Of a stretch of 64,000 nt of DNA, positions 1 through 64,000 are shown one piece after another. Position 1 is the first letter of the stretch. Each line of letters begins with the position of its first letter. Origin of the DNA: Chiloscyllium plagiosum (lineage: Eukaryota); assembly GCF_004010195.1 (NCBI RefSeq), contig NC_057718.1, positions 55,839,862 through 55,903,861 on the forward strand. Reading direction: 5' to 3'. The notes below the pieces were generated by a model. The model saw nothing but the letters and a program-made list of their open reading frames with translations. It was not told where the DNA came from and did no database searches. The position numbers and the translations under genes are program-made.

Positions 1-400
1 GAAATGGGTATATCCACAAAAGACTCCTGCACTAGCTGCCTACCTCTCTTACCCTTCCTGGAGTTAACCCATCTATGTGACTGTATCTGAGACTTCCCCC
101 CTTCCTATAGCTGCCATCCATCACATACCATTGCTGTTGCAAATTCCTCATCGTTTCTATCTGTCTCTCCAGCCGATCCACTCGATCTGATAAGATTCGC
201 ATCCAACAGCATTTATGGCAGATATAATACGCAGTAACCTTAAACTCTCTATAAACTCCCACATCTGACAAGAAGTACATATCACTGCAAAGGCCATTTT
301 TGCTCCTTCACAATCTACAGACCCAGAAAATAACACTGTCTTATTCCTCTACAAAACACTGCCCCAGGTTAAATTAATAGCTATGGCTTATATTTTAAGT
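1..400 (-). mobile_element. CR1-type LINE 5' region/ORF1 fragment, continuing off the window start
   Basis: Close colinear match to 54074-54470, which lies in the ORF1/5' part of the CR1 at 52526-54895. Confidence 0.8.
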
Positions 401-3400
401 CAACTGTCATGTTTTGCCACCAATTAAAGTACTTGCTAATACACATCTTTGAAAAGCCACTAATATAACTGGACAAGTGTTGGCAATCCAGCATTGCCCC
501 TCAGCAGCAGCATATAAGTACAGCAACCACAAAGCCTCGCTGTCCAGTACACATAGCCAGACTCACCCACACAAATTTAATCTCTGTCACCCTACTTGCT
601 GTTTAACTACCACACCACACAATTTATTTGTCTGTAGTGTTACAGCATGGAGGCAAACAGCCAAATCAAATCAGCCTCCCTACTTCTGTATTCATAACAC
701 AGTAAAATTAAAATGCTTAATGATCATCAAAATTGACCCCAGTGGTTCCTAACCAGACCTTTTGAATAATCAGTACCAGACTTTGTGAATAATTAATACT
801 AGACAGCAGGTTTATAGCTCATACAAAGGACTTAATGACTTATTAACAATATAGTAGCTTTAGTGGAGCAAAGTCAAATAACAAGGCTAATTAATGTCTA
901 AGATTTAAACCCAAAACTCTTTAATTCTAGGCTCCGTTCTCACACAAAGATAAACACAGTTAACGGACATATCAAAAAGGAAAAATAAATGGATTAGATA
1001 AATTAAAGCTAGTTCATTTAAGGAGACACCATGATCTATAACATTACCAACACATGGGATTATATCTTGCATGGTTTCTGACGTTACCAATGCATGCAAG
1101 TAGCTTCCAGTAGGCTCTGATGAATATTCTCTGAATGTTCAATAAGTTGTCGGTGAGAGGGCAATCAGGCACAATCCTTTTGACCAAATCACAGTACAAA
1201 AACCAGCTCAAACTCTGGCCTCTTCCTGCCAGAGTGACCATCTCCCCAGAGTTCTAGTTAACAGTAAACATTGGCCATCTGTTTGAGAATAAGGCCGCTC
1301 TGGAATCGAGCATTAATGGAGCACTTTGATCAAGAAACAACCTACAAATAACTTTCATGCCTGTCCTCATAAGCAAACAACACAAGCTGCTGCAAGGTCA
1401 CCTGTTAGCTCTCAGCTCATAGTTCATACGTCCAGATCAAAAATGATAAAACGAATAAAACAAAAATAATGAAAAATCAGCAAGGGTTATAATACTAGCC
1501 ATATCCTGTCTAAGCAATTCAGCTTTACCCACTGTAAATTTGCATCTGTCATTGTCCAGCAAGGGAATATCATATACAGGCAAGCTATTGAATTAATATA
1601 AACACATGAGCTTTTATCTACAGAAAGCAAAAGGGAACACAAATGAAGCTAAAACAGGCTGAACATTCTGCCACTCTGTTCTCCCCTCCACAATGCCAAC
1701 CAATTATGAACAAAAATTTGTTTTACAATGAATTATTGTGAGCTGCTTAGTTCTCTTCTATTAGAAAGCAGGTGTCAGTGAGGTTCTGTATGGCTTGTTG
1801 TGGCCTCATGTAGAAATATTACTGATAACTTCAGTACTACTGAGATGTTTAAGTTCAATTTGCAAGCACCAATGGATGTAGCAAGTCAGTTTTGACAAGC
1901 ATCTGACCCCTAAGCACCATTGCTCTGCATGCATGGCAAATGGGCAATGAAATGTTTGCAAATTTTATGTTGCTGAACTTTGAAAATGCTTGCTCTATGT
2001 TTTGTTGTTGCAATGTCATGGTGCCCAGGAAACACAGATCCTGTGCCTTCAAACTGACACTTACTTTGCCAACCATTGTTCCAGAAATTTTCTTGTAGCA
2101 TTGTGCATTTAGAGAAGGGGAGGTGAAGTCAGGGAATACAGTTCACTGTGGACACCATCAGCACCAGGCCCAATCTGGGCACCAGGTACTTCCTGAGCAT
2201 CCATGTTCCCTCTTACCTCACATTACTCCAATACCAATTTCTATCCTTTCCCCTAATTTGTAGACATCCATCACATTGATCTTTGCCTACAACTGTTTAC
2301 CCTGCTCGCCAAACCCCGCTTATATCTAGACGATGTCATCCTGCTCTTTTACACTCTTCTCTATAGAAGTAACACTCATGAACATAGTCAATAATCTCCC
2401 TCCTGTAACTTACCATGCCCTCTGATGCTGGTCAATATTTTCCCATTTGCCTTGTGTTCCAGAATGCCCTGACCATAACCGTCTTTATCCATACTTATAC
2501 AAATAACTCTGCTTTCATGTCCCAAGTCTTGGCTGGAGGGAAAAGCTGGCATTGGGCTGTTATTTTGTAAACCAATGTTATTTTGTAAACATCCATGAGG
2601 GTATGTAAGAGGCTTGCAGGATTCTGCCCTCTGACTTTCCATTGTGGCTCACTGAGGAATGCCTTTTTTCCTTCAACATCACAAATTTAACTTGGAAGTT
2701 AAAGGTAAAAGTTGATATCTGGGCATGATACAAATCCATTTTTGTACTTCCCACAAAATCCTGTCAGTGTGGAAATACGCCTTTCAGCCTTTCTAAGTGC
2801 TTCATTTATACCTTCCTCGGCTTCTCTTCTATAGATTAATATTCATTGCATACACTATTCTTGAATAAGAAAGGTGTCAACCAAATATGTTCCTGCTAAG
2901 CAATGTAGGGGCACAGCCACACAGCAGCTTAGAAGATGCTGATCACATCCTGTTCTGTGATGACTGTGACAATGTAACGAAATTACACTGGAAAAAATTG
3001 ATGATGGACCACATTTAAGTTTTAAAGGGAACTTTGGTGGCACCAAGGTCACTAAGAAGAACAACCTGAAGTGTCTAACTTACAGGGAAGCAACTTGCTT
3101 TTTGTTACTTCATGACTGAGAGAAAGAACTCACCTTTGAAGGAAAGAGGTACATCTATAATCACAGTTAGTTGTTGCAATTATGATTATTTATGAGGACC
3201 ACCTTACCCTTGGAATTTTATTGATTGCCTTAAAAAATCTAAAAGCTCTTGATGGCCTGTTTGAAGAGATTGCATCATTTGGGGTTGGATCATTAATATG
3301 CATTGTTGTGCTGTGTTGGAATAAGTGGAAGTGATTCATTTTCCCACTTTTGTGATTCTTCCTATTGCTAGTCTGTTGCAAAGTGACTTAGAATATTAAT

Positions 3401-3496
3401 ATGTTATTTCCCTATGATTGTAAGAACTCTTGATAAAATCAACTATTGAAATCTTCAGAATATTACCAGCTTAAAATCACAATTGTGTGTGTGTGA

Positions 3497-3694
<198 letters not shown>

Positions 3695-6569
3695 TAAAGC
3701 ATTTTAGAAATCAAAAATATATTGCAAAAAATCAAAACTTTAAAGAAATGCTCACAGACGTTCTGTTGTGAAGTTGACTAGGGTACATCAGTTCCTAATA
3801 TAATAAAGTCACTAATTTTAAAATATATCTGATTTTAAAATTTAAGGCTAAATATTATTTAGCAAAACAGTATATTATTTTAAAAACGTTTTATTATACT
3901 TAAAGACTAAACTCAACATACCTAGACTTAAGCACTGGATCTCTCCAGAAGTCTGATCTAGACAAGTATTTATGACAAGGTGGGTACAATTCATTACCAT
4001 TAGTGAGATATAATTTTCATGTAATTTAGTGAGGTGTTCCCTGGTACAATGGTTTGCATTTTATATGAACAAAAAGCTGTAATCCTGCAGTTCTCTTTTC
4101 CTACAATGACAACCTACTTTACAACTGAAAATCCTAAATCACTCAGACCTATTGGGAAGCAAAATTTGATCGCTTCAGAAACTAACGTCAGGATTACAAC
4201 GTGTAATTAATTTATTGTTTCCAACCTGCAATCCTCACCAGGCCTGTTAATTTTAATGATTGTAGCACACATTCCAACACTAGACGTACATTTGAGTGAT
4301 TGCATGACTTGGCAGGGACACTAAGTTTTACAAGGCTACCAGCACTTATGTTAGCCTGCACGATTTAGAATCAATCTGCCCTTTTTATAAAGTAAGTGCT
4401 TTTAGAATATTGTTGATTCTGATGTGAAAAAGAGATTGGCCTGTAAGAACAGTGACTGGTGTTGCAACAGGGAAGAAAGCATGCTCCAAGTTTCTTAGAT
4501 GTTGTATTATAGGCCTTGGTACAGAAGGTGATCAGGAAGATCCTCCATCAACAGGAGGACATCCATGCAAAGGAGGATAACTAGATGACTGTTGTCAGTA
4601 ATATCAATGGTCAAGCTCAAGGATCTAGATGCAGTATTGCCAGTTGTCAAAGTGAGTGAATGCATCTTCAAATGTCACTACTTACTTATTAGCCTCACAC
4701 TGCGAATCCACCATCCCCTCTACATTCAGCCACCAACATACTTTATTAAACATAACTCATGTCTAACATTCTTAGCTACACCCCATTCTCACACACTTAA
4801 TACTACTGCAAGCTTTACATCAACATCTTGCAGCTTGCAGATACTGTTCAATCATGACAGACAAATCACCCAAATGGATTGTGCCATACCTGCTGATGCA
4901 TTTCACTCCCTCTTGTAAAACAAGGTATCACATAAGTAGAGGCAAGAATGTATACTCAACAGAGAAAAGCTGCTCCTGCATGGCCTCACCATTATTGGAG
5001 TAACCATGATCATAGCTGACGCATTAAAGATGATGGCATGCACATACCTAATCAGTGTTCTGATATTTAATGCTCCTTCATCTCATAATCTTTCTAATTT
5101 GCAAACGTCGAATGGTCTATGCGTAGACACCTTGGGCTGAACTTTCATTCTGAATGCTGAATGAACCCAAGTAGGACAACATAATATCAGACTGCTGGGA
5201 CCACATTTAAATTTTCTTCTCTAATTCATTTGTCTGCCATTTTTGTTGAATTGGGAATTGTATTAGTTTGAGGCCAAACACCCACTTGAAGTGACTCAGA
5301 TTTACCATTCATATGCTTACTCCAATATCACGTTCCCCTGCCTTTGGTTTTTTCATGTAAATTGGTGGATTCCTGAGGACTGGGATCCACACCAGGCAAG
5401 TCAGCTGTCAACTTCAGAGGAAGCTCTTGTCAACTTCAGATGTCATAATGTAATGGTTTATTGTAATTCAAGTATGTTTTCAATGCAGTGAATTGATTTT
5501 CAAATCAACTTTATGTCCTGACATCTGCTACGCATTTGAAATACTCTTTCAGTAACTGTGATATAGAGCAAATGGGCCATTTAATAACACTGGTAAGTCT
5601 TTGAAATGCTCATGAATTTTTAAAAAAATCAATCAACATTCCCTTTGAGGAAACTTTTCATCTTGTCCAAATACATAACTATATTGAAAAATGACTTCAA
5701 AAAAATTGTTACAAGATAATAAGTCTGTCACTCAAACAAAGCTAATGATATTTCCATAATAGGAATATTTAATCTCATCCAAAGTGAAAAACATCTTAAA
5801 AATGAATCAAGATTACAAAGGAATTAACCACTTTGCAACTGAGTAAACAAACCTTTGGTAGCTGAGGCTAGCACTAATAATTAGGCCATCTTGCAAAATA
5901 GATCCCTTGCTCAACTGTTCAAAACAAGATTAAAGTCTCCTTCAGTGAAAATTTCACTGACTTTGAGTGACGGCTTTATTATTTTGTGTTGGCTTGATCT
6001 TTCTTTGTGGTGCTTTTTCAATGCTTGTACGTTTATTTGGATAAAATTAACAGTTTGTTCAAAGGAAATGTTGAACATCTGATAAATGTTCTTTAAATTC
6101 ATGAGCATTTTAAATGTTTACAATTACAAATAAATATATAGCTCATTGATTCAATATATATGGGATACTGGGTCACTGAATCTGGAGGATAAATGAGAGC
6201 ATGGAGGAGATATGGAAAAAAACAGTTTTGGAGGAGCATGCGAGATATGGGGGTATGGAATAAGGACATTGAGGGTAAGATGTGAGGGTTAGAGGGCCTA
6301 ACAATCATGAATTGAACTTGGCCAATGTCCCAGTAAATAATCTTGGCATCTGCTCGCCTCTGTTCCCACCTTTGGCCTGCATTAGAAGGAAGGAGCCATG
6401 ACTCACATTCACTCACCATATCCAGAGACTAAAATACCTGGCAGGTAGGTTGGTGTTTAGAAATTGGGACCATGATATTGGGAGGTGGCCTGACACATGG
6501 CCTTTAACAGAAGACAAAAAGTCATCCCATTGTATTTCCTCGATGCCACACACACGTTTTTGCTTTTTC

Positions 6570-6840
6570 TAATTTATTCATTCTCAGGTTGTGGGCATTG
6601 TTGGCTATGTCAAATTACCCTTGAGAAACAAACGATAAGCTATCTTTTTGAACTACTGTTGTTTATTTGATATAGGTACGCAACAATGCTATTAGAATAG
6701 GAGTTCTAGGATTTTGACCGAGCTGTAATGAAGGAATGATGTTATATTTCCAAGTCAGGATGATTCTTAGATTGAAGGGGAGCCTTCAAGCTATGATGGT
6801 CTCTTGCATCTGCTTAATCTGTCCTTTTAGGTGCTGTTGA
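6570..6840 (-). mobile_element. Degenerate 3' end of the CR1/L2-group LINE family also seen at 7400-9365
   Basis: Reverse complement resembles the 3' tail at 9100-9365. A similar copy lies at 15490-15840. Confidence 0.6.
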
Positions 6841-7399
6841 TAGAGGCTTGGTGCATTACAACCATGCCTGTGCGTCTTTCTGCTTTCAAATAGCTAAGAA
6901 TTGTAAATGTGCAAGACAGTGGTGAAAGAGAAACAGTTGAAAAGGGTTAGAAACACCATTCTTCACACTCATAAGCACCAACTCAAATGCTGAACACTGC
7001 ATTCTATGGGGGATTTTTATAAGCAAGATTTGCATGAGTTGATCTATTAGGATTTCAGCACTAGCGGACTCAAAGATGGATTTGATGGAGGCATGCAGAA
7101 TGTTAATGCAGTTAATGGATTTGCATATCCAGATACTTAATGCATTAGAAAACCTCCCAGAAATCCAATAGTCAAGAAGCATGGAGATGTCAGAGAATCT
7201 TTTGGGCAGTTTAGAGCAAGTGGCAACTCTAGAAAGATCTGTGTTATGAGATGTGAATGTAGGTGCTTTGGTTGGTATTTGTTATTGCTCAACATGTTAG
7301 GTGATACAACTGAGTCACTTGGGCAATTGAGAGTTAACCATGAAACTGGAGTCATATACAAACTAGATTGTGTATGGCAGCAGTTTTCTTTCATAATGG

Positions 7400-9365
7400 A
7401 CATTATTATGATATATTATGGTAAGGGTGGGTTGAATTGCGAGAATGATATACATCCTGATTTCTGGAGCTGCCAGCCAATCTGATGGGCTAGTAGCTCC
7501 AACAACAGATCCAGATTGACCTCCACCAATCGTACTGAGCATCACAGATACCAGTCTTCAGCCAATTTCATTCAGTACATTTGTTATGAGGAAACGGTTG
7601 GAGGCACTGGATATTGCAAAGACTAGAAGCTCTGACAAAATTCCGGCAATAATATCGAAAACATGTGCTTCAGAACTTGCTGCTCCCCTCACTTAGCTCT
7701 TCCAGTACAGTTCAATATTGGCATCTATCTGATAATGTGGAAAATTGCCCAGGTATGTCCTGATTGCAAAAGACAGGACAAATCTAACCCATCCAATTAC
7801 TGCCCCTTCAATCTACTCTTGATCATCATTAAAGTGATGGAAGGTGTCAAGCAAATGCTATATAGCATCTGTTCAGCAATAACCTACTCAGCAGAGCCCA
7901 GTTTGGGTTCTGCTTGGGCTGTTTAGCTCTTGACCTCATTACAGCCTTGATTCTAACATGAACAAAAAAGCTGAATTCCAGAGGTGAAGTGAGAGTGACG
8001 GCCTTTGATATCAAGGCTGCATCTGACCAATTATGGCTTCAAGGAGCCCGAGCAACACTGGAATCAATGGATAATGGGGAAAAACTCACCACTGGTTGGA
8101 GTCATGCCTGACACATAGGAAGACAGTTGTGGTTGTTAGAGGTCAGGCACCTCAGCTCCAGAACATCTCTGCAGGAGTTTCTCAGGGTACTGTCCTCGGC
8201 CCAACGATCTTCAGCTGCTTCATCAATGACCTTCCCTCCATCATAAGGTTGAAATGGGAATGTTTGCCGATGATTGCACAATGTTCAGCACCATTTGCAA
8301 CTCCTAAGATACTGAATCAGTCCACGTTCAAATGCAACAATATCTGGGCAATATCCAGGCTTGGGCTGACAAGTGCCAAGTAACATTTGCATTACACAAA
8401 TGCAAGGGGAATGACCATCTCCAATAAGAGGTTTAACTATGTCCTTTGACATTCAATGGTGTAACATCAATGAGTCACCCATCCTTGGGATTACCATTGA
8501 CCAGAAACCCAACTGGACTCACCACATAAACACTGACTACAAAAGCAAGTTAGATGCTGAGAATACCACAGCGCATAACCCACCTCCTGACTCTCAAAGC
8601 CTGTCTATCATCTACAGGGCACAAGTCAGGAGTGTTATGGAATATTCCCCACTTCCTGACATTATCCAGGACAAGCCAAAAGTGAGGACAGCAGATGCTG
8701 GAAATCAGTGTCTAGATTAGAGTGATACTGGAAAAGCACAGCAGGTCAGGCAGCATTCGAGAAGCCGGAGAATCGACATTTTGGGCAAAAGCTCTTCATC
8801 AGGAATGAGGGCAGGGAGCCTCCAGGGTGGAGAGATAAATGGGAGGGGGGGGTGGGGTTGGGGTGAAGGTAGGAAGGAAGATTATCAGGTAGGACAGGTC
8901 ATGAGGATGGTGCTGAGCTGGAAGGTTGGAACTGGAGTAAGGTAGGGGAGGGGAAATGAGGAAATTGGTGAAGTCCACCTCATTATCCAGGACAAAGCAA
9001 TCCGCTTCATTGGCACCACATTCACAGGCATCCACTCCCTCCACCACTGACTATGTACAAGAGACAATGCAGAAATTCATCAAAGATCCTTTCACAGCTC
9101 CATCCAAACCCATAACCACTTCCATCTTGAAGGACAAGATGCAAGTTCTCCTCCAAGCCACTCACCCTCCTAACTTGGAAATATACCACCTGACTCTGGG
9201 TGAAAATCCTCGAATCTCCCCCAATGGCTTTGTTGATCAACCTACAGCACATGAACTGCAGCAGTTCAAGAAGGCGGCTCACTACCACCTTCACAAGGGC
9301 AGCTAGGGACAGGCAAGCAACGCTGACCATCCAGTGATGCTCGCATCTCACAAATGAATTAAAAT
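7400..9365 (+). mobile_element. Degenerate CR1/L2-group LINE ORF2 (RT) plus 3' tail, interrupted by a Penelope fragment
   Basis: Frameshifted RT motifs WKIAQVCP..K.QDKSNPSNYCP, DIKAA, GVSQGTVLGPTIFSCFINDLP, FADD and VRSVMEYSP. Start position approximate. Confidence 0.85.
8675..8980 (-). mobile_element. Penelope-like element 3' fragment with tail and degenerate hammerhead motif
   Basis: 15 bp TSD cattatccaggacaa at 8660-8674 and 8981-8995. Homologous to the 3' UTRs of the GIY-YIG copies at 36095 and 48493. Confidence 0.85.
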
Positions 9366-10124
9366 ACAATCCCAGCCAGATCAGAGATTTGTAGTTGGTA
9401 CTGCCAGGATTGAAGGCACGCTCATGATCTGATCCATCCTGAATTGAAGTAAATGAGGAGTATTGGGTTTTGCCATCTTGGACAAAGGGAGGGGTGAGGT
9501 GATAGGTTTTTAAGTATAGGAAGGAGAAATGACTGTATTCTTGGGAGGTACTCCAAATGGACAGAGAACACCCTCCGAAGATAGTGCACCACTTTCCTCC
9601 CTGCAGTTTTTAAAAATTTATCAAAACAATAATCTGCTCAATCCTGTTTGCATGTTCATGCCAAACATATTATGGCCTGGCATGTTAATATTGAATTAAT
9701 TGAGCTTTTAACATGTATTAAGGTTAACAAGCTCTATTGACTCTTAATTATTTATTTAAATATATTGTGTTTCCTCCAGTCACCAACCCATTTTCTGAGG
9801 GTGATTTCAAGGATATATGGGTAGATGGTTGGCTGGGCATTGGACCTATTTTGTGACAACCCTTCCTTTACCTGCCACCATCAAACACATACCCAGTGGG
9901 AGCATGTAATATCTGGCCCCAGCTTTTTATTTCCATATTTCCAGAAAATTAATTCAAATACTTATTTTCTGAATTATTTGTCCACTAATACAAAAGCTTA
10001 GTCACCATTATATTAAGGTTTAACATATATGTCATGATAGTAGAAAAGACAATGGATTGGGAGAATTTGTTCCAACATGTGTATATGTGGGCAATTAGGC
10101 TACAATGGGAACTTCAGGTTCTTC

Positions 10125-10221
10125 AGCCAAGATGTGAAAACACCAGAGTTGGACTTGGGTGGACAAGGCCAAAAATCAAGTCCTAAGCTTGCAATTTCAA
10201 ATAACCCTGTTGGACTATAAC
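10125..10221. mobile_element. Short Penelope-like relic: inverted tail joined to a forward subterminal piece (family of 18962-19230)
   Basis: 10 bp TSD caggttcttc at 10115-10124 and 10222-10231. Shares cctgttggactataacc and gttggact.gg.gt motifs with the 18962 insertion. Confidence 0.65.
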
Positions 10222-10744
10222 CAGGTTCTTCGGGTCAGTGCTTGGGATTGTAAAATATTCCTGTCAAGCAGCTTGCATGGCATCATCCTTTGCCATGTCT
10301 CCTCCTTCCTGCTTTTGCTCTCTGTCATATTCCTCTAAAATCCAAGTTGCATGGTCACTTTTTAGCCTGAATGACTACTGACCTCTCACTGTAAAATAGG
10401 TCACCACCTAATTTACTCAATGAGGATTTCCCCTTCTGGATCCCTTCAATGGCGCCCAATTGCCCCAATATATTTTCTGTGGGTATCTGGCAACTGCTCA
10501 TTGCTACACAAAATTTTGCCTTGTGACTAAAAAGTATTTTCTTAGGATGTGGTGTACATGGATAGATCAGAGAACAGTCATGATTTGAAGTGTGAAAAAC
10601 TATTAAGAATTCTGCTTCACCATTTTTTCTAGTTGGATCCTAATAATACCTTAATAATACATTGAGGAGAAATAACATTTAAATCCCATTGTTGGGTTTA
10701 CATGGATATCAATAACCTAAGGCAGTTATTAGGGGCTCATAATG

Positions 10745-11642
10745 AACATAGAGTCATAGAGATGTACAGTACGGAAACAGACCCTTCGGTCCAACTCGTC
10801 CATGATGACCAGATATCCCAATCTAGTCTTATCTGCCAGCACCTGGCCCATATCCATCCAAACTCTTCCTATTCATATAACCATCCAGATGCCTTTTAAA
10901 TGTTGCAATTGTACTAGCCTCCACCATTTCCTCTGGCAGCTCATTCCATACACGTACCACCCTTTGAGTGAAAACGTTGCCCCTTAGGTCTGTTTAATAT
11001 CTTTCCTCTCTCACCCAAAGCCTATGCCTTCTAGTTCTGGACTCCCTGACCCCAAAACACTTTGCCTATTTATCCTATCCAAGACCCTCATGATTTTATA
11101 AAGGTCTATAAGGTCATCCCTCAGCCTCCAACACTCTAGGGAAAACAGCCCTAGCCTATTCAGCTTCTCTGTATAGCTCAAATCCTCCAACCCTGGCAAC
11201 ATCCTTGTAAGTCTTTTCTGAACCCTTTCATGTTTCACAACATCCTTCCAATAGGAAGGAGACCAGAATTGCACGCAGTATTCCAACAGTGGCCTAACCA
11301 ATGTCCTGTACAGCCGCAACATGACCTCCCAACCCCTGTACTCAATACCCTGACCAATAAAGGAAAGCATACCAAACACCTTCTTCAGTATCCTATCTAC
11401 CTGCGACTCCACTTTCAAGGAGCTATGAACCTGCACTCCGAGGTCTCTTTGTTCAGCAACATTCCCTAGGACCTTACCATTAAGTGCATAAGTCCTGCTA
11501 AGATTTGCTTTCCCAAAATGCAGCACCTCACATTTATCTAAATTAAACTCCATCTGCCACTTCTCAGCCCATTGGCCCATATGATCAAGATCCTGTTGTG
11601 ATCTGAGGTAACCTTCTTCGCTGTCCACCACACCTCCAATGT
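10745..11642 (-). mobile_element. CR1 (HER1-like) LINE, 5'-truncated, RT C-terminus plus 3' tail
   Basis: ORF 11011-11694: WAEKWQMEFNLDKCEVLHFG, RDLGVQV, LYRTLVRPLLEYCVQFWSP. Tail ctatgactctatg. Confidence 0.93.
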
Positions 11643-12087
11643 TCTTTATTAAACCAAAGTACACTATAAAAGATACTACAAAAATCTTACCCATACAATA
11701 CTAACAATCATAATTGAGCCCTTTTACATGGACTTGTCCACAGATCAGGCCAGACTAGATGATTAGCTTGTTCCATCTCAACCTCCAGCCATTGATCAGA
11801 GGACCACTTCCTCAAAATAATTGTCTAGTGAGGCAAGGGTCTTTTTATACTTTTTCCATGCATCCAAATCTTGACACTATCTAGTCTCCAGCAAATGATC
11901 AATTTAACCACAAACAAACATTTCGTGTTTCATGTTTTCGATGTTGCTTTAATCAATTAATTCATTAGGACTTGAGGCTTATCATTTACGTTCAATGAAC
12001 TTTGACCTCAGAGATGAAAGTTCTTGGTTGTGATGTATGTTCAGGTTTCTAGTATTTGGTGCCCCAAGATATAGACTTGCTTGCATC

Positions 12088-12385
12088 TGTGATGATGCTG
12101 CTCGTTTAACAAGGTTATGCTATACTTGGCTATTTCTTTTCGCAGAGAGGTTGTAAAAGCAGCGATTCTGAAAAGTCTAGTTTGGATGTGTTTTAGAGCC
12201 AGTTTGATTATAGCTAATACAGCCTTGGGGAAATAGTCTTTCAAGTTAAAAAAAAACACTTATACAATGAAAGGGGAGTGGCCAGTTCTCCCAGTTCAGC
12301 TTTTTCTGGTTTGTTTGGTTTTAGCATAGCATAGTTTTGAGGCTGCTAATCCAAGAAACAGCTCTGTAGAAGAAGGTGTTCCATG

Positions 12386-12428
<43 letters not shown>

Positions 12429-12735
12429 CTCTCCTGTAAGACCCTGTGTTTGATTTTGTGCTAAGGAGTGTTTATGGGGATTGTTGCAAGTATTTGGAAC
12501 AGCATCATTAAGTTGGTATAACCTGTTCGGTTTTCAGATAGGTTAAGTTATTCTGTTTGTGTTTATTTGGTAATCTTGTAAATAAATTCTGTTGTGTTTA
12601 AAACTAAGTAGTTTGACCAGCTATATCCCCCTTGGAATACCTGTATCTGGGTTACATCTGCTTAGAACAATGAGAAAGTTAGAGTCTGGGCTACTTTCTT
12701 GAAATGTTTTGAGGGTTCTGGTCTGGTCCATAACA
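12088..12735. mobile_element. Solo LTR (648 bp) containing a (CT)n tract
   Basis: TGTGATG...CATAACA termini with 4 bp TSD CATC at 12084-12087 and 12736-12739. AATAAA near 12581. A related copy in opposite orientation starts at 22392. Confidence 0.8.
12390..12424. repeat. (CT)n microsatellite
   Basis: Seen directly. Confidence 0.95.
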
Positions 12736-13934
12736 CATCATACATTAATGTTAAGTGCAACACTCCCAAACATGTGGTTGAACTCTGCCAGCTGTAAGTT
12801 TTGTCAATCAAGGTGACTCTCCATGTGACAATACTGCATCACTTGTTCCTGTTTCTGATTTGAACCTCACGAGATGTCCAATGATATAAATGTCTACTTG
12901 CTAAAAGTTTGGACTGGTTCACTGATTCCCACTCTTCTGAAGACTATGCTAGTTCATTTATCTCTTCTCTAAACCTTCTTGGTCTTCTGCTTTTCTGTTG
13001 CTGTGTTCTGCTTTGGCATGTTTTCTGTAAGTGACCTGCTTTCCTACAATAAAAGCGATTAGTTTCTAAAGCTAGGCATGGTTATACCTCTGAGGTTTTT
13101 TAGCATCACAATATTGGCAAGAGTTGTTAGTCATCTCTCCTGTACACTGTGTTTTTAATGTAGGACCTCAAAAGCTAGGCATAATAAGTGAAATCTTTTG
13201 GAGGTGGCGGGAGTCTTGACTGCTAACTTGAGCCCTACATCATTTCTTCTTGAGAAGGCATTCCAAATCCTGTGCCACTAAGGTATTTTGACAGGCCAAC
13301 AGTAAGCCTCCTTCTCCCAGAATGTAAGGACACCAGATATGATGGTCATCTTGCTGAGAGCTGCCAATCAATCAGAGCTTAGCAACTCTTCTGCTGTCAA
13401 AAATACCTATCTGCAACCTTTCTGCCCGATTAAATGTCCCCTTGTTGCTAAAATTGCCATGGTAGAGGGCACAACATTCCACCCAATATTATAAATACAG
13501 CTTAACTATTAATTGTGTCTAGACTTAGAATTCTATGTTTTTGTACTCAAGACTTCTGTATGAAGCTGCAGGGTCTTTTATGATTTGTATGTTTTATTTA
13601 AACAGCACTATAATCTTTTCTTCCCATTTGCAAATACTTTTGCATTTGAGCTCTTAAGGTGCACTCCTTTTAAAATGTTGCCATTTCATATATTTTTCTG
13701 TTATTCTTCCTCACATTACCCAGTTTAATATTTCTATTTAGGATGTGATGCAAAACAGATAGAATTGCAGTTGTTAGACATCTAAGATTTGAAGAAGACA
13801 TGGCATGAATCTGAAAGCTCTTCAGTTTTTAAGTACACATTATTCAAATTTCAAAATGTACTTTTCTGTGTTACTTGCTTCAAAGAACAGATATCATTGC
13901 AGTAAACAATATTCATTTGTGGCTGTAAATATAA

Positions 13935-14051
<117 letters not shown>

Positions 14052-14664
14052 TGAAATTCCTTAATTTTGCAACATAAATTGTTATAATCTAGAAAACCAG
14101 TTAATAAACAATGTATCCAGAGCAAATCTTTACACATCCTTATAAGCTTTTGTTTATACAGTTGCAGATTATAACCAAACACTAGCTAGCCCAAAACAAC
14201 AGTGACAGCCCATTTCCAGTTACAGGCATGAAAAAATTAACTATTTCCATGCATTTTTACAATTAAACTTAATTAACATTAATTAACAAATTCTCTTTTT
14301 TTCTCACTTAATAAAAAATAGAGTTTATGAAAACACCAAGGTTTCATAATAAATAATGTCATTGTTTCAAAACCATTATATTATGAGATGCTCTGCCTCT
14401 ATGACTTCTAATTTGTTCATGCATACATTTCTTTGTGGAAAACAATCAGAGGGTTGATGATTTGGATCCTCCTATTTAAATTTCAAGATTATTTTTGTCT
14501 CCAGCATTTATTTCAAGCCAGCAAGATCAAACTGTAAACTTCCCTTACTCGCAGATTTTGTTAAATATATATTATCAGCACTGATTATCTACGTATCATT
14601 CAAAGGATATACTATCCTCAGTATGTCCTTATACAGTGTCTGATTTAAAGTATTTAACCACAGG

Positions 14665-14882
14665 CCAAAAGTAAAGTCACCATAGTTTTATCAGACGATG
14701 GGGCTGCTCTCTCTTTAGACAGAGAGACAACCAGTGGTAGCTTAACCTGAGGGTCACAGTGGCTCAGGTGAGAGGAGAGGCTGAGAAGGAGAGTCCTTCA
14801 TGGTAACCTTGACCAGCACAGGAATGGTATTGGTGTCATTTTGCATTGCAAACTAGCCATCCAACCAACTGAGCTAACTGGC
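14665..14882 (-). mobile_element. tRNA-derived SINE (degenerate)
   Basis: Minus strand starts cagttagctcagttggttggatggc, a tRNA-like A-box head. About 220 bp. Confidence 0.6.
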
Positions 14883-14899
14883 CAAAGAATGCTAGGATT

Positions 14900-15350
14900 C
14901 AGGATTTAGCTGGATTCTCTGCTGGTTGAGGGATAATCAATTGTATACGTGGTTATCAATGATTCCACAGAGTATCCAGGGATCTTCATGAACAAAGAGG
15001 TTTCTGGTTGCTGAATGGACAGTTAATTTGTGGCCATAGGATCCTGTATTTGTGTGCAAGTTTGTCAAGTGGCTTCCACTGCTTTCCCATCTTGAGAAAG
15101 TCCTCTAAATCCCTCAGCTAATCCACCTTAGTGGATGGATACTTTTGACAAGAATTGAGGACATACCTCCTTAAACCGATGAGAACCCCTACAGAAACAA
15201 GGACATCTACAACTGCTTCCATGCTAATAAAAGGATAATGATTGAACAGGCGATAGGCCTGCTCAAAATGAGGTTTGAATGCCTGGATATATCAGGGGGA
15301 AACATGCAACAAATGGCAACAAAGGTCTCACATACCGTTGCAATGTGCTA
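14900..15350 (+). mobile_element. Relic Harbinger/PIF (HARBI1-like) transposase
   Basis: Frameshifted motifs in transposase order, ending YNCFH...IEQAIGLLKMRFECLD at about 15208-15288. Confidence 0.65.
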
Positions 15351-15489
15351 GATCTAGAGAGAGTAGCTTTGCATCTGAATCTTCCACAATGGTCAGTTTT
15401 TTGTTTCATTCCAAAGCTTTGTTATTTAAATTAAGTCACTTCTACTGTTTTGATAATGTTTAAGTTCCTATGTTGGACACTTCTTAAAA

Positions 15490-15840
15490 TTTATTCACAG
15501 GTGTACATTGCTGTCTGGGCCAGCATTTATTGCCCATCCCTAGGTGCCTAGGAGAAGGTGGTGATGAGTTACCTTCTTCAACAGCTGTAATTGATTTAGT
15601 GTAGATAGACCCATAGTGCCATTAGGCAGGGAGTTCCATGATTTAGATCCAGTGACACATTTCTGCTGCTCTCATCCTTCAAGATGGTCATTGTTGTGAG
15701 TTTGGAAGGTGCTGTCTAAGAAGCCTTGATGAATTTTTGCAATATATCTTGCAGATGCTGAGCACCGATGGTGAAGGGAGTGAATGTTTTTTAGATGTGA
15801 TGCCAGTCAAGTGGGTCACTTTGTCCTGATCTTGAGTATT
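15490..15840 (-). mobile_element. 3' end of the CR1/L2-group LINE family of 7400-9365
   Basis: gccagcatttattgcccatccct...gagaaggtggtgatgag is the reverse complement of the tail near 9270-9340. Confidence 0.7.
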
Positions 15841-16179
15841 ATTGTGAAACTTAATTTCCACCATGATATTAAAGTTGGTGGGCTAAGAATTACTATGGCG
15901 TCTTAGCAGGCATGGAAATTGTGATGTGAAATTACAATTCCCAAACTAAATCTGCTGCTTAAGTAACTGCACTCTCAGCAAGGAATTCAGGTTCAATCCA
16001 GGCCAGGACCAATTAAACGTTGCCTACACTTCCGCAAACCAGCAGTTACCTCTTAAAGAGCAATTGCTGAAGGCTAAAAAACTTAAGGAACAAAATGAGC
16101 TCTGAGCACCTGTAATGTAGGAGCCATGTGGCCTCGGTGCTCAAAAATGTCTGAAATATGCACACATATTTCCTGCAGT

Positions 16180-17010
16180 GTGTGTATGACTTCATCTTGA
16201 TACTTCTTGGCATTTTCTAAGGCGCATACTATTCCTCATTGACCTCACCAAACATGTTGCATTGCTTTTCACATGTACACTGACAATACTCTCTCTACCT
16301 CACCATTACTACTCATAACAACTCTATTGTATCTGTATTTTAAATCTGTACATGTACTGCAGAAATTTCCTCCAGTTAAATATTGGGAAGGGCAAGTTCT
16401 GTTCCTGCTCCAAGCTCTGTTTTCTTGCCTCAGACTCCATCCCATTCTATAGCAATTGTCTGAGGCTGACCATTCAAAATTGTGGTGTCATATACAACTC
16501 TACCCTTACTTCAACTCCTTTGCTGCTAAAATCGTCATCCATATATTTGTCACTACTAATTAAGGGAATCAAGGGTTATGGGGAAGAGGCAGGAAAGTGG
16601 AATTGAGTATTATCAGGTCAGCCTTAATTTTATTGAATGGCAGAGCAGACTTGATGCACCAAGTGGCCAATATCTGTTCTTATGATCTTGACTATTCCAA
16701 CACAATACTCCTAGCCTCCTATTTTAACTTCCATAAACTTGAGGTCATCCAAAACTCTGCTGTCTTCATTCTCATTCATGTAAAGTCCTTTTTATCCATC
16801 GTCCCTGATCTCTATTGGTTGCAGGTTAAGTAATCCCCTGATTTTATAATTCCTCCTTTTTTTCTCAAATCCATCCATGGTTTTCCTACCCTTATGATCT
16901 CTTAAAGTGTCACAACCCTCCCAGATTAGTGGGGTTCCTGATCTCTTGACTATCCACAATTTTAACTGCTCTACCTTTAGTGGCTGTGTCATCAGCTATC
17001 AGTGTTCTAA
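16180..17010 (+). mobile_element. Old L2-type LINE RT C-terminal relic with a short CR1 tail inserted at about 16555-16685
   Basis: Motifs NFLQLNIGK, LDYSN, KLEVIQNSA and LYWL are typical of L2 ORF2 C-termini. Confidence 0.7.
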
Positions 17011-18961
17011 GCCTTAAGACCGTAAGACACGGGAGCAGAAATTAGACTATTCAGCCCATTGAGTCTGCTCCTCCATTGAATCATGGCTGATAAGTTTCTC
17101 AACCCCATTCTCCCCCTTTCTCCCCATAACCCTTGATCCCACTGGCAATCAAGAACTCATCCATCTCCAGCTTAAATATTTTCAATGATGTGGCTTCCAC
17201 AGCCTTTTGTGGCAATGAATTCCATAGATTCACCACGCTCTGGCTGAAGAAGTTTCTCTTTATTCTGTTCTAGAAGGTTTTCTCTTTACTCTTAGGCTGT
17301 GTCCTCGGCTCCTAGTCTCTCCTACCAATGGAAACATTTTCTCAACATACCCCCTCATCTTTCTAAACTCCATTGTGTATAGAACCAGAATCCTCAAATG
17401 TTCCTCATATGTTAAGCTTTTCATTCCTGGCACCATTTTCATGAACCTCCTCTGAATGTGCTCCAGGGCCCAAAACTGTGCACAAGACTCCAAATGTGGT
17501 TAGACCAGAGCCTTATAGAGCCTCAGATGTATATCCCTGCTTGTATATTCAAGTCCTCTCAAAATAAATGCCAACATTGCATTTGTCTTCCTAACTACTG
17601 ACTCACCCTGCAAGTTTACATTGAGAGAATCCTGGACTAGAACTCTCAAGTCTCTGCACTTCAGACTTCTGAATTTTCTCTCCATTTAGAAAATAGTCCA
17701 TACTTCTAATATTTTTACCAAAGTGACCATACACTTTCCCATGTTGTACTCCATCTGCCATTTCTTTGCCCACTCTCCTAATTTGTACCAATCATTCTGT
17801 AGCCTCCTCAAATCCTCAAAACTGTCTGTCCCTCTACCTATCATCTGCAAGCCTAGCCAGAATGCCCTCAGTTCCTTCATCTAAATCATTAAGGTATGAA
17901 GTGAAAAGTTGTGGCCCCAACACTGTCACTGGAAAAGCCCCTTGTCGCTGACTGTCACCCTGAGAAAGACCCTTTATCCCCACTCTCTGCCTTCTACCAG
18001 ACAACAAATCTTCTATCCTTGCTAACACCTGGCCTCTAGCATCATGAACCCTATCTTACTCAGAAGCCTCCTGTGTAGCACCTTGTCAAAGGCCTTCTTG
18101 AAGTCCAGGTAGTTAACATCCATTGGTTGTCCTTAGTCTAGCCTGCTTGTTACTTTCTCAAAGAATTCTAGCAGATTTGTCAGGCATGACCTCCCCTTGA
18201 CAAAACCATGCTGACTTTGCCCTATTGGTATAGTCCATCTTGTCCAAGTGATTTATCTACCTTCAAGCCATTCAGTTTTTTTTAGCACCTTCACCTTGAT
18301 GATGGCTACCATACTCAGCTCTGCCCCCTGACTGTCTTGAACTTTTGGTATATTACTCATGTCTTTACCATTAAGACTGACCTAATTTAATTATTCAGTT
18401 CCTCAGCCATTTCCTTGTTCCCCACTACTATCTCTCCAGTGTCATTTTCCAGAAGTCCAATGTCCACTTTTGCTTCTCTTTTGCCCTTTATAGATCTAAA
18501 GAAACTCTTACAGTCTTCCTTTATATTACTGGTTAGCTTACCTCATATTTATTCTTCTCCCACCTTATTTCTTTTTTTGTTGCCCTCTGTCAGTCTTTGT
18601 AAGCTTCCCAATCCTCTGGTTTTCCACTACCCTTAGCCATGTTATGTGCTTTCTGATTTGCTTTTATGCTATCCCTGACCTTCCGAGTCAGCCATGGTTG
18701 CCTGCAATAGGTACCATGCTTCTTTTTCCGAGGGATGAATTTTTGCTGCGTCTCCTGAATTATTCCATGAAACAATTGCCATTGCTGTTCCACTGTCTTT
18801 CCTGCTAGGCTCCTCTCCCAGTCAATTCTGCCCAGCTCCTCCCTTGTGCCTCTGTTATTGCCTTTATTCAGCTGTAATACCGTTACCTCTGATTCTATCT
18901 TCTCCCTCTCAAATTGCAGAGTAAATTCACTCAAATTATGATCACTGCCTCCTAAGAGTTC

Positions 18962-19230
18962 TGATTTGGAGATGCCGGTGTTGGACTGGGGTGTACAAAG
19001 TTGGTTTTTGTGATTTACACATGAAAGAAGTGAAACTATCACTGTATTCTAACAGATGAAAGGCTTAACAGACGATCAATTTTTCAATGTATAATTTCAG
19101 TTACATCACACTGCAAATTTTTGCTATAAATTCTGTGTTACGATCGAGCCCTCCACAATCACCTGATGAAGGACCATCGCTCCGAAAGCTAGTGTGCTTC
19201 CAATTAAACCTGTTGGACTATAACCTGGTG
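18962..19230. mobile_element. Penelope-like insertion (second family): about 41 bp inverted tail plus forward 3' segment with hammerhead motif
   Basis: 12 bp TSD tcctaagagttc at 18950-18961 and 19231-19242. CTGATGA...GAAA core at 19163-19187. Assignment rests on the hammerhead and long TSD because no ORF is included. Confidence 0.75.
19160..19194 (+). ncRNA. Minimal type I hammerhead ribozyme motif
   Basis: CAC-CTGATGA-aggaccatcgctcc-GAAA-GC-TA-GTG. Stem I is CAC/GTG, stem II gga/tcc, and stem III is a loopless palindrome (AGCT). Confidence 0.7.
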
Positions 19231-19384
19231 TCCTAAGAGTTCCTTCACCTTAAGCTCCCTTATCAAGTCTGTCTCATTGCACAACACTAAATCAGTATTG
19301 CCTGTTCTCTCCCTAAACTTCTCCACCACTCTTTATTTTGCCTGTTTTAAGACACTTAAAATTTACCATTTACCAAATTTACCA

Positions 19385-20890
19385 AAATTGCGGTCTTTGA
19401 AGAAGGAGGCCACCTGGGTTGTTCGGTATTGGAATTGGTCCTCCTGGGAGCAGATGCAGCGAAGGCGAAGGAATTGGGAATATGGGATGGCGTTTTTACA
19501 GGGGGCAGGGTGGGAGGAGGTGTAATCTAGGTAGCTGTGGGAGTCAGTCGGTTTATAGTAAAGGTCCATGTTTCCCTCCCCACCCCTATCAGCGTTCCGG
19601 AAAGACCACTCCCTCCGCGACTCCCTCGTCAGATCCACACCCCTCACCAACCCAACCTCCACTCCCGGCACCTTCCCCTACAACTGCAAGGAATGCAAAA
19701 CTTGCACCCACACCTCCCCTCTCACTTCCCTCCAAGACCCCAAGGGATCCTTCCATATCCATCAGAAATTCACCTGCACCTCCACACACATCATTTGCTG
19801 CACCCGATGTGGCCTCCTATACATTGGGGAGACAGGCCGCCTACTTGCGGAATGTTTCAGAGAACACCTCTGGAACACCCGCACCAACCAACCCAACCGC
19901 CCCGTGGCTGAACCCTTTAACTCCCCCTCCCACTCCACCAAGGACATGCAGGTCCTTGGCCTCCTCCATCGCCAGACCATGNNNNNNNNNNNNNNNNNNN
20001 NNNNNNNNNNNNNNNNNNNNNNNNNNNNNNNNNNNNNNNNNNNNNNNNNNNNNNNNNNNNNNNNNNNNNNNNNNNNNNNNNNNNNNNNNNNNNNNNNNNN
20101 NNNNNNNNNNNNNNNNNNNNNNNNNNNNNNNNNNNNNNNNNNNNNNNNNNNNNNNNNNNNNNNNNNNNNNNNNNNNNNNNNNNNNNNNNNNNNNNNNNNN
20201 NNNNNNNNNNNNNNNNNNNNNNNNNNNNNNNNNNNNNNNNNNNNNNNNNNNNNNNNNNNNNNNNNNNNNNNNNNNNNNNNNNNNNNNNNNNNNNNNNNNN
20301 NNNNNNNNNNNNNNNNNNNNNNNNNNNNNNNNNNNNNNNNNNNNNNNNNNNNNNNNNNNNNNNNNNNNNNNNNNNNNNNNNNNNNNNNNNNNNNNNNNNN
20401 NNNNNNNNNNNNNNNNNNNNNNNNNNNNNNNNNNNNNNNNNNNNNNNNNNNNNNNNNNNNNNNNNNNNNNNNNNNNNNNNNNNNNNNNNNNNNNNNNNNN
20501 NNNNNNNNNNNNNNNNNNNNNNNNNNNNNNNNNNNNNNNNNNNNNNNNNNNNNNNNNNNNNNNNNNNNNNNNNNNNNNNNNNNNNNNNNNNNNNNNNNNN
20601 NNNNNNNNNNNNNNNNNNNNNNNNNNNNNNNNNNNNNNNNNNNNNNNNNNNNNNNNNNNNNNNNNCTTAACCTCCTTCCACCTATCGTATTCCCAGCGCC
20701 CCTCCCCCAAGTCCCTCCTCCCTACCTTTTATCTTAGCCTGCTTAGCACATCTTCCACATTCCTGAAGAAGGGCTTATGTCCGAAATGTCGATTCTCCTG
20801 TTTCTTTGATGCTGCCTGACCTGCTGCGCTTTTCCAGCAACACATTTTTAAACTCTGATCTCCAGCATCTGCAGTCCTCACTTTCTCCTA
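19385..20890 (+). mobile_element. Penelope-like retroelement with inverted 5' part (19385-19567 minus) and GIY-YIG region plus 3' UTR (plus), spanning a gap
   Basis: Minus strand reads YYKPTDSHSYLDYTSSHP..CKNAIPYSQFLRLR. Plus strand reads CTRCGLLYIGETGRLLAECFREH. Degenerate hammerhead at about 20758-20795. Ends cactttctccta. Confidence 0.92.
19982..20665. other. Assembly gap (N run)
   Basis: Seen directly. Confidence 1.
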
Positions 20891-20903
20891 GCTTAATTTC
20901 ATT

Positions 20904-20960
20904 TCAAACAGGCAGAGTAAACCCTGGTCAAACAGGCAGAGTAAACCCTGGTCTAACAGG
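20904..20960. repeat. 24 bp tandem repeat (about 2.4 copies of tcaaacaggcagagtaaaccctgg)
   Basis: Seen directly. Confidence 0.85.
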
Positions 20961-21569
20961 GCTCTCCATGGAACATATATCATTGACTCTATCCATTGCC
21001 TTATGTGCCCCAGGGCAACTTGGCTTTGCCTGAACTTAAAAGATTTGGGATCCCTCAATGTGTACATAGTGTGCGACCATCATGCTGGTGAGTAGGACCT
21101 TTACTCTGGCAATAGTGACAATTTCTTCATGCTTTGACAGCTAATTTTGACTAGAAATAAATGCTATTTATTCACTGTTGACATGGCTTATAACATCAGT
21201 CTGAAACCAATGCGTACACGTTCTGCAAGCTTACAATGAGAGCCTTACTGCCACAATTCATTTTATAGAACATACCATCAGTTTACTCAAGCAATGCTTT
21301 TGTAGCCTGGACCATCTTATTGTCCAACAAAGCAAAAATTAAAAACCACCAGAAAATGCAAAAGATTTTTAAATTAAATCAAGGCATCGTCTCCTTTAGT
21401 GTCTGTCTTCCGTGTGGCCTTGTTTCTCCAAATCTCCTATGAAGTGCTTCTGCTGTAACTGCGGCATAGATGGTGGAAGATTGCTGATCTCAGTTGTGGA
21501 ATCTGAAGATGCAATTAGAGGGAGACCGTGTCTGGGCCCACAATACTTCAGACTGTCCCATTTCGGATT

Positions 21570-22000
21570 GGACTGCAATCCAGTCCAATTCAGATTGGCT
21601 GACTAACAGGCACCAGTAAGAGCATTGCCAGCATTGCAGGTATGGGAGAGGTAATGCTTTCTTTCTGTGAGACTAAGGCAGATTTGTCTAAATCTATCTA
21701 TCGCCATTCCCTTGGAATAACTCCTCAACAATCCTGCTAATCTATTGAAGAACAGATTGTTGGACTGTTGTGACTTTGAAGCTACTTTTAACAGTGGCAT
21801 CCAGAGCCATGTTGATAACATTGTAAACTTCCACCTCAGCAGACAGATCTTGATTGAAAACTGTTTTGTAATGGAAACCGTTGTGATGGAAATTGTGCCC
21901 AATTAAGGTTCTGACATCAACCATCAAATGCTGCACAGATGTGCTGATGGAGACAATCTTCCATTTTGTGTGAGAAAATATAGCCCAAAGCCAAGCCAGT
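21570..22000 (-). mobile_element. Possible highly decayed Harbinger transposase relic
   Basis: Weak motifs in the expected order (NGFHY, ..Y.SH.., terminal LD-like segment). Confidence 0.35.
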
Positions 22001-22391
22001 GCTGTACTCCTTCATCCCCCCTGACATTGAGGAGAGACTTTCTAGCACCCTTTAGAGTGCATTAAGATTTAGCTATTTCCACTTCCACCTCTAATCTAAT
22101 TCATTGAAGTCCTTCTCAGGAGAAATGATTTGTGACCTTGCCCTATAGAGAGCATGTTTCCCCGACTACTCTGGCTACTAGTGTCAGATCATGTGTTTAG
22201 CCATGTTGTATCCTAACCTTTAAAATATGTCCATCTGATGGATGTGACTGTTGACTGAGTGATAGAGTCTGTTGTGGAAAGCCTTTAGTTCTTAAGTAAC
22301 AGAAGTGAAAAATGGACAAAATTTCGGTGATGGTGAGGGAAGAGGAGAAAGTAAGAAGTGTGTGCTTATATAATCTACAATGTCTCATTCA

Positions 22392-23540
22392 TGTTATGGA
22401 CTAGGCCAGACCCCACAAAACATTTTTAAGTAGATAGCCCAGACTGTAACTTTGTTATTTGTTTCCAAAAGAGAAAATGCTGGAAAATCTCAGCAGGTCT
22501 GGCAGCATCTGTAAGGAGAGAAAAGATCTGACGTTTTGAGTCTAACTGACCCTTTGTCAAAGCTACAAAAAGGGGAGAAATAGGGAGGTATTTATACTAG
22601 GCTGAGAGAAGATGAGTCATGGCTCCAGAAGCAAAGGTAGCAATAAAGAGGTGATAATGACAGTGCATAGAGAGATTATAGGGAGAGTAGCAAAGGGGGA
22701 AGAGGAGAGGAAAAAGGCGATGAGAGAGTGGGGAGTGAGAGGAAAAGAGACAATCAAGAAATAAGAGGTACAGAACAGTGAAAAAAAATTTTAAAAAGAT
22801 AGATAAAATAAATGAAATAAAATTACGGAGCAGAATGAAAACAGAGGGGTCTAGATAGGATAATCATCTGAAGTTGTTGAATTCAATGTTGAGACCGGCA
22901 GGCTGAAACATGTCTAGTTGGAAGATGAGATGCTATTTCTCCAGTTTATGTTGAGCTTCACTGGAACATTGCAGGAGGCCAAGGACAGACATGTGGGCAT
23001 GGGAGCAGGATTGTGTGTTGAAGTGGCAAACCACGGGAAGATCCGAGACCTGATTGAGTACAGACCAAAGGTGGTCAGCAAAGCGATCACCTAGTCAGCG
23101 TTTCCTCTTTGATATAGAGGAGAGCAACGAATGCAATAGACCAAATTGAAAGAGGTCTTTTATGTTTTGTTATTTGTTTAGCTAGATGTATGGTGGATAT
23201 TCCAAGTGTAAATTTAGCTGGGTCGACTGCCAAGTTTTAAACAAACAAGATTTATTTACAAAATTGCAGAACGAAACACAAAGAATAGAAAACAAAATAC
23301 CGTATAACTTAACGTTTCCAAACCTGACTTAATGATGTTGTTCTAAAAATACGTGCAACAGTTCCAATGCACACATCCCTTAGCACAAAAGATAAAATCA
23401 AACAAAGACTTACAGTTTGGAAGGAGAGAGAGACGTCATCCCCTGCTGCAACTGAACCAAAAGAACCACACCAACCAGGACTGGCCACTCCACTTTCATT
23501 ATACATGTTATTTCTAAAACATGAAAGCCTTTGGCCTGAG
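22392..23540. mobile_element. LTR-like repeat related to the 12088 solo LTR, opposite orientation, interrupted by a Penelope
   Basis: 22392-22460 is the reverse complement of about 12670-12735, and 23470-23505 matches about 12260-12315. Far end approximate. Confidence 0.7.
22465..23165 (-). mobile_element. Penelope-like element (third family), GIY-YIG C-terminus plus 3' UTR
   Basis: 14 bp TSD tttgttatttgttt at 22451-22464 and 23166-23179. Minus strand gives PVVCHFNTQSCSHAHMSVLGLL. Decayed hammerhead TTGACAA-AGGGTC.GACT-CAAAACGTC at about 22530-22562. Confidence 0.85.
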
Positions 23541-23740
23541 GTATAACCTATTTTGGGGTAAATGAAAAGGCCCCCAGTAAACCATTCATCCCAGATATTA
23601 CGAGATGAGGGAGAATGAGATTGAGGTCGATGATGCCCTTCTTCTCAAGACAGAGACAAAAATCTGTCTCCTTCCTTGGTTAAAACCAATGTAGTTGATT
23701 TGATCCTCTCCCACTTTTTTATTGTCTGCTGCTTTTTTAT

Positions 23741-24140
23741 CCGTTGCTTTTATCCGTTGCTCCCGATGCAGTCTCCTCTACATTGGGGAGACTGGGCACC
23801 TCCTAGCAGAGCGCTTTAGGGAACATCTCCGGGACACCCGCACCAATCAACCACACCGCCCCGTGGCCCAACATTTCAACTTCCCCCTCCCACTCTGCCA
23901 CGGACATGGAGGTCCTGGGCCTCCTTCACCGCGGCTCCCTCACTACCAGACGCCTGGAGAAAGAATGCCTCATCTTCCGCCTCGGAACACTTCAACCCCA
24001 GGGCATCAATGTGTTATCTCTCCACGCTTCAGGCTCACTGCCTTTATTTCTGATGAAGAGCTTTTGCCTGAAACATCGATTTCGCTGCTCCTTGGATGCT
24101 GCCTGAACTGCTGTGCTCTTCCAGCACCACTAATCCAGAA
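23741..24140 (+). mobile_element. Penelope-like element 3' fragment (GIY-YIG), internally deleted 3' UTR
   Basis: CSRCSLLYIGETGHLLAERFREH. 14 bp TSD tgctgcttttttat at 23727-23740 and 24141-24154. CTGATGA-AGAGC-TTTT-GCCT-GAAACATC motif at about 24050-24078. Confidence 0.92.
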
Positions 24141-24449
24141 TGCTGCTTTTTTATGTCACCTTCTTCTGCAAGAAAAAGAGAACTCTGTTAATAAGGATCT
24201 GTCAGTGGGTGAGAGCTGTGAATTGAGTGCCAGGCTTGCAGTAGCACCAAGTGTGAAGTTGGATAAAGCATATGAATTGAAAGATTTTTAATTGATAGAG
24301 ATTGTTAGGTTTATATAGGCATCTGGTGAATTGAGCAGTGGCTGAGGCTAGTGATATTGTTGGCTATTTAAATTTATCTCATTCATCTTGACAACTCGTA
24401 AGATGGTTACATTTCTTCCTTTACTATGATCATGTTCTTGAAGAAATAT

Positions 24450-24900
24450 TTGTGCTATTGACCTCTGCCAATACCACTTTACGTGCTTCCTTGAACAGCA
24501 GTCTGTCCCCTCAGCAGATCGGGATAGCTTTCCTTTCTACTTCTTTGAAAGAGACCTCGAGGGCATTGTCTGAACATCATGATGCACCCTTTCTCTAAGA
24601 TGTAACCATTGTTCAAGTATGAGAGGATAGGTACAGTTTTCAAATGACTTCCAGCACATCTTGCAGCCACATGCCATCTCCTTCTTAGAAGGCTCAGGCT
24701 GCTTTTTATGTAGCACCAGCCACATGCAATATCATGTAATCTGCTTCCAAGGATAACACTAGTTGCTCACTGCAAACACGGAAAGAAGCAGGCAGCACAA
24801 ATTTACCATGCTGTCTGCAATACAATGAATTGAAAGGGCTAATTGCATTCCGTGTTCCCCATGCCCCTTTTTGGATGTATTTGATGACCCCCTCGACTTA
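24450..24900 (-). mobile_element. Possible Harbinger transposase relic
   Basis: AARCAGSHLKTVPIL resembles the ARYPGSxHDxxIL motif and is followed by a DKGY-like KESY. Confidence 0.4.
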
Positions 24901-25887
24901 GTTTATGCCCACTGGCATCTTGCTCAGATGTAAGAACTCAGGTGCAATATCTATAAACAGCTACTGAATGATTTCAACATGCTCCGAGTAAAATTTTATG
25001 CAGATGCTATCAAATTATAATGGAAGCCCCAAACTTGTACAAATGCTTTATTTTTACAAAACTGTAGTTATGTCTAAAAGCAAGGAAAGCTTGCCAGAAA
25101 TCCTAAGAAAATTAGAAAAGGATCGGGGACAATGACTGAATAAAATTAACATAAGTTAAACATCATTAAGAGGAAATGAATGGAAGTAATAAATGACAAT
25201 CCCCCCAGGACCTGACGGTTTGAATCTGAGAGTTAAAGGAAGTAGGGAAATATTGTGGATGCCCTAACTGTAATCTTTCAGAGTTCCCTAGATAGAGGAG
25301 TCGTCCCTCTGAATTGGAAAATTGCACATTCCTTCTACTTTTAAAAAGGGTGAAAGAGGAAAACTTGGGAGTTACAGACTGGTTAGCCTAACATCTGTGG
25401 TGAGGGAAGTGTTGGAGTTTATTACCTATGGGTAACTAAACACCTTGAAAATTTGCAGTTAATCAGGGAGAGCCAGCAAGGATTCATTATAGGTCGGTCA
25501 TGCCTGACAAACCTCACTGAAATGTTTTGAAGAGATGACTAGGATATTGGACAAGGGAATGTCAATGGATGTTGCTTATAGGGACTTCCAGAAGGCATTT
25601 GATAAAGTCCCACATAAGAGATTGTTAACTAAAGTAGAAGCCCACGGAATTAAGGGCAAATTACTGGCATGGTTGAGGGGCAAGTGACAGAAAGTAGGTT
25701 AATGGGTAGATACTCACGATCCCAAATAATCACATTATCTATTAACGACTTGGATAATGACATAGAAAGTCATACTTCCAAATTTGTGATGACTCAAAAT
25801 TAACATAGATTATAACATAAAATTACAAAGAGCTATTGATAGACTAAATGAATGGGAAAGATTTTGGCAGATGGGGTTCAATGTAAG

Positions 25888-27204
25888 ATGGGAAACAGGG
25901 AAGTCTGGCTGTCTGGGTACAGAATTGGCTGGCCCACAGAAAACAGAGGGTGGTGGTAGATGGAAAGTATTCAGCCTGGAGCTTAGTAACTAGTGGCGTT
26001 CCGCAGGGTTCGGTTCTGGGACCTCTGCTCTTTGTGATTTTTGTAAATGACCTAAATGAGGAAGTGGAAGGGTGGGTTAGTAAGTTTGCCAATTACACAA
26101 GGTTTGGTGGAGTTGTGGAAAGTGTGGAGGGCTGTTGTAGGTTGCAACGAGACATTGACATGATGCAGAACTGCGCTGATAAGTGGCAGATGGGGTTTAA
26201 TCCATAAAAGTATGAATTGATTCACTTTGGAAGATCAAATTTGAATGCAGAGTACAAGGTTAAAGGCAGCATTCTTGGCAGTGTGAAGGAACAGAGGAAT
26301 CTTGGGGTTCATGTCCATAGATACCTCAAAGTTGCCACCCAAGTTGATAGGGTTGTTAAGAAGGCGTACGGTGTGTTGGCTTTCATTTACAGGGGGATAG
26401 AGTTTAAGAACTGCGAGGTTATGCTATAGCTCTATAGTGCCCTGGTTAGACCACACTTGGAATATTGTGTTCAGTCTTGGTCACCTCCTTATAGGAAAGA
26501 TGTGGAAGCTTTAGAGAGAGTGAAGAGGAGATTTACCAGGATGCTGCCTAGACTGGAGAGCATGTCTTATGAATAAAAGATTGAGGGAGCTAGAACTTTT
26601 CTCATTGGAGCAAAGGACGATGAGAGGTGACTTGATAGAGGTGTAGGAGAAAGTGAGGTCTGCAGACGCTGGAGATCAAAGCTGAAACTTTATTGCTGGA
26701 ACAGCACAGCAGGTCAGGCAGCATCTAGGGAACAGAAGATTCGACGTTTCGGGCACATGCCTGAAGAAGGGCATGTGCCCGAAACGTCGAATCTTCTGTT
26801 CCCTAGATGCTGCCTGACCTGCTGTGCTGTTCCAGCAATAAAGTTTCAGCTTTGATAGAGGTGTACAAGATGATGAGAGATATAGATAGAGTGGATAGCT
26901 AGAGTTTTTCTGATGGTTGAAATGTCTATCACGAGGGACATAATTTTAAGGTGATTCGAGGAAGGTTTAGGGGAGATGTCAGAGGTAGGTTCTTTACACA
27001 GAGTGTGGTGGGTGTGTGGAATGCACTACCAGCAGTGGTAGTAGAGTCAGATACATCAGGGACATTTAAGCAACTCTTGGATAGGCACATGGAAATTAGT
27101 AAAATGAAGGGTATGAAGATTAATCTGGTCTTAGAGTAGGATAAAAGGTTGGCAAAACATTGAGGGCTGAAGGGCCTGTACTGTGCAGTACTGTTCTGTG
27201 TTCT
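25888..27204 (+). mobile_element. Younger CR1 LINE (5'-truncated) inserted in the old CR1
   Basis: GVPQGSVLGPLLFVIFVNDL and related motifs. TSD atgtaag at 25881-25887 and 27205-27211. Tail tgttctgtgttct. Confidence 0.9.
26646..26851. mobile_element. Penelope-derived palindromic insertion (87 bp perfect arms, hammerhead core at the loop)
   Basis: Arms at 26675-26761 and 26770-26856 are exact reverse complements. 14 bp TSD ttgatagaggtgta at 26632-26645 and 26852-26865. Confidence 0.93.
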
Positions 27205-28183
27205 ATGTAAGCAAGTGTGTGGTTATTCCTTTTGGACTTATCAAGGATAGATCTATGTACTTTTTAGATAGTATCACGTTAAATGCAGTGGATTTCCAAA
27301 GAGTCTTGGGGCTTCAGGTGCATTGACCTATAAAATGTCACGGACAGGTAGAGAAAATAATCAAGAAAATTAATGGAATGCTGGCTCTTATATAAATCTG
27401 GAGTATAAGTTTGCAGAGTTATGCTGCAACTATACAAAACCCTGTTCTGAATCCACTTAGAGTACTGAGAGCAGATCTGGGCACTCATCTTAGGAAGGAT
27501 ATATTAGCCTTGGAGCAAGTACAATTTAGGCTTACAAGGCACCTAGATTTCGGGGTTGTGAGGAGAGATTTGAGGCCCATTTTCTCGAGAATTTAGGAGA
27601 GTAAAGAGTAATCTGATCAGAATCTTCAATATATTAACTGGAAAAGACAGGCGAGATAAAGATAAATGATTTCCAACAGTTAGGAAGTCTAGAACTAAAG
27701 ACATAGTCTGAGAATTAGACCGTTCAGGGGAGATGTTAGGAAGCACTTCTACACGCAAAGCATGGTAGATGTTTGGAACAGTCTTTCACAAACAGAAGTG
27801 GATGCTTGATCAGATACAGAACAGACTCAAAGGTAGAAGACAGAGGGTATTGGTGGAAGGTTTCCTTTTCAGACTGGAGGCCTGTGATCAGCAGCATGTC
27901 ACAAGGATCGGTGCTGGAATCCATTGCTTTTCATCATTTATATAAATCATTTGGATGTGAACATAGGAGGTATGGTTTGTAAGTTTGCAGATTACACCAA
28001 AATTGGATGTTTAGTGGACAGAGAAAAGATTTACCTCAGAGTATAATGGGACCTTGATCAGATAAGCCAAGGAGTGGGAAATGGAGTTTAGTTGAGATAA
28101 ATGTGAGGTGCTACACTTTGGAAAGGCAAATCAAGGCAGGACTTATATACTATTATGAAGGTGTAAGGGGTACTGCACCTTTA

Positions 28184-29297
28184 GAGTCATAGAGATGTAC
28201 AGCATGGAAACAGACCCTTCGGTCCAACCCATCCATGCTGACCAGATATCCCAACCCAATCTAGTCCCACCTGCCAGCACCTGGCCCATATCCCTCCAAA
28301 CCCTTCCTATTCATATACCCATCCAAATGCCTCTTCAATGTTGCAATTGTACAGCCTCCACCACATCCTCTGGAAGTTCATTCCATACACGTAGCACCCT
28401 CTGCGTGAAAAAGTTGCCCCTTAGGTCTCTTTTATATCTTTCCCCTCTCACCCTAAACCTATGCCCTCTAGTTCTAGACTCACCGACCCCAGGGAAAAGA
28501 CTTTGTCTATTTATTCTATTCATTTCCCTCATAATTTTATAAACCTCTATAAGGTCACCCCTCAGCCTCCGACACTCCAGGAAAACAGCCCCAGCCTGTT
28601 CAGCCTCTCCCTGTAGCTCAGATCCTCCAAGCCTGGCAACATCCTTGTAAATCTTTTCTGAACCCTTTCAAGTTTCACAACATCTTTCTGATAGGAAGGA
28701 GACCAGAATTGCACACAATATTCCAACAGTGGCCTAACCAATGTCCTGTANNNNNNNNNNNNNNNNNNNNNNNNNNNNNNNNNNNNNNNNNNNNNNNNNN
28801 NNNNNNNNNNNNNNNNNNNNNNNNNNNNNNNNNNNNNNNNNNNNNNNNNNNNNNNNNNNNNNNNNNNNNNNNNNNNNNNNNNNNNNNNNNNNNNNNNNNN
28901 NNNNNNNNNNNNNNNNNNNNNNNNNNNNNNNNNNNNNNNNNNNNNNNNNNNNNNNNNNNNNNNNNNNNNNNNNNNNNNNNNNNNNNNNNNNNNNNNNNNN
29001 NNNNNNNNNNNNNCTCCACCACCACCCTCTGTCTTCTACCTTTGGGCCAGTTCTGTATCCAAATGGCTAGTTCTTCCTGTATTCCATGAGATCTAACCTT
29101 GCTAATCAGTCTCCCATGGGGTACCTTATCAAATGCCTTACTGAAGTCCATATAGATCACATCTACTGCTCTGCCCTCATCAATCTTCTTTGTTACTTCT
29201 TCAAAAAACTCAATCAAGTTTGTGAGACATGATTTCCCACGCACAAAGCCATGTTGACTATCCCGAATCAGTCCTTGCCTTTCCAAATACATGTACA
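28184..29297 (-). mobile_element. CR1 (HER1-like) LINE inserted in the 5' LTR, spanning a gap
   Basis: SQHGFVRGKSCLTNLIEFFEEVT, YMDFSKAFDKVPHGRL and the same 3' tail as 10745 and 50808. Confidence 0.93.
28751..29013. other. Assembly gap (N run)
   Basis: Seen directly. Confidence 1.
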
Positions 29298-31643
29298 TTT
29301 AAGAGAGTTGAAAGCTAGCAAGGACTTAGAGAGGCACAGAGAGTGCAGAACAACGTAACAACGTAATGCTTCGTCAGAACAGCTAGCACTGGCTGGGTTG
29401 CTATGAGACAAAAACAAATTCAAGTTCATCCAATCAGTTTAAATTATGCCCCAAGATACCGAACTCCAATCAAGTTTGAATTTGGTATTTTGACAATATT
29501 AAAACCAATGAAACAATCCGATGTTTTGTGGTATAAGTATCAGACAGTTTGAACAGTTAGTCAGAGTGGCAAAGAGAACTGCCAAAAGACCAACAGATAT
29601 AGGCGGCTAGTAAGAAATCTCTGAGAGGTACCTATCTAGAGAAGATGTTTGCACAGAAAAAAACATCGACACTGACCAAGAGAGCAAATCTACAGAGAAA
29701 GATACGAAGAGAATATTCAACAGCTGGCTGGTTTTGAAGTTTGAGTTTTTCGGTAAATCTTAATCGGGGATTTTATCGGACCAGTGTTGTAAAGGGAAAG
29801 GTAATGATAGGTTTAGATAAATGAGTTGCAATTAGTTGTTAGTTAATTATTCTCTGTTGTACTTCAAAAAATAAAGTTGTTAATTTTTAGTTTAAATAGT
29901 GACTTTTGGGATAGTTCTTTGCCTTTCGAACTTTCACAGATTACTGCATGAGGTAAGTCTTTTCTGTGTTGCTGGCTGAAATTAGCAGGGGGGTTTACTC
30001 CATATCGTAACAGTTTGGAGGCTTTCATCTGAAATTTGAACAGTTTTAGACAGATTTGGGGTACAAAAACACCCAGTTGATTTAAACACTTGCAAGTTAG
30101 TGTCCTAGATCTTTCAATAAAACATAGATGAGGCAATTTGTTTAATTTCGGTGATTGTGGTTGATTAAATTAAAAGTGAAAGAAATGGCTCTTAAAATTG
30201 CTTAAATGGTTCTGGGATTTGAAGATGATTCTCAAATTTGCCAAGAAAGTTTAGAAGCAAAGATAAAGGCCATATTTTTAGAATTAGAAAAGAAGTTGGA
30301 TTTGGGTTTAACCAAGGACAAAAGTGAAGCTGAAATTGTAAGGGAATTACTCACTTAGGTGTGTCAGATAAACAGACAAGCGCAGTAGACTTAGAAAAAC
30401 TTAAATTACAATTGAGGAAAATGGAGCTGGAAGATAAAGAGAGATAGACAAGGGAGAGAGAAAGAGAGATGAGAGAGGGAGAAAGGGGAAAACGAGAGAG
30501 ACAGAAGGTTCTTAGCTGAGCAAAGAGAGAGAGAAGAAAAAGAGAGACAAAAAGAGAGAGAATTTGAATTTGAGAAGTTGCAACTTAGTCAACAAAGTCA
30601 GGTTGACAGGATGGAGATTAAAAGAGAAGGTAGTGATTATACAAATATGTCAAAACTCTGCAACATTTTGATGCGAGATGTTGGAGCCTTCTTTATTTCA
30701 TTTGAATAATTGGCTAGGCAGATGGAGTGGTCCAAGGATTTATGGGTAATGCTAGTTCAGACTAAACTGGTACACAGAGCTAGTGAGGTATTTGCTGCAC
30801 TGTCAGATGAAGGGTCAACAGATAATGAAGAGGTTAAACAGCCTATTTTAAATGCTTATGATTTGGTACCAGAAGCATTTAGATAGTGGTTCAGAAACAT
30901 AAAGAAGTATCCAAGTCAGACTTACGTTGAGTTAAAAAAAAATTAAACATAGTAATTTTGATAGATGGGTGTGTGCTTTAAAGATAGATAGGACCTTTGA
31001 GGCTCTAAGAGAGATTATTCTGCTGGAAGAGTTTAAAACCTCACCTCCAGAGATGGTAAGAATTCATGAGAAGGAACAAAAAGTTCAGGAAGTGAGAAGG
31101 GCAGCAGTATTAGCAGATGAATACATGCTAATGCATAAGACAAGCTTCCGGCCAGAATTTTGTCCTGTCAGGGAAAGAACTTGGGAGAAGGGGAGATCCT
31201 ACACTTTGAAACAAAGAGTAGAGAACACTGGTAAGAATTTACCACGGGTCAAAAAAAGAAGCCGAAGAGGGTGGAAAAGAGATGAAAGGCCTCAGGTGTT
31301 TCCACTGTGGTAAAGTGGGACACGTAAAGTCACAGTGCTGGTCATTAAAGAAAGGCACTGTGGGAAAAGATGTGGTAAACGAAGCTAAGCCAGTGGCATT
31401 AGAGTGCACAGCATGGGCAGCAGCTGGATATGAAGTTAGTACCTGATCTCTACAAAGCATTCGTCTCTGTGGGTAAAGTTTACACAGATAGAACAGGGGA
31501 AGAAGGACAAGAAATTATAATTTTGAGAGATACAAGATCTAACCAGTCACTGATAGTAAGAGATGACCAAATATGCACTTCTTCTGATCTATTACCCGAG
31601 TGTGTGGTAATTTGTGGGATAGATGGACAGAAGTTTAGCATTA

Positions 31644-31862
31644 GATGATGGAAATGTGTTGCTGGAGAAGCGCAGCAGGTCAGGCAGCATCTAGGGAACA
31701 GGAGAATCGACGTTTCGGGCATTAGCCCTTCTCCTGAAGAAGGGCTAATGCCCGAAACGTCGATTCTCCTGTTCCCTAGATGCTGCCTGACCTGCTGCGC
31801 TTCTCCAGCAACACATTTCCATCTCTGATCTCCAGCATCTGTAGACCTCATTTTCTCTTCAA
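31644..31862. mobile_element. Penelope-derived palindromic insertion (86 bp perfect arms) in the Gypsy protease region
   Basis: Arms at 31647-31732 and 31738-31823 are exact reverse complements around loop cctga. 15 bp TSD agaagtttagcatta at 31629-31643 and 31863-31877. Confidence 0.93.
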
Positions 31863-31984
31863 AGAAGTTTAGCATTACCCTTTGTAAGGTCAGGTTGGAG
31901 TGCCAACCCAACACTGGGGAAGTTATAGTGGGAGTGATTGACAGCGTGTCAGTTCCAGGAATTCAGTTCGTCCTTGGAAATGTT

Positions 31985-32120
31985 TTAGAACATAGAACAT
32001 AGAAGAATACAGCGCAGTACAGGCCCTTTGGCCCTTGATGTTGCGCCGATCCAAGCCAAGTCACCCCTAAACCTTCTTTTCTCCAATGAAAACAACCCCA
32101 AGTGCCTCAGCCTTTCCTCA
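31985..32120 (-). mobile_element. Short CR1 3' end fragment inside the Gypsy element
   Basis: (tagaaca)n tail. Minus peptide EERLRHLGLFSLEKRRFRGDL. Confidence 0.8.
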
Positions 32121-35100
32121 CCTTGGCAGGATTCAAGGTGGGAATGACACCTCTTGTTGTGGAGAAGCCCAAGGAAGACCAAGAAACTGAGGAGTTAAAA
32201 CAGAAATATCCTGGTGTTTTCCCAGATCCCACTATTGTAAGTCACAGCATGAAGCAAAAAATAAAGAAAAAGATGAAGGAGTTTAGGTTCAGTTAGCAGA
32301 CACCCTATTTAATGTAATGGTGCAGGAAAAACCTGAAAAGGCAGAGGGTCAGACAGAAGAGTTTAGTCCTGAAGGCTGAGGAACTTGCAACAGCAAGACA
32401 AGACGATAAAAGATATATATTTGGGTGTGTAATTTGAAAAGGAGTCAGAAAATATTCCTGAGGGTTATTATCTGAAAGATAGAAACCTAAGTTGGAAATG
32501 GAGACCGTGGAAGGTTAGTGCAGAGGAGAAATGGGCCGAAGTGCACCAAATTGTGTTGCCGGTAACATACAGACAGGAAGTTTTACGGGTAGTACATGAA
32601 GTGCCTGTTGGAGGTAACCATGCTATTCGAAAGACTCAGGCCAAGGTACAAAAACATTTTTATTGGCCTAGAATGCACAAGGTTGTGGTTATCTTTTGCA
32701 GTACATGTCATACATACCAAATGGTAGGTAAGCCATAGATGGTAATAAAACCAGCATCTTTGTTGCCAATTCCCACATTTGAAGAACCTCTCACGTGGGT
32801 TATAATTGATTGTGTAGGTCCCTTCCCGAAAACTAAAAGTGGGAACCAGTACTTGTTAACCATAATGGATGTGTCTACCAGATTTCTGGAGGCAATTCCA
32901 TTGCAGAGTATCAAGGCAGAAAAGGTGGTAGAGTAGCTAGTAGCTTTCTTCACACGTTATTGCTACCCAGAGAGATTCAGTCGGACCAAGAGTCACATTT
33001 TACTGCTAGGCTATTTATGGAGGTTATGGATAGCTTAGGTGTACAGCACTTTAAATCCAGTGCATATCATCATGAATACCAGGGAGTTTTAGAAGGGTGA
33101 CATCTGTCACCTGACAGCATACTGTCAGGATTACCCAAATATTTTGGATAAAGGTATCCCATTCGTTTTATTTGCCATTAGAGATGTCCCAAACAAATCT
33201 ACTCAGTTCAAGTTAATATTTGGACATGAAGTGCGAGGCCCTTTGAAATTAATTGAAGAAAAATTGACAGAACCAAAGTCGGAGATTTCACACTTAGATT
33301 ACGTATCGGAGGTGAGGGAGAGATTAAATCGAGTAGATGAGTAGCTAAACAGCACCTAAAGAATAGAATGAAGCAAGTGGCAGATAAAAGCTTTGAGGCT
33401 TGATCATTTTCCTGAGGGGATGACATGTTAGTACTGTCACCAGTGATAGGAGATCCCTTCAAGGCTAGGTTTAGTGTTTGAGAAAAAGTTGAATCAGGTG
33501 AACTAAGAAGTAAAGATGCCAGATAGAAAGAAAAAGGTATCAGGTATGTCATGTGAACATGTTGAAACTGTATCATACCAGAGAGAAAGAACTGGAGAAA
33601 TAGATGTTCGTTACTGCCATGCAGAGTGAGGAATCAAATTCAGATGTTGTGGATTTTGATGTGCCTCAAAATAGATTTAAAAATGAAAAAGTCTTTGAGG
33701 AGTGAAATAGTTAGTAAACTATCTGTCTCAGGATCAAAAAATGCAGTTGAAAGATTTGTTACTGCAGTATAAGGACATATGTAAGAATCAGATGGGATGG
33801 ACTAATGCTATTGTACATGGAGTAGACGTAGGGAATATTGCTCTGATAAAACAACACCCCTATCGGCTTAATCCTTTCAAAGTCAGGTAGGTTCAGAAGG
33901 AGGTGGAGGCCATGCTCAACGAGGATATCATCTAACCAAGCCAGAGCAAGTGGAGTTCATCGATGTTCTTAGTTCCTAAACTGGACAGGACTCAACGATT
34001 CTGTGCGAGTTATCAGAAGGTCAACCCAGTTACAAAATCGGACTCATATCCAAGATTGAAGGACTGTTTAGAGAAAGTCGGACAAGCCAGTTACATCACC
34101 AAGTTGGACTTACTGCATGGTTACTGACAGGTACCTTTATCAGAGACAGTGAAATCAATTTCTGTGTTTGTAACCCCAAATGGGCTATATCAGTTTTAAA
34201 TGATGCCCTTTGGAATGAAGAACGCACCCGACACATCCAAAGATTCATGAACAGAGTTGTGGCTGGGTTAACAAACTGTGCAGTCTATTTGGATGATAGT
34301 GATCTTTAGTAAGTCCTGGAAAGATCACATGGTACAGTTGGCAGAGCTCTTTGTACGACTACGAGAAGCAAAACTGGTAATAAACATAAATAAAACTGAA
34401 TTTGCGAAAGCAGAGGTGACGTTCTTGGGACATAACATCAGTCATGAAAGGTTGATCCCACGGAATGCAAAGACGAAGGCCATCAAGGAATTTCCACTAC
34501 CAATCTTAAAGAAAGAGATGCTTCGATTCTTAAGACTCAGCAGATTCTATCGGAAGTTTGTTCCAAACTTCAGCAGTGTCTTGGCACCATTAACCGATTT
34601 GCTGAGGAAGAACACAACATTTTGGTGGACAGAACAATGCCAGGAGACATTCAACAATTTGAAAGCAATATTAACCACTGCACCAGTTCTAGCTACTCCA
34701 AGCTTTTCAAAACCTTTTACATTGCCATTGATGCTGGTGACGTAGGAGTTGGAGCTGTACACCACAGGAAGATGAGGATGGGATTGAACTGCCAGTTGGT
34801 TACTTTTTGAAGAAACTCAACATCCACCAGAAGAAATACTCCATGATCGAAAAAGAACTATTAAGTTGGTACTGGCCTTACAACATTTTAATGTGTAATC
34901 ACGAACAATGTGACGGAGACGGTTGTGTATATCGAGCACAATCCTCTTACATTCTTAGAACGCTTTAAAGACAAGAATATGAGACTATTTCATTGGAGTC
35001 TTATGTTACAGACTTTTAATTTAAAAATCGCACGTTACGGGTTGTAAGAATATAATTGCATATGCGTTATCGCAGATTTAACTGATAACGTTTAGATGAG

Positions 35101-35248
35101 ATTTGTATTTATCCAATGTATATGGAAAGAAGTTAACTTTAATCTAAATTCACCTTATCTCCATGTTATGGTAATGTGATTAAAGAATAGAATCAAAAAT
35201 GAAGCCATCTTTTCATTATGATGGTTTATTTTTTCTTAAGGGGTGAGG

Positions 35249-35954
35249 TGTTATAAAGGTGGAAGGTGTACTGTACCTTTAAGAGAGTTGAAAACTAGCA
35301 AGGACTTAGAGAGGCACAGGGAGTTTGGAACAAGGTAACAACGTAACACTTGGTCAGAACAGCGAGCACTGGATGGGTTGTTATGAGAGAAAAACAAATT
35401 CAAATTCAGCCAGTTTAAATTATGCCTCAAGATACCAAACTCCAATCAAGATTGACTTTGTTATTTTGACAGTATTAAACCAGTGAAACAATCCGATGCT
35501 TTGGAGTATAAGTATCAGACAATTTGAACAGTTAGTCAGAGTGGCAAAGAGAACTGCCAAAAGACCAACAGATGTTAATAAGAACCTGCCAAGAGAAGGT
35601 GTTTGCACAGAAAAAAACATCAACACCAATCTGGAGAACAAGTCTACAGAGGAAGATGCAAAGAGAAGATTTGACAGCTGGTTTTGAAATTTGAATTTTT
35701 TGGTAAATCTTAATCGGGGGTTTTATCGGACCAGTATTATAGAGGGGAAGATAAAAGATAGGTTTAGATAAATGAATTGTAAATCATTGTTAGTTAATTA
35801 TTCTCTGTTATATTTCAAAAGTAAAGTTGTTAATTTTTACTTTAAAGAGTGACTTTTGGGATAATTCTTTGCATCTCAAATTTTCATAGATTCTTTAAAT
35901 CTTTTGTGTTGCTGGTTTAAATTAGCGGGTGGGGGTTTACCCCGTGTCATAACA
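35249..35954 (+). repeat. 3' LTR of the Gmr1-type element
   Basis: TGTTAT...ATAACA inverted termini, directly after the PPT and followed by the TSD ATAC. Confidence 0.92.
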
Positions 35955-36150
35955 ATACTTAATAGTAAGGTCCTGGGGAGTGTTGCTGAACAAAGAGACT
36001 TTGAAGTGCTGGTTCATAGTTCCTCAAAAGTGGAGTCCCGGATAGATAAGACAGTGAAGAAGGCTTTGGTATGCTTGCCTTTATTGGTTAGTGCTGAAAA
36101 TGTGTTACTGGAAAAGCGCAGCAGGTCAGGCAGCATACAAGGAACAGGAG

Positions 36151-36186
36151 AATCGACGTTTCAGGCATAAGCCCTTCCTCAGGAAT
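36151..36186 (-). ncRNA. Minimal hammerhead ribozyme motif in Penelope 3' UTR
   Basis: Minus strand ATTC-CTGAGGA-AGGGC-TTAT-GCCT-GAAA-CG-TC-GATT. Confidence 0.65.
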
Positions 36187-36772
36187 GAGGAAAGTGTGTC
36201 CAGTAGGCTAAGATAAAAGATAGGGAGGAGGGACTTGGGTGAGGGGCTTTGGAAATGCGATAGATGGAGGGAGGTCAAGGTGAGGGTGATAGGCCGGAGT
36301 GGGATGGGGGCGGAGAGGTCAGGAAGATGATTGCAGGTTAGGAAGGCGGTGCTGACTTCGAGGGATTTGACTGAGACAAGGTGGGGGAGGGGAAATGAGG
36401 AAACGGGAGAAGTCTGAGTTCACCCCTTATGGTTGGAGGGTTCCCAGGCAGAAGATGAGGTGTTCTTCCTCCAACCGTCGTGTTGCCATGGTCTGGCGAT
36501 GGAGGAGTCCAAGGACCTGCATGTCCTTGGTGGAGTGGGAGGGGGAGTTAAAGTGTTGGGCTACGGGGTGGTTGGGTTGGTTGGTCCGGGTGTCCCAGAG
36601 GTGTTCTCTGAAACGTTCCGCAAGTAGGCGGCCTGTCTCCCCAATATAGAGGAGGCCACATCGGGTGCAGAGGATGCAATAGATGATGTGTGTGGAGGTG
36701 CAGATGAATATGTAGCGGATATGGAAGGATCCCATTGGGGCCTTGGAGGGAAGTAAGGGAGGAGGTGTGGGC

Positions 36773-37084
36773 NNNNNNNNNNNNNNNNNNNNNNNNNNNN
36801 NNNNNNNNNNNNNNNNNNNNNNNNNNNNNNNNNNNNNNNNNNNNNNNNNNNNNNNNNNNNNNNNNNNNNNNNNNNNNNNNNNNNNNNNNNNNNNNNNNNN
36901 NNNNNNNNNNNNNNNNNNNNNNNNNNNNNNNNNNNNNNNNNNNNNNNNNNNNNNNNNNNNNNNNNNNNNNNNNNNNNNNNNNNNNNNNNNNNNNNNNNNN
37001 NNNNNNNNNNNNNNNNNNNNNNNNNNNNNNNNNNNNNNNNNNNNNNNNNNNNNNNNNNNNNNNNNNNNNNNNNNNNNNNNNNNN
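36773..37084. other. Assembly gap (N run)
   Basis: Seen directly. Confidence 1.
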
Positions 37085-38050
37085 GGAGTCGGTTGGTTTA
37101 TAGTAGATGTCCGTGTCGATTCGGTCACCTGAGATAGAAATGGAAAGGTCTAGGAAGGAGGGGGAGGAGTCTGAGACGGTCCAGGTGAATTTGAGGTCGG
37201 GGTGGAAGGTGTTTGTGAAGTGGATGAACTGTTCAACCTCCTCGTGGGAGCACGAGGCAGCGCCGATCCAGTCATCGATGTAGCGGAGGAAAAGGTGGGG
37301 GGTGGTGCCCACCTTTATTGGTTAGTGCATTGATCACAGGAGTTGGGAGGTCATGTTGAGGCTATACAGGACATTGGTTAGGCCACTGGTGGAATATTGT
37401 GTGCAATTCTGATCTCCCTGATATAGGAAAGATATTGTTAAACAACAAATGTTTCAGAAATAATTGACAAGGATGTTGCCGGGTTTGAACTATCGGGAGA
37501 GACTAATTAGGCTGGGGCTATTTCCCCTTGTGCGTCAGAGGCTTGAGTAGTGACCTTACAGATGTTTATAAAATCATGAGGGTCATGATTGGGTGAATAG
37601 CCAAGATGTTTTCCCTGGCATTGGAGACTCCAAAAGTAGAGGGCATAGGTTTAAGGTGAGAGAGGAAAGATTTAAAAGGGACCTAAATAGTAACTTTTTC
37701 TTGCAGAGGGTGGTGTGCGTATGGAATGAGCTGCCAGAGAAAGTGGTGAAGTCTGGTACAATTACAACATTTAAAAGGCATCTTGATGAGTATATGAATA
37801 TGAAGCGTTTAGAGGGATATGGGCCAAATGCTGGCAAATGCAACTAGATTTATTTAGGATATCTGGTCAGCATGGAAGAGTTGGACCAAAGGATCTGTTT
37901 CCATGCTGTGCAGCTCTATGACTCTGAGTTATTGATTTTAAATCTGAGCTTGATACATTTTTGTGAAGCCAAAGTATTAAGGGATATGGACCAAAGGCAT
38001 GGTTATGGGCCAAACAAAAATATTTGGAGAATGGCTGCAGATCACCCATC

Positions 38051-38387
38051 AGCTCAATAATGGTTACCACTGCTGCTTCACAGTGCCAAGGATCAGGGTT
38101 CAATTCCAGCCTTGGGCAACGGTGTGGAGTTTGTACAATCTCCCTGTGTCTGCTAGGGTTTCCTCTGGGTGCTCCGAATTCCCCCCACAGTGCATGTTAG
38201 GTGGATTGGCCATGCTAAATTGCCCATAGTGTCCAGGGATTTGCAGGCTAGGTGGGTTAGCCATGCAGAGTTACAGGGATAGAGTATAGGTGGTGGGTCT
38301 GGGTGGGATGCTCTTCGGAAGATTGGCATGGACTTGATGGGTCGAATAGCCTATTTGCATACTGTAGGGATTGTATGATCTATGATC
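38051..38387 (+). mobile_element. tRNA-derived V-SINE (HE1-like), diverged copy
   Basis: B-box ggttcaattcc, conserved core gtgtggagtttg...gggtttcctctgggtgctcc and a CR1-like tail. Confidence 0.85.
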
Positions 38388-38547
38388 TCCTAAATGGTGA
38401 AACAGATTCGGTTGGCTGAATGACCTACTCGTTTTCCTATATTTCTATGTTCCTATTTTGAGATAAATTATTCTGCTTAATAACGGTAAATCGTAACCGA
38501 TTTGATCTGAAGGAAGTTCCAATTTATCTGTTTCATCTTTTATGCAG

Positions 38548-38724
38548 ATAGAGAAGATAGATTGGGCTACTTGGTCATGCGTTTTAGGGCCAACATGTGA
38601 AGGAATCTGGCCTACACACAGTGATATCACAGATGTCAATGCAGCCTGTCTGACCAAAGACAAAAAACTCATTGTCACAGGAGATGACTTTGGCTTTATG
38701 AAACTCTTTTCTTATCCAGTAAAG
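38548..38724 (+). CDS. EML6: EML6 coding exon: [59 protein letters not shown]
   Basis: Acceptor tttcatcttttatgcag and donor gtaacg at 38725. 177 bp, phase 0/0. [22 protein letters not shown] and FSYPVK resemble EML6 more than EML5. Confidence 0.94.
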
Positions 38725-40002
38725 GTAACGTGATTCATATAAGTAATATTTTGTTTAAATTTTAAAAAGTCCAGATGGTTAATCAGTACAACTTAATTTT
38801 AAATTTTCTGTCATAACAGGACAATATTGTATTTTTTGTGTGATTGCTGTCAAACATGCTTACTCAGTTAAGTTTGCAGCCACATAGGCTATTGATACTT
38901 CATTGTTTTAATATTCTACAAATGTTGTCATGTTGTGCAGGTAAAAAGCATGGATATTAGGTGTGGTCTCAAAAAATATTGCATGGAATTATTGGCAAGT
39001 TAAACTGAAATACATAGAGATATAAAATAATCCTCAATTTTTGGACAACAGTCCAGAAGAGTGGCTAATGTCTTCTTTGGAAAACTTGTATAATTATCAT
39101 TTCAGGTAGTTCTGATCAGAAAATCACAAACCCTCAAACTTTCATTTTCTAACTAAATTTTTGGATGAAAATTAATGGCATGTTTTTAAAAAGGGTTTTT
39201 TTTTGTTCTAGGAGGTGCCCAACTCTGATATTTCTCCCTTCTATTCAATTCCAGTTTATTTTTAAATGTTAGAAGAACTAAAAAAAATTTCTTACGTATT
39301 AGCCAAGGACAGAGCAAAAACATTTAAAGTGGAATACGATGTATGAAACCTAGAACATGGAGTGTGGAACTTTATATGGGATCCACCCATTCATCCCCAA
39401 CCTTTATACGAATATGAGATGGGCTACATGGATGCATTAACAGTTTGTGACAATGCCTAAAAGCAGAAATTCAAGGGGAAGCTATACTCTAAATATGAAC
39501 TTATCTCTGCTCCTTTGGATGATGATATCCTGTGTATTTGTGCAATTTTGTGGTTCCAACTTTGAAACTAAAGCTTTTGTGTTTCTTCATCTTGTCTCTC
39601 AGTAGTGAATGTGTGAAAATTAGTTAGAGATAGAAATGCCGGGAAAGGCAGAACCTTGCATTAAAAATAAATAAACATAGATAGGACCTTGTACTTACCT
39701 TGACCTTGACCACTGGAGAATTGCAGGATGCTAAAATAGGAACACTGTGTTCACAAACATTTATAAGTTCCAGATCAAAGGAGAATATTTGCACAATTAC
39801 AATGAAAATTAACAATACTTAGGAATGTTGCAATTCAGCTTCACTCCCAAAATTCTTCACTCATACTTGAATCAGAAGGCAGTTTCCACAGGCTGTTAGT
39901 TCTTTGACTGCTATGACCTGAAACCAAATCAATTTGTTTGTAAGCTGCAGTTAAAACATAGAAAATAAATTGCCTTGTTATCAACTTAATGAATATAGAT
40001 TT

Positions 40003-40453
40003 CCTGGAGGATTTAAGCTATAGGGAGAAGCTGAATAGGCTAGGGCTATTTTCCCTGGAGCGTCAGAGGCTTAGGGATGACCTTATAGAGGTTTATAAAA
40101 TCATGAGGGACATGGGTAGGATAAATAGACAAAAGTCTTTTCCCTGGGGTGGGGGACTCCAGAACTAGAGGGCATAGGTTCAGGGTGAGAAGGGAAAGAT
40201 ATAAAAGGGACCTAAGAGCATTTTTTTCCTGCAGAGGGTTGTGCGTGGATGGAATGAGCTGCCAAAGGAAGTAGTGGAGGTTGGTAGAATTGCAACATTT
40301 AAAAGGCATCTAATTGGGTATATGAGTAGGAAGTGTTTAGAGAAATATGGGCCAAGTGGTGGCAAATGGGACTACATTCGGTTAAGATATCTGGTCAGCA
40401 TGGATAAGTTGGACCGAAGGGTCTGTTTCTGTGCTGTACATTTCTATGACTCT
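40003..40453 (+). mobile_element. CR1 LINE 3' fragment
   Basis: Same family as 28184-28750. Tail tctatgactct. Confidence 0.9.
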
Positions 40454-41069
40454 GTTATGCAGTGCTATCTTTTTCAGAAAAATGCCACAGTGTGAGATCG
40501 TGTTCACCCTACCAGTCAAATCTGCACAAATAAGTCACACAAAAGCAAAAATAAAAGCAACAGGACAATGCTAAATTTACATAAAAATATTAATTTTTAA
40601 TCAACAAAATCTCTATTGTGTCCTTTTTATGAATCTTTAAGGTGAATCTTTAGTTAGACAATTGGTTTATCATGGCAGCAGGTGCCAAATTGAGGTGACA
40701 ATAAAACATAATTCATGGCATAAAATAAAATATTGTAGAATCATAATTTCACCATTCATATAAGCACAATATTTTGCAAAATCCAGTTTTAATTTAATTT
40801 ACAGAATTTATTTAATTTACAGAAAAAACAAAAGGTTCACGACTTTCTGCATTTGTGTTAAATTCCACGGATCATGTGTCATCGGTTTGTGTTCATTAAC
40901 CTCTCAATCATTTACAGACTGTTTCTGGGTTTTATAAAGTAAAGAACTAGGCTCTCTCTTAGTCTTTGCCGACAAAGCTATACCCAAATGTTCCCATTTT
41001 GAAGAGATACGGAATTATAGCTACATTGCACAATTATGCATCTGGGTTCTGCTGATTTGATATACCCTT

Positions 41070-41290
41070 TACAACAATAACTTGTACTTATGTAGCAACT
41101 TTAGAGTAGAAAACATCCCAATGGACTACCTATAGGAATTATCACCCAAATTTAACCTTATCTGCATGAAGGAATATTGGAAAAGTGACTGAAAGCTTGA
41201 CTAAGAGGTTTCAGGAGGAAATTCCTGAGTTTAGGGCCGAGACACAAAGGCACAGTCACTAATGTGAAATAAAGAAATCAGAGATTTGCA
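41070..41290 (-). mobile_element. Old L2-like 3' tail relic
   Basis: Minus strand ends ...gctacataagtacaagttattgttgt, resembling L2 3' termini. Confidence 0.45.
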
Positions 41291-41547
41291 AGAGGCTAAA
41301 ACTGGAGAATTGCACTTCATCGGACGCGGAAGCAAGCATCTTTCTTACAAGGCTGATGACATAATATAATTTGGATAGATTTCAATACTCAAAATACTTG
41401 TGGAGACAGCAGGCAAATTTACCTCCAGAAGTCCCCAAATCTCTTGGGAAAATCATTCACAGGACAACCAGAGAAATGCCACCCTCCTCACCTTGTAAAC
41501 AACAGAATTGCCAAGAGGCCATATTTTGCCACAATTAGTCTATCAAA

Positions 41548-41838
41548 GCTAGAGGACATTGGTTTAAAGGTGAGAGGAGAAAGATTTAAAATGCACCCGA
41601 GGAGTAAGTTTTTCACAGAGAGTATAGTGCATATATGGAACGAGCTGCCAGAGGAAGTAGTAGAGGCAGGTACAATTACAATATTTAAAAGACTTTTGGA
41701 CAGGTACGTTAATAGGAAAGGTTTAGAAGGACATTAGCAAAACACAGGCAAATGAGACTAGTTCAGTTTAGGAAATCTGATCCACCTGGATGAGTTGGGC
41801 CAAAGAATCTGTTTTCATGTTGTATGACTCAATGACTA
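41548..41838 (+). mobile_element. CR1 LINE 3' fragment
   Basis: LKVRGERFK...WNELPEEVVEAGTI motif plus tail. Confidence 0.88.
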
Positions 41839-42182
41839 GCACTTTGAGATATTACAATTTTTTAAAAACTTCATATGAGAACTGGTTATATAATTTTGAA
41901 TTTTGGTAGTAGGGAAGGAGATTAGTATTGACAAGCACACAAAATATTTATCTAAAGAAAGCCAAAATGGATTAGTTTTTCTTTATTTTCTGTTATTTAG
42001 TGCAGTACAAATTATGGATAATTAATCCAGAAAAAAAACTTATTAAAATTATCAGCAAAAAGTAAAATATCAACAAAAATATCTAGTTGAGGTATAGTAT
42101 ACATGCTTCTGTATTGTCAAGGTTTACTAATACTAGGTATATAAAGTCATCATAACCAAAACCTGGTAGAAAATTGAACTAA

Positions 42183-42398
<216 letters not shown>

Positions 42399-42543
42399 TA
42401 GAAAATATATTCATAATTTGAGTATTTTCTTAACCAGTAAACAGCTATATTTCAAATACGTAACTATTTTCATCTTTGTAATAAATTGAAATTTTACAAT
42501 TATCTCACAAATCCACCAGACAGCAACAATATATTACCCCCAG

Positions 42544-45500
42544 TGTCACAAAACTGCATTTTCTTAATACCCCCCACTAAATCACCCATTTGAAAGATTA
42601 AACAATAACAAGCACAGAGGCAGTACAGCAACAGCAAAAATAGGAAAAGATAAGCGGAGAAGGAGGAAGTGAAATTAAAATGGAATTGGAGGGGAAAAAA
42701 CTGCATGCAGTTACTTTTCCAACAAATTAGTTTCAGACTTTTTAAATCAAGCATAATACTCAGTAGTTTTGTTGCCTCTCTCTGTCTGAGACAACAATTA
42801 ACCCCAATGGAAGGGAGTATAGAAGGCACAGAGCACACTTTAACTTAACTAGTTCACTCTTTTATTCTCAAAAATATCAAATATCAAAATTATTCCCAAA
42901 TGTAAATCACAAATAATTAAGGGAAACCACACTAGTCACCCTTCTGCTCATTTCCCAGGAATGGTCAGCTGGCCAGGGGAGGCTGGCCAGTGCCTTTGTT
43001 GTCTTTGCCCCAACTCCTGGCAAGGAGTTCCTTGAACATTGTTATTCTCTGGAGAGTTCCAGTCGTGCTCCATTTATGGATAATCTTTATCCAGTCTGCA
43101 ATGAATTGTTGAATGAGAGAAGGTCCGCAGCTTCAAACTGTCACAAATCTTCATGCGTGTCATTTCAACGGAAGGATAGAGTTACACACAATTTCTCATT
43201 AGGTTCAGGCTTAAACAAAATTTTGGAGCCAGTGACTAAATCAGAAGGAACATTACTAATCGCCACATTATGCCCATTCAAAGCACACCATTTCCATCCG
43301 TTTTGGTATCCCCACATCTCCTCCAAACATGCGACCATTACTGTGACATTTGTTCAAACATGAAATATGCCCTGCTCACAATCAAACAACATTATCCCCT
43401 CCTGTTCTTAGAAAACATCAGTCACAGTATTCACTGCGGAAGGAGCTCCATTCAAAGGAAAATGATGATAATGATCCTCCACATTCTTGTTGATTCTTCT
43501 TCCTAGAAAACTAATATAGTTTATGCTCTTATTTGCAGTCAATCTGATTTTGTTCCAATGACAGAACCTGCACCCCTTGGGTTACTTCAGGCACATCTGG
43601 TACCTCTTGTACTCTCCCTGTTTTTCTCTTCGTCCATCTGGACTGAAAAGGAGTATGTCGATCTCTATCCTTCTTTTTCTGCTTTCTCCATTGGGAGATA
43701 ATCAGTGTACAATTTGGTATTGGTCTGTTACATTGCATTTCTATGAGGGGGATCTCAATGGAATCCATTTCTTGTCCTACCTGTGGCTCGGGTTTCTCAA
43801 CATCCTCCCCATCTTCCTGGTTGTCCCAGTGTTCTCAGCCACTTTCTCAAAACCAATCTAGCATGAGGTCTTCCCATTCTTCCATCCGGAAATTCCTTTG
43901 GCTGCAAAAAAATCCAACATAATGTGCTGATTATGATGATATTGTTTTCGTCTCCCCCAGAAGATTTCATTTGATTTGTATGACATCACCCACCCTTGCT
44001 AGGGGCTGTTAGAACCTTGTATAAAGAGGGCCTGGCTTTATCAATTACTTCATATGGTGCTGCAAATCTGGGGGCTAAAAAGAATGTTGTCTAGTGGATG
44101 GAGATCATTACTTGTTGACCCACCTATAACTCTACTAGCTTTGCCTTTGAATCAAAATGAGCTTTACTTTGTTGATTCCTTTTTCCCATGTTATTAGCTG
44201 CTCCGTGATTAGCTTTCTTTACCCTTTCAATTATCTGTTGAACCCACCTGTTCCTTGTTATGTTGTCAACTCTTGGTTCTGAGAGGTCCAACTCTAGCAA
44301 GGGCTCTAATGCCCTTATCTTTCATCCTGTCATCAATGTGTAATGGGTAAATCCAATAGAGAAAGACCCAGTGCTTCTTATTATCATCAGGACATGAGGA
44401 AACACTGTCAATCAAGTGGTCATATACTGTTACATCATCTTAGCCAACATATTCTTCAAAGTTCGATTCATTCTTTCTACTATCCCACTGGAGCAAATAG
44501 AATATGTGGAACTCTTGTTTTATCCCTGGTAATGTCATGACATTCTGCATTACTTGCGCTGTAGAATGCAATCCTTAATCTGATTCAGTACTCCTTGGTA
44601 AACCCCAACATGTAAAGACTTTATCTAACAGGATCTTGACCATACTTTTAGCAGTATCGGTTCAAGTAGAGAATACCTCTACCCATTTGGTGAAGGTATC
44701 CACCGTCACTAGGGTATGCTTATATCCTCCTGTAGTTGGGGGTAGTGGACCCACAAAGTCTATCTGCAAGTTTGTCCAAGTCTTTCAACTGGCCCAGTAC
44801 GTCTTAAAGCTCATTTCTTAACATTCCTATCCGGGTTATGTTGTGCACATATCAAGCAATTCTTGACATAATGCACCATGACTCCCTTCATGTGTGGCCA
44901 CCAACACACTTCCTTAAGTCTTTCCAGGCTTTCTTTGCTCCTTAGTGCCTGCGAATGTTATGAAAGCAGTGTATCAGTTGGTTCCTTTCCTTCTACAAAG
45001 TTCCCACTGCATAGAACAATTACATCTCTTACATGAAGTCCCTTTTGTTCATCACAACCCAATTTCTCTTCCTTTAGAAATGTTTGTAATTCAGTATCCC
45101 TCCTCTGTTCTCCTGTTAAGTCTGTGGGGGTCTTTCCTTTCTCTTTCTGTGCTCCTATTTCGTCACTCTGCAACTGCCACTCTTTGCTATTACCCCATGT
45201 TTAGCCAATTAATTGGCGGCACGTGGCACAGTGGTTGACACTGATGCCTCACAGCACCAGAGACCTGGGTTCAATTCCCGCCTCAGGCAACTGTCTGTGT
45301 GGAGTTTGCACATTTTCCCCATGTCTGCGTGGGTTTCCTCCGGGTGCTCCGGTTTCCTCCCACAGTCCAAAACAAAATGTGCAGGTTAGGTGAATTGCCC
45401 ATAGTGTTAGGTGAAGGGGTAAATGTAGGGGAATGGGTCTGGGTGGGTTGCTTTTCGGAGGGTCGGTGTGGACTTGTTGGGCCGAAGGGCCTGTTTCCAC

Positions 45501-48268
45501 ACTGTAAGTAATCTAATCTAATTTTAATTTGCCTTTGTTTTCCTCTGGTGATAACTTGGTATCAGCTTTTTCTTTGATCACTCCATATTCTTTCCCCTTT
45601 GCCTTTTATACCTTATACCTTAGCAATGGGACAGACAGTAGGGCTTTCCCATCTGCTGATACAAACCCTTTCACCTCCCATAAGAGTAGATATTCCATCA
45701 GGCTGTTGTACACATGAGTATTGTCTGAGCAGATAATAGATCCTGAGGGATATATCACTGGGTGTCTCACTATGTATGCCACTGCTGCCAACTTAGCTGC
45801 TTGAGCACTTATGGTCTTTGGCAGTTTCAGGACTATACTATCCATTTCCTGTCATTATTATTCTCTACGTACAAACCACCTTTTGTCTTTCTTTCCCCAG
45901 TGTGTAAATATGAATGGATTGACCAAAATCCTTTGTTAATGTCTAATACTGTAAAACATTGTGCTAACTCGCTTTGGTTAGTCATAGTTTCAAGGCTAGT
46001 AGCCACTGTAAGGGCTGCCATAGGCATGACTTTATTTAATTCCCTTAGGTCAGTGGTTAATTGCCAGCTCCCTTCTGGCTTTTCAACTGGCCAAATTGGA
46101 GAATTATTAGTCCTGGCAACAGGTCACAATATTCCCTGAGTTACTAAACTCTGGATTACTTTCTCCTTCTACTATTTGAGGAACTCTTATTGTTTCTATA
46201 TCTCCTTGGACACAAATTTCCCTCCTGTTTGATTTTAGCAAAAGCATTTTGATTCTGTATGGACTGGATTGTTGGATCCCAGGTCATATCTACATTTCTC
46301 CCACTGTGCAAACTCATTTCCAGTATTGACCAACAGGTATTTCAGCAATAGAATGTTCCTTGCTCCTCCCTGATATCTGCCAGTTCATCAGTTTAGCAGG
46401 TCAAAGCAAAATCCTTACCATGTAATCACTTGTCAAAATAGGTTTCTGCTGCTAGGTAGTCGTAGTAGGACCACACAGTGCTATAAGAGTACAGATCCAA
46501 TCTATACACTTAAAGGACTAGTTACCTATTCTACTTGTAAATGTCCCGTAAATCCAATTAGAATAATTTCTGCCTTTGTTTTTCAGGTATGTTGGTGTAA
46601 AGTGAATGTGTTTAGGGTGGTTCAGGATCCCCCTATGTCCCAAAGAAAAGTGATAGCGTGGCCTCCAACCCTACAGTCCACCAAGGGTGTTCCTGTTCCA
46701 TCCCTCTTGGCATCATACATCTAATTTGGAGGTGCCTGAAATTGTCATTATGAGCTGGGGTACAATCTGCTCATTACCTCCATTGGTAGTATATTATTTT
46801 GTGGCACAGGCTGGGGTCCCTCTAGTGGCAAGCTTTAAGTCTGCATTTAATTTGTCCCTCCCTTCCAAGGGGTTGAACAATCTCGAGCGTAGTGTCCACT
46901 CCTTCACATGATGTGTCCGCTGCCGGCGGTTCCCCTTCACCGCCCTGACATAACCCATCATTTGGTATGGTAGGGATGGGTCTCCCAGCTCAGACCTTTT
47001 CCCTTCGTTTTCCAGGGTATCTAGCATTGTTAGCCAGTGCCATTCTCGTCATATTGGTCTTATTTGGATTTCTCCTTGCCTTATCCCATGCTGTTGTCAT
47101 CCATCTTACTTTCCATGCTTCTATGTGTGTGGTCTCTGTTGGGTCACAAGCCTTTTCTAAATCCTCCATACCATGTGATACAAAGATCTTTCAGTCTTAT
47201 AGATTCTGGTGATCTAAATATTCCAAAACACTGACCAGATTTGGGAATCAAATGCTGTTGGGTGTTACCCCTTTCTCTGCCTACACTTACTTAATAATGC
47301 CACAGGATCATCTCTAATAGCTCCAATAGCTGTTAAAATAGCTTCCTTTAACTGAGTGCAGGTTCCCTGTCCATTAGCTCTTTCTCTTATTAGGGCCAAA
47401 ACAACATTCGGATGCAGGCAGATTAATACTAATTTCTTCTCATCATCTAATCCATGTATCAGTCTCTTGATGTTTGGTTTTGTGAACAGCTCCAGGGGAT
47501 TATCCCCAAGCTGACACGTGCCTACAAATTTGGCAATGTTAGTCAATTCTGAGGGTCCAAAGAGAGTGAAATAGTTAATAGTCCGAGCATTTCCTGCCTC
47601 AGGTACGATTTGTCACTACAGAAGCCATTGGAACAGACAGGGCTGGGCCTTTCTGTTTTCTCTCACAAGGGGATGGGGTCATCCCATTCCTCACTGTACC
47701 CTAGCAGCTCTGTCTCCCCAGTCTACGACTCCACTTCCTTCCCCTTCCTCTTCAGAGATTGGATGTGCAAAGGCACGTGTTATGCTTCGCTGAGTTGTGA
47801 TGTAGCTCCATAACCTCTCTATTTCTCTCACTTTGTGTGGTTCCCCCTTAGTACTACAATTCTCCTGAACTGTTTTATGTACTACATTCATAGCAATCTT
47901 CAAATCATTCATTGCTTTTTCAATGCCTCTTCTCTTGTTCAGATGCCTTCTCATATTTATTTTCCTCTCTCTCTAATTTTTCAAACTGTATCTTATATTG
48001 TTTCATGCGGGTGAAATAATTCTCAGCTTTTTCTGTAAGTCTGTTCATCTCCTTTCAAAGGTCATCTATCTGGCTTCAGCATTTCCTATTGGTTTTCTGC
48101 CCAGTCCTCCAGCAGATAACTGACTGCTACAGTCTTCTGCAACTCTTTAAACTTCCCACCCCTCATGCTATCCTTAACTAAGTTCCAAAGGGTGTTACTG
48201 TGGGCCTCGCATCCAGTACCGTCTTTGTGGTAAATTTGCTGTATTTTGGACACTTCTTGGCCCCGTAC
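42544..48268 (-). mobile_element. Decayed retrovirus-like LTR element (gag-PR-RT-RH-IN plus 3' ORFs), RT core deleted, 5' LTR not found
   Basis: Minus strand motifs: protease ITFLWDIGGS (about 46625-46655), RT NSPIWPVEKPEGSWQLTTDLRELNK and FTVLDINKGFWSI, RNase H SAQAAKLAAV...SDNTHV...GFVSADGK, integrase LQIDFVGPLP...VDTFTKWVEVF. Putative LTR end ...TGTGACA at 42544. Confidence 0.8.
45215..45521 (+). mobile_element. tRNA-derived V-SINE (HE1-like) inserted between RNase H and integrase of the retrovirus-like element
   Basis: A box tggcacagtgg, B box ggttcaattcc, V-like core and (aatct)n tail. Confidence 0.93.
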
Positions 48269-48818
48269 AAGGGGAGGGGAAATGAGAAAACTGGAGAAAT
48301 CTGAGTTCATCCCTTGTGTTTGGAGGGTTCCTAGGCGGAAGATGAGGCACTCTTCCTCCAACCGTCGTGTTCCTATGGTCTGGCGATGGAAGAGTCCAAG
48401 GACCTGCATGTCCTTGGTGGAGTGGGAGGGGGAGTTGAAGTGTTGAGCCACGGGGTGGTTGGGTTGGTTGGTCCGGGTGTCCCAGAGGTGTTCTCCAGTT
48501 TCCTCATTTCCCCTCCCCCCACCTTGTCTCAGTCAAATCCCTCGAACTCAGCACCGCCTTCCTAACTTGCAATCTTCTTCCTGACCTCTCCGCCTCCACC
48601 CCACTCCAGCCTATCATCCTCACCTTGACCTCCTTCCACCTATCGCATTTCCAACTCCCCACCCCCAAGTCCCTCCTCCCTCCTCCCTACCTTTTATCTT
48701 AGCCTGCTGGACACAGTTTCCTCATTCCTGAAGAAGGGCTTATGCCCCGAAACGTCGATTCTCCTGTTCCTTGGATGCTGACTGACCTGCTGCGCTTTTC
48801 CAGCAACACATTTTCAGC
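48269..48818 (+). mobile_element. Penelope-like insertion with inverted GIY-YIG part (about 48269-48494 minus) joined to forward 3' UTR
   Basis: Minus strand AQHFNSPSHSTKDMQVLGL...LGTLQTQGMNSDF. Forward part ends aacacattttcagc. Confidence 0.92.
48724..48760 (+). ncRNA. Minimal hammerhead ribozyme motif in Penelope 3' UTR
   Basis: ATTC-CTGAAGA-AGGGC-TTAT-GCCCC-GAAA-CG-TC-GATT. Confidence 0.65.
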
Positions 48819-49702
48819 CATAATTGATGAGGACTCAAACTTGTGTGCCCGGCACATGACCCTTGATGGTGGAACTAATTCTGGTTCTTCTTCACCCAGC
48901 ACTGGCCTTTTGCATTGTCATTGTTGCTAACTTCAACAAGTTCAAATTGCAGCATCAATGGCATGTAGCAAATTGCTTTTGACCAGCATCTGACCACTCA
49001 GTAATTCCAATGTAGTTGCGTTTTTCAAACATTTTTATCAGTGTAATGTTGTGGTGTCCAGAAAACATGGATTCTGCACTTTTAGCCACTAAACTGACTC
49101 TTACTCTGTCCATCCTGAGCATTGTTTCAGCTATTTTCTAGGAGCTGTTCACATGTAAACAGGGACAAGTGATAGCTGGCAATGCAGATTAGGTTGGATG
49201 TCACCAGTACATGGTACTGCCTATCACTAGGTACCTGCCTATTCACTGCATGTTCCCTACTATCACACTACCCTGACAGTCTATTTCAACCCATCCCCCA
49301 AAAGGGAGACCCACCATATTGAACTTCATCCAGAACTGTTCTCCCTGCCTTGGAACCTGAATTACACCTTGATGATGCCCATCTTGTTGTTTTATCATCT
49401 CCCAATGGAGGCCACGGTGTTGGTCAGAGTTAATAATGCTCCTTCTTACAGTCCGAATTTCACCCATTGAACTTGTGATCTCCCCAACATTGTCATAATC
49501 TTCATTACTGTAAATCCCTCTGCTTCTGTCCTTGACTCCCCTACTCCTTGTCATTTAATCCCGCTGTGCCTATAGACACTCTTTGAACTCTCCTGAAAGA
49601 TCAACAAATGGACATTGAGGACTCTATTCTCTCCAGACCTCTGACAGAAGAGATCCTAGACATGATTGTCCAGATCCCTGATTGGTGTATTTTCAAATCC
49701 CC

Positions 49703-49872
49703 TGCATCCTCTGGCAGCTCATTCCATACACGTACCACCTTCTGTGTAAAAAAGATCCCCCTTAGGCCTCTTTTATATCTTTTCCCTCTCACCCTAAACC
49801 TATGCCCTCTAGTTCTGAACTCCCCCACTCCAGGGAAAAGACTTTGTCTATTTACTCTATCCATGCCCCTCA
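49703..49872 (-). mobile_element. CR1 LINE fragment
   Basis: RVNRQSLFPGVGEFRTRGHRFRVRG...WNELPE. Confidence 0.88.
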
Positions 49873-50807
49873 TTCTTCACATCCAGGTCCTCTGGTTTAC
49901 CTCTTTATCTCTGGTCACTTACTTGTAGTTGCAGCTACAATTTGATCTGTGGCATTTTCCTTCTGAGTTCCCTTTTAGGACTCATTCTTACATACTCCAC
50001 ACAAATACCATGGATTTCCATTGTAACTTATGGTATTCTGAATAAATTTGTCCCACTTTATCACAGTGGAAGAATTTCAGCCTTCAATTTTCACCTTCAT
50101 CCTCAGTACTTTACTTTTTGATCTTAGGAAAAGATGTTGGGCCATTCCTAGCCATTTGTGATGCATTCAGCATCACACTTTCTATCCTTTTCAAATTTGT
50201 GATGAAAGGGAAAAAACATGTTAGGTTGTGGATTAGCTCATAATCATCTACTTCTGCATAATCATTACTTCTACCAACTGAACAATTGCAACTCTATAGT
50301 CCTCCACATGGGTTCTTATTATGGAAGGTAATGAGTTTTTAAAAGAAGAATCTCTCTTCATACATAGTTTCAGCTGCTCATGCTCTTATCAATCTGTCAG
50401 AATTACTTTCCTTGGCTCTGAAATTCAGCATTGGTGTACTTGGCTGTTTGCTTAAACTTCAAAACCATCCCCTAAATGCCTCGGGCACTAACACTTATGC
50501 AGCCAATATGTCATAGAAACCTCCCCTGAGAGAAAAGGGTAAATTTCCTGTGCTTTACCTATCACCTTACTCTACATGGGCAACGTCCAAGTTCTCTTTA
50601 ACAAATTCATTTGATTCACCTCCTCCTCAAAATATACAACGAATGCCTCCACATCTTTTTCTTCAAATTCTGCCGTGTAACTATTCCCCTACTGTGTTTT
50701 AGATTATGAGTCAGCTTCTAAGTCAGCATCTGATGTCTTTTTTTTGGACAGGCATCATTTTAAGCTGATATTCATGTTTTATCCCTTTTTCTCTTGTCTC
50801 TCTTTCA

Positions 50808-51585
50808 GAGTCATAGAGTCTTAGAGATGTACTGCATGGAAACAGAACCTTCAGTCCAACCAGTCCATGCCGACCAGATATCCCAACCCAATCTAGTCCC
50901 ACCTGCCAGCACCTGGCCCATATCCCTCCAAACCTTTCCTATTCATATACCCATCCAAATGCCTCTTAAATGTTGCAATTGTACCAGCCTCCACCACTTC
51001 CTATGGCAGCTCATTCCATACACGTACCACCCTCTGCGTGAAAAAGTTACCCTGTAGGTCTCTTTTATATCTTTCCCCCTCTCACTCTAAACCTATGCGC
51101 TCCAAGTCTGGACTCCCCAACCCCAGGGAAAAGACTTTGCCTATTTACCCTATCCATGCCCCTCAACTTTATAAACCTCTATAAGGTCACCCTTTAGCCT
51201 CTGACGCTCCAGGGAAAACAGCCCCAGCATGTTCAGCCTCTCCCTATAGCTCAAATCCTCCAACCCTGGCAACATCCTTGTAAATCTTTTCTGAACCCTT
51301 TCAAGTTTCACAACATCTTTCCGATAGGAAGGAGACCAGAATTGCACGCAACANNNNCAATACTCTGACCAATAAAAGAAAGCATACCAAATGCCGTCTT
51401 CACTATCCTATCTACCTGCAACTCCAAATTTCAAAGAGCTATGAGCACTCCAAGGTCGCTTTGTTCAGCAACACTCCCTAGGATCTTACCATTAAGTGTA
51501 TAAGTCCTGCTAAGATTTGCTTTCCCAAAATGCAGCACCTCGCATTTATCTGAATTAAACTCCATCTGCCACTGCTCAGCCCATT
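50808..51585 (-). mobile_element. CR1 (HER1-like) LINE 3' part, running into a gap
   Basis: WAEQWQMEFNSDKCEVLHFG and QFWSPSYRKDVVKLERVQKRF, plus 3' tail. Confidence 0.93.
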
Positions 51586-52215
51586 NNNNNNNNNNNNNNN
51601 NNNNNNNNNNNNNNNNNNNNNNNNNNNNNNNNNNNNNNNNNNNNNNNNNNNNNNNNNNNNNNNNNNNNNNNNNNNNNNNNNNNNNNNNNNNNNNNNNNNN
51701 NNNNNNNNNNNNNNNNNNNNNNNNNNNNNNNNNNNNNNNNNNNNNNNNNNNNNNNNNNNNNNNNNNNNNNNNNNNNNNNNNNNNNNNNNNNNNNNNNNNN
51801 NNNNNNNNNNNNNNNNNNNNNNNNNNNNNNNNNNNNNNNNNNNNNNNNNNNNNNNNNNNNNNNNNNNNNNNNNNNNNNNNNNNNNNNNNNNNNNNNNNNN
51901 NNNNNNNNNNNNNNNNNNNNNNNNNNNNNNNNNNNNNNNNNNNNNNNNNNNNNNNNNNNNNNNNNNNNNNNNNNNNNNNNNNNNNNNNNNNNNNNNNNNN
52001 NNNNNNNNNNNNNNNNNNNNNNNNNNNNNNNNNNNNNNNNNNNNNNNNNNNNNNNNNNNNNNNNNNNNNNNNNNNNNNNNNNNNNNNNNNNNNNNNNNNN
52101 NNNNNNNNNNNNNNNNNNNNNNNNNNNNNNNNNNNNNNNNNNNNNNNNNNNNNNNNNNNNNNNNNNNNNNNNNNNNNNNNNNNNNNNNNNNNNNNNNNNN
52201 NNNNNNNNNNNNNNN
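51586..52215. other. Assembly gap (N run)
   Basis: Seen directly. Confidence 1.
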
Positions 52216-52525
52216 GTGGCACAGTGGTTAGCACTGCTGCCTCGCAGCGCCAGAGACCCGGGTTCAATTCCCGCCTCAGGCGACTGACTGTGTGGAGTTT
52301 GCACATTCTCCCCGTGTCTGCGTGGGTTTCCTCCGGGTGCTCCGGTTTCCTCCCACACTCCAAAGATGTGCAAGTCAGGTGAATTGGCCATGCTAAATTG
52401 CCCGTAGTGTTAGGTAAAGGGGTAAATGTAGGGGTACGGGTGGGTTACGCTTCGGTGGGTCGGTGTGGACTTGTTGGGCCGAAGGGCCTGTTTCCACACT
52501 GTAAATAATCTAATCTAATCTAATC
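52216..52525 (+). mobile_element. tRNA-derived V-SINE (HE1-like), CpG-rich young copy
   Basis: Close match to 45215-45521, with (aatct)n tail. Confidence 0.93.
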
Positions 52526-54895
52526 AAAAAACCATTTTCCAGCCATCCCTTTACCCGCGAACATCTGCCCCCAATCAGCTTTCGAAAGTTCTTGCCTAAC
52601 ACCGTCAAAATTATTCTTTCTCCAATTTACAACTTCAACTTTTAGAGCTGGTCTATCCTTTTCCATCATAATTTTAAAATATAATAGAATTATGGTCACT
52701 GGCCCCAAAGTGCTCCCCCACTGACACGTCAGTCATCTGCCCTGCCTTATTTCTCAAGAGTAAGTCAAGTTTTGCACCTTCTCTAGTAGGTACATCCACA
52801 TACTGAATCAGAAAATTTTCTTGTACACACTTAACAAATTCCTCTCCATCTAAACCCTTAACATTATGGCAGTCTCAGTCTATGTTTGGAAAGTTAAAAT
52901 CCCCTACCATAACCACCCAATTATTCTTACAGATAGCTGAGATCTCCTCACAAGTTTGTTTCTCAATTTCCCTCTAACTATTAGGGGGTCTATAATACAA
53001 TCCCAATAAGGTGATCATCCCTTTCTTATTTCTCAGTTCCACCCAAATAACTTGTCTGGATGTAGTTTCAGGAATATCCTCCTTCAGCACAGCTGTAATG
53101 CTATCCCTTATCAAAAATGCCACCCACCCCCCTCCTGTCTTGCCTCCATTTCTATCCTTCCTGTAGCATTTGTATCCTGGAACATTAAGCTGCCAGTCCT
53201 GCCCATCCCGGAGCCATGTTTCTGTAATTGCTATGATATCCCAGTCCCATTTTCCTAACCATGCCCTGGGTTCATCTGCCTTTCCTTTTAGGCCCCTTGC
53301 ATTGAAATAAATGCAGTTTAATTTATTAGTCCTACCTTGTCCCTGCTTGCCCAGACTGTTTGACTCGCCTCTGTGCTCAACTGTACCAGTCTCAGATTGA
53401 TCTCTTTCCTCACTATCTCCCTGGGTCCCACCTACCTTCCTCCTTCCCCCACCTTACGAGGTTAAATCCTCCTGACCAGCTCTAGCAAGTCTCCCTGCTA
53501 GTACATTAGTCCCCTTCCAATTTAGGTGCAATCCATCCTTCTTGTACAGGTCACTTCTACCCCAAAAGAGATTCCAATGATCCAAAAATGTGAATCCTTC
53601 CCCCATACACCAGCTCCTCAGCCTGCTTTCATCTGCTCTATTCTCCTATTCCTGCCCTCACTAGCTCGTAGCACCAGGAGTAATCCGGAGGACCAGGAGT
53701 AATCTCGAGGACCTCCTTTTTAAATTTCTACCTAACTCTCTGTAATCTCCCTTCAGAATCTCAACCTTTTCCCTTCCTGTGTCGTTGGTTCCAGTGTGGA
53801 ACCTCTTCCCCTTGAGAACATTCTGCACTCTCTGAGACATCCTTGATCCTGGCACCAGGGAAGCAACACACCATTCTGCTTTTTCTCTGCAGGCCACAGA
53901 AATGTCTGTCTGTACCTCGCACTAGAGAATCCCCTAACACAATTGATCTCTTGGAACCGGATGTACCCCTCGTTGCATTAGAGCCAGTCTCCATACCAGA
54001 GACTTGGTTGTTCGTGCTATGTTCCCCTGACAATCCGTCACCCCCTACATTTTCCAAAACTGCATCCTTGTTTGAAATGGGTATATCCACATAAGACTAC
54101 TGCACTAGCTGCCTACCTGTCTTACTTTTCCTGGAGTTAACCCATCTATGTGACTGTATCTGAGAATTTCCCCCCTTCCTATAACTACCATCCATCAAGG
54201 TTGTTGCAAATTCCTCATTGCTTCTAACTGTCTCTCCAACCGATCCATTCAATCTGATAAGATTCACAGCCATCAGCATTTATGGCAGATATAATCCACA
54301 GTAACTCTTAAACTCTCTTTAAACTCCCACATCTGACAAGAAGTACATATCACTCTATTCAAGGCCATTTTTGCTCCTTCACAATCTACAGACCCTAAAA
54401 ATAACTCCGTCTTATTCCTCTACAAATACTGCCCCAGGTTAAATTAATAGTTATGACTTATATTTTAAGTTTAAATCAAAAGACATGTCTCCAAAAACAT
54501 ATAATGAATAAAGAACCTACTCTACTCACTACTGCAGATTCTCTGTAGGCCACACTTAAAACAACAATTAACTTATCTGATTCTGTGCTGTGAACTTCCC
54601 CCAACAGTTCCTCCAAGATCAGTTGTGAATTTCGTTGTTTGATAATTTTCCCAGATGCACGCCGATGTCCAGCGATACACGAATTCAAACAGCAAAGGCA
54701 GTAACTGTGCAGGTTCTCTCTCTCTCTCTTTCTCTCCCTTCTGCAATGACCTCACCATGTGCTTCCTTTGTCTGTTCTTCTCCCTTTTAAAACTGCTGTT
54801 GTTTTGACTTCTTTTTTCCAAAGTTCCAAAACAATATAACAGCATATGAAACAGTAATTGCTGCTCCTGCAATTCGAGGAAATCACCTCCAGCAC
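52526..54895 (-). mobile_element. CR1 LINE 5' half: 5' UTR, ORF1 with SGNH/GDSL esterase-like domain, ORF2 endonuclease
   Basis: IVLGDSLVRGTDRHFC...VCCFPGARIKDV and HTGTND. Endonuclease motifs DIIAITETW and GASDHN read on the minus strand in 52690-53240. Confidence 0.88.
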
Positions 54896-54959
54896 CTATT
54901 CTTTCCTTTGCAAATATTTTTCTAGTTTTGTTTTTTAATTGCAACTCCCCTTCTTTGGA

Positions 54960-55300
54960 AATAGGAAACAACCTAACATCTATGATTGGCAAAATGCTGG
55001 AATCTGTTATTAAGTTAATAGTAACAAGACATTTTGGAAATTTTCAACAAACCCCAGTATGGTTTTATGAAAGAGAAATTGTTTTCTCAGAAATTTATTA
55101 GAGTTCTTTGAGGACTTATGAAGCAGGTAACTAAAGGAAAACCAGTAGATGTAGTTTATTTGGATTTCCAACGACATTTAGTAAGCTGCTACATAAAAGT
55201 TTACTGCATTAAATAATGGCAGCTCCTGTTATTGGGAGGAATATCTTCGAATGGGTAGAGCATTGGTAAACAAAGAATCTGAGAGAATAAATGGTTCATT
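54960..55300 (+). mobile_element. Old CR1 RT fragment
   Basis: GKMLES.I, QYGF, VDVVYLDFQ remnants. Confidence 0.7.
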
Positions 55301-55554
55301 TATCTTAAGCTTATTCAATAGGCAGCCTGCAGGCCATTGTGTGGATCATCAAGTGATCCTATGTGGTGTGCCAAGTCATTGTTGTAAATGCAAATATAAC
55401 TAGAATGTTTTACAAGGAGTAACTCTCCAATCAGAGACTTCTGTTTTTTACCATTAGTGATCATATCAACAACAAATGATGGAAATAAATGATCTGTAGT
55501 CATAGTGGTGAATAGTGAAATGTAAGTATTTTCACTTAACTTGACATTTGAAGC

Positions 55555-55874
55555 TAGATTAGATTAGATTCCCTACAGTGTGGAAACAAGCCCTTCGGCC
55601 CAACAAGTTCACACCAACCCTCCGAAGAGTAACCCACCCAGACCCATTTCCCTCTGACAAATGCACCTAACACTATGGGCAATTTAGCATGGCCAATTCA
55701 CCTGACCTGCACATCTTTGGACTGTGGGAGGAAACCAGAGCACCCAAAGGAAACCCATGCAGACACGGGCAGAGTGTGCAAACTCCACACAGATAATCGC
55801 CCAAGGCTGGAATTGAACCCGGGACTCTGGTGCTGTGAGGCAGCCGTGCTAACCACTGAGCCACTGTGCCGCCC
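55555..55874 (-). mobile_element. tRNA-derived V-SINE (HE1-like)
   Basis: Reverse complement of the 45215 family, with tagat repeats at the left end. Confidence 0.92.
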
Positions 55875-56699
55875 TATAGCAATGAGTATGTAGAATAGAG
55901 ACTGGGAGAATTTTACTGAGGCACTGATTTAGGAGGTAATAAATGAGAGTTGACCTATTATGAGGCAGAGGAGGTGAATGAGAGTTGTGCCACTGGGAGA
56001 TGGGAAGGAGGAGAAGGGGAGCTGGGCCACTGGAGTTAGGGGAAGGTGGTGGAGGGAGTTGTGGGGGATGCTGTTGGAAGAGATGTTGGCAAGAGGAGCT
56101 GTGGGTGCAGCAGCCATGCAAGACAGGAAAGCTGGAGTGTTAGACTAGGCAGGAGGAAGCACAGGTTGTCATCATCATAGCTGCAGATACTGCCTCTCAG
56201 CGATATTAATCACTAAACCTCCTGGGCCTGTGTGACTCAGTGCATGTGTTGATGTGAGTAAGAGCAAAGTGACTGTGTGAACATTAGTGGATGGGTGAAT
56301 GGATGAGCAAGTGAGCGTGTCTAACTACTATATGAACGTGTGCAATTTAGCATTCCACTGTGGGTGGGTGAGGTTGTGGGACCGAAGCAGACACAGAGCC
56401 ACCCTTTTCTTCACCTGTCCAACTGAGCTTAGGGAAAACCACTTGAGTGTAAGCAGTTGCATAGCCTGACGCAGGATATACCCTGAGTAGTGAGACCCTA
56501 GATAAGCCCGCAGCAAAACTCCAAAAAAAAAGCTGAGCATTGGTCAAATAACTAAAATGTTCTTCAGGATCCGGGCCAGCATACTATTCTAATTGCTGCA
56601 GGTATGTGGACTTGAAACAACAAATGAGTTCTACGTTGCCTGACTTGAGTAAGAGGACTCAAGGCTGGTATCTAGAAAAGTGCATACCCTGGAAAATCT

Positions 56700-59560
56700 A
56701 TGTGTGGTTTGGAACTGTTAAATTACTTAGTAACATCCAAATCAGAACTAATCAAAATAAATATCTGGTTAAATGGTAACCCAGTTCTAATGGAGGTCAA
56801 TACTGGTGCAGAGCCAGTCTTTAACAAAATTCGCTCTGGACTTCAATCCTTAAGTTTGTGCAAGACCTTGACCAGGCTGCGAACCTGTACCAGAAAACCA
56901 TTACAGATTAAGAGTGAGACCTCCATTCTGGTCTCCTATGAGTAGCAGCTGGTTCAGTTATCACTGATTGTAGGACTCGGGCCCTAGCTTGATGGGGCAG
57001 AATTGATTGAGAAAGATTCACCTTAATTAGTTTCACATTTTTCAATTAGAAAATGGCTGCCTGACTGAAGTCCAAATTAAATACCCAGAAGTTTTTCAAG
57101 AAGGACTAAGGACTATCAAATGAGCTGAGGCCATCTTACATGTTGACCACAAAGCAATTCTACAGTTTTGCAAGGCCCACTCACTACTATCTGCCTTGTG
57201 TGCAAAAGTAGAGGCAGAAATCAGGACACTGCAAAGTGAAGGAATCATCAAACTGGTACAGTTTGTGGAATGGTCCGCACAGGTCGTACCAATTGTGAAG
57301 CCTTATGGGTCAGTCATCCTTGTGGTGATTTCAAGCAAATGGTAAATTGCTTCTTGCAGCTGGATAAATATCCAAAGCCTAGCAAAGAGGACTTGTACGC
57401 AAAACTGGCAGGGGCCTGTTCTTCATGAAGCTGGACATGAGCCACAAGTACCTGTGATTATGACTAGATGAGGAGTGCCAGAAGCATGCCACAATTAATA
57501 CCCGCCAGAGTTTGTATCAATATATAAGACTGTCATTTGGGGTATCATCAGCCTATGCAACCTTTTAGCAGATGATGAAGAACATCTTAGAAGGTTCATC
57601 CCAGATCACTTTTTATCTGGATGACATGCTAATAACAGGGATGACCAATACAGAACACTTACAGAACTTGGACGTAGTCCTTAGATATTTTTCCCAGGTG
57701 GGTGTACACCTTAGAAGGGAGAAGTGTGTATTCCAGGCACCCCAAGTGAGCTACTTGGGCTACAGAGTCAACAAGACCAGTTTACACCCATTGAAAGATA
57801 AAGTGAGGACGATCAACATTCCCATGTCTGTACAGGTGCTTAGGTCTTTCCTTGGGTTGGTGAATTATTACGGAAAGTTTATATTTAACCTGGCCTCCAT
57901 CCTGACACCCTTATACCTGTTATTGATAAAGCGTCAGCCCCGAAAATGGTCATTTAGCCAAGAAGTAGCCTGTAGGGAAGTGAAAAAGCATCTATTATTT
58001 TCTAAGGTGTTGGCCCACTACATTCCCAAGCGAGAGGTGGTGCTGACATGTAATGCATCCCCTACAATATCAGGTTTAGTGTTGGCTCACCGTTGGCCCA
58101 ATGGAGAGGAATGCCCAACAGTGTATGCTTCCTGCACTTTGGCTGATACTGAACACAAATACGCACAGGTAGAGAAGGAAGGTGTGGCGGTTATTTTTAG
58201 AATGATAAAGTTCCACCAATACCTTTACAGACATAAATTTGTAATTGTAATGGACCACAAACACCTGCTAGGGCTACTTAAAGAAGCCAAGGAAATGCCA
58301 CCATAGCTTCTGGTAGAATTCAGTGTTGGACCCTCATTCCCAGTGCGTACAATTATAAGTTGAAACACCGTTTGGGAGGCCAAGTGGCAAATGCAGACGC
58401 CTTGAGCCACCTCCCACGGGCAGATACACCACAAGTGATACCTCTCCTGGAAGAGTCCGTTTACTTTCTGGACACCCTTCCCATCACCAATGGCATTATC
58501 TGACTGTGGACACAAAAAGATCCAATCCTGTCTTAAATAAAACAGCTGCTGGGGATTTGGGAAGCAAAAGGGCCATCACAACCAGAAGTGAAATCTTTCT
58601 GGACCAGACAAGATCAGAGCACCATAGAGAATGGTGCATTATTTTGGGGAACAAGAGTGAGTGCCCCAAGTAAAGGTTGCTGCCAGATACTGGCTGAACT
58701 CCACCAGGGTTATTGAGGAGTTTCCAAAATGAAAATGTTGGCAAGAAGATATGTCTGGTGTCCAGGATTGGATTCTGACAATAGCCACATTGGTGAAGCA
58801 ATGCAAAGAGTATCAACAAGAACAAAAATTACTGCCAACAGCTCCCCCACATTCAGGGGAATGGCCAATTAAATCCTGGACTTGGTTGCACATCGACTAT
58901 ACTGGTCCTTTCATGGGCTCAATGTTCTTGGTCGTCGTAGATGCCCATTCAAAGTGGTTGACATGCATAGAGTTCAGTCGTCAAACTTGGTGATGACAAT
59001 TGAAAAATCACGAGCATCATTTGCAATACACAGACTCCTGGAAGTATTAGTAACAGACCACGGGATGTCATTTCCCAGCAGGCAATTCAAGTATTTCCTC
59101 AAGTCAAATGGCATTCAGCATGTTTAGAGAGCTCCATGCCATCATCCAATGGTCTGGCAAAAAGAGCAGTCCAAATATTGTAAGCAGGCTTAAAGAAACA
59201 GCCTACTGCTTCACTCGATACCAAACTGTCTCCGGTCCTGTTTGATTATAAGACCACCTCTAACAACTACAAGGATAGCTCCAACAGAGTTGCTGATAGG
59301 GAGGAGAATCTGCACCAGATTAAACCTGATATTCCCAGACCTGTGGGGCATCAGGGATACCAATGCTCTTTGAGCGAGAGAGACAGTTTACTTCTGGGGA
59401 TAAAGTTTGGAGTCAAAAGCACAGAAATGGTCCTTCATGGGTACAAGGTGATATCAACATGTGGTCAGGTCCTGTGACATACAAAGTTCAAGTAGGTGAA
59501 GCAGTCCTGAACAAACATGTAGATCACATTGAAGTTGCTTCTTTGCAAACGGGGCAAGTG
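56700..59560 (+). mobile_element. Degenerate Gypsy pol (PR-RT-RH-IN order, Mag/K02A2.6-like), no LTRs identified
   Basis: MEVNTGA (protease), FYLDDMLITG (RT), LRSFLGLVNYYGKF, LTCNAS...YAQVEKEG (RNase H), WLHIDYTGPFMGSMFLVVVDAHSKW (integrase). Confidence 0.9.
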
Positions 59561-60024
59561 CAAAATTTATCCAGCCCCTCAGAACAGCCAGAAAGGCTGT
59601 CAGAAACCGTGGGTTTTCTCCCGCTGTATAGCACGAAGAATCCCAAGAGTCTGAGATGGACGCAGCCGATGTCACAGCCTTGATACCATTACCGCCTAAA
59701 GAGGAGGAGGAATTTCTTCCGAGATGCTCTGGGCGCAAGATCTGGTACATGCTGCCCAAGTCAGAGTCAGTGGAACTAGACCTGGTGTGAAAATGTCCCA
59801 GGAGAAGCTACAAAAGAAAGTACAGGCCTGCTTCCAGATAGATTAAATGAGCTCTTCGTGGGACTTTAGCCTCTTTCTTGAGGAACTTCCCATCTTCATG
59901 GACAAGGGGCATCCTCCAATAATAACATCCCCTCTCTCCCTCACTCCACACGGGTTTACTACTTTAAAAGAAATTATGAATTCCATACCAACCACACTAT
60001 TAAATGGGCAGTGTATTATTGGAG

Positions 60025-60110
60025 CTGAAAATGTGTTGCTGGAAAAGCGCAGCAGGTCAGGCAGCATCCAGGGAACAGGAGAATCGATGTTTCGGGCATA
60101 AGCCCTTCTT
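60025..60110 (-). mobile_element. 86 bp Penelope 3' fragment running from the hammerhead core to the short 3' end
   Basis: 16 bp TSD cagtgtattattggag at 60009-60024 and 60111-60126. Sequence corresponds to one arm of the 31644 palindrome family. Confidence 0.92.
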
Positions 60111-60314
60111 CAGTGTATTATTGGAGTCAGTTGAACTAATAACAAACTCAATTTATCCTTAATTATGGGGTGAGCTCTAGAAGATGGTGGGCTAGTCCGA
60201 TGTTACAGGACCACCACCAAAAACACACCCAGCAAAGGTATGTAATACTCAGCCCCCTAGCTTACTGAGCTTTGCTCACTAGTTTGTCACATGAGAAAAA
60301 TATTGAAGTGTGAA

Positions 60315-60667
60315 TCATAGAATTCCTACAGTGTGGAAGGAGGTCATTCAGCCCATCGAGTCCAGACCAATCTTCCGAACAGCATCCCACCCAGACACAC
60401 CTCCCTACTCTATCCCTATAACCCTGAATTTTCCATGCTAATCGAGCTAGCCTAAACATCCCTGGGCATTTTGGGCAATTCAGCATGGCCAATCCACCTA
60501 ACCTACATATCTTTGGACTGTGGAAGGAAACCGGAGCACTCAGACGATATCCACGCAGACACGGGAAAACATGCAAACTCCACACAGATAGTTGCCCAAG
60601 GCTGAATCAAACCCAGGTCCCTGGCACTATGACGCAGCGTGCTAATCCCTGAGCCATCGTGCTGCCC
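60315..60667 (-). mobile_element. tRNA-derived V-SINE (HE1-like), diverged
   Basis: Reverse complement of the 38051 type. Confidence 0.88.
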
Positions 60668-61031
60668 ACGTGAACAACATACAAAAAGTTTGGACAATTT
60701 TGGTGTACAGAGTGGTAAACTGACAGGGATTTGTGCGGGGGTGTAAACTATTTAGAATCCGTGTTAATAATTTTGAAAAAAGGGACAAGTATGTTGTAGC
60801 CACATAAAAAGCAAATGTGAGAGAAGTCCAAAAAAATAAAAGTTAAAAGATATACAGATCAGTCTCTGGGTTGTTTTGAATAGTAGATTGTGGAATGTTG
60901 ATAGTTGAGCAGTCTATTTTGAGATTGTTGGCTTTGTCCTAGTTCCCTTTGAATTAACTTGCTAAATGGCTTCCACACTCAACGTGAGAAACCCCCTTAC
61001 CTGTAATAGAGTTGTGATAGTTCTTTAACTA

Positions 61032-61327
61032 CAGAGGAAACTCGATTATCCAAATACCAATTATTCAAAAATCGGATTATCCGAAGGAGATCTTGAGGCC
61101 CTGATAGAAACATTACATCAAAGACCTGTTTCCAGCAGTGATCGTGTCTTTTGTTTACAGTGATTAAACAGGCACCATCTCCAAATGACTGACTTCCTGC
61201 CCTCTCTATCTCTCCACACTTTCCCTGGAGTTCTACAGAGGGGTGTACCCTAACCCCTCCCCGCTTCCCAGGAATAATCTCTCCAACATTGTCCTGTACA
61301 TGGCAAACATGGAACCTGTCAAAAATT

Positions 61328-61358
<31 letters not shown>

Positions 61359-61609
61359 AGGCTTGCGTGCTTTGTGCTGGGGGGNNNTGGGGGTTGGGGG
61401 AGTGGTTGGACTGGGTTGGGAGTCGGGGGGCTGGGTTGGACAGGTTTGGGGGCGGGTCTCGCGCTGCGCACTGCTGCAGTCTCCTGAATAGAGAGCAGAC
61501 TTTAAAACTCCGAGCCCCAGAGGAAAGGCATTTAATCGATTTTCCGAATAATTGATTATCCGAATGAAATAGTGCCCGCCCATCACATTCGGATACTCGC
61601 GTTTCCATG
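61032..61609. mobile_element. Tc1/mariner (Tigger/pogo-like) MITE containing a (GT)n tract
   Basis: TA on both flanks (61030-61031, 61610-61611). Imperfect TIRs cagaggaaactcgattatcc and ggatactcgcgtttccatg. Subterminal gattatccgaa repeats. Confidence 0.75.
61328..61353. repeat. (GT)n microsatellite
   Basis: Seen directly. Confidence 0.95.
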
Positions 61610-62565
61610 TACTACTTTCACAGCACATTATCATTCAAAGCCAGGCTAATATACATCTCAGCCCTGGCACACGCAAGCACCTTCGTTCACTAACACATAC
61701 AGACCAGGGTGAGACTGGCATTTAACCCCAGTTCTTGTGTATTTTTGAAAGGGGATGAAAGGATAAACATGTCTCTCACCTCACATTGTTGACCCTTTCC
61801 CATTATCTTCTCATTTTAAAAACCTCATGTACAATTAAATGTTCAATATCTCCATTCTTGTTCCGTAATGGTTGTGACAGTGTATTGTAGGATTTTGGAA
61901 TTCAATTCAATTGAATTGGATAACTTAAGTCAATCACAAGTCTATCTATTATGCCTCTGGTTCTGACTAATTATAAGACCACTTCGAGTAGAAGTCTGAA
62001 GAGGTTTCACAAATTTAAGTTATCACAACAAGCACAAAAAAATTCTAAATAAAAGCAGTGGACTCAATCAATTCACAGTATAAAACCAGCTCTCAATTTC
62101 TAGTTGTCTTGGGTTATAGCTGTGCTCCCATTGACTAAATTTATCCTTCTGTCTTTTTCTTTTAATACACAGTACCACTTAGAACTAAGCCTTATGAACA
62201 CTTACTAGCCATTATGCCCAGCCATGATTAGGATAATCTTGAATTCCAATTGTCTTGTTAGTGCATGAACCATTCATGATGAAACATGGATTGACTTGGT
62301 GGTGTATCCCCAATTCCTGATTAGTTTAACAGTAATAGTCATCTTAGTGGCATCTTTTCTTATTGTTTCGAGTCATTCTTTGACATTTCAATCACTTTAA
62401 AAGATCACCACTTATACGGAAACTTACTCTTTCTTACTTACCAGCTCCATAGATCTTTACCAAGATAATACAGCGTCAATGAGGCCAATTCTGTGTCTGA
62501 ACATAAAACAGAAGAAGATTACTTTTCATTATTATTTTTCGACAATTGATTCTACATTTTTCTAG

Positions 62566-62692
62566 GCTATGACAGTGATGTTGCAAAAGAGAAGTCCATC
62601 GATTACACAACCAAGATCTATGCAGTTAGTATCAGGGAGATGTCAGGCACAAAGCCACATCTTCAACCAAAAGAAGTCTCAACAGAAGAAAG
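62566..62692 (+). CDS. EML6: EML6 coding exon: GYDSDVAKEKSIDYTTKIYAVSIREMSGTKPHLQPKEVSTEE(R)
   Basis: Acceptor atttttctag and donor gtacat at 62693. 127 bp, phase 1/2. DYTTKIYAVSIREM matches recalled EML6. Confidence 0.93.
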
Positions 62693-63821
62693 GTACATTA
62701 TTGCTTTGAAAATCCACCTTATTGGCAATGTTGATTATATCGTGTAAAAGTTAATAATTGTTCTCATTTTTATTACACTTTGGTTTAGTTCTTTTGCATG
62801 TTCTTAATGGAAAATTTTATCATCTATATTTTCCACAGAAAATTCACAGCACAAATTAAATAATACTTCTTAGATATTCTAATAGTTTGAACACTCTTAG
62901 AATAAACATAACTGTCTTAAACCTTAACAACTTTACATTACTTGAGGTATATAAACAATGTTCTTTATTTTAGGACAGATTTCATGCATAAACAAAAACT
63001 TACTGAACATATTTAATATTTTGCATCTACAACAGTCTCAACAGTTTTTCAAACTAAATTTTAGGATCTGCAGTGGATTTTTAATTCTTATTCAACATAC
63101 AAGCCATTACATGTGGCAAAAGGAAACTAACATACCAACATGTCACTCCAACATTTAATAAATCTGAAGAACAGAATAGTTGTAGGAGAAAATATTTGTG
63201 AGGGCTATGAATGAAGAAGATTATTAAAGATAGAAGCCAAAGCATGGTAGCCTTTGGCAAGTTTGTTAAAGGAAAGGACATGAGTTGTGAGGGAAATACT
63301 TGGTGCATTTTTCAGAAAAATGGCATTACTCAATTTCCACTCTGACCACTCAAACCAATGTGGTATTTCATGAAATCCTATTATGAGAATTTGGCTATCT
63401 ATGCCAATTCACAATGCTTCCCAGAAGTTAACATTGTGCCTTACTTACAATGAAGTGCAGCAAAGCTTTAGACCATGACTGACAATGATTGATCTTGCAT
63501 GTGCCAATCCAATCCTGTTTGGTACTTAAGTATTCTTTGATCAGTTGTCACAACTCTGCACTGCTTTCCTGCAGACCAAGACATTATGAAGGCAAATCCC
63601 CAATTCAACAACTGTAAAATTTCTTGATAGCATCCATTTACATGCCTTAGAATTATATTTATAAGATGTAATATGTTTAATTTTTTTTTAAAAAAAAGCA
63701 TTGCAAATATTTGTATGATTCTTGGGGTTTATTTTGGAAAATTTATGCTGGAATCCAGTTAGTAGTTATTGCTATTCAGTGATTTTGACTGACAGTTGTT
63801 CTTATGTACACAACGGATAAG

Positions 63822-64000
63822 AGGTGTTGTGGTGCAATGTATAGTCTCCTTTCTTCTGACTGAGTTCTGAGTTTCAGTCCACTCCAAGACTTAATGGTCA
63901 TGGAAAGTGCATTCGTAACATAGCCGAAAAACTTCACTCTCAATGTGTGGACCCTTCCACAATACCAGTGGCAGGTAGTTATGCAAAGTTTGTGAAGGTT
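63822..64000 (+). mobile_element. Possible old tRNA-derived SINE
   Basis: Head ggtgttgtggtgcaatgt and a B-box-like gagtttcagtcc. Confidence 0.4.

Follow-up and report, generated by a model that had tools for sequence, protein, structure and literature searches.

How does the hammerhead-bearing terminus of an EN+ Penelope-like element come to be present twice, head to head, as an insertion of 206 bp? The question is raised by a locus of Chiloscyllium plagiosum located in a stretch of 64,000 nucleotides of contig NC_057718.1, which is referred to below as the window. A reading of the sequence alone had proposed two origins for such hairpins, namely cDNA synthesis from both target ends that stalls at the ribozyme fold, or a non-autonomous hairpin family. 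The follow-up described here identifies the locus as an ordinary member of a published architecture which carries a testable clue to the mechanism of integration. As far as the available text of the in vitro study of Anolis Poseidon (PAc) goes, the later steps of integration were left unvalidated (PMC11167929). The anatomy of the hairpins bears on how Penelope-like elements complete integration, and on why an inverted pLTR and a one-sided tail result. The explanation that we consider probable is a single Penelope-like insertion with priming on both nicked strands, run-off of the cDNAs at the 5′ end of the RNA, and joining by microhomology.

Anatomy of the locus

The 87-nt arms of the palindrome are exact, 26770-26856 being the reverse complement of 26675-26761 in the window sequence, and they enclose an 8-nt loop, TGAAGAAG, as had been described from the sequence alone. 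The claimed 14-bp target site duplication (TSD), TTGATAGAGGTGTA, is likewise found at both ends (Table 1). Because the final 5 nt of the right arm are also the initial 5 nt of the TSD, the insert proper spans 26646-26851. A tail had been noted on one side only, which is correct, but its length is about 35 nt rather than 29 nt, the latter being the unpaired part. Element positions are counted from the C of CUGAAGA, which is set to 0.

Table 1. Features of the locus and of the second hairpin in the window (window coordinates).
Feature	Position	Strand	Remarks
Left TSD copy, 14 bp	26632..26645	+	final base shared with the long RT start site (1-nt overlap)
Long arm with tail, from the long RT start site	26646..26761	-	element +124 to +9
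Tail, about 35 nt, from the short (+89/90) to the long (+124-126) start site	26646..26680	-	29 nt unpaired in the hairpin
Head-to-head junction	26760..26761		2-nt microhomology CC; long arm stops at +9, short arm runs from -1
Short arm, from the short RT start site	26760..26851	+	element -1 to +90
Minimal type I hammerhead remnant	26761..26792	+	motif scan; stems judged from the parent copy
Right TSD copy	26852..26865	+	initial 5 nt common to target and element (priming microhomology)
Second, independent hairpin, TAAT subfamily	31647..31823		junction +4/-2, 86-bp arms, 5-nt loop, own TSD

The hammerhead remnant retains CUGAAGA, a 4-bp stem II and GAAA-CG-UC, with a predicted cut after 26788, and has lost the 5′ strand of stem I. 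A complete ribozyme is present on neither strand: stem I is reduced to 1 bp on the + strand, and the - strand lacks CUGAAGA. When a minimal type I hammerhead is defined by the core together with stems I and II, the parent copy qualifies with 4-bp stems and the locus, devoid of stem I, does not. At gathering score, Rfam gave zero matches in the window, the remnant included.

Perfect palindromes in the window (arms of at least 18 nt, loop below 60 nt) are limited to the locus and the second hairpin of Table 1, both of one family. Single copies of this family lie at 8679-8807, 20756-20890, 24050-24126, 36093-36187, 48723-48818 and 60023-60113, the last of which begins at position 0 and has a TSD of 16 bp. 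Hammerhead-like ends of two further Penelope-like families were seen at 19163 and 22478-22536, and the family at 19163 is also paired head to head genome-wide.

An assembly artefact appears unlikely, because paralogous empty sites carry a single target and the left junction has no second occurrence in the genome. The host repeat, which we take to be a CR1-like LINE remnant, has the target once in its other copies (15 rows from 13 distinct loci); a search for the left junction gave a single site even with one mismatch permitted. When DNA reads were mapped to the locus, repeats swamped the signal, and neither a read nor a contig was seen to span the palindrome. The locus is one ordinary, young example of its class of hairpins.

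Parent element

Copies with the variants of the locus run upstream into an ORF with a GIY-YIG domain (PF01541, 22.9 bits; cut-off 22.6). The translation of such a copy has a C-X4-C-X2-C motif in the RT-EN linker, in agreement with the CX2-5CxxC zinc finger of Neptune/Nematis, the putative clade of the family. Hammerhead and tail are found both after the 3′ UTR and ahead of the ORF start. The ORF begins about 36 nt downstream of the tail, and hammerhead and tail therefore stand at both ends of the unit. The parent, for which a Penelope-like origin had previously been suggested, is thus an EN+ Penelope-like element, with a C-terminal GIY-YIG, a hammerhead-bearing pLTR on both sides of the ORF, a tail, an inverted copy and a TSD. 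A frame with a YIDD motif lies 686 nt upstream of a hammerhead of the same subfamily (L101); a Pfam search for the RT gave no match for L101 and, for L046, RVT_1 at E 0.015, under the cut-off, and no intact full ORF was recovered. Both arms of the locus show 0 differences from L192, an ORF-bearing copy of the same subfamily, and the string ctttattgctgg has 22,465 matches in the genome; the variants regarded as copy-specific in the sequence-only reading are subfamily traits instead.

Other copies show peculiarities of their own. L190 and L196, which are unlinked, have a common internal deletion that fuses the ORF N-terminus to the 3′ UTR, possibly a non-autonomous derivative or a splice. In L185, L195 and L200, the N-terminal region of the ORF contains a long in-frame tandem repeat of a proline-rich 11-residue unit, which is reminiscent of the inserts known from the Penelope ORFs of rotifers. 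Units of 190-225 bp, each with hammerhead, tail and ORF start, form same-sense tandem arrays at L087-L088, L097-L099 and G000:C8:24157646-24158520, and these arrays resemble nascent retrozymes. About 580 nt downstream of the match in L091, there is a 223-residue frame that we presume to resemble a retroviral envelope protein.

Abundance and origin of the hairpins

An exact pattern search returned at least 10,090 head-to-head core sites in the genome, and its reversed control 0. Across 1,035,736 merged bases, 147 head-to-head pairs, 195 single copies and 1 tail-to-tail adjacency were sampled. Where copies had not been chosen by junction, pairs account for about a third (64 of 207 in the background and 33 of 78 in the list of ctttattgctgg matches). 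A scan of the sample for all palindromes assigned 132 of 177 to the family of the locus, and several more to other hammerhead-bearing families. A second family has 1,273 head-to-head sites; of those inspected by eye, 15 of 15 combine a long arm with a short one. Scaled up roughly from the 64 unselected pairs found per megabase sampled, the hairpins of the genome would number on the order of 100,000, and they could be a source of dsRNA.

To judge from sequence comparison, the short hairpins form anew in many subfamilies. In the tree of the arms that had been proposed as a check, a single clade is rejected (p-AU 2.7e-65; 158 arms versus 110 singles). The arms have haplotypes in common with singles and upstream-extended copies. 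Flanks are shared by 0 of 162 short hairpins, and the same junction is found in several subfamilies and in both polarities. The junction of the locus, (-1,+9), occurs 39 times in its own subfamily and 1,432 times overall; among 30 of the 39 copies that were read, a fresh TSD is present in 29 and the flanks are distinct. Taken with the 58 junction types among 92 pairs described below, these results support formation de novo and speak against the non-autonomous family in the case of the short class. That this class is such a family, or stems from many hairpin masters copied whole, is thus very improbable, even though more than 1,300 occurrences are counted for some short junctions and one joined unit has been multiplied as a whole.

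This unit is a long-armed head-to-head structure (-149/-76) with 199 copies and one junction (G000:C1:1863450-1863903, L331-L350). In a sample of 20 copies, the short arm is followed by the same host DNA in 13 and ends cleanly at the short site, with new TSDs, in 5 that look like fresh hairpins; in the other 2 the cut lies within the arm. It follows that a joined unit can be copied again, and clean progeny would look as if formed de novo, which counts against the preferred reading. The shared host DNA upstream of the unit measures at least 1.5 kb, and some of the progeny switch into the ORF sequence of the element, which hints that a second RNA took part or that the master was longer.

The two arms of a pair usually share their origin. 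Both have the same haplotype in 99 of 104 pairs, against a permutation mean of 22.6, in a test that left out 14 of 118 typed pairs with rare haplotypes, L328 and L330 among them. In L328, L330 and L313, the arms differ at linked diagnostic sites (two in L328 and L330); one RNA cannot, therefore, be the rule for all. In 131 gap-free hairpins, 109 variants are confined to one arm and 77 are shared, mostly subfamily alleles with a handful of rare ones, and in older pairs as many as 10 of 60 nt differ between the arms. Homogenisation of the arms was considered as the cause of the perfect match and rejected in view of the 109 one-arm variants, which indicate independent decay.

Outer ends

One arm nearly always issues from the long start site and the other from the short one. 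By BLAST ends, this is the case in 130 of 147 pairs, while 10 further pairs combine a long with a clipped arm; in a set of 171 short hairpins chosen mostly by junction, 162 have exactly one long arm. With 89 of 195 singles being long, independent arms would yield mixed pairs in about half. Of 49 young hairpins, 34 have a short arm that ends at +89/90 and 37 a long arm that ends at +124-126. At each outer end, 37 of the 49 share 1 nt or more between target and element, overlaps of 1-3 nt being seen at both joints. A TSD of at least 8 bp, with a mode of 14-15, flanks 115 of 143 pairs, compared with 1.2% after shuffling. The earlier proposal that cDNA is made from both target ends agrees well with the mixed arms and with the overlaps.

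Inner joint

The inner breakpoints cluster immediately ahead of CUGANGA (0-5 nt upstream), and they do so in either polarity and across many subfamilies. Located relative to CTGANGA and GUC, as had been suggested for a check, they gather near -5..0 and not at GUC. The further-reaching arm ends between -11 and +2 in 74 of 97 unselected pairs; the remaining 23 invert elsewhere, which counts against the preferred reading. Base-level scoring was possible for 92 of the 147 pairs; these fall into 58 junction types, and 26 of the 92 have inserted bases. Microhomology of at least 2 nt is present in 45 of 66 insert-free joins, where blunt joining would predict 19%.

Cleavage at GUC was rejected as the source of the breakpoint: the predicted cut shows no excess of copy ends. 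Such ends fall at the GUC site in 2 of 90 singles and 3 of 74 arms, versus 25 and 26 at -7..+1, and a pile-up of ends at +44 in this comparison is a template artefact. Self-cleavage had already been discounted in the sequence-only reading, and these counts agree. L085 and L066 are single copies whose joint with the flank lies near the predicted GUC cut, a type that is rare in the sample.

The joint could also arise from one cDNA that snaps back on stem II and copies itself, after which the other target end captures it. This would be the DNA counterpart of the self-priming that the available text of PMC3846280 proposes for rotifer Penelope. The junction of the locus is an exact GG/CC snap-back with an 8-nt loop, and the arms of a pair almost always have one haplotype. 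At junctions of this kind the short arm reaches further and the long arm is trimmed, by 25:3 in one set and 20:5 across three subfamilies, one locus being in both sets. Set against this, a cDNA from the short site cannot supply the tail, so that a second priming would still be required, and priming seems to have occurred at each of the outer ends. In 20 of 62 microhomology joins the loop, at 2 nt or less, is too tight for a fold-back; over all pairs neither arm consistently reaches further (long 36, short 51, p 0.13), and the best DNA fold predicted for the cDNA end differs from the hairpin required. Fold-back as the general origin of the joint is thus unlikely. The preferred reading leaves the polarity bias of (-1,+9) unexplained, another junction giving 15:12, and this counts against it; our best guess is that the bias reflects snap-back of the short cDNA. 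Among the hairpins listed, seven combine a trimmed arm that has TTAT with a far arm that has TCAT, the reverse occurring 0 times.

Probable position of the RNA 5′ end

The place where copies stop is likely the 5′ end of the RNA rather than a stall at the ribozyme fold, because ordinary singles and ORF-bearing 5′ copies end at the same place. Among 158 single copies, 59 end at -5..0. At the ORF start, the hammerhead is kept in 4 of 20 loci, and 3 of the 4 begin at ATTCC (L192, L196 and L204), as do the further ORF-start copies L093, L111 and L114. Others extend upstream of ATTCC, namely L094, L095, L113 and L105, the last being the fourth locus that keeps the hammerhead. The RNA may accordingly be pictured as beginning at ATTCC within TCATTCC, which we assume to be an initiator-like motif. 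An internal promoter with a start inside the pLTR has been described for Drosophila Penelope (PMC2377424, available text).

A stall or release of the RT at a structure or protein block on a longer RNA, with -4 as a stop and not an RNA end, would account for the coincidence of the pile-up with the 5′ strand of stem I, in which ATTC pairs with GAAT. Few ends, however, are found at +28 to +31, the 3′ edge of the fold, which is where a fold would halt the RT; the observed stop is at the 5′ edge, which is reached only after the fold has been copied through. Moreover, 67 of 158 singles pass the site and run beyond -8, and copies starting at the ORF end at the same base. A stall is hence improbable, and the part of the earlier proposal that invoked the ribozyme fold is not upheld.

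The 67 singles also bear on the preferred reading, and count against it: many templates must therefore carry upstream sequence, which would be expected if such singles come from priming on the 3′ copy. A G derived from the cap is not enriched in singles (2 of 8 short untemplated additions), a further point against. Among 100 matches listed, the base before ATTCC is, by eye, G in 45, A in 45 and T in 10; G at this position was tried as a trace of the cap and rejected, most of these G's belonging to a hairpin junction or TSD, with no enrichment in singles. RNA reads searched with an antisense query ending at -3 show no pile-up of starts (X22, 0 reads; X21, 690 reads, 91% of them into unrelated flanks). 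The 5′ RNA is predicted to fold no more stably than shuffles (z -1.2).

Proposed mechanism

Taken together, the following course of events would be consistent with the data. The target would receive a staggered double nick of about 14 nt, and both nicked strands would prime the RT, one at the short site and the other at the long one. With an RNA start at ATTCC, priming on the 5′ copy would yield run-off cDNAs of 90-130 nt, both usually copied from one RNA or from two RNAs of one source. End-joining by microhomology would then close the gap, sometimes after snap-back of the short cDNA. The ribozyme would be a passenger, marking the joint only because it is located at the start of the RNA.

A broader scheme is offered more tentatively, as a serious possibility for which we would not claim even odds: all insertions would be doubly primed at two fixed RNA sites, the RNA would start at the ribozyme, the hairpins, as well as the inverted pLTR and the tail throughout the Penelope-like elements, would be outcomes of one chemistry, and some joined units would act as new non-autonomous masters that move host DNA. 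If so, the commonest product would be a strong-stop-like cDNA, two of which, joined head to head, make a hairpin.

Comparison with known systems

MITEs are short, non-coding and bounded by inverted repeats. The short hairpins share neither their single lineage, nor a fixed inner structure, nor symmetric termini: they are not one clade, their joints vary and their ends are asymmetric. In LINE-1 twin priming, two primings on one RNA lead to an inversion with microhomology at the joint and a TSD. The resulting arms are adjacent, non-overlapping parts of the RNA, whereas those of the hairpins overlap over their whole shared length, and the non-overlapping inverted and direct segments expected of twin priming are not found in them.

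Non-LTR retrozymes are described as hammerhead-bearing derivatives of Penelope-like elements in the available text of 10.64898/2026.07.22.740005. Their same-sense tandem units, with a hammerhead each, differ from the locus, which is inverted and has two arms only. The minimal hammerheads of metazoan Penelope-like elements include pairs 100-700 bp apart on opposite strands (PMC4209133, in part). They have in common with those studied here the CUGANGA core, a short stem I and a palindromic stem III that needs a dimer; here, stem II has 4 bp and the locus lacks stem I. The cores of the locus lie on opposite strands and are therefore unable to pair in one RNA. Very short insertions of Penelope-like elements have been reported in an alga, the head-to-head form not being mentioned in the available text (PMC9977147).

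The closest counterparts are the insertion units of EN+ Penelope-like elements, in which an inverted, 5′-truncated pLTR is accompanied by a tail of 30-40 bp (PMC8557442, PMC3846280; for the tail, also PMC11167929; all in the text available). The head-to-head inverted copy, the one-sided tail, the TSD and the palindrome at the joint are shared with them; the hairpins differ in being ORF-less, about 200 bp long and joined near one fixed base. The inverted copy has been explained by self-priming on the antisense template (PMC3846280, in part). The architecture is thus already published. Neither the rule of one long and one short arm nor double priming with run-off was found in the main texts of the papers searched; the supplementary figures S1-S2 of PMC11167929 may bear on the question.

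For PAc, the available text of PMC11167929 describes an in vitro reaction in which both strands are nicked and extended from two internal RT start sites that bound the tail, with uncleaved RNA as template, a hammerhead at the pLTR-ORF junction and a protein predicted to dimerise. That text reports neither a difference in start site between the strands nor a joined product, while the two ends of the hairpins use different sites almost without exception, and the family of the locus has a Neptune-type linker motif. It also reports no homology at the start site in vitro, in contrast to the overlaps of 1-3 nt seen here, which counts against the preferred reading. The two start sites and the tail are those of PMC11167929, here divided between the two target ends. 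Thousands of minimal insertions furnish predictions at base level which can be checked by the existing in vitro assay: each target strand should use a different start site, and the stop should follow the 5′ end of the RNA.
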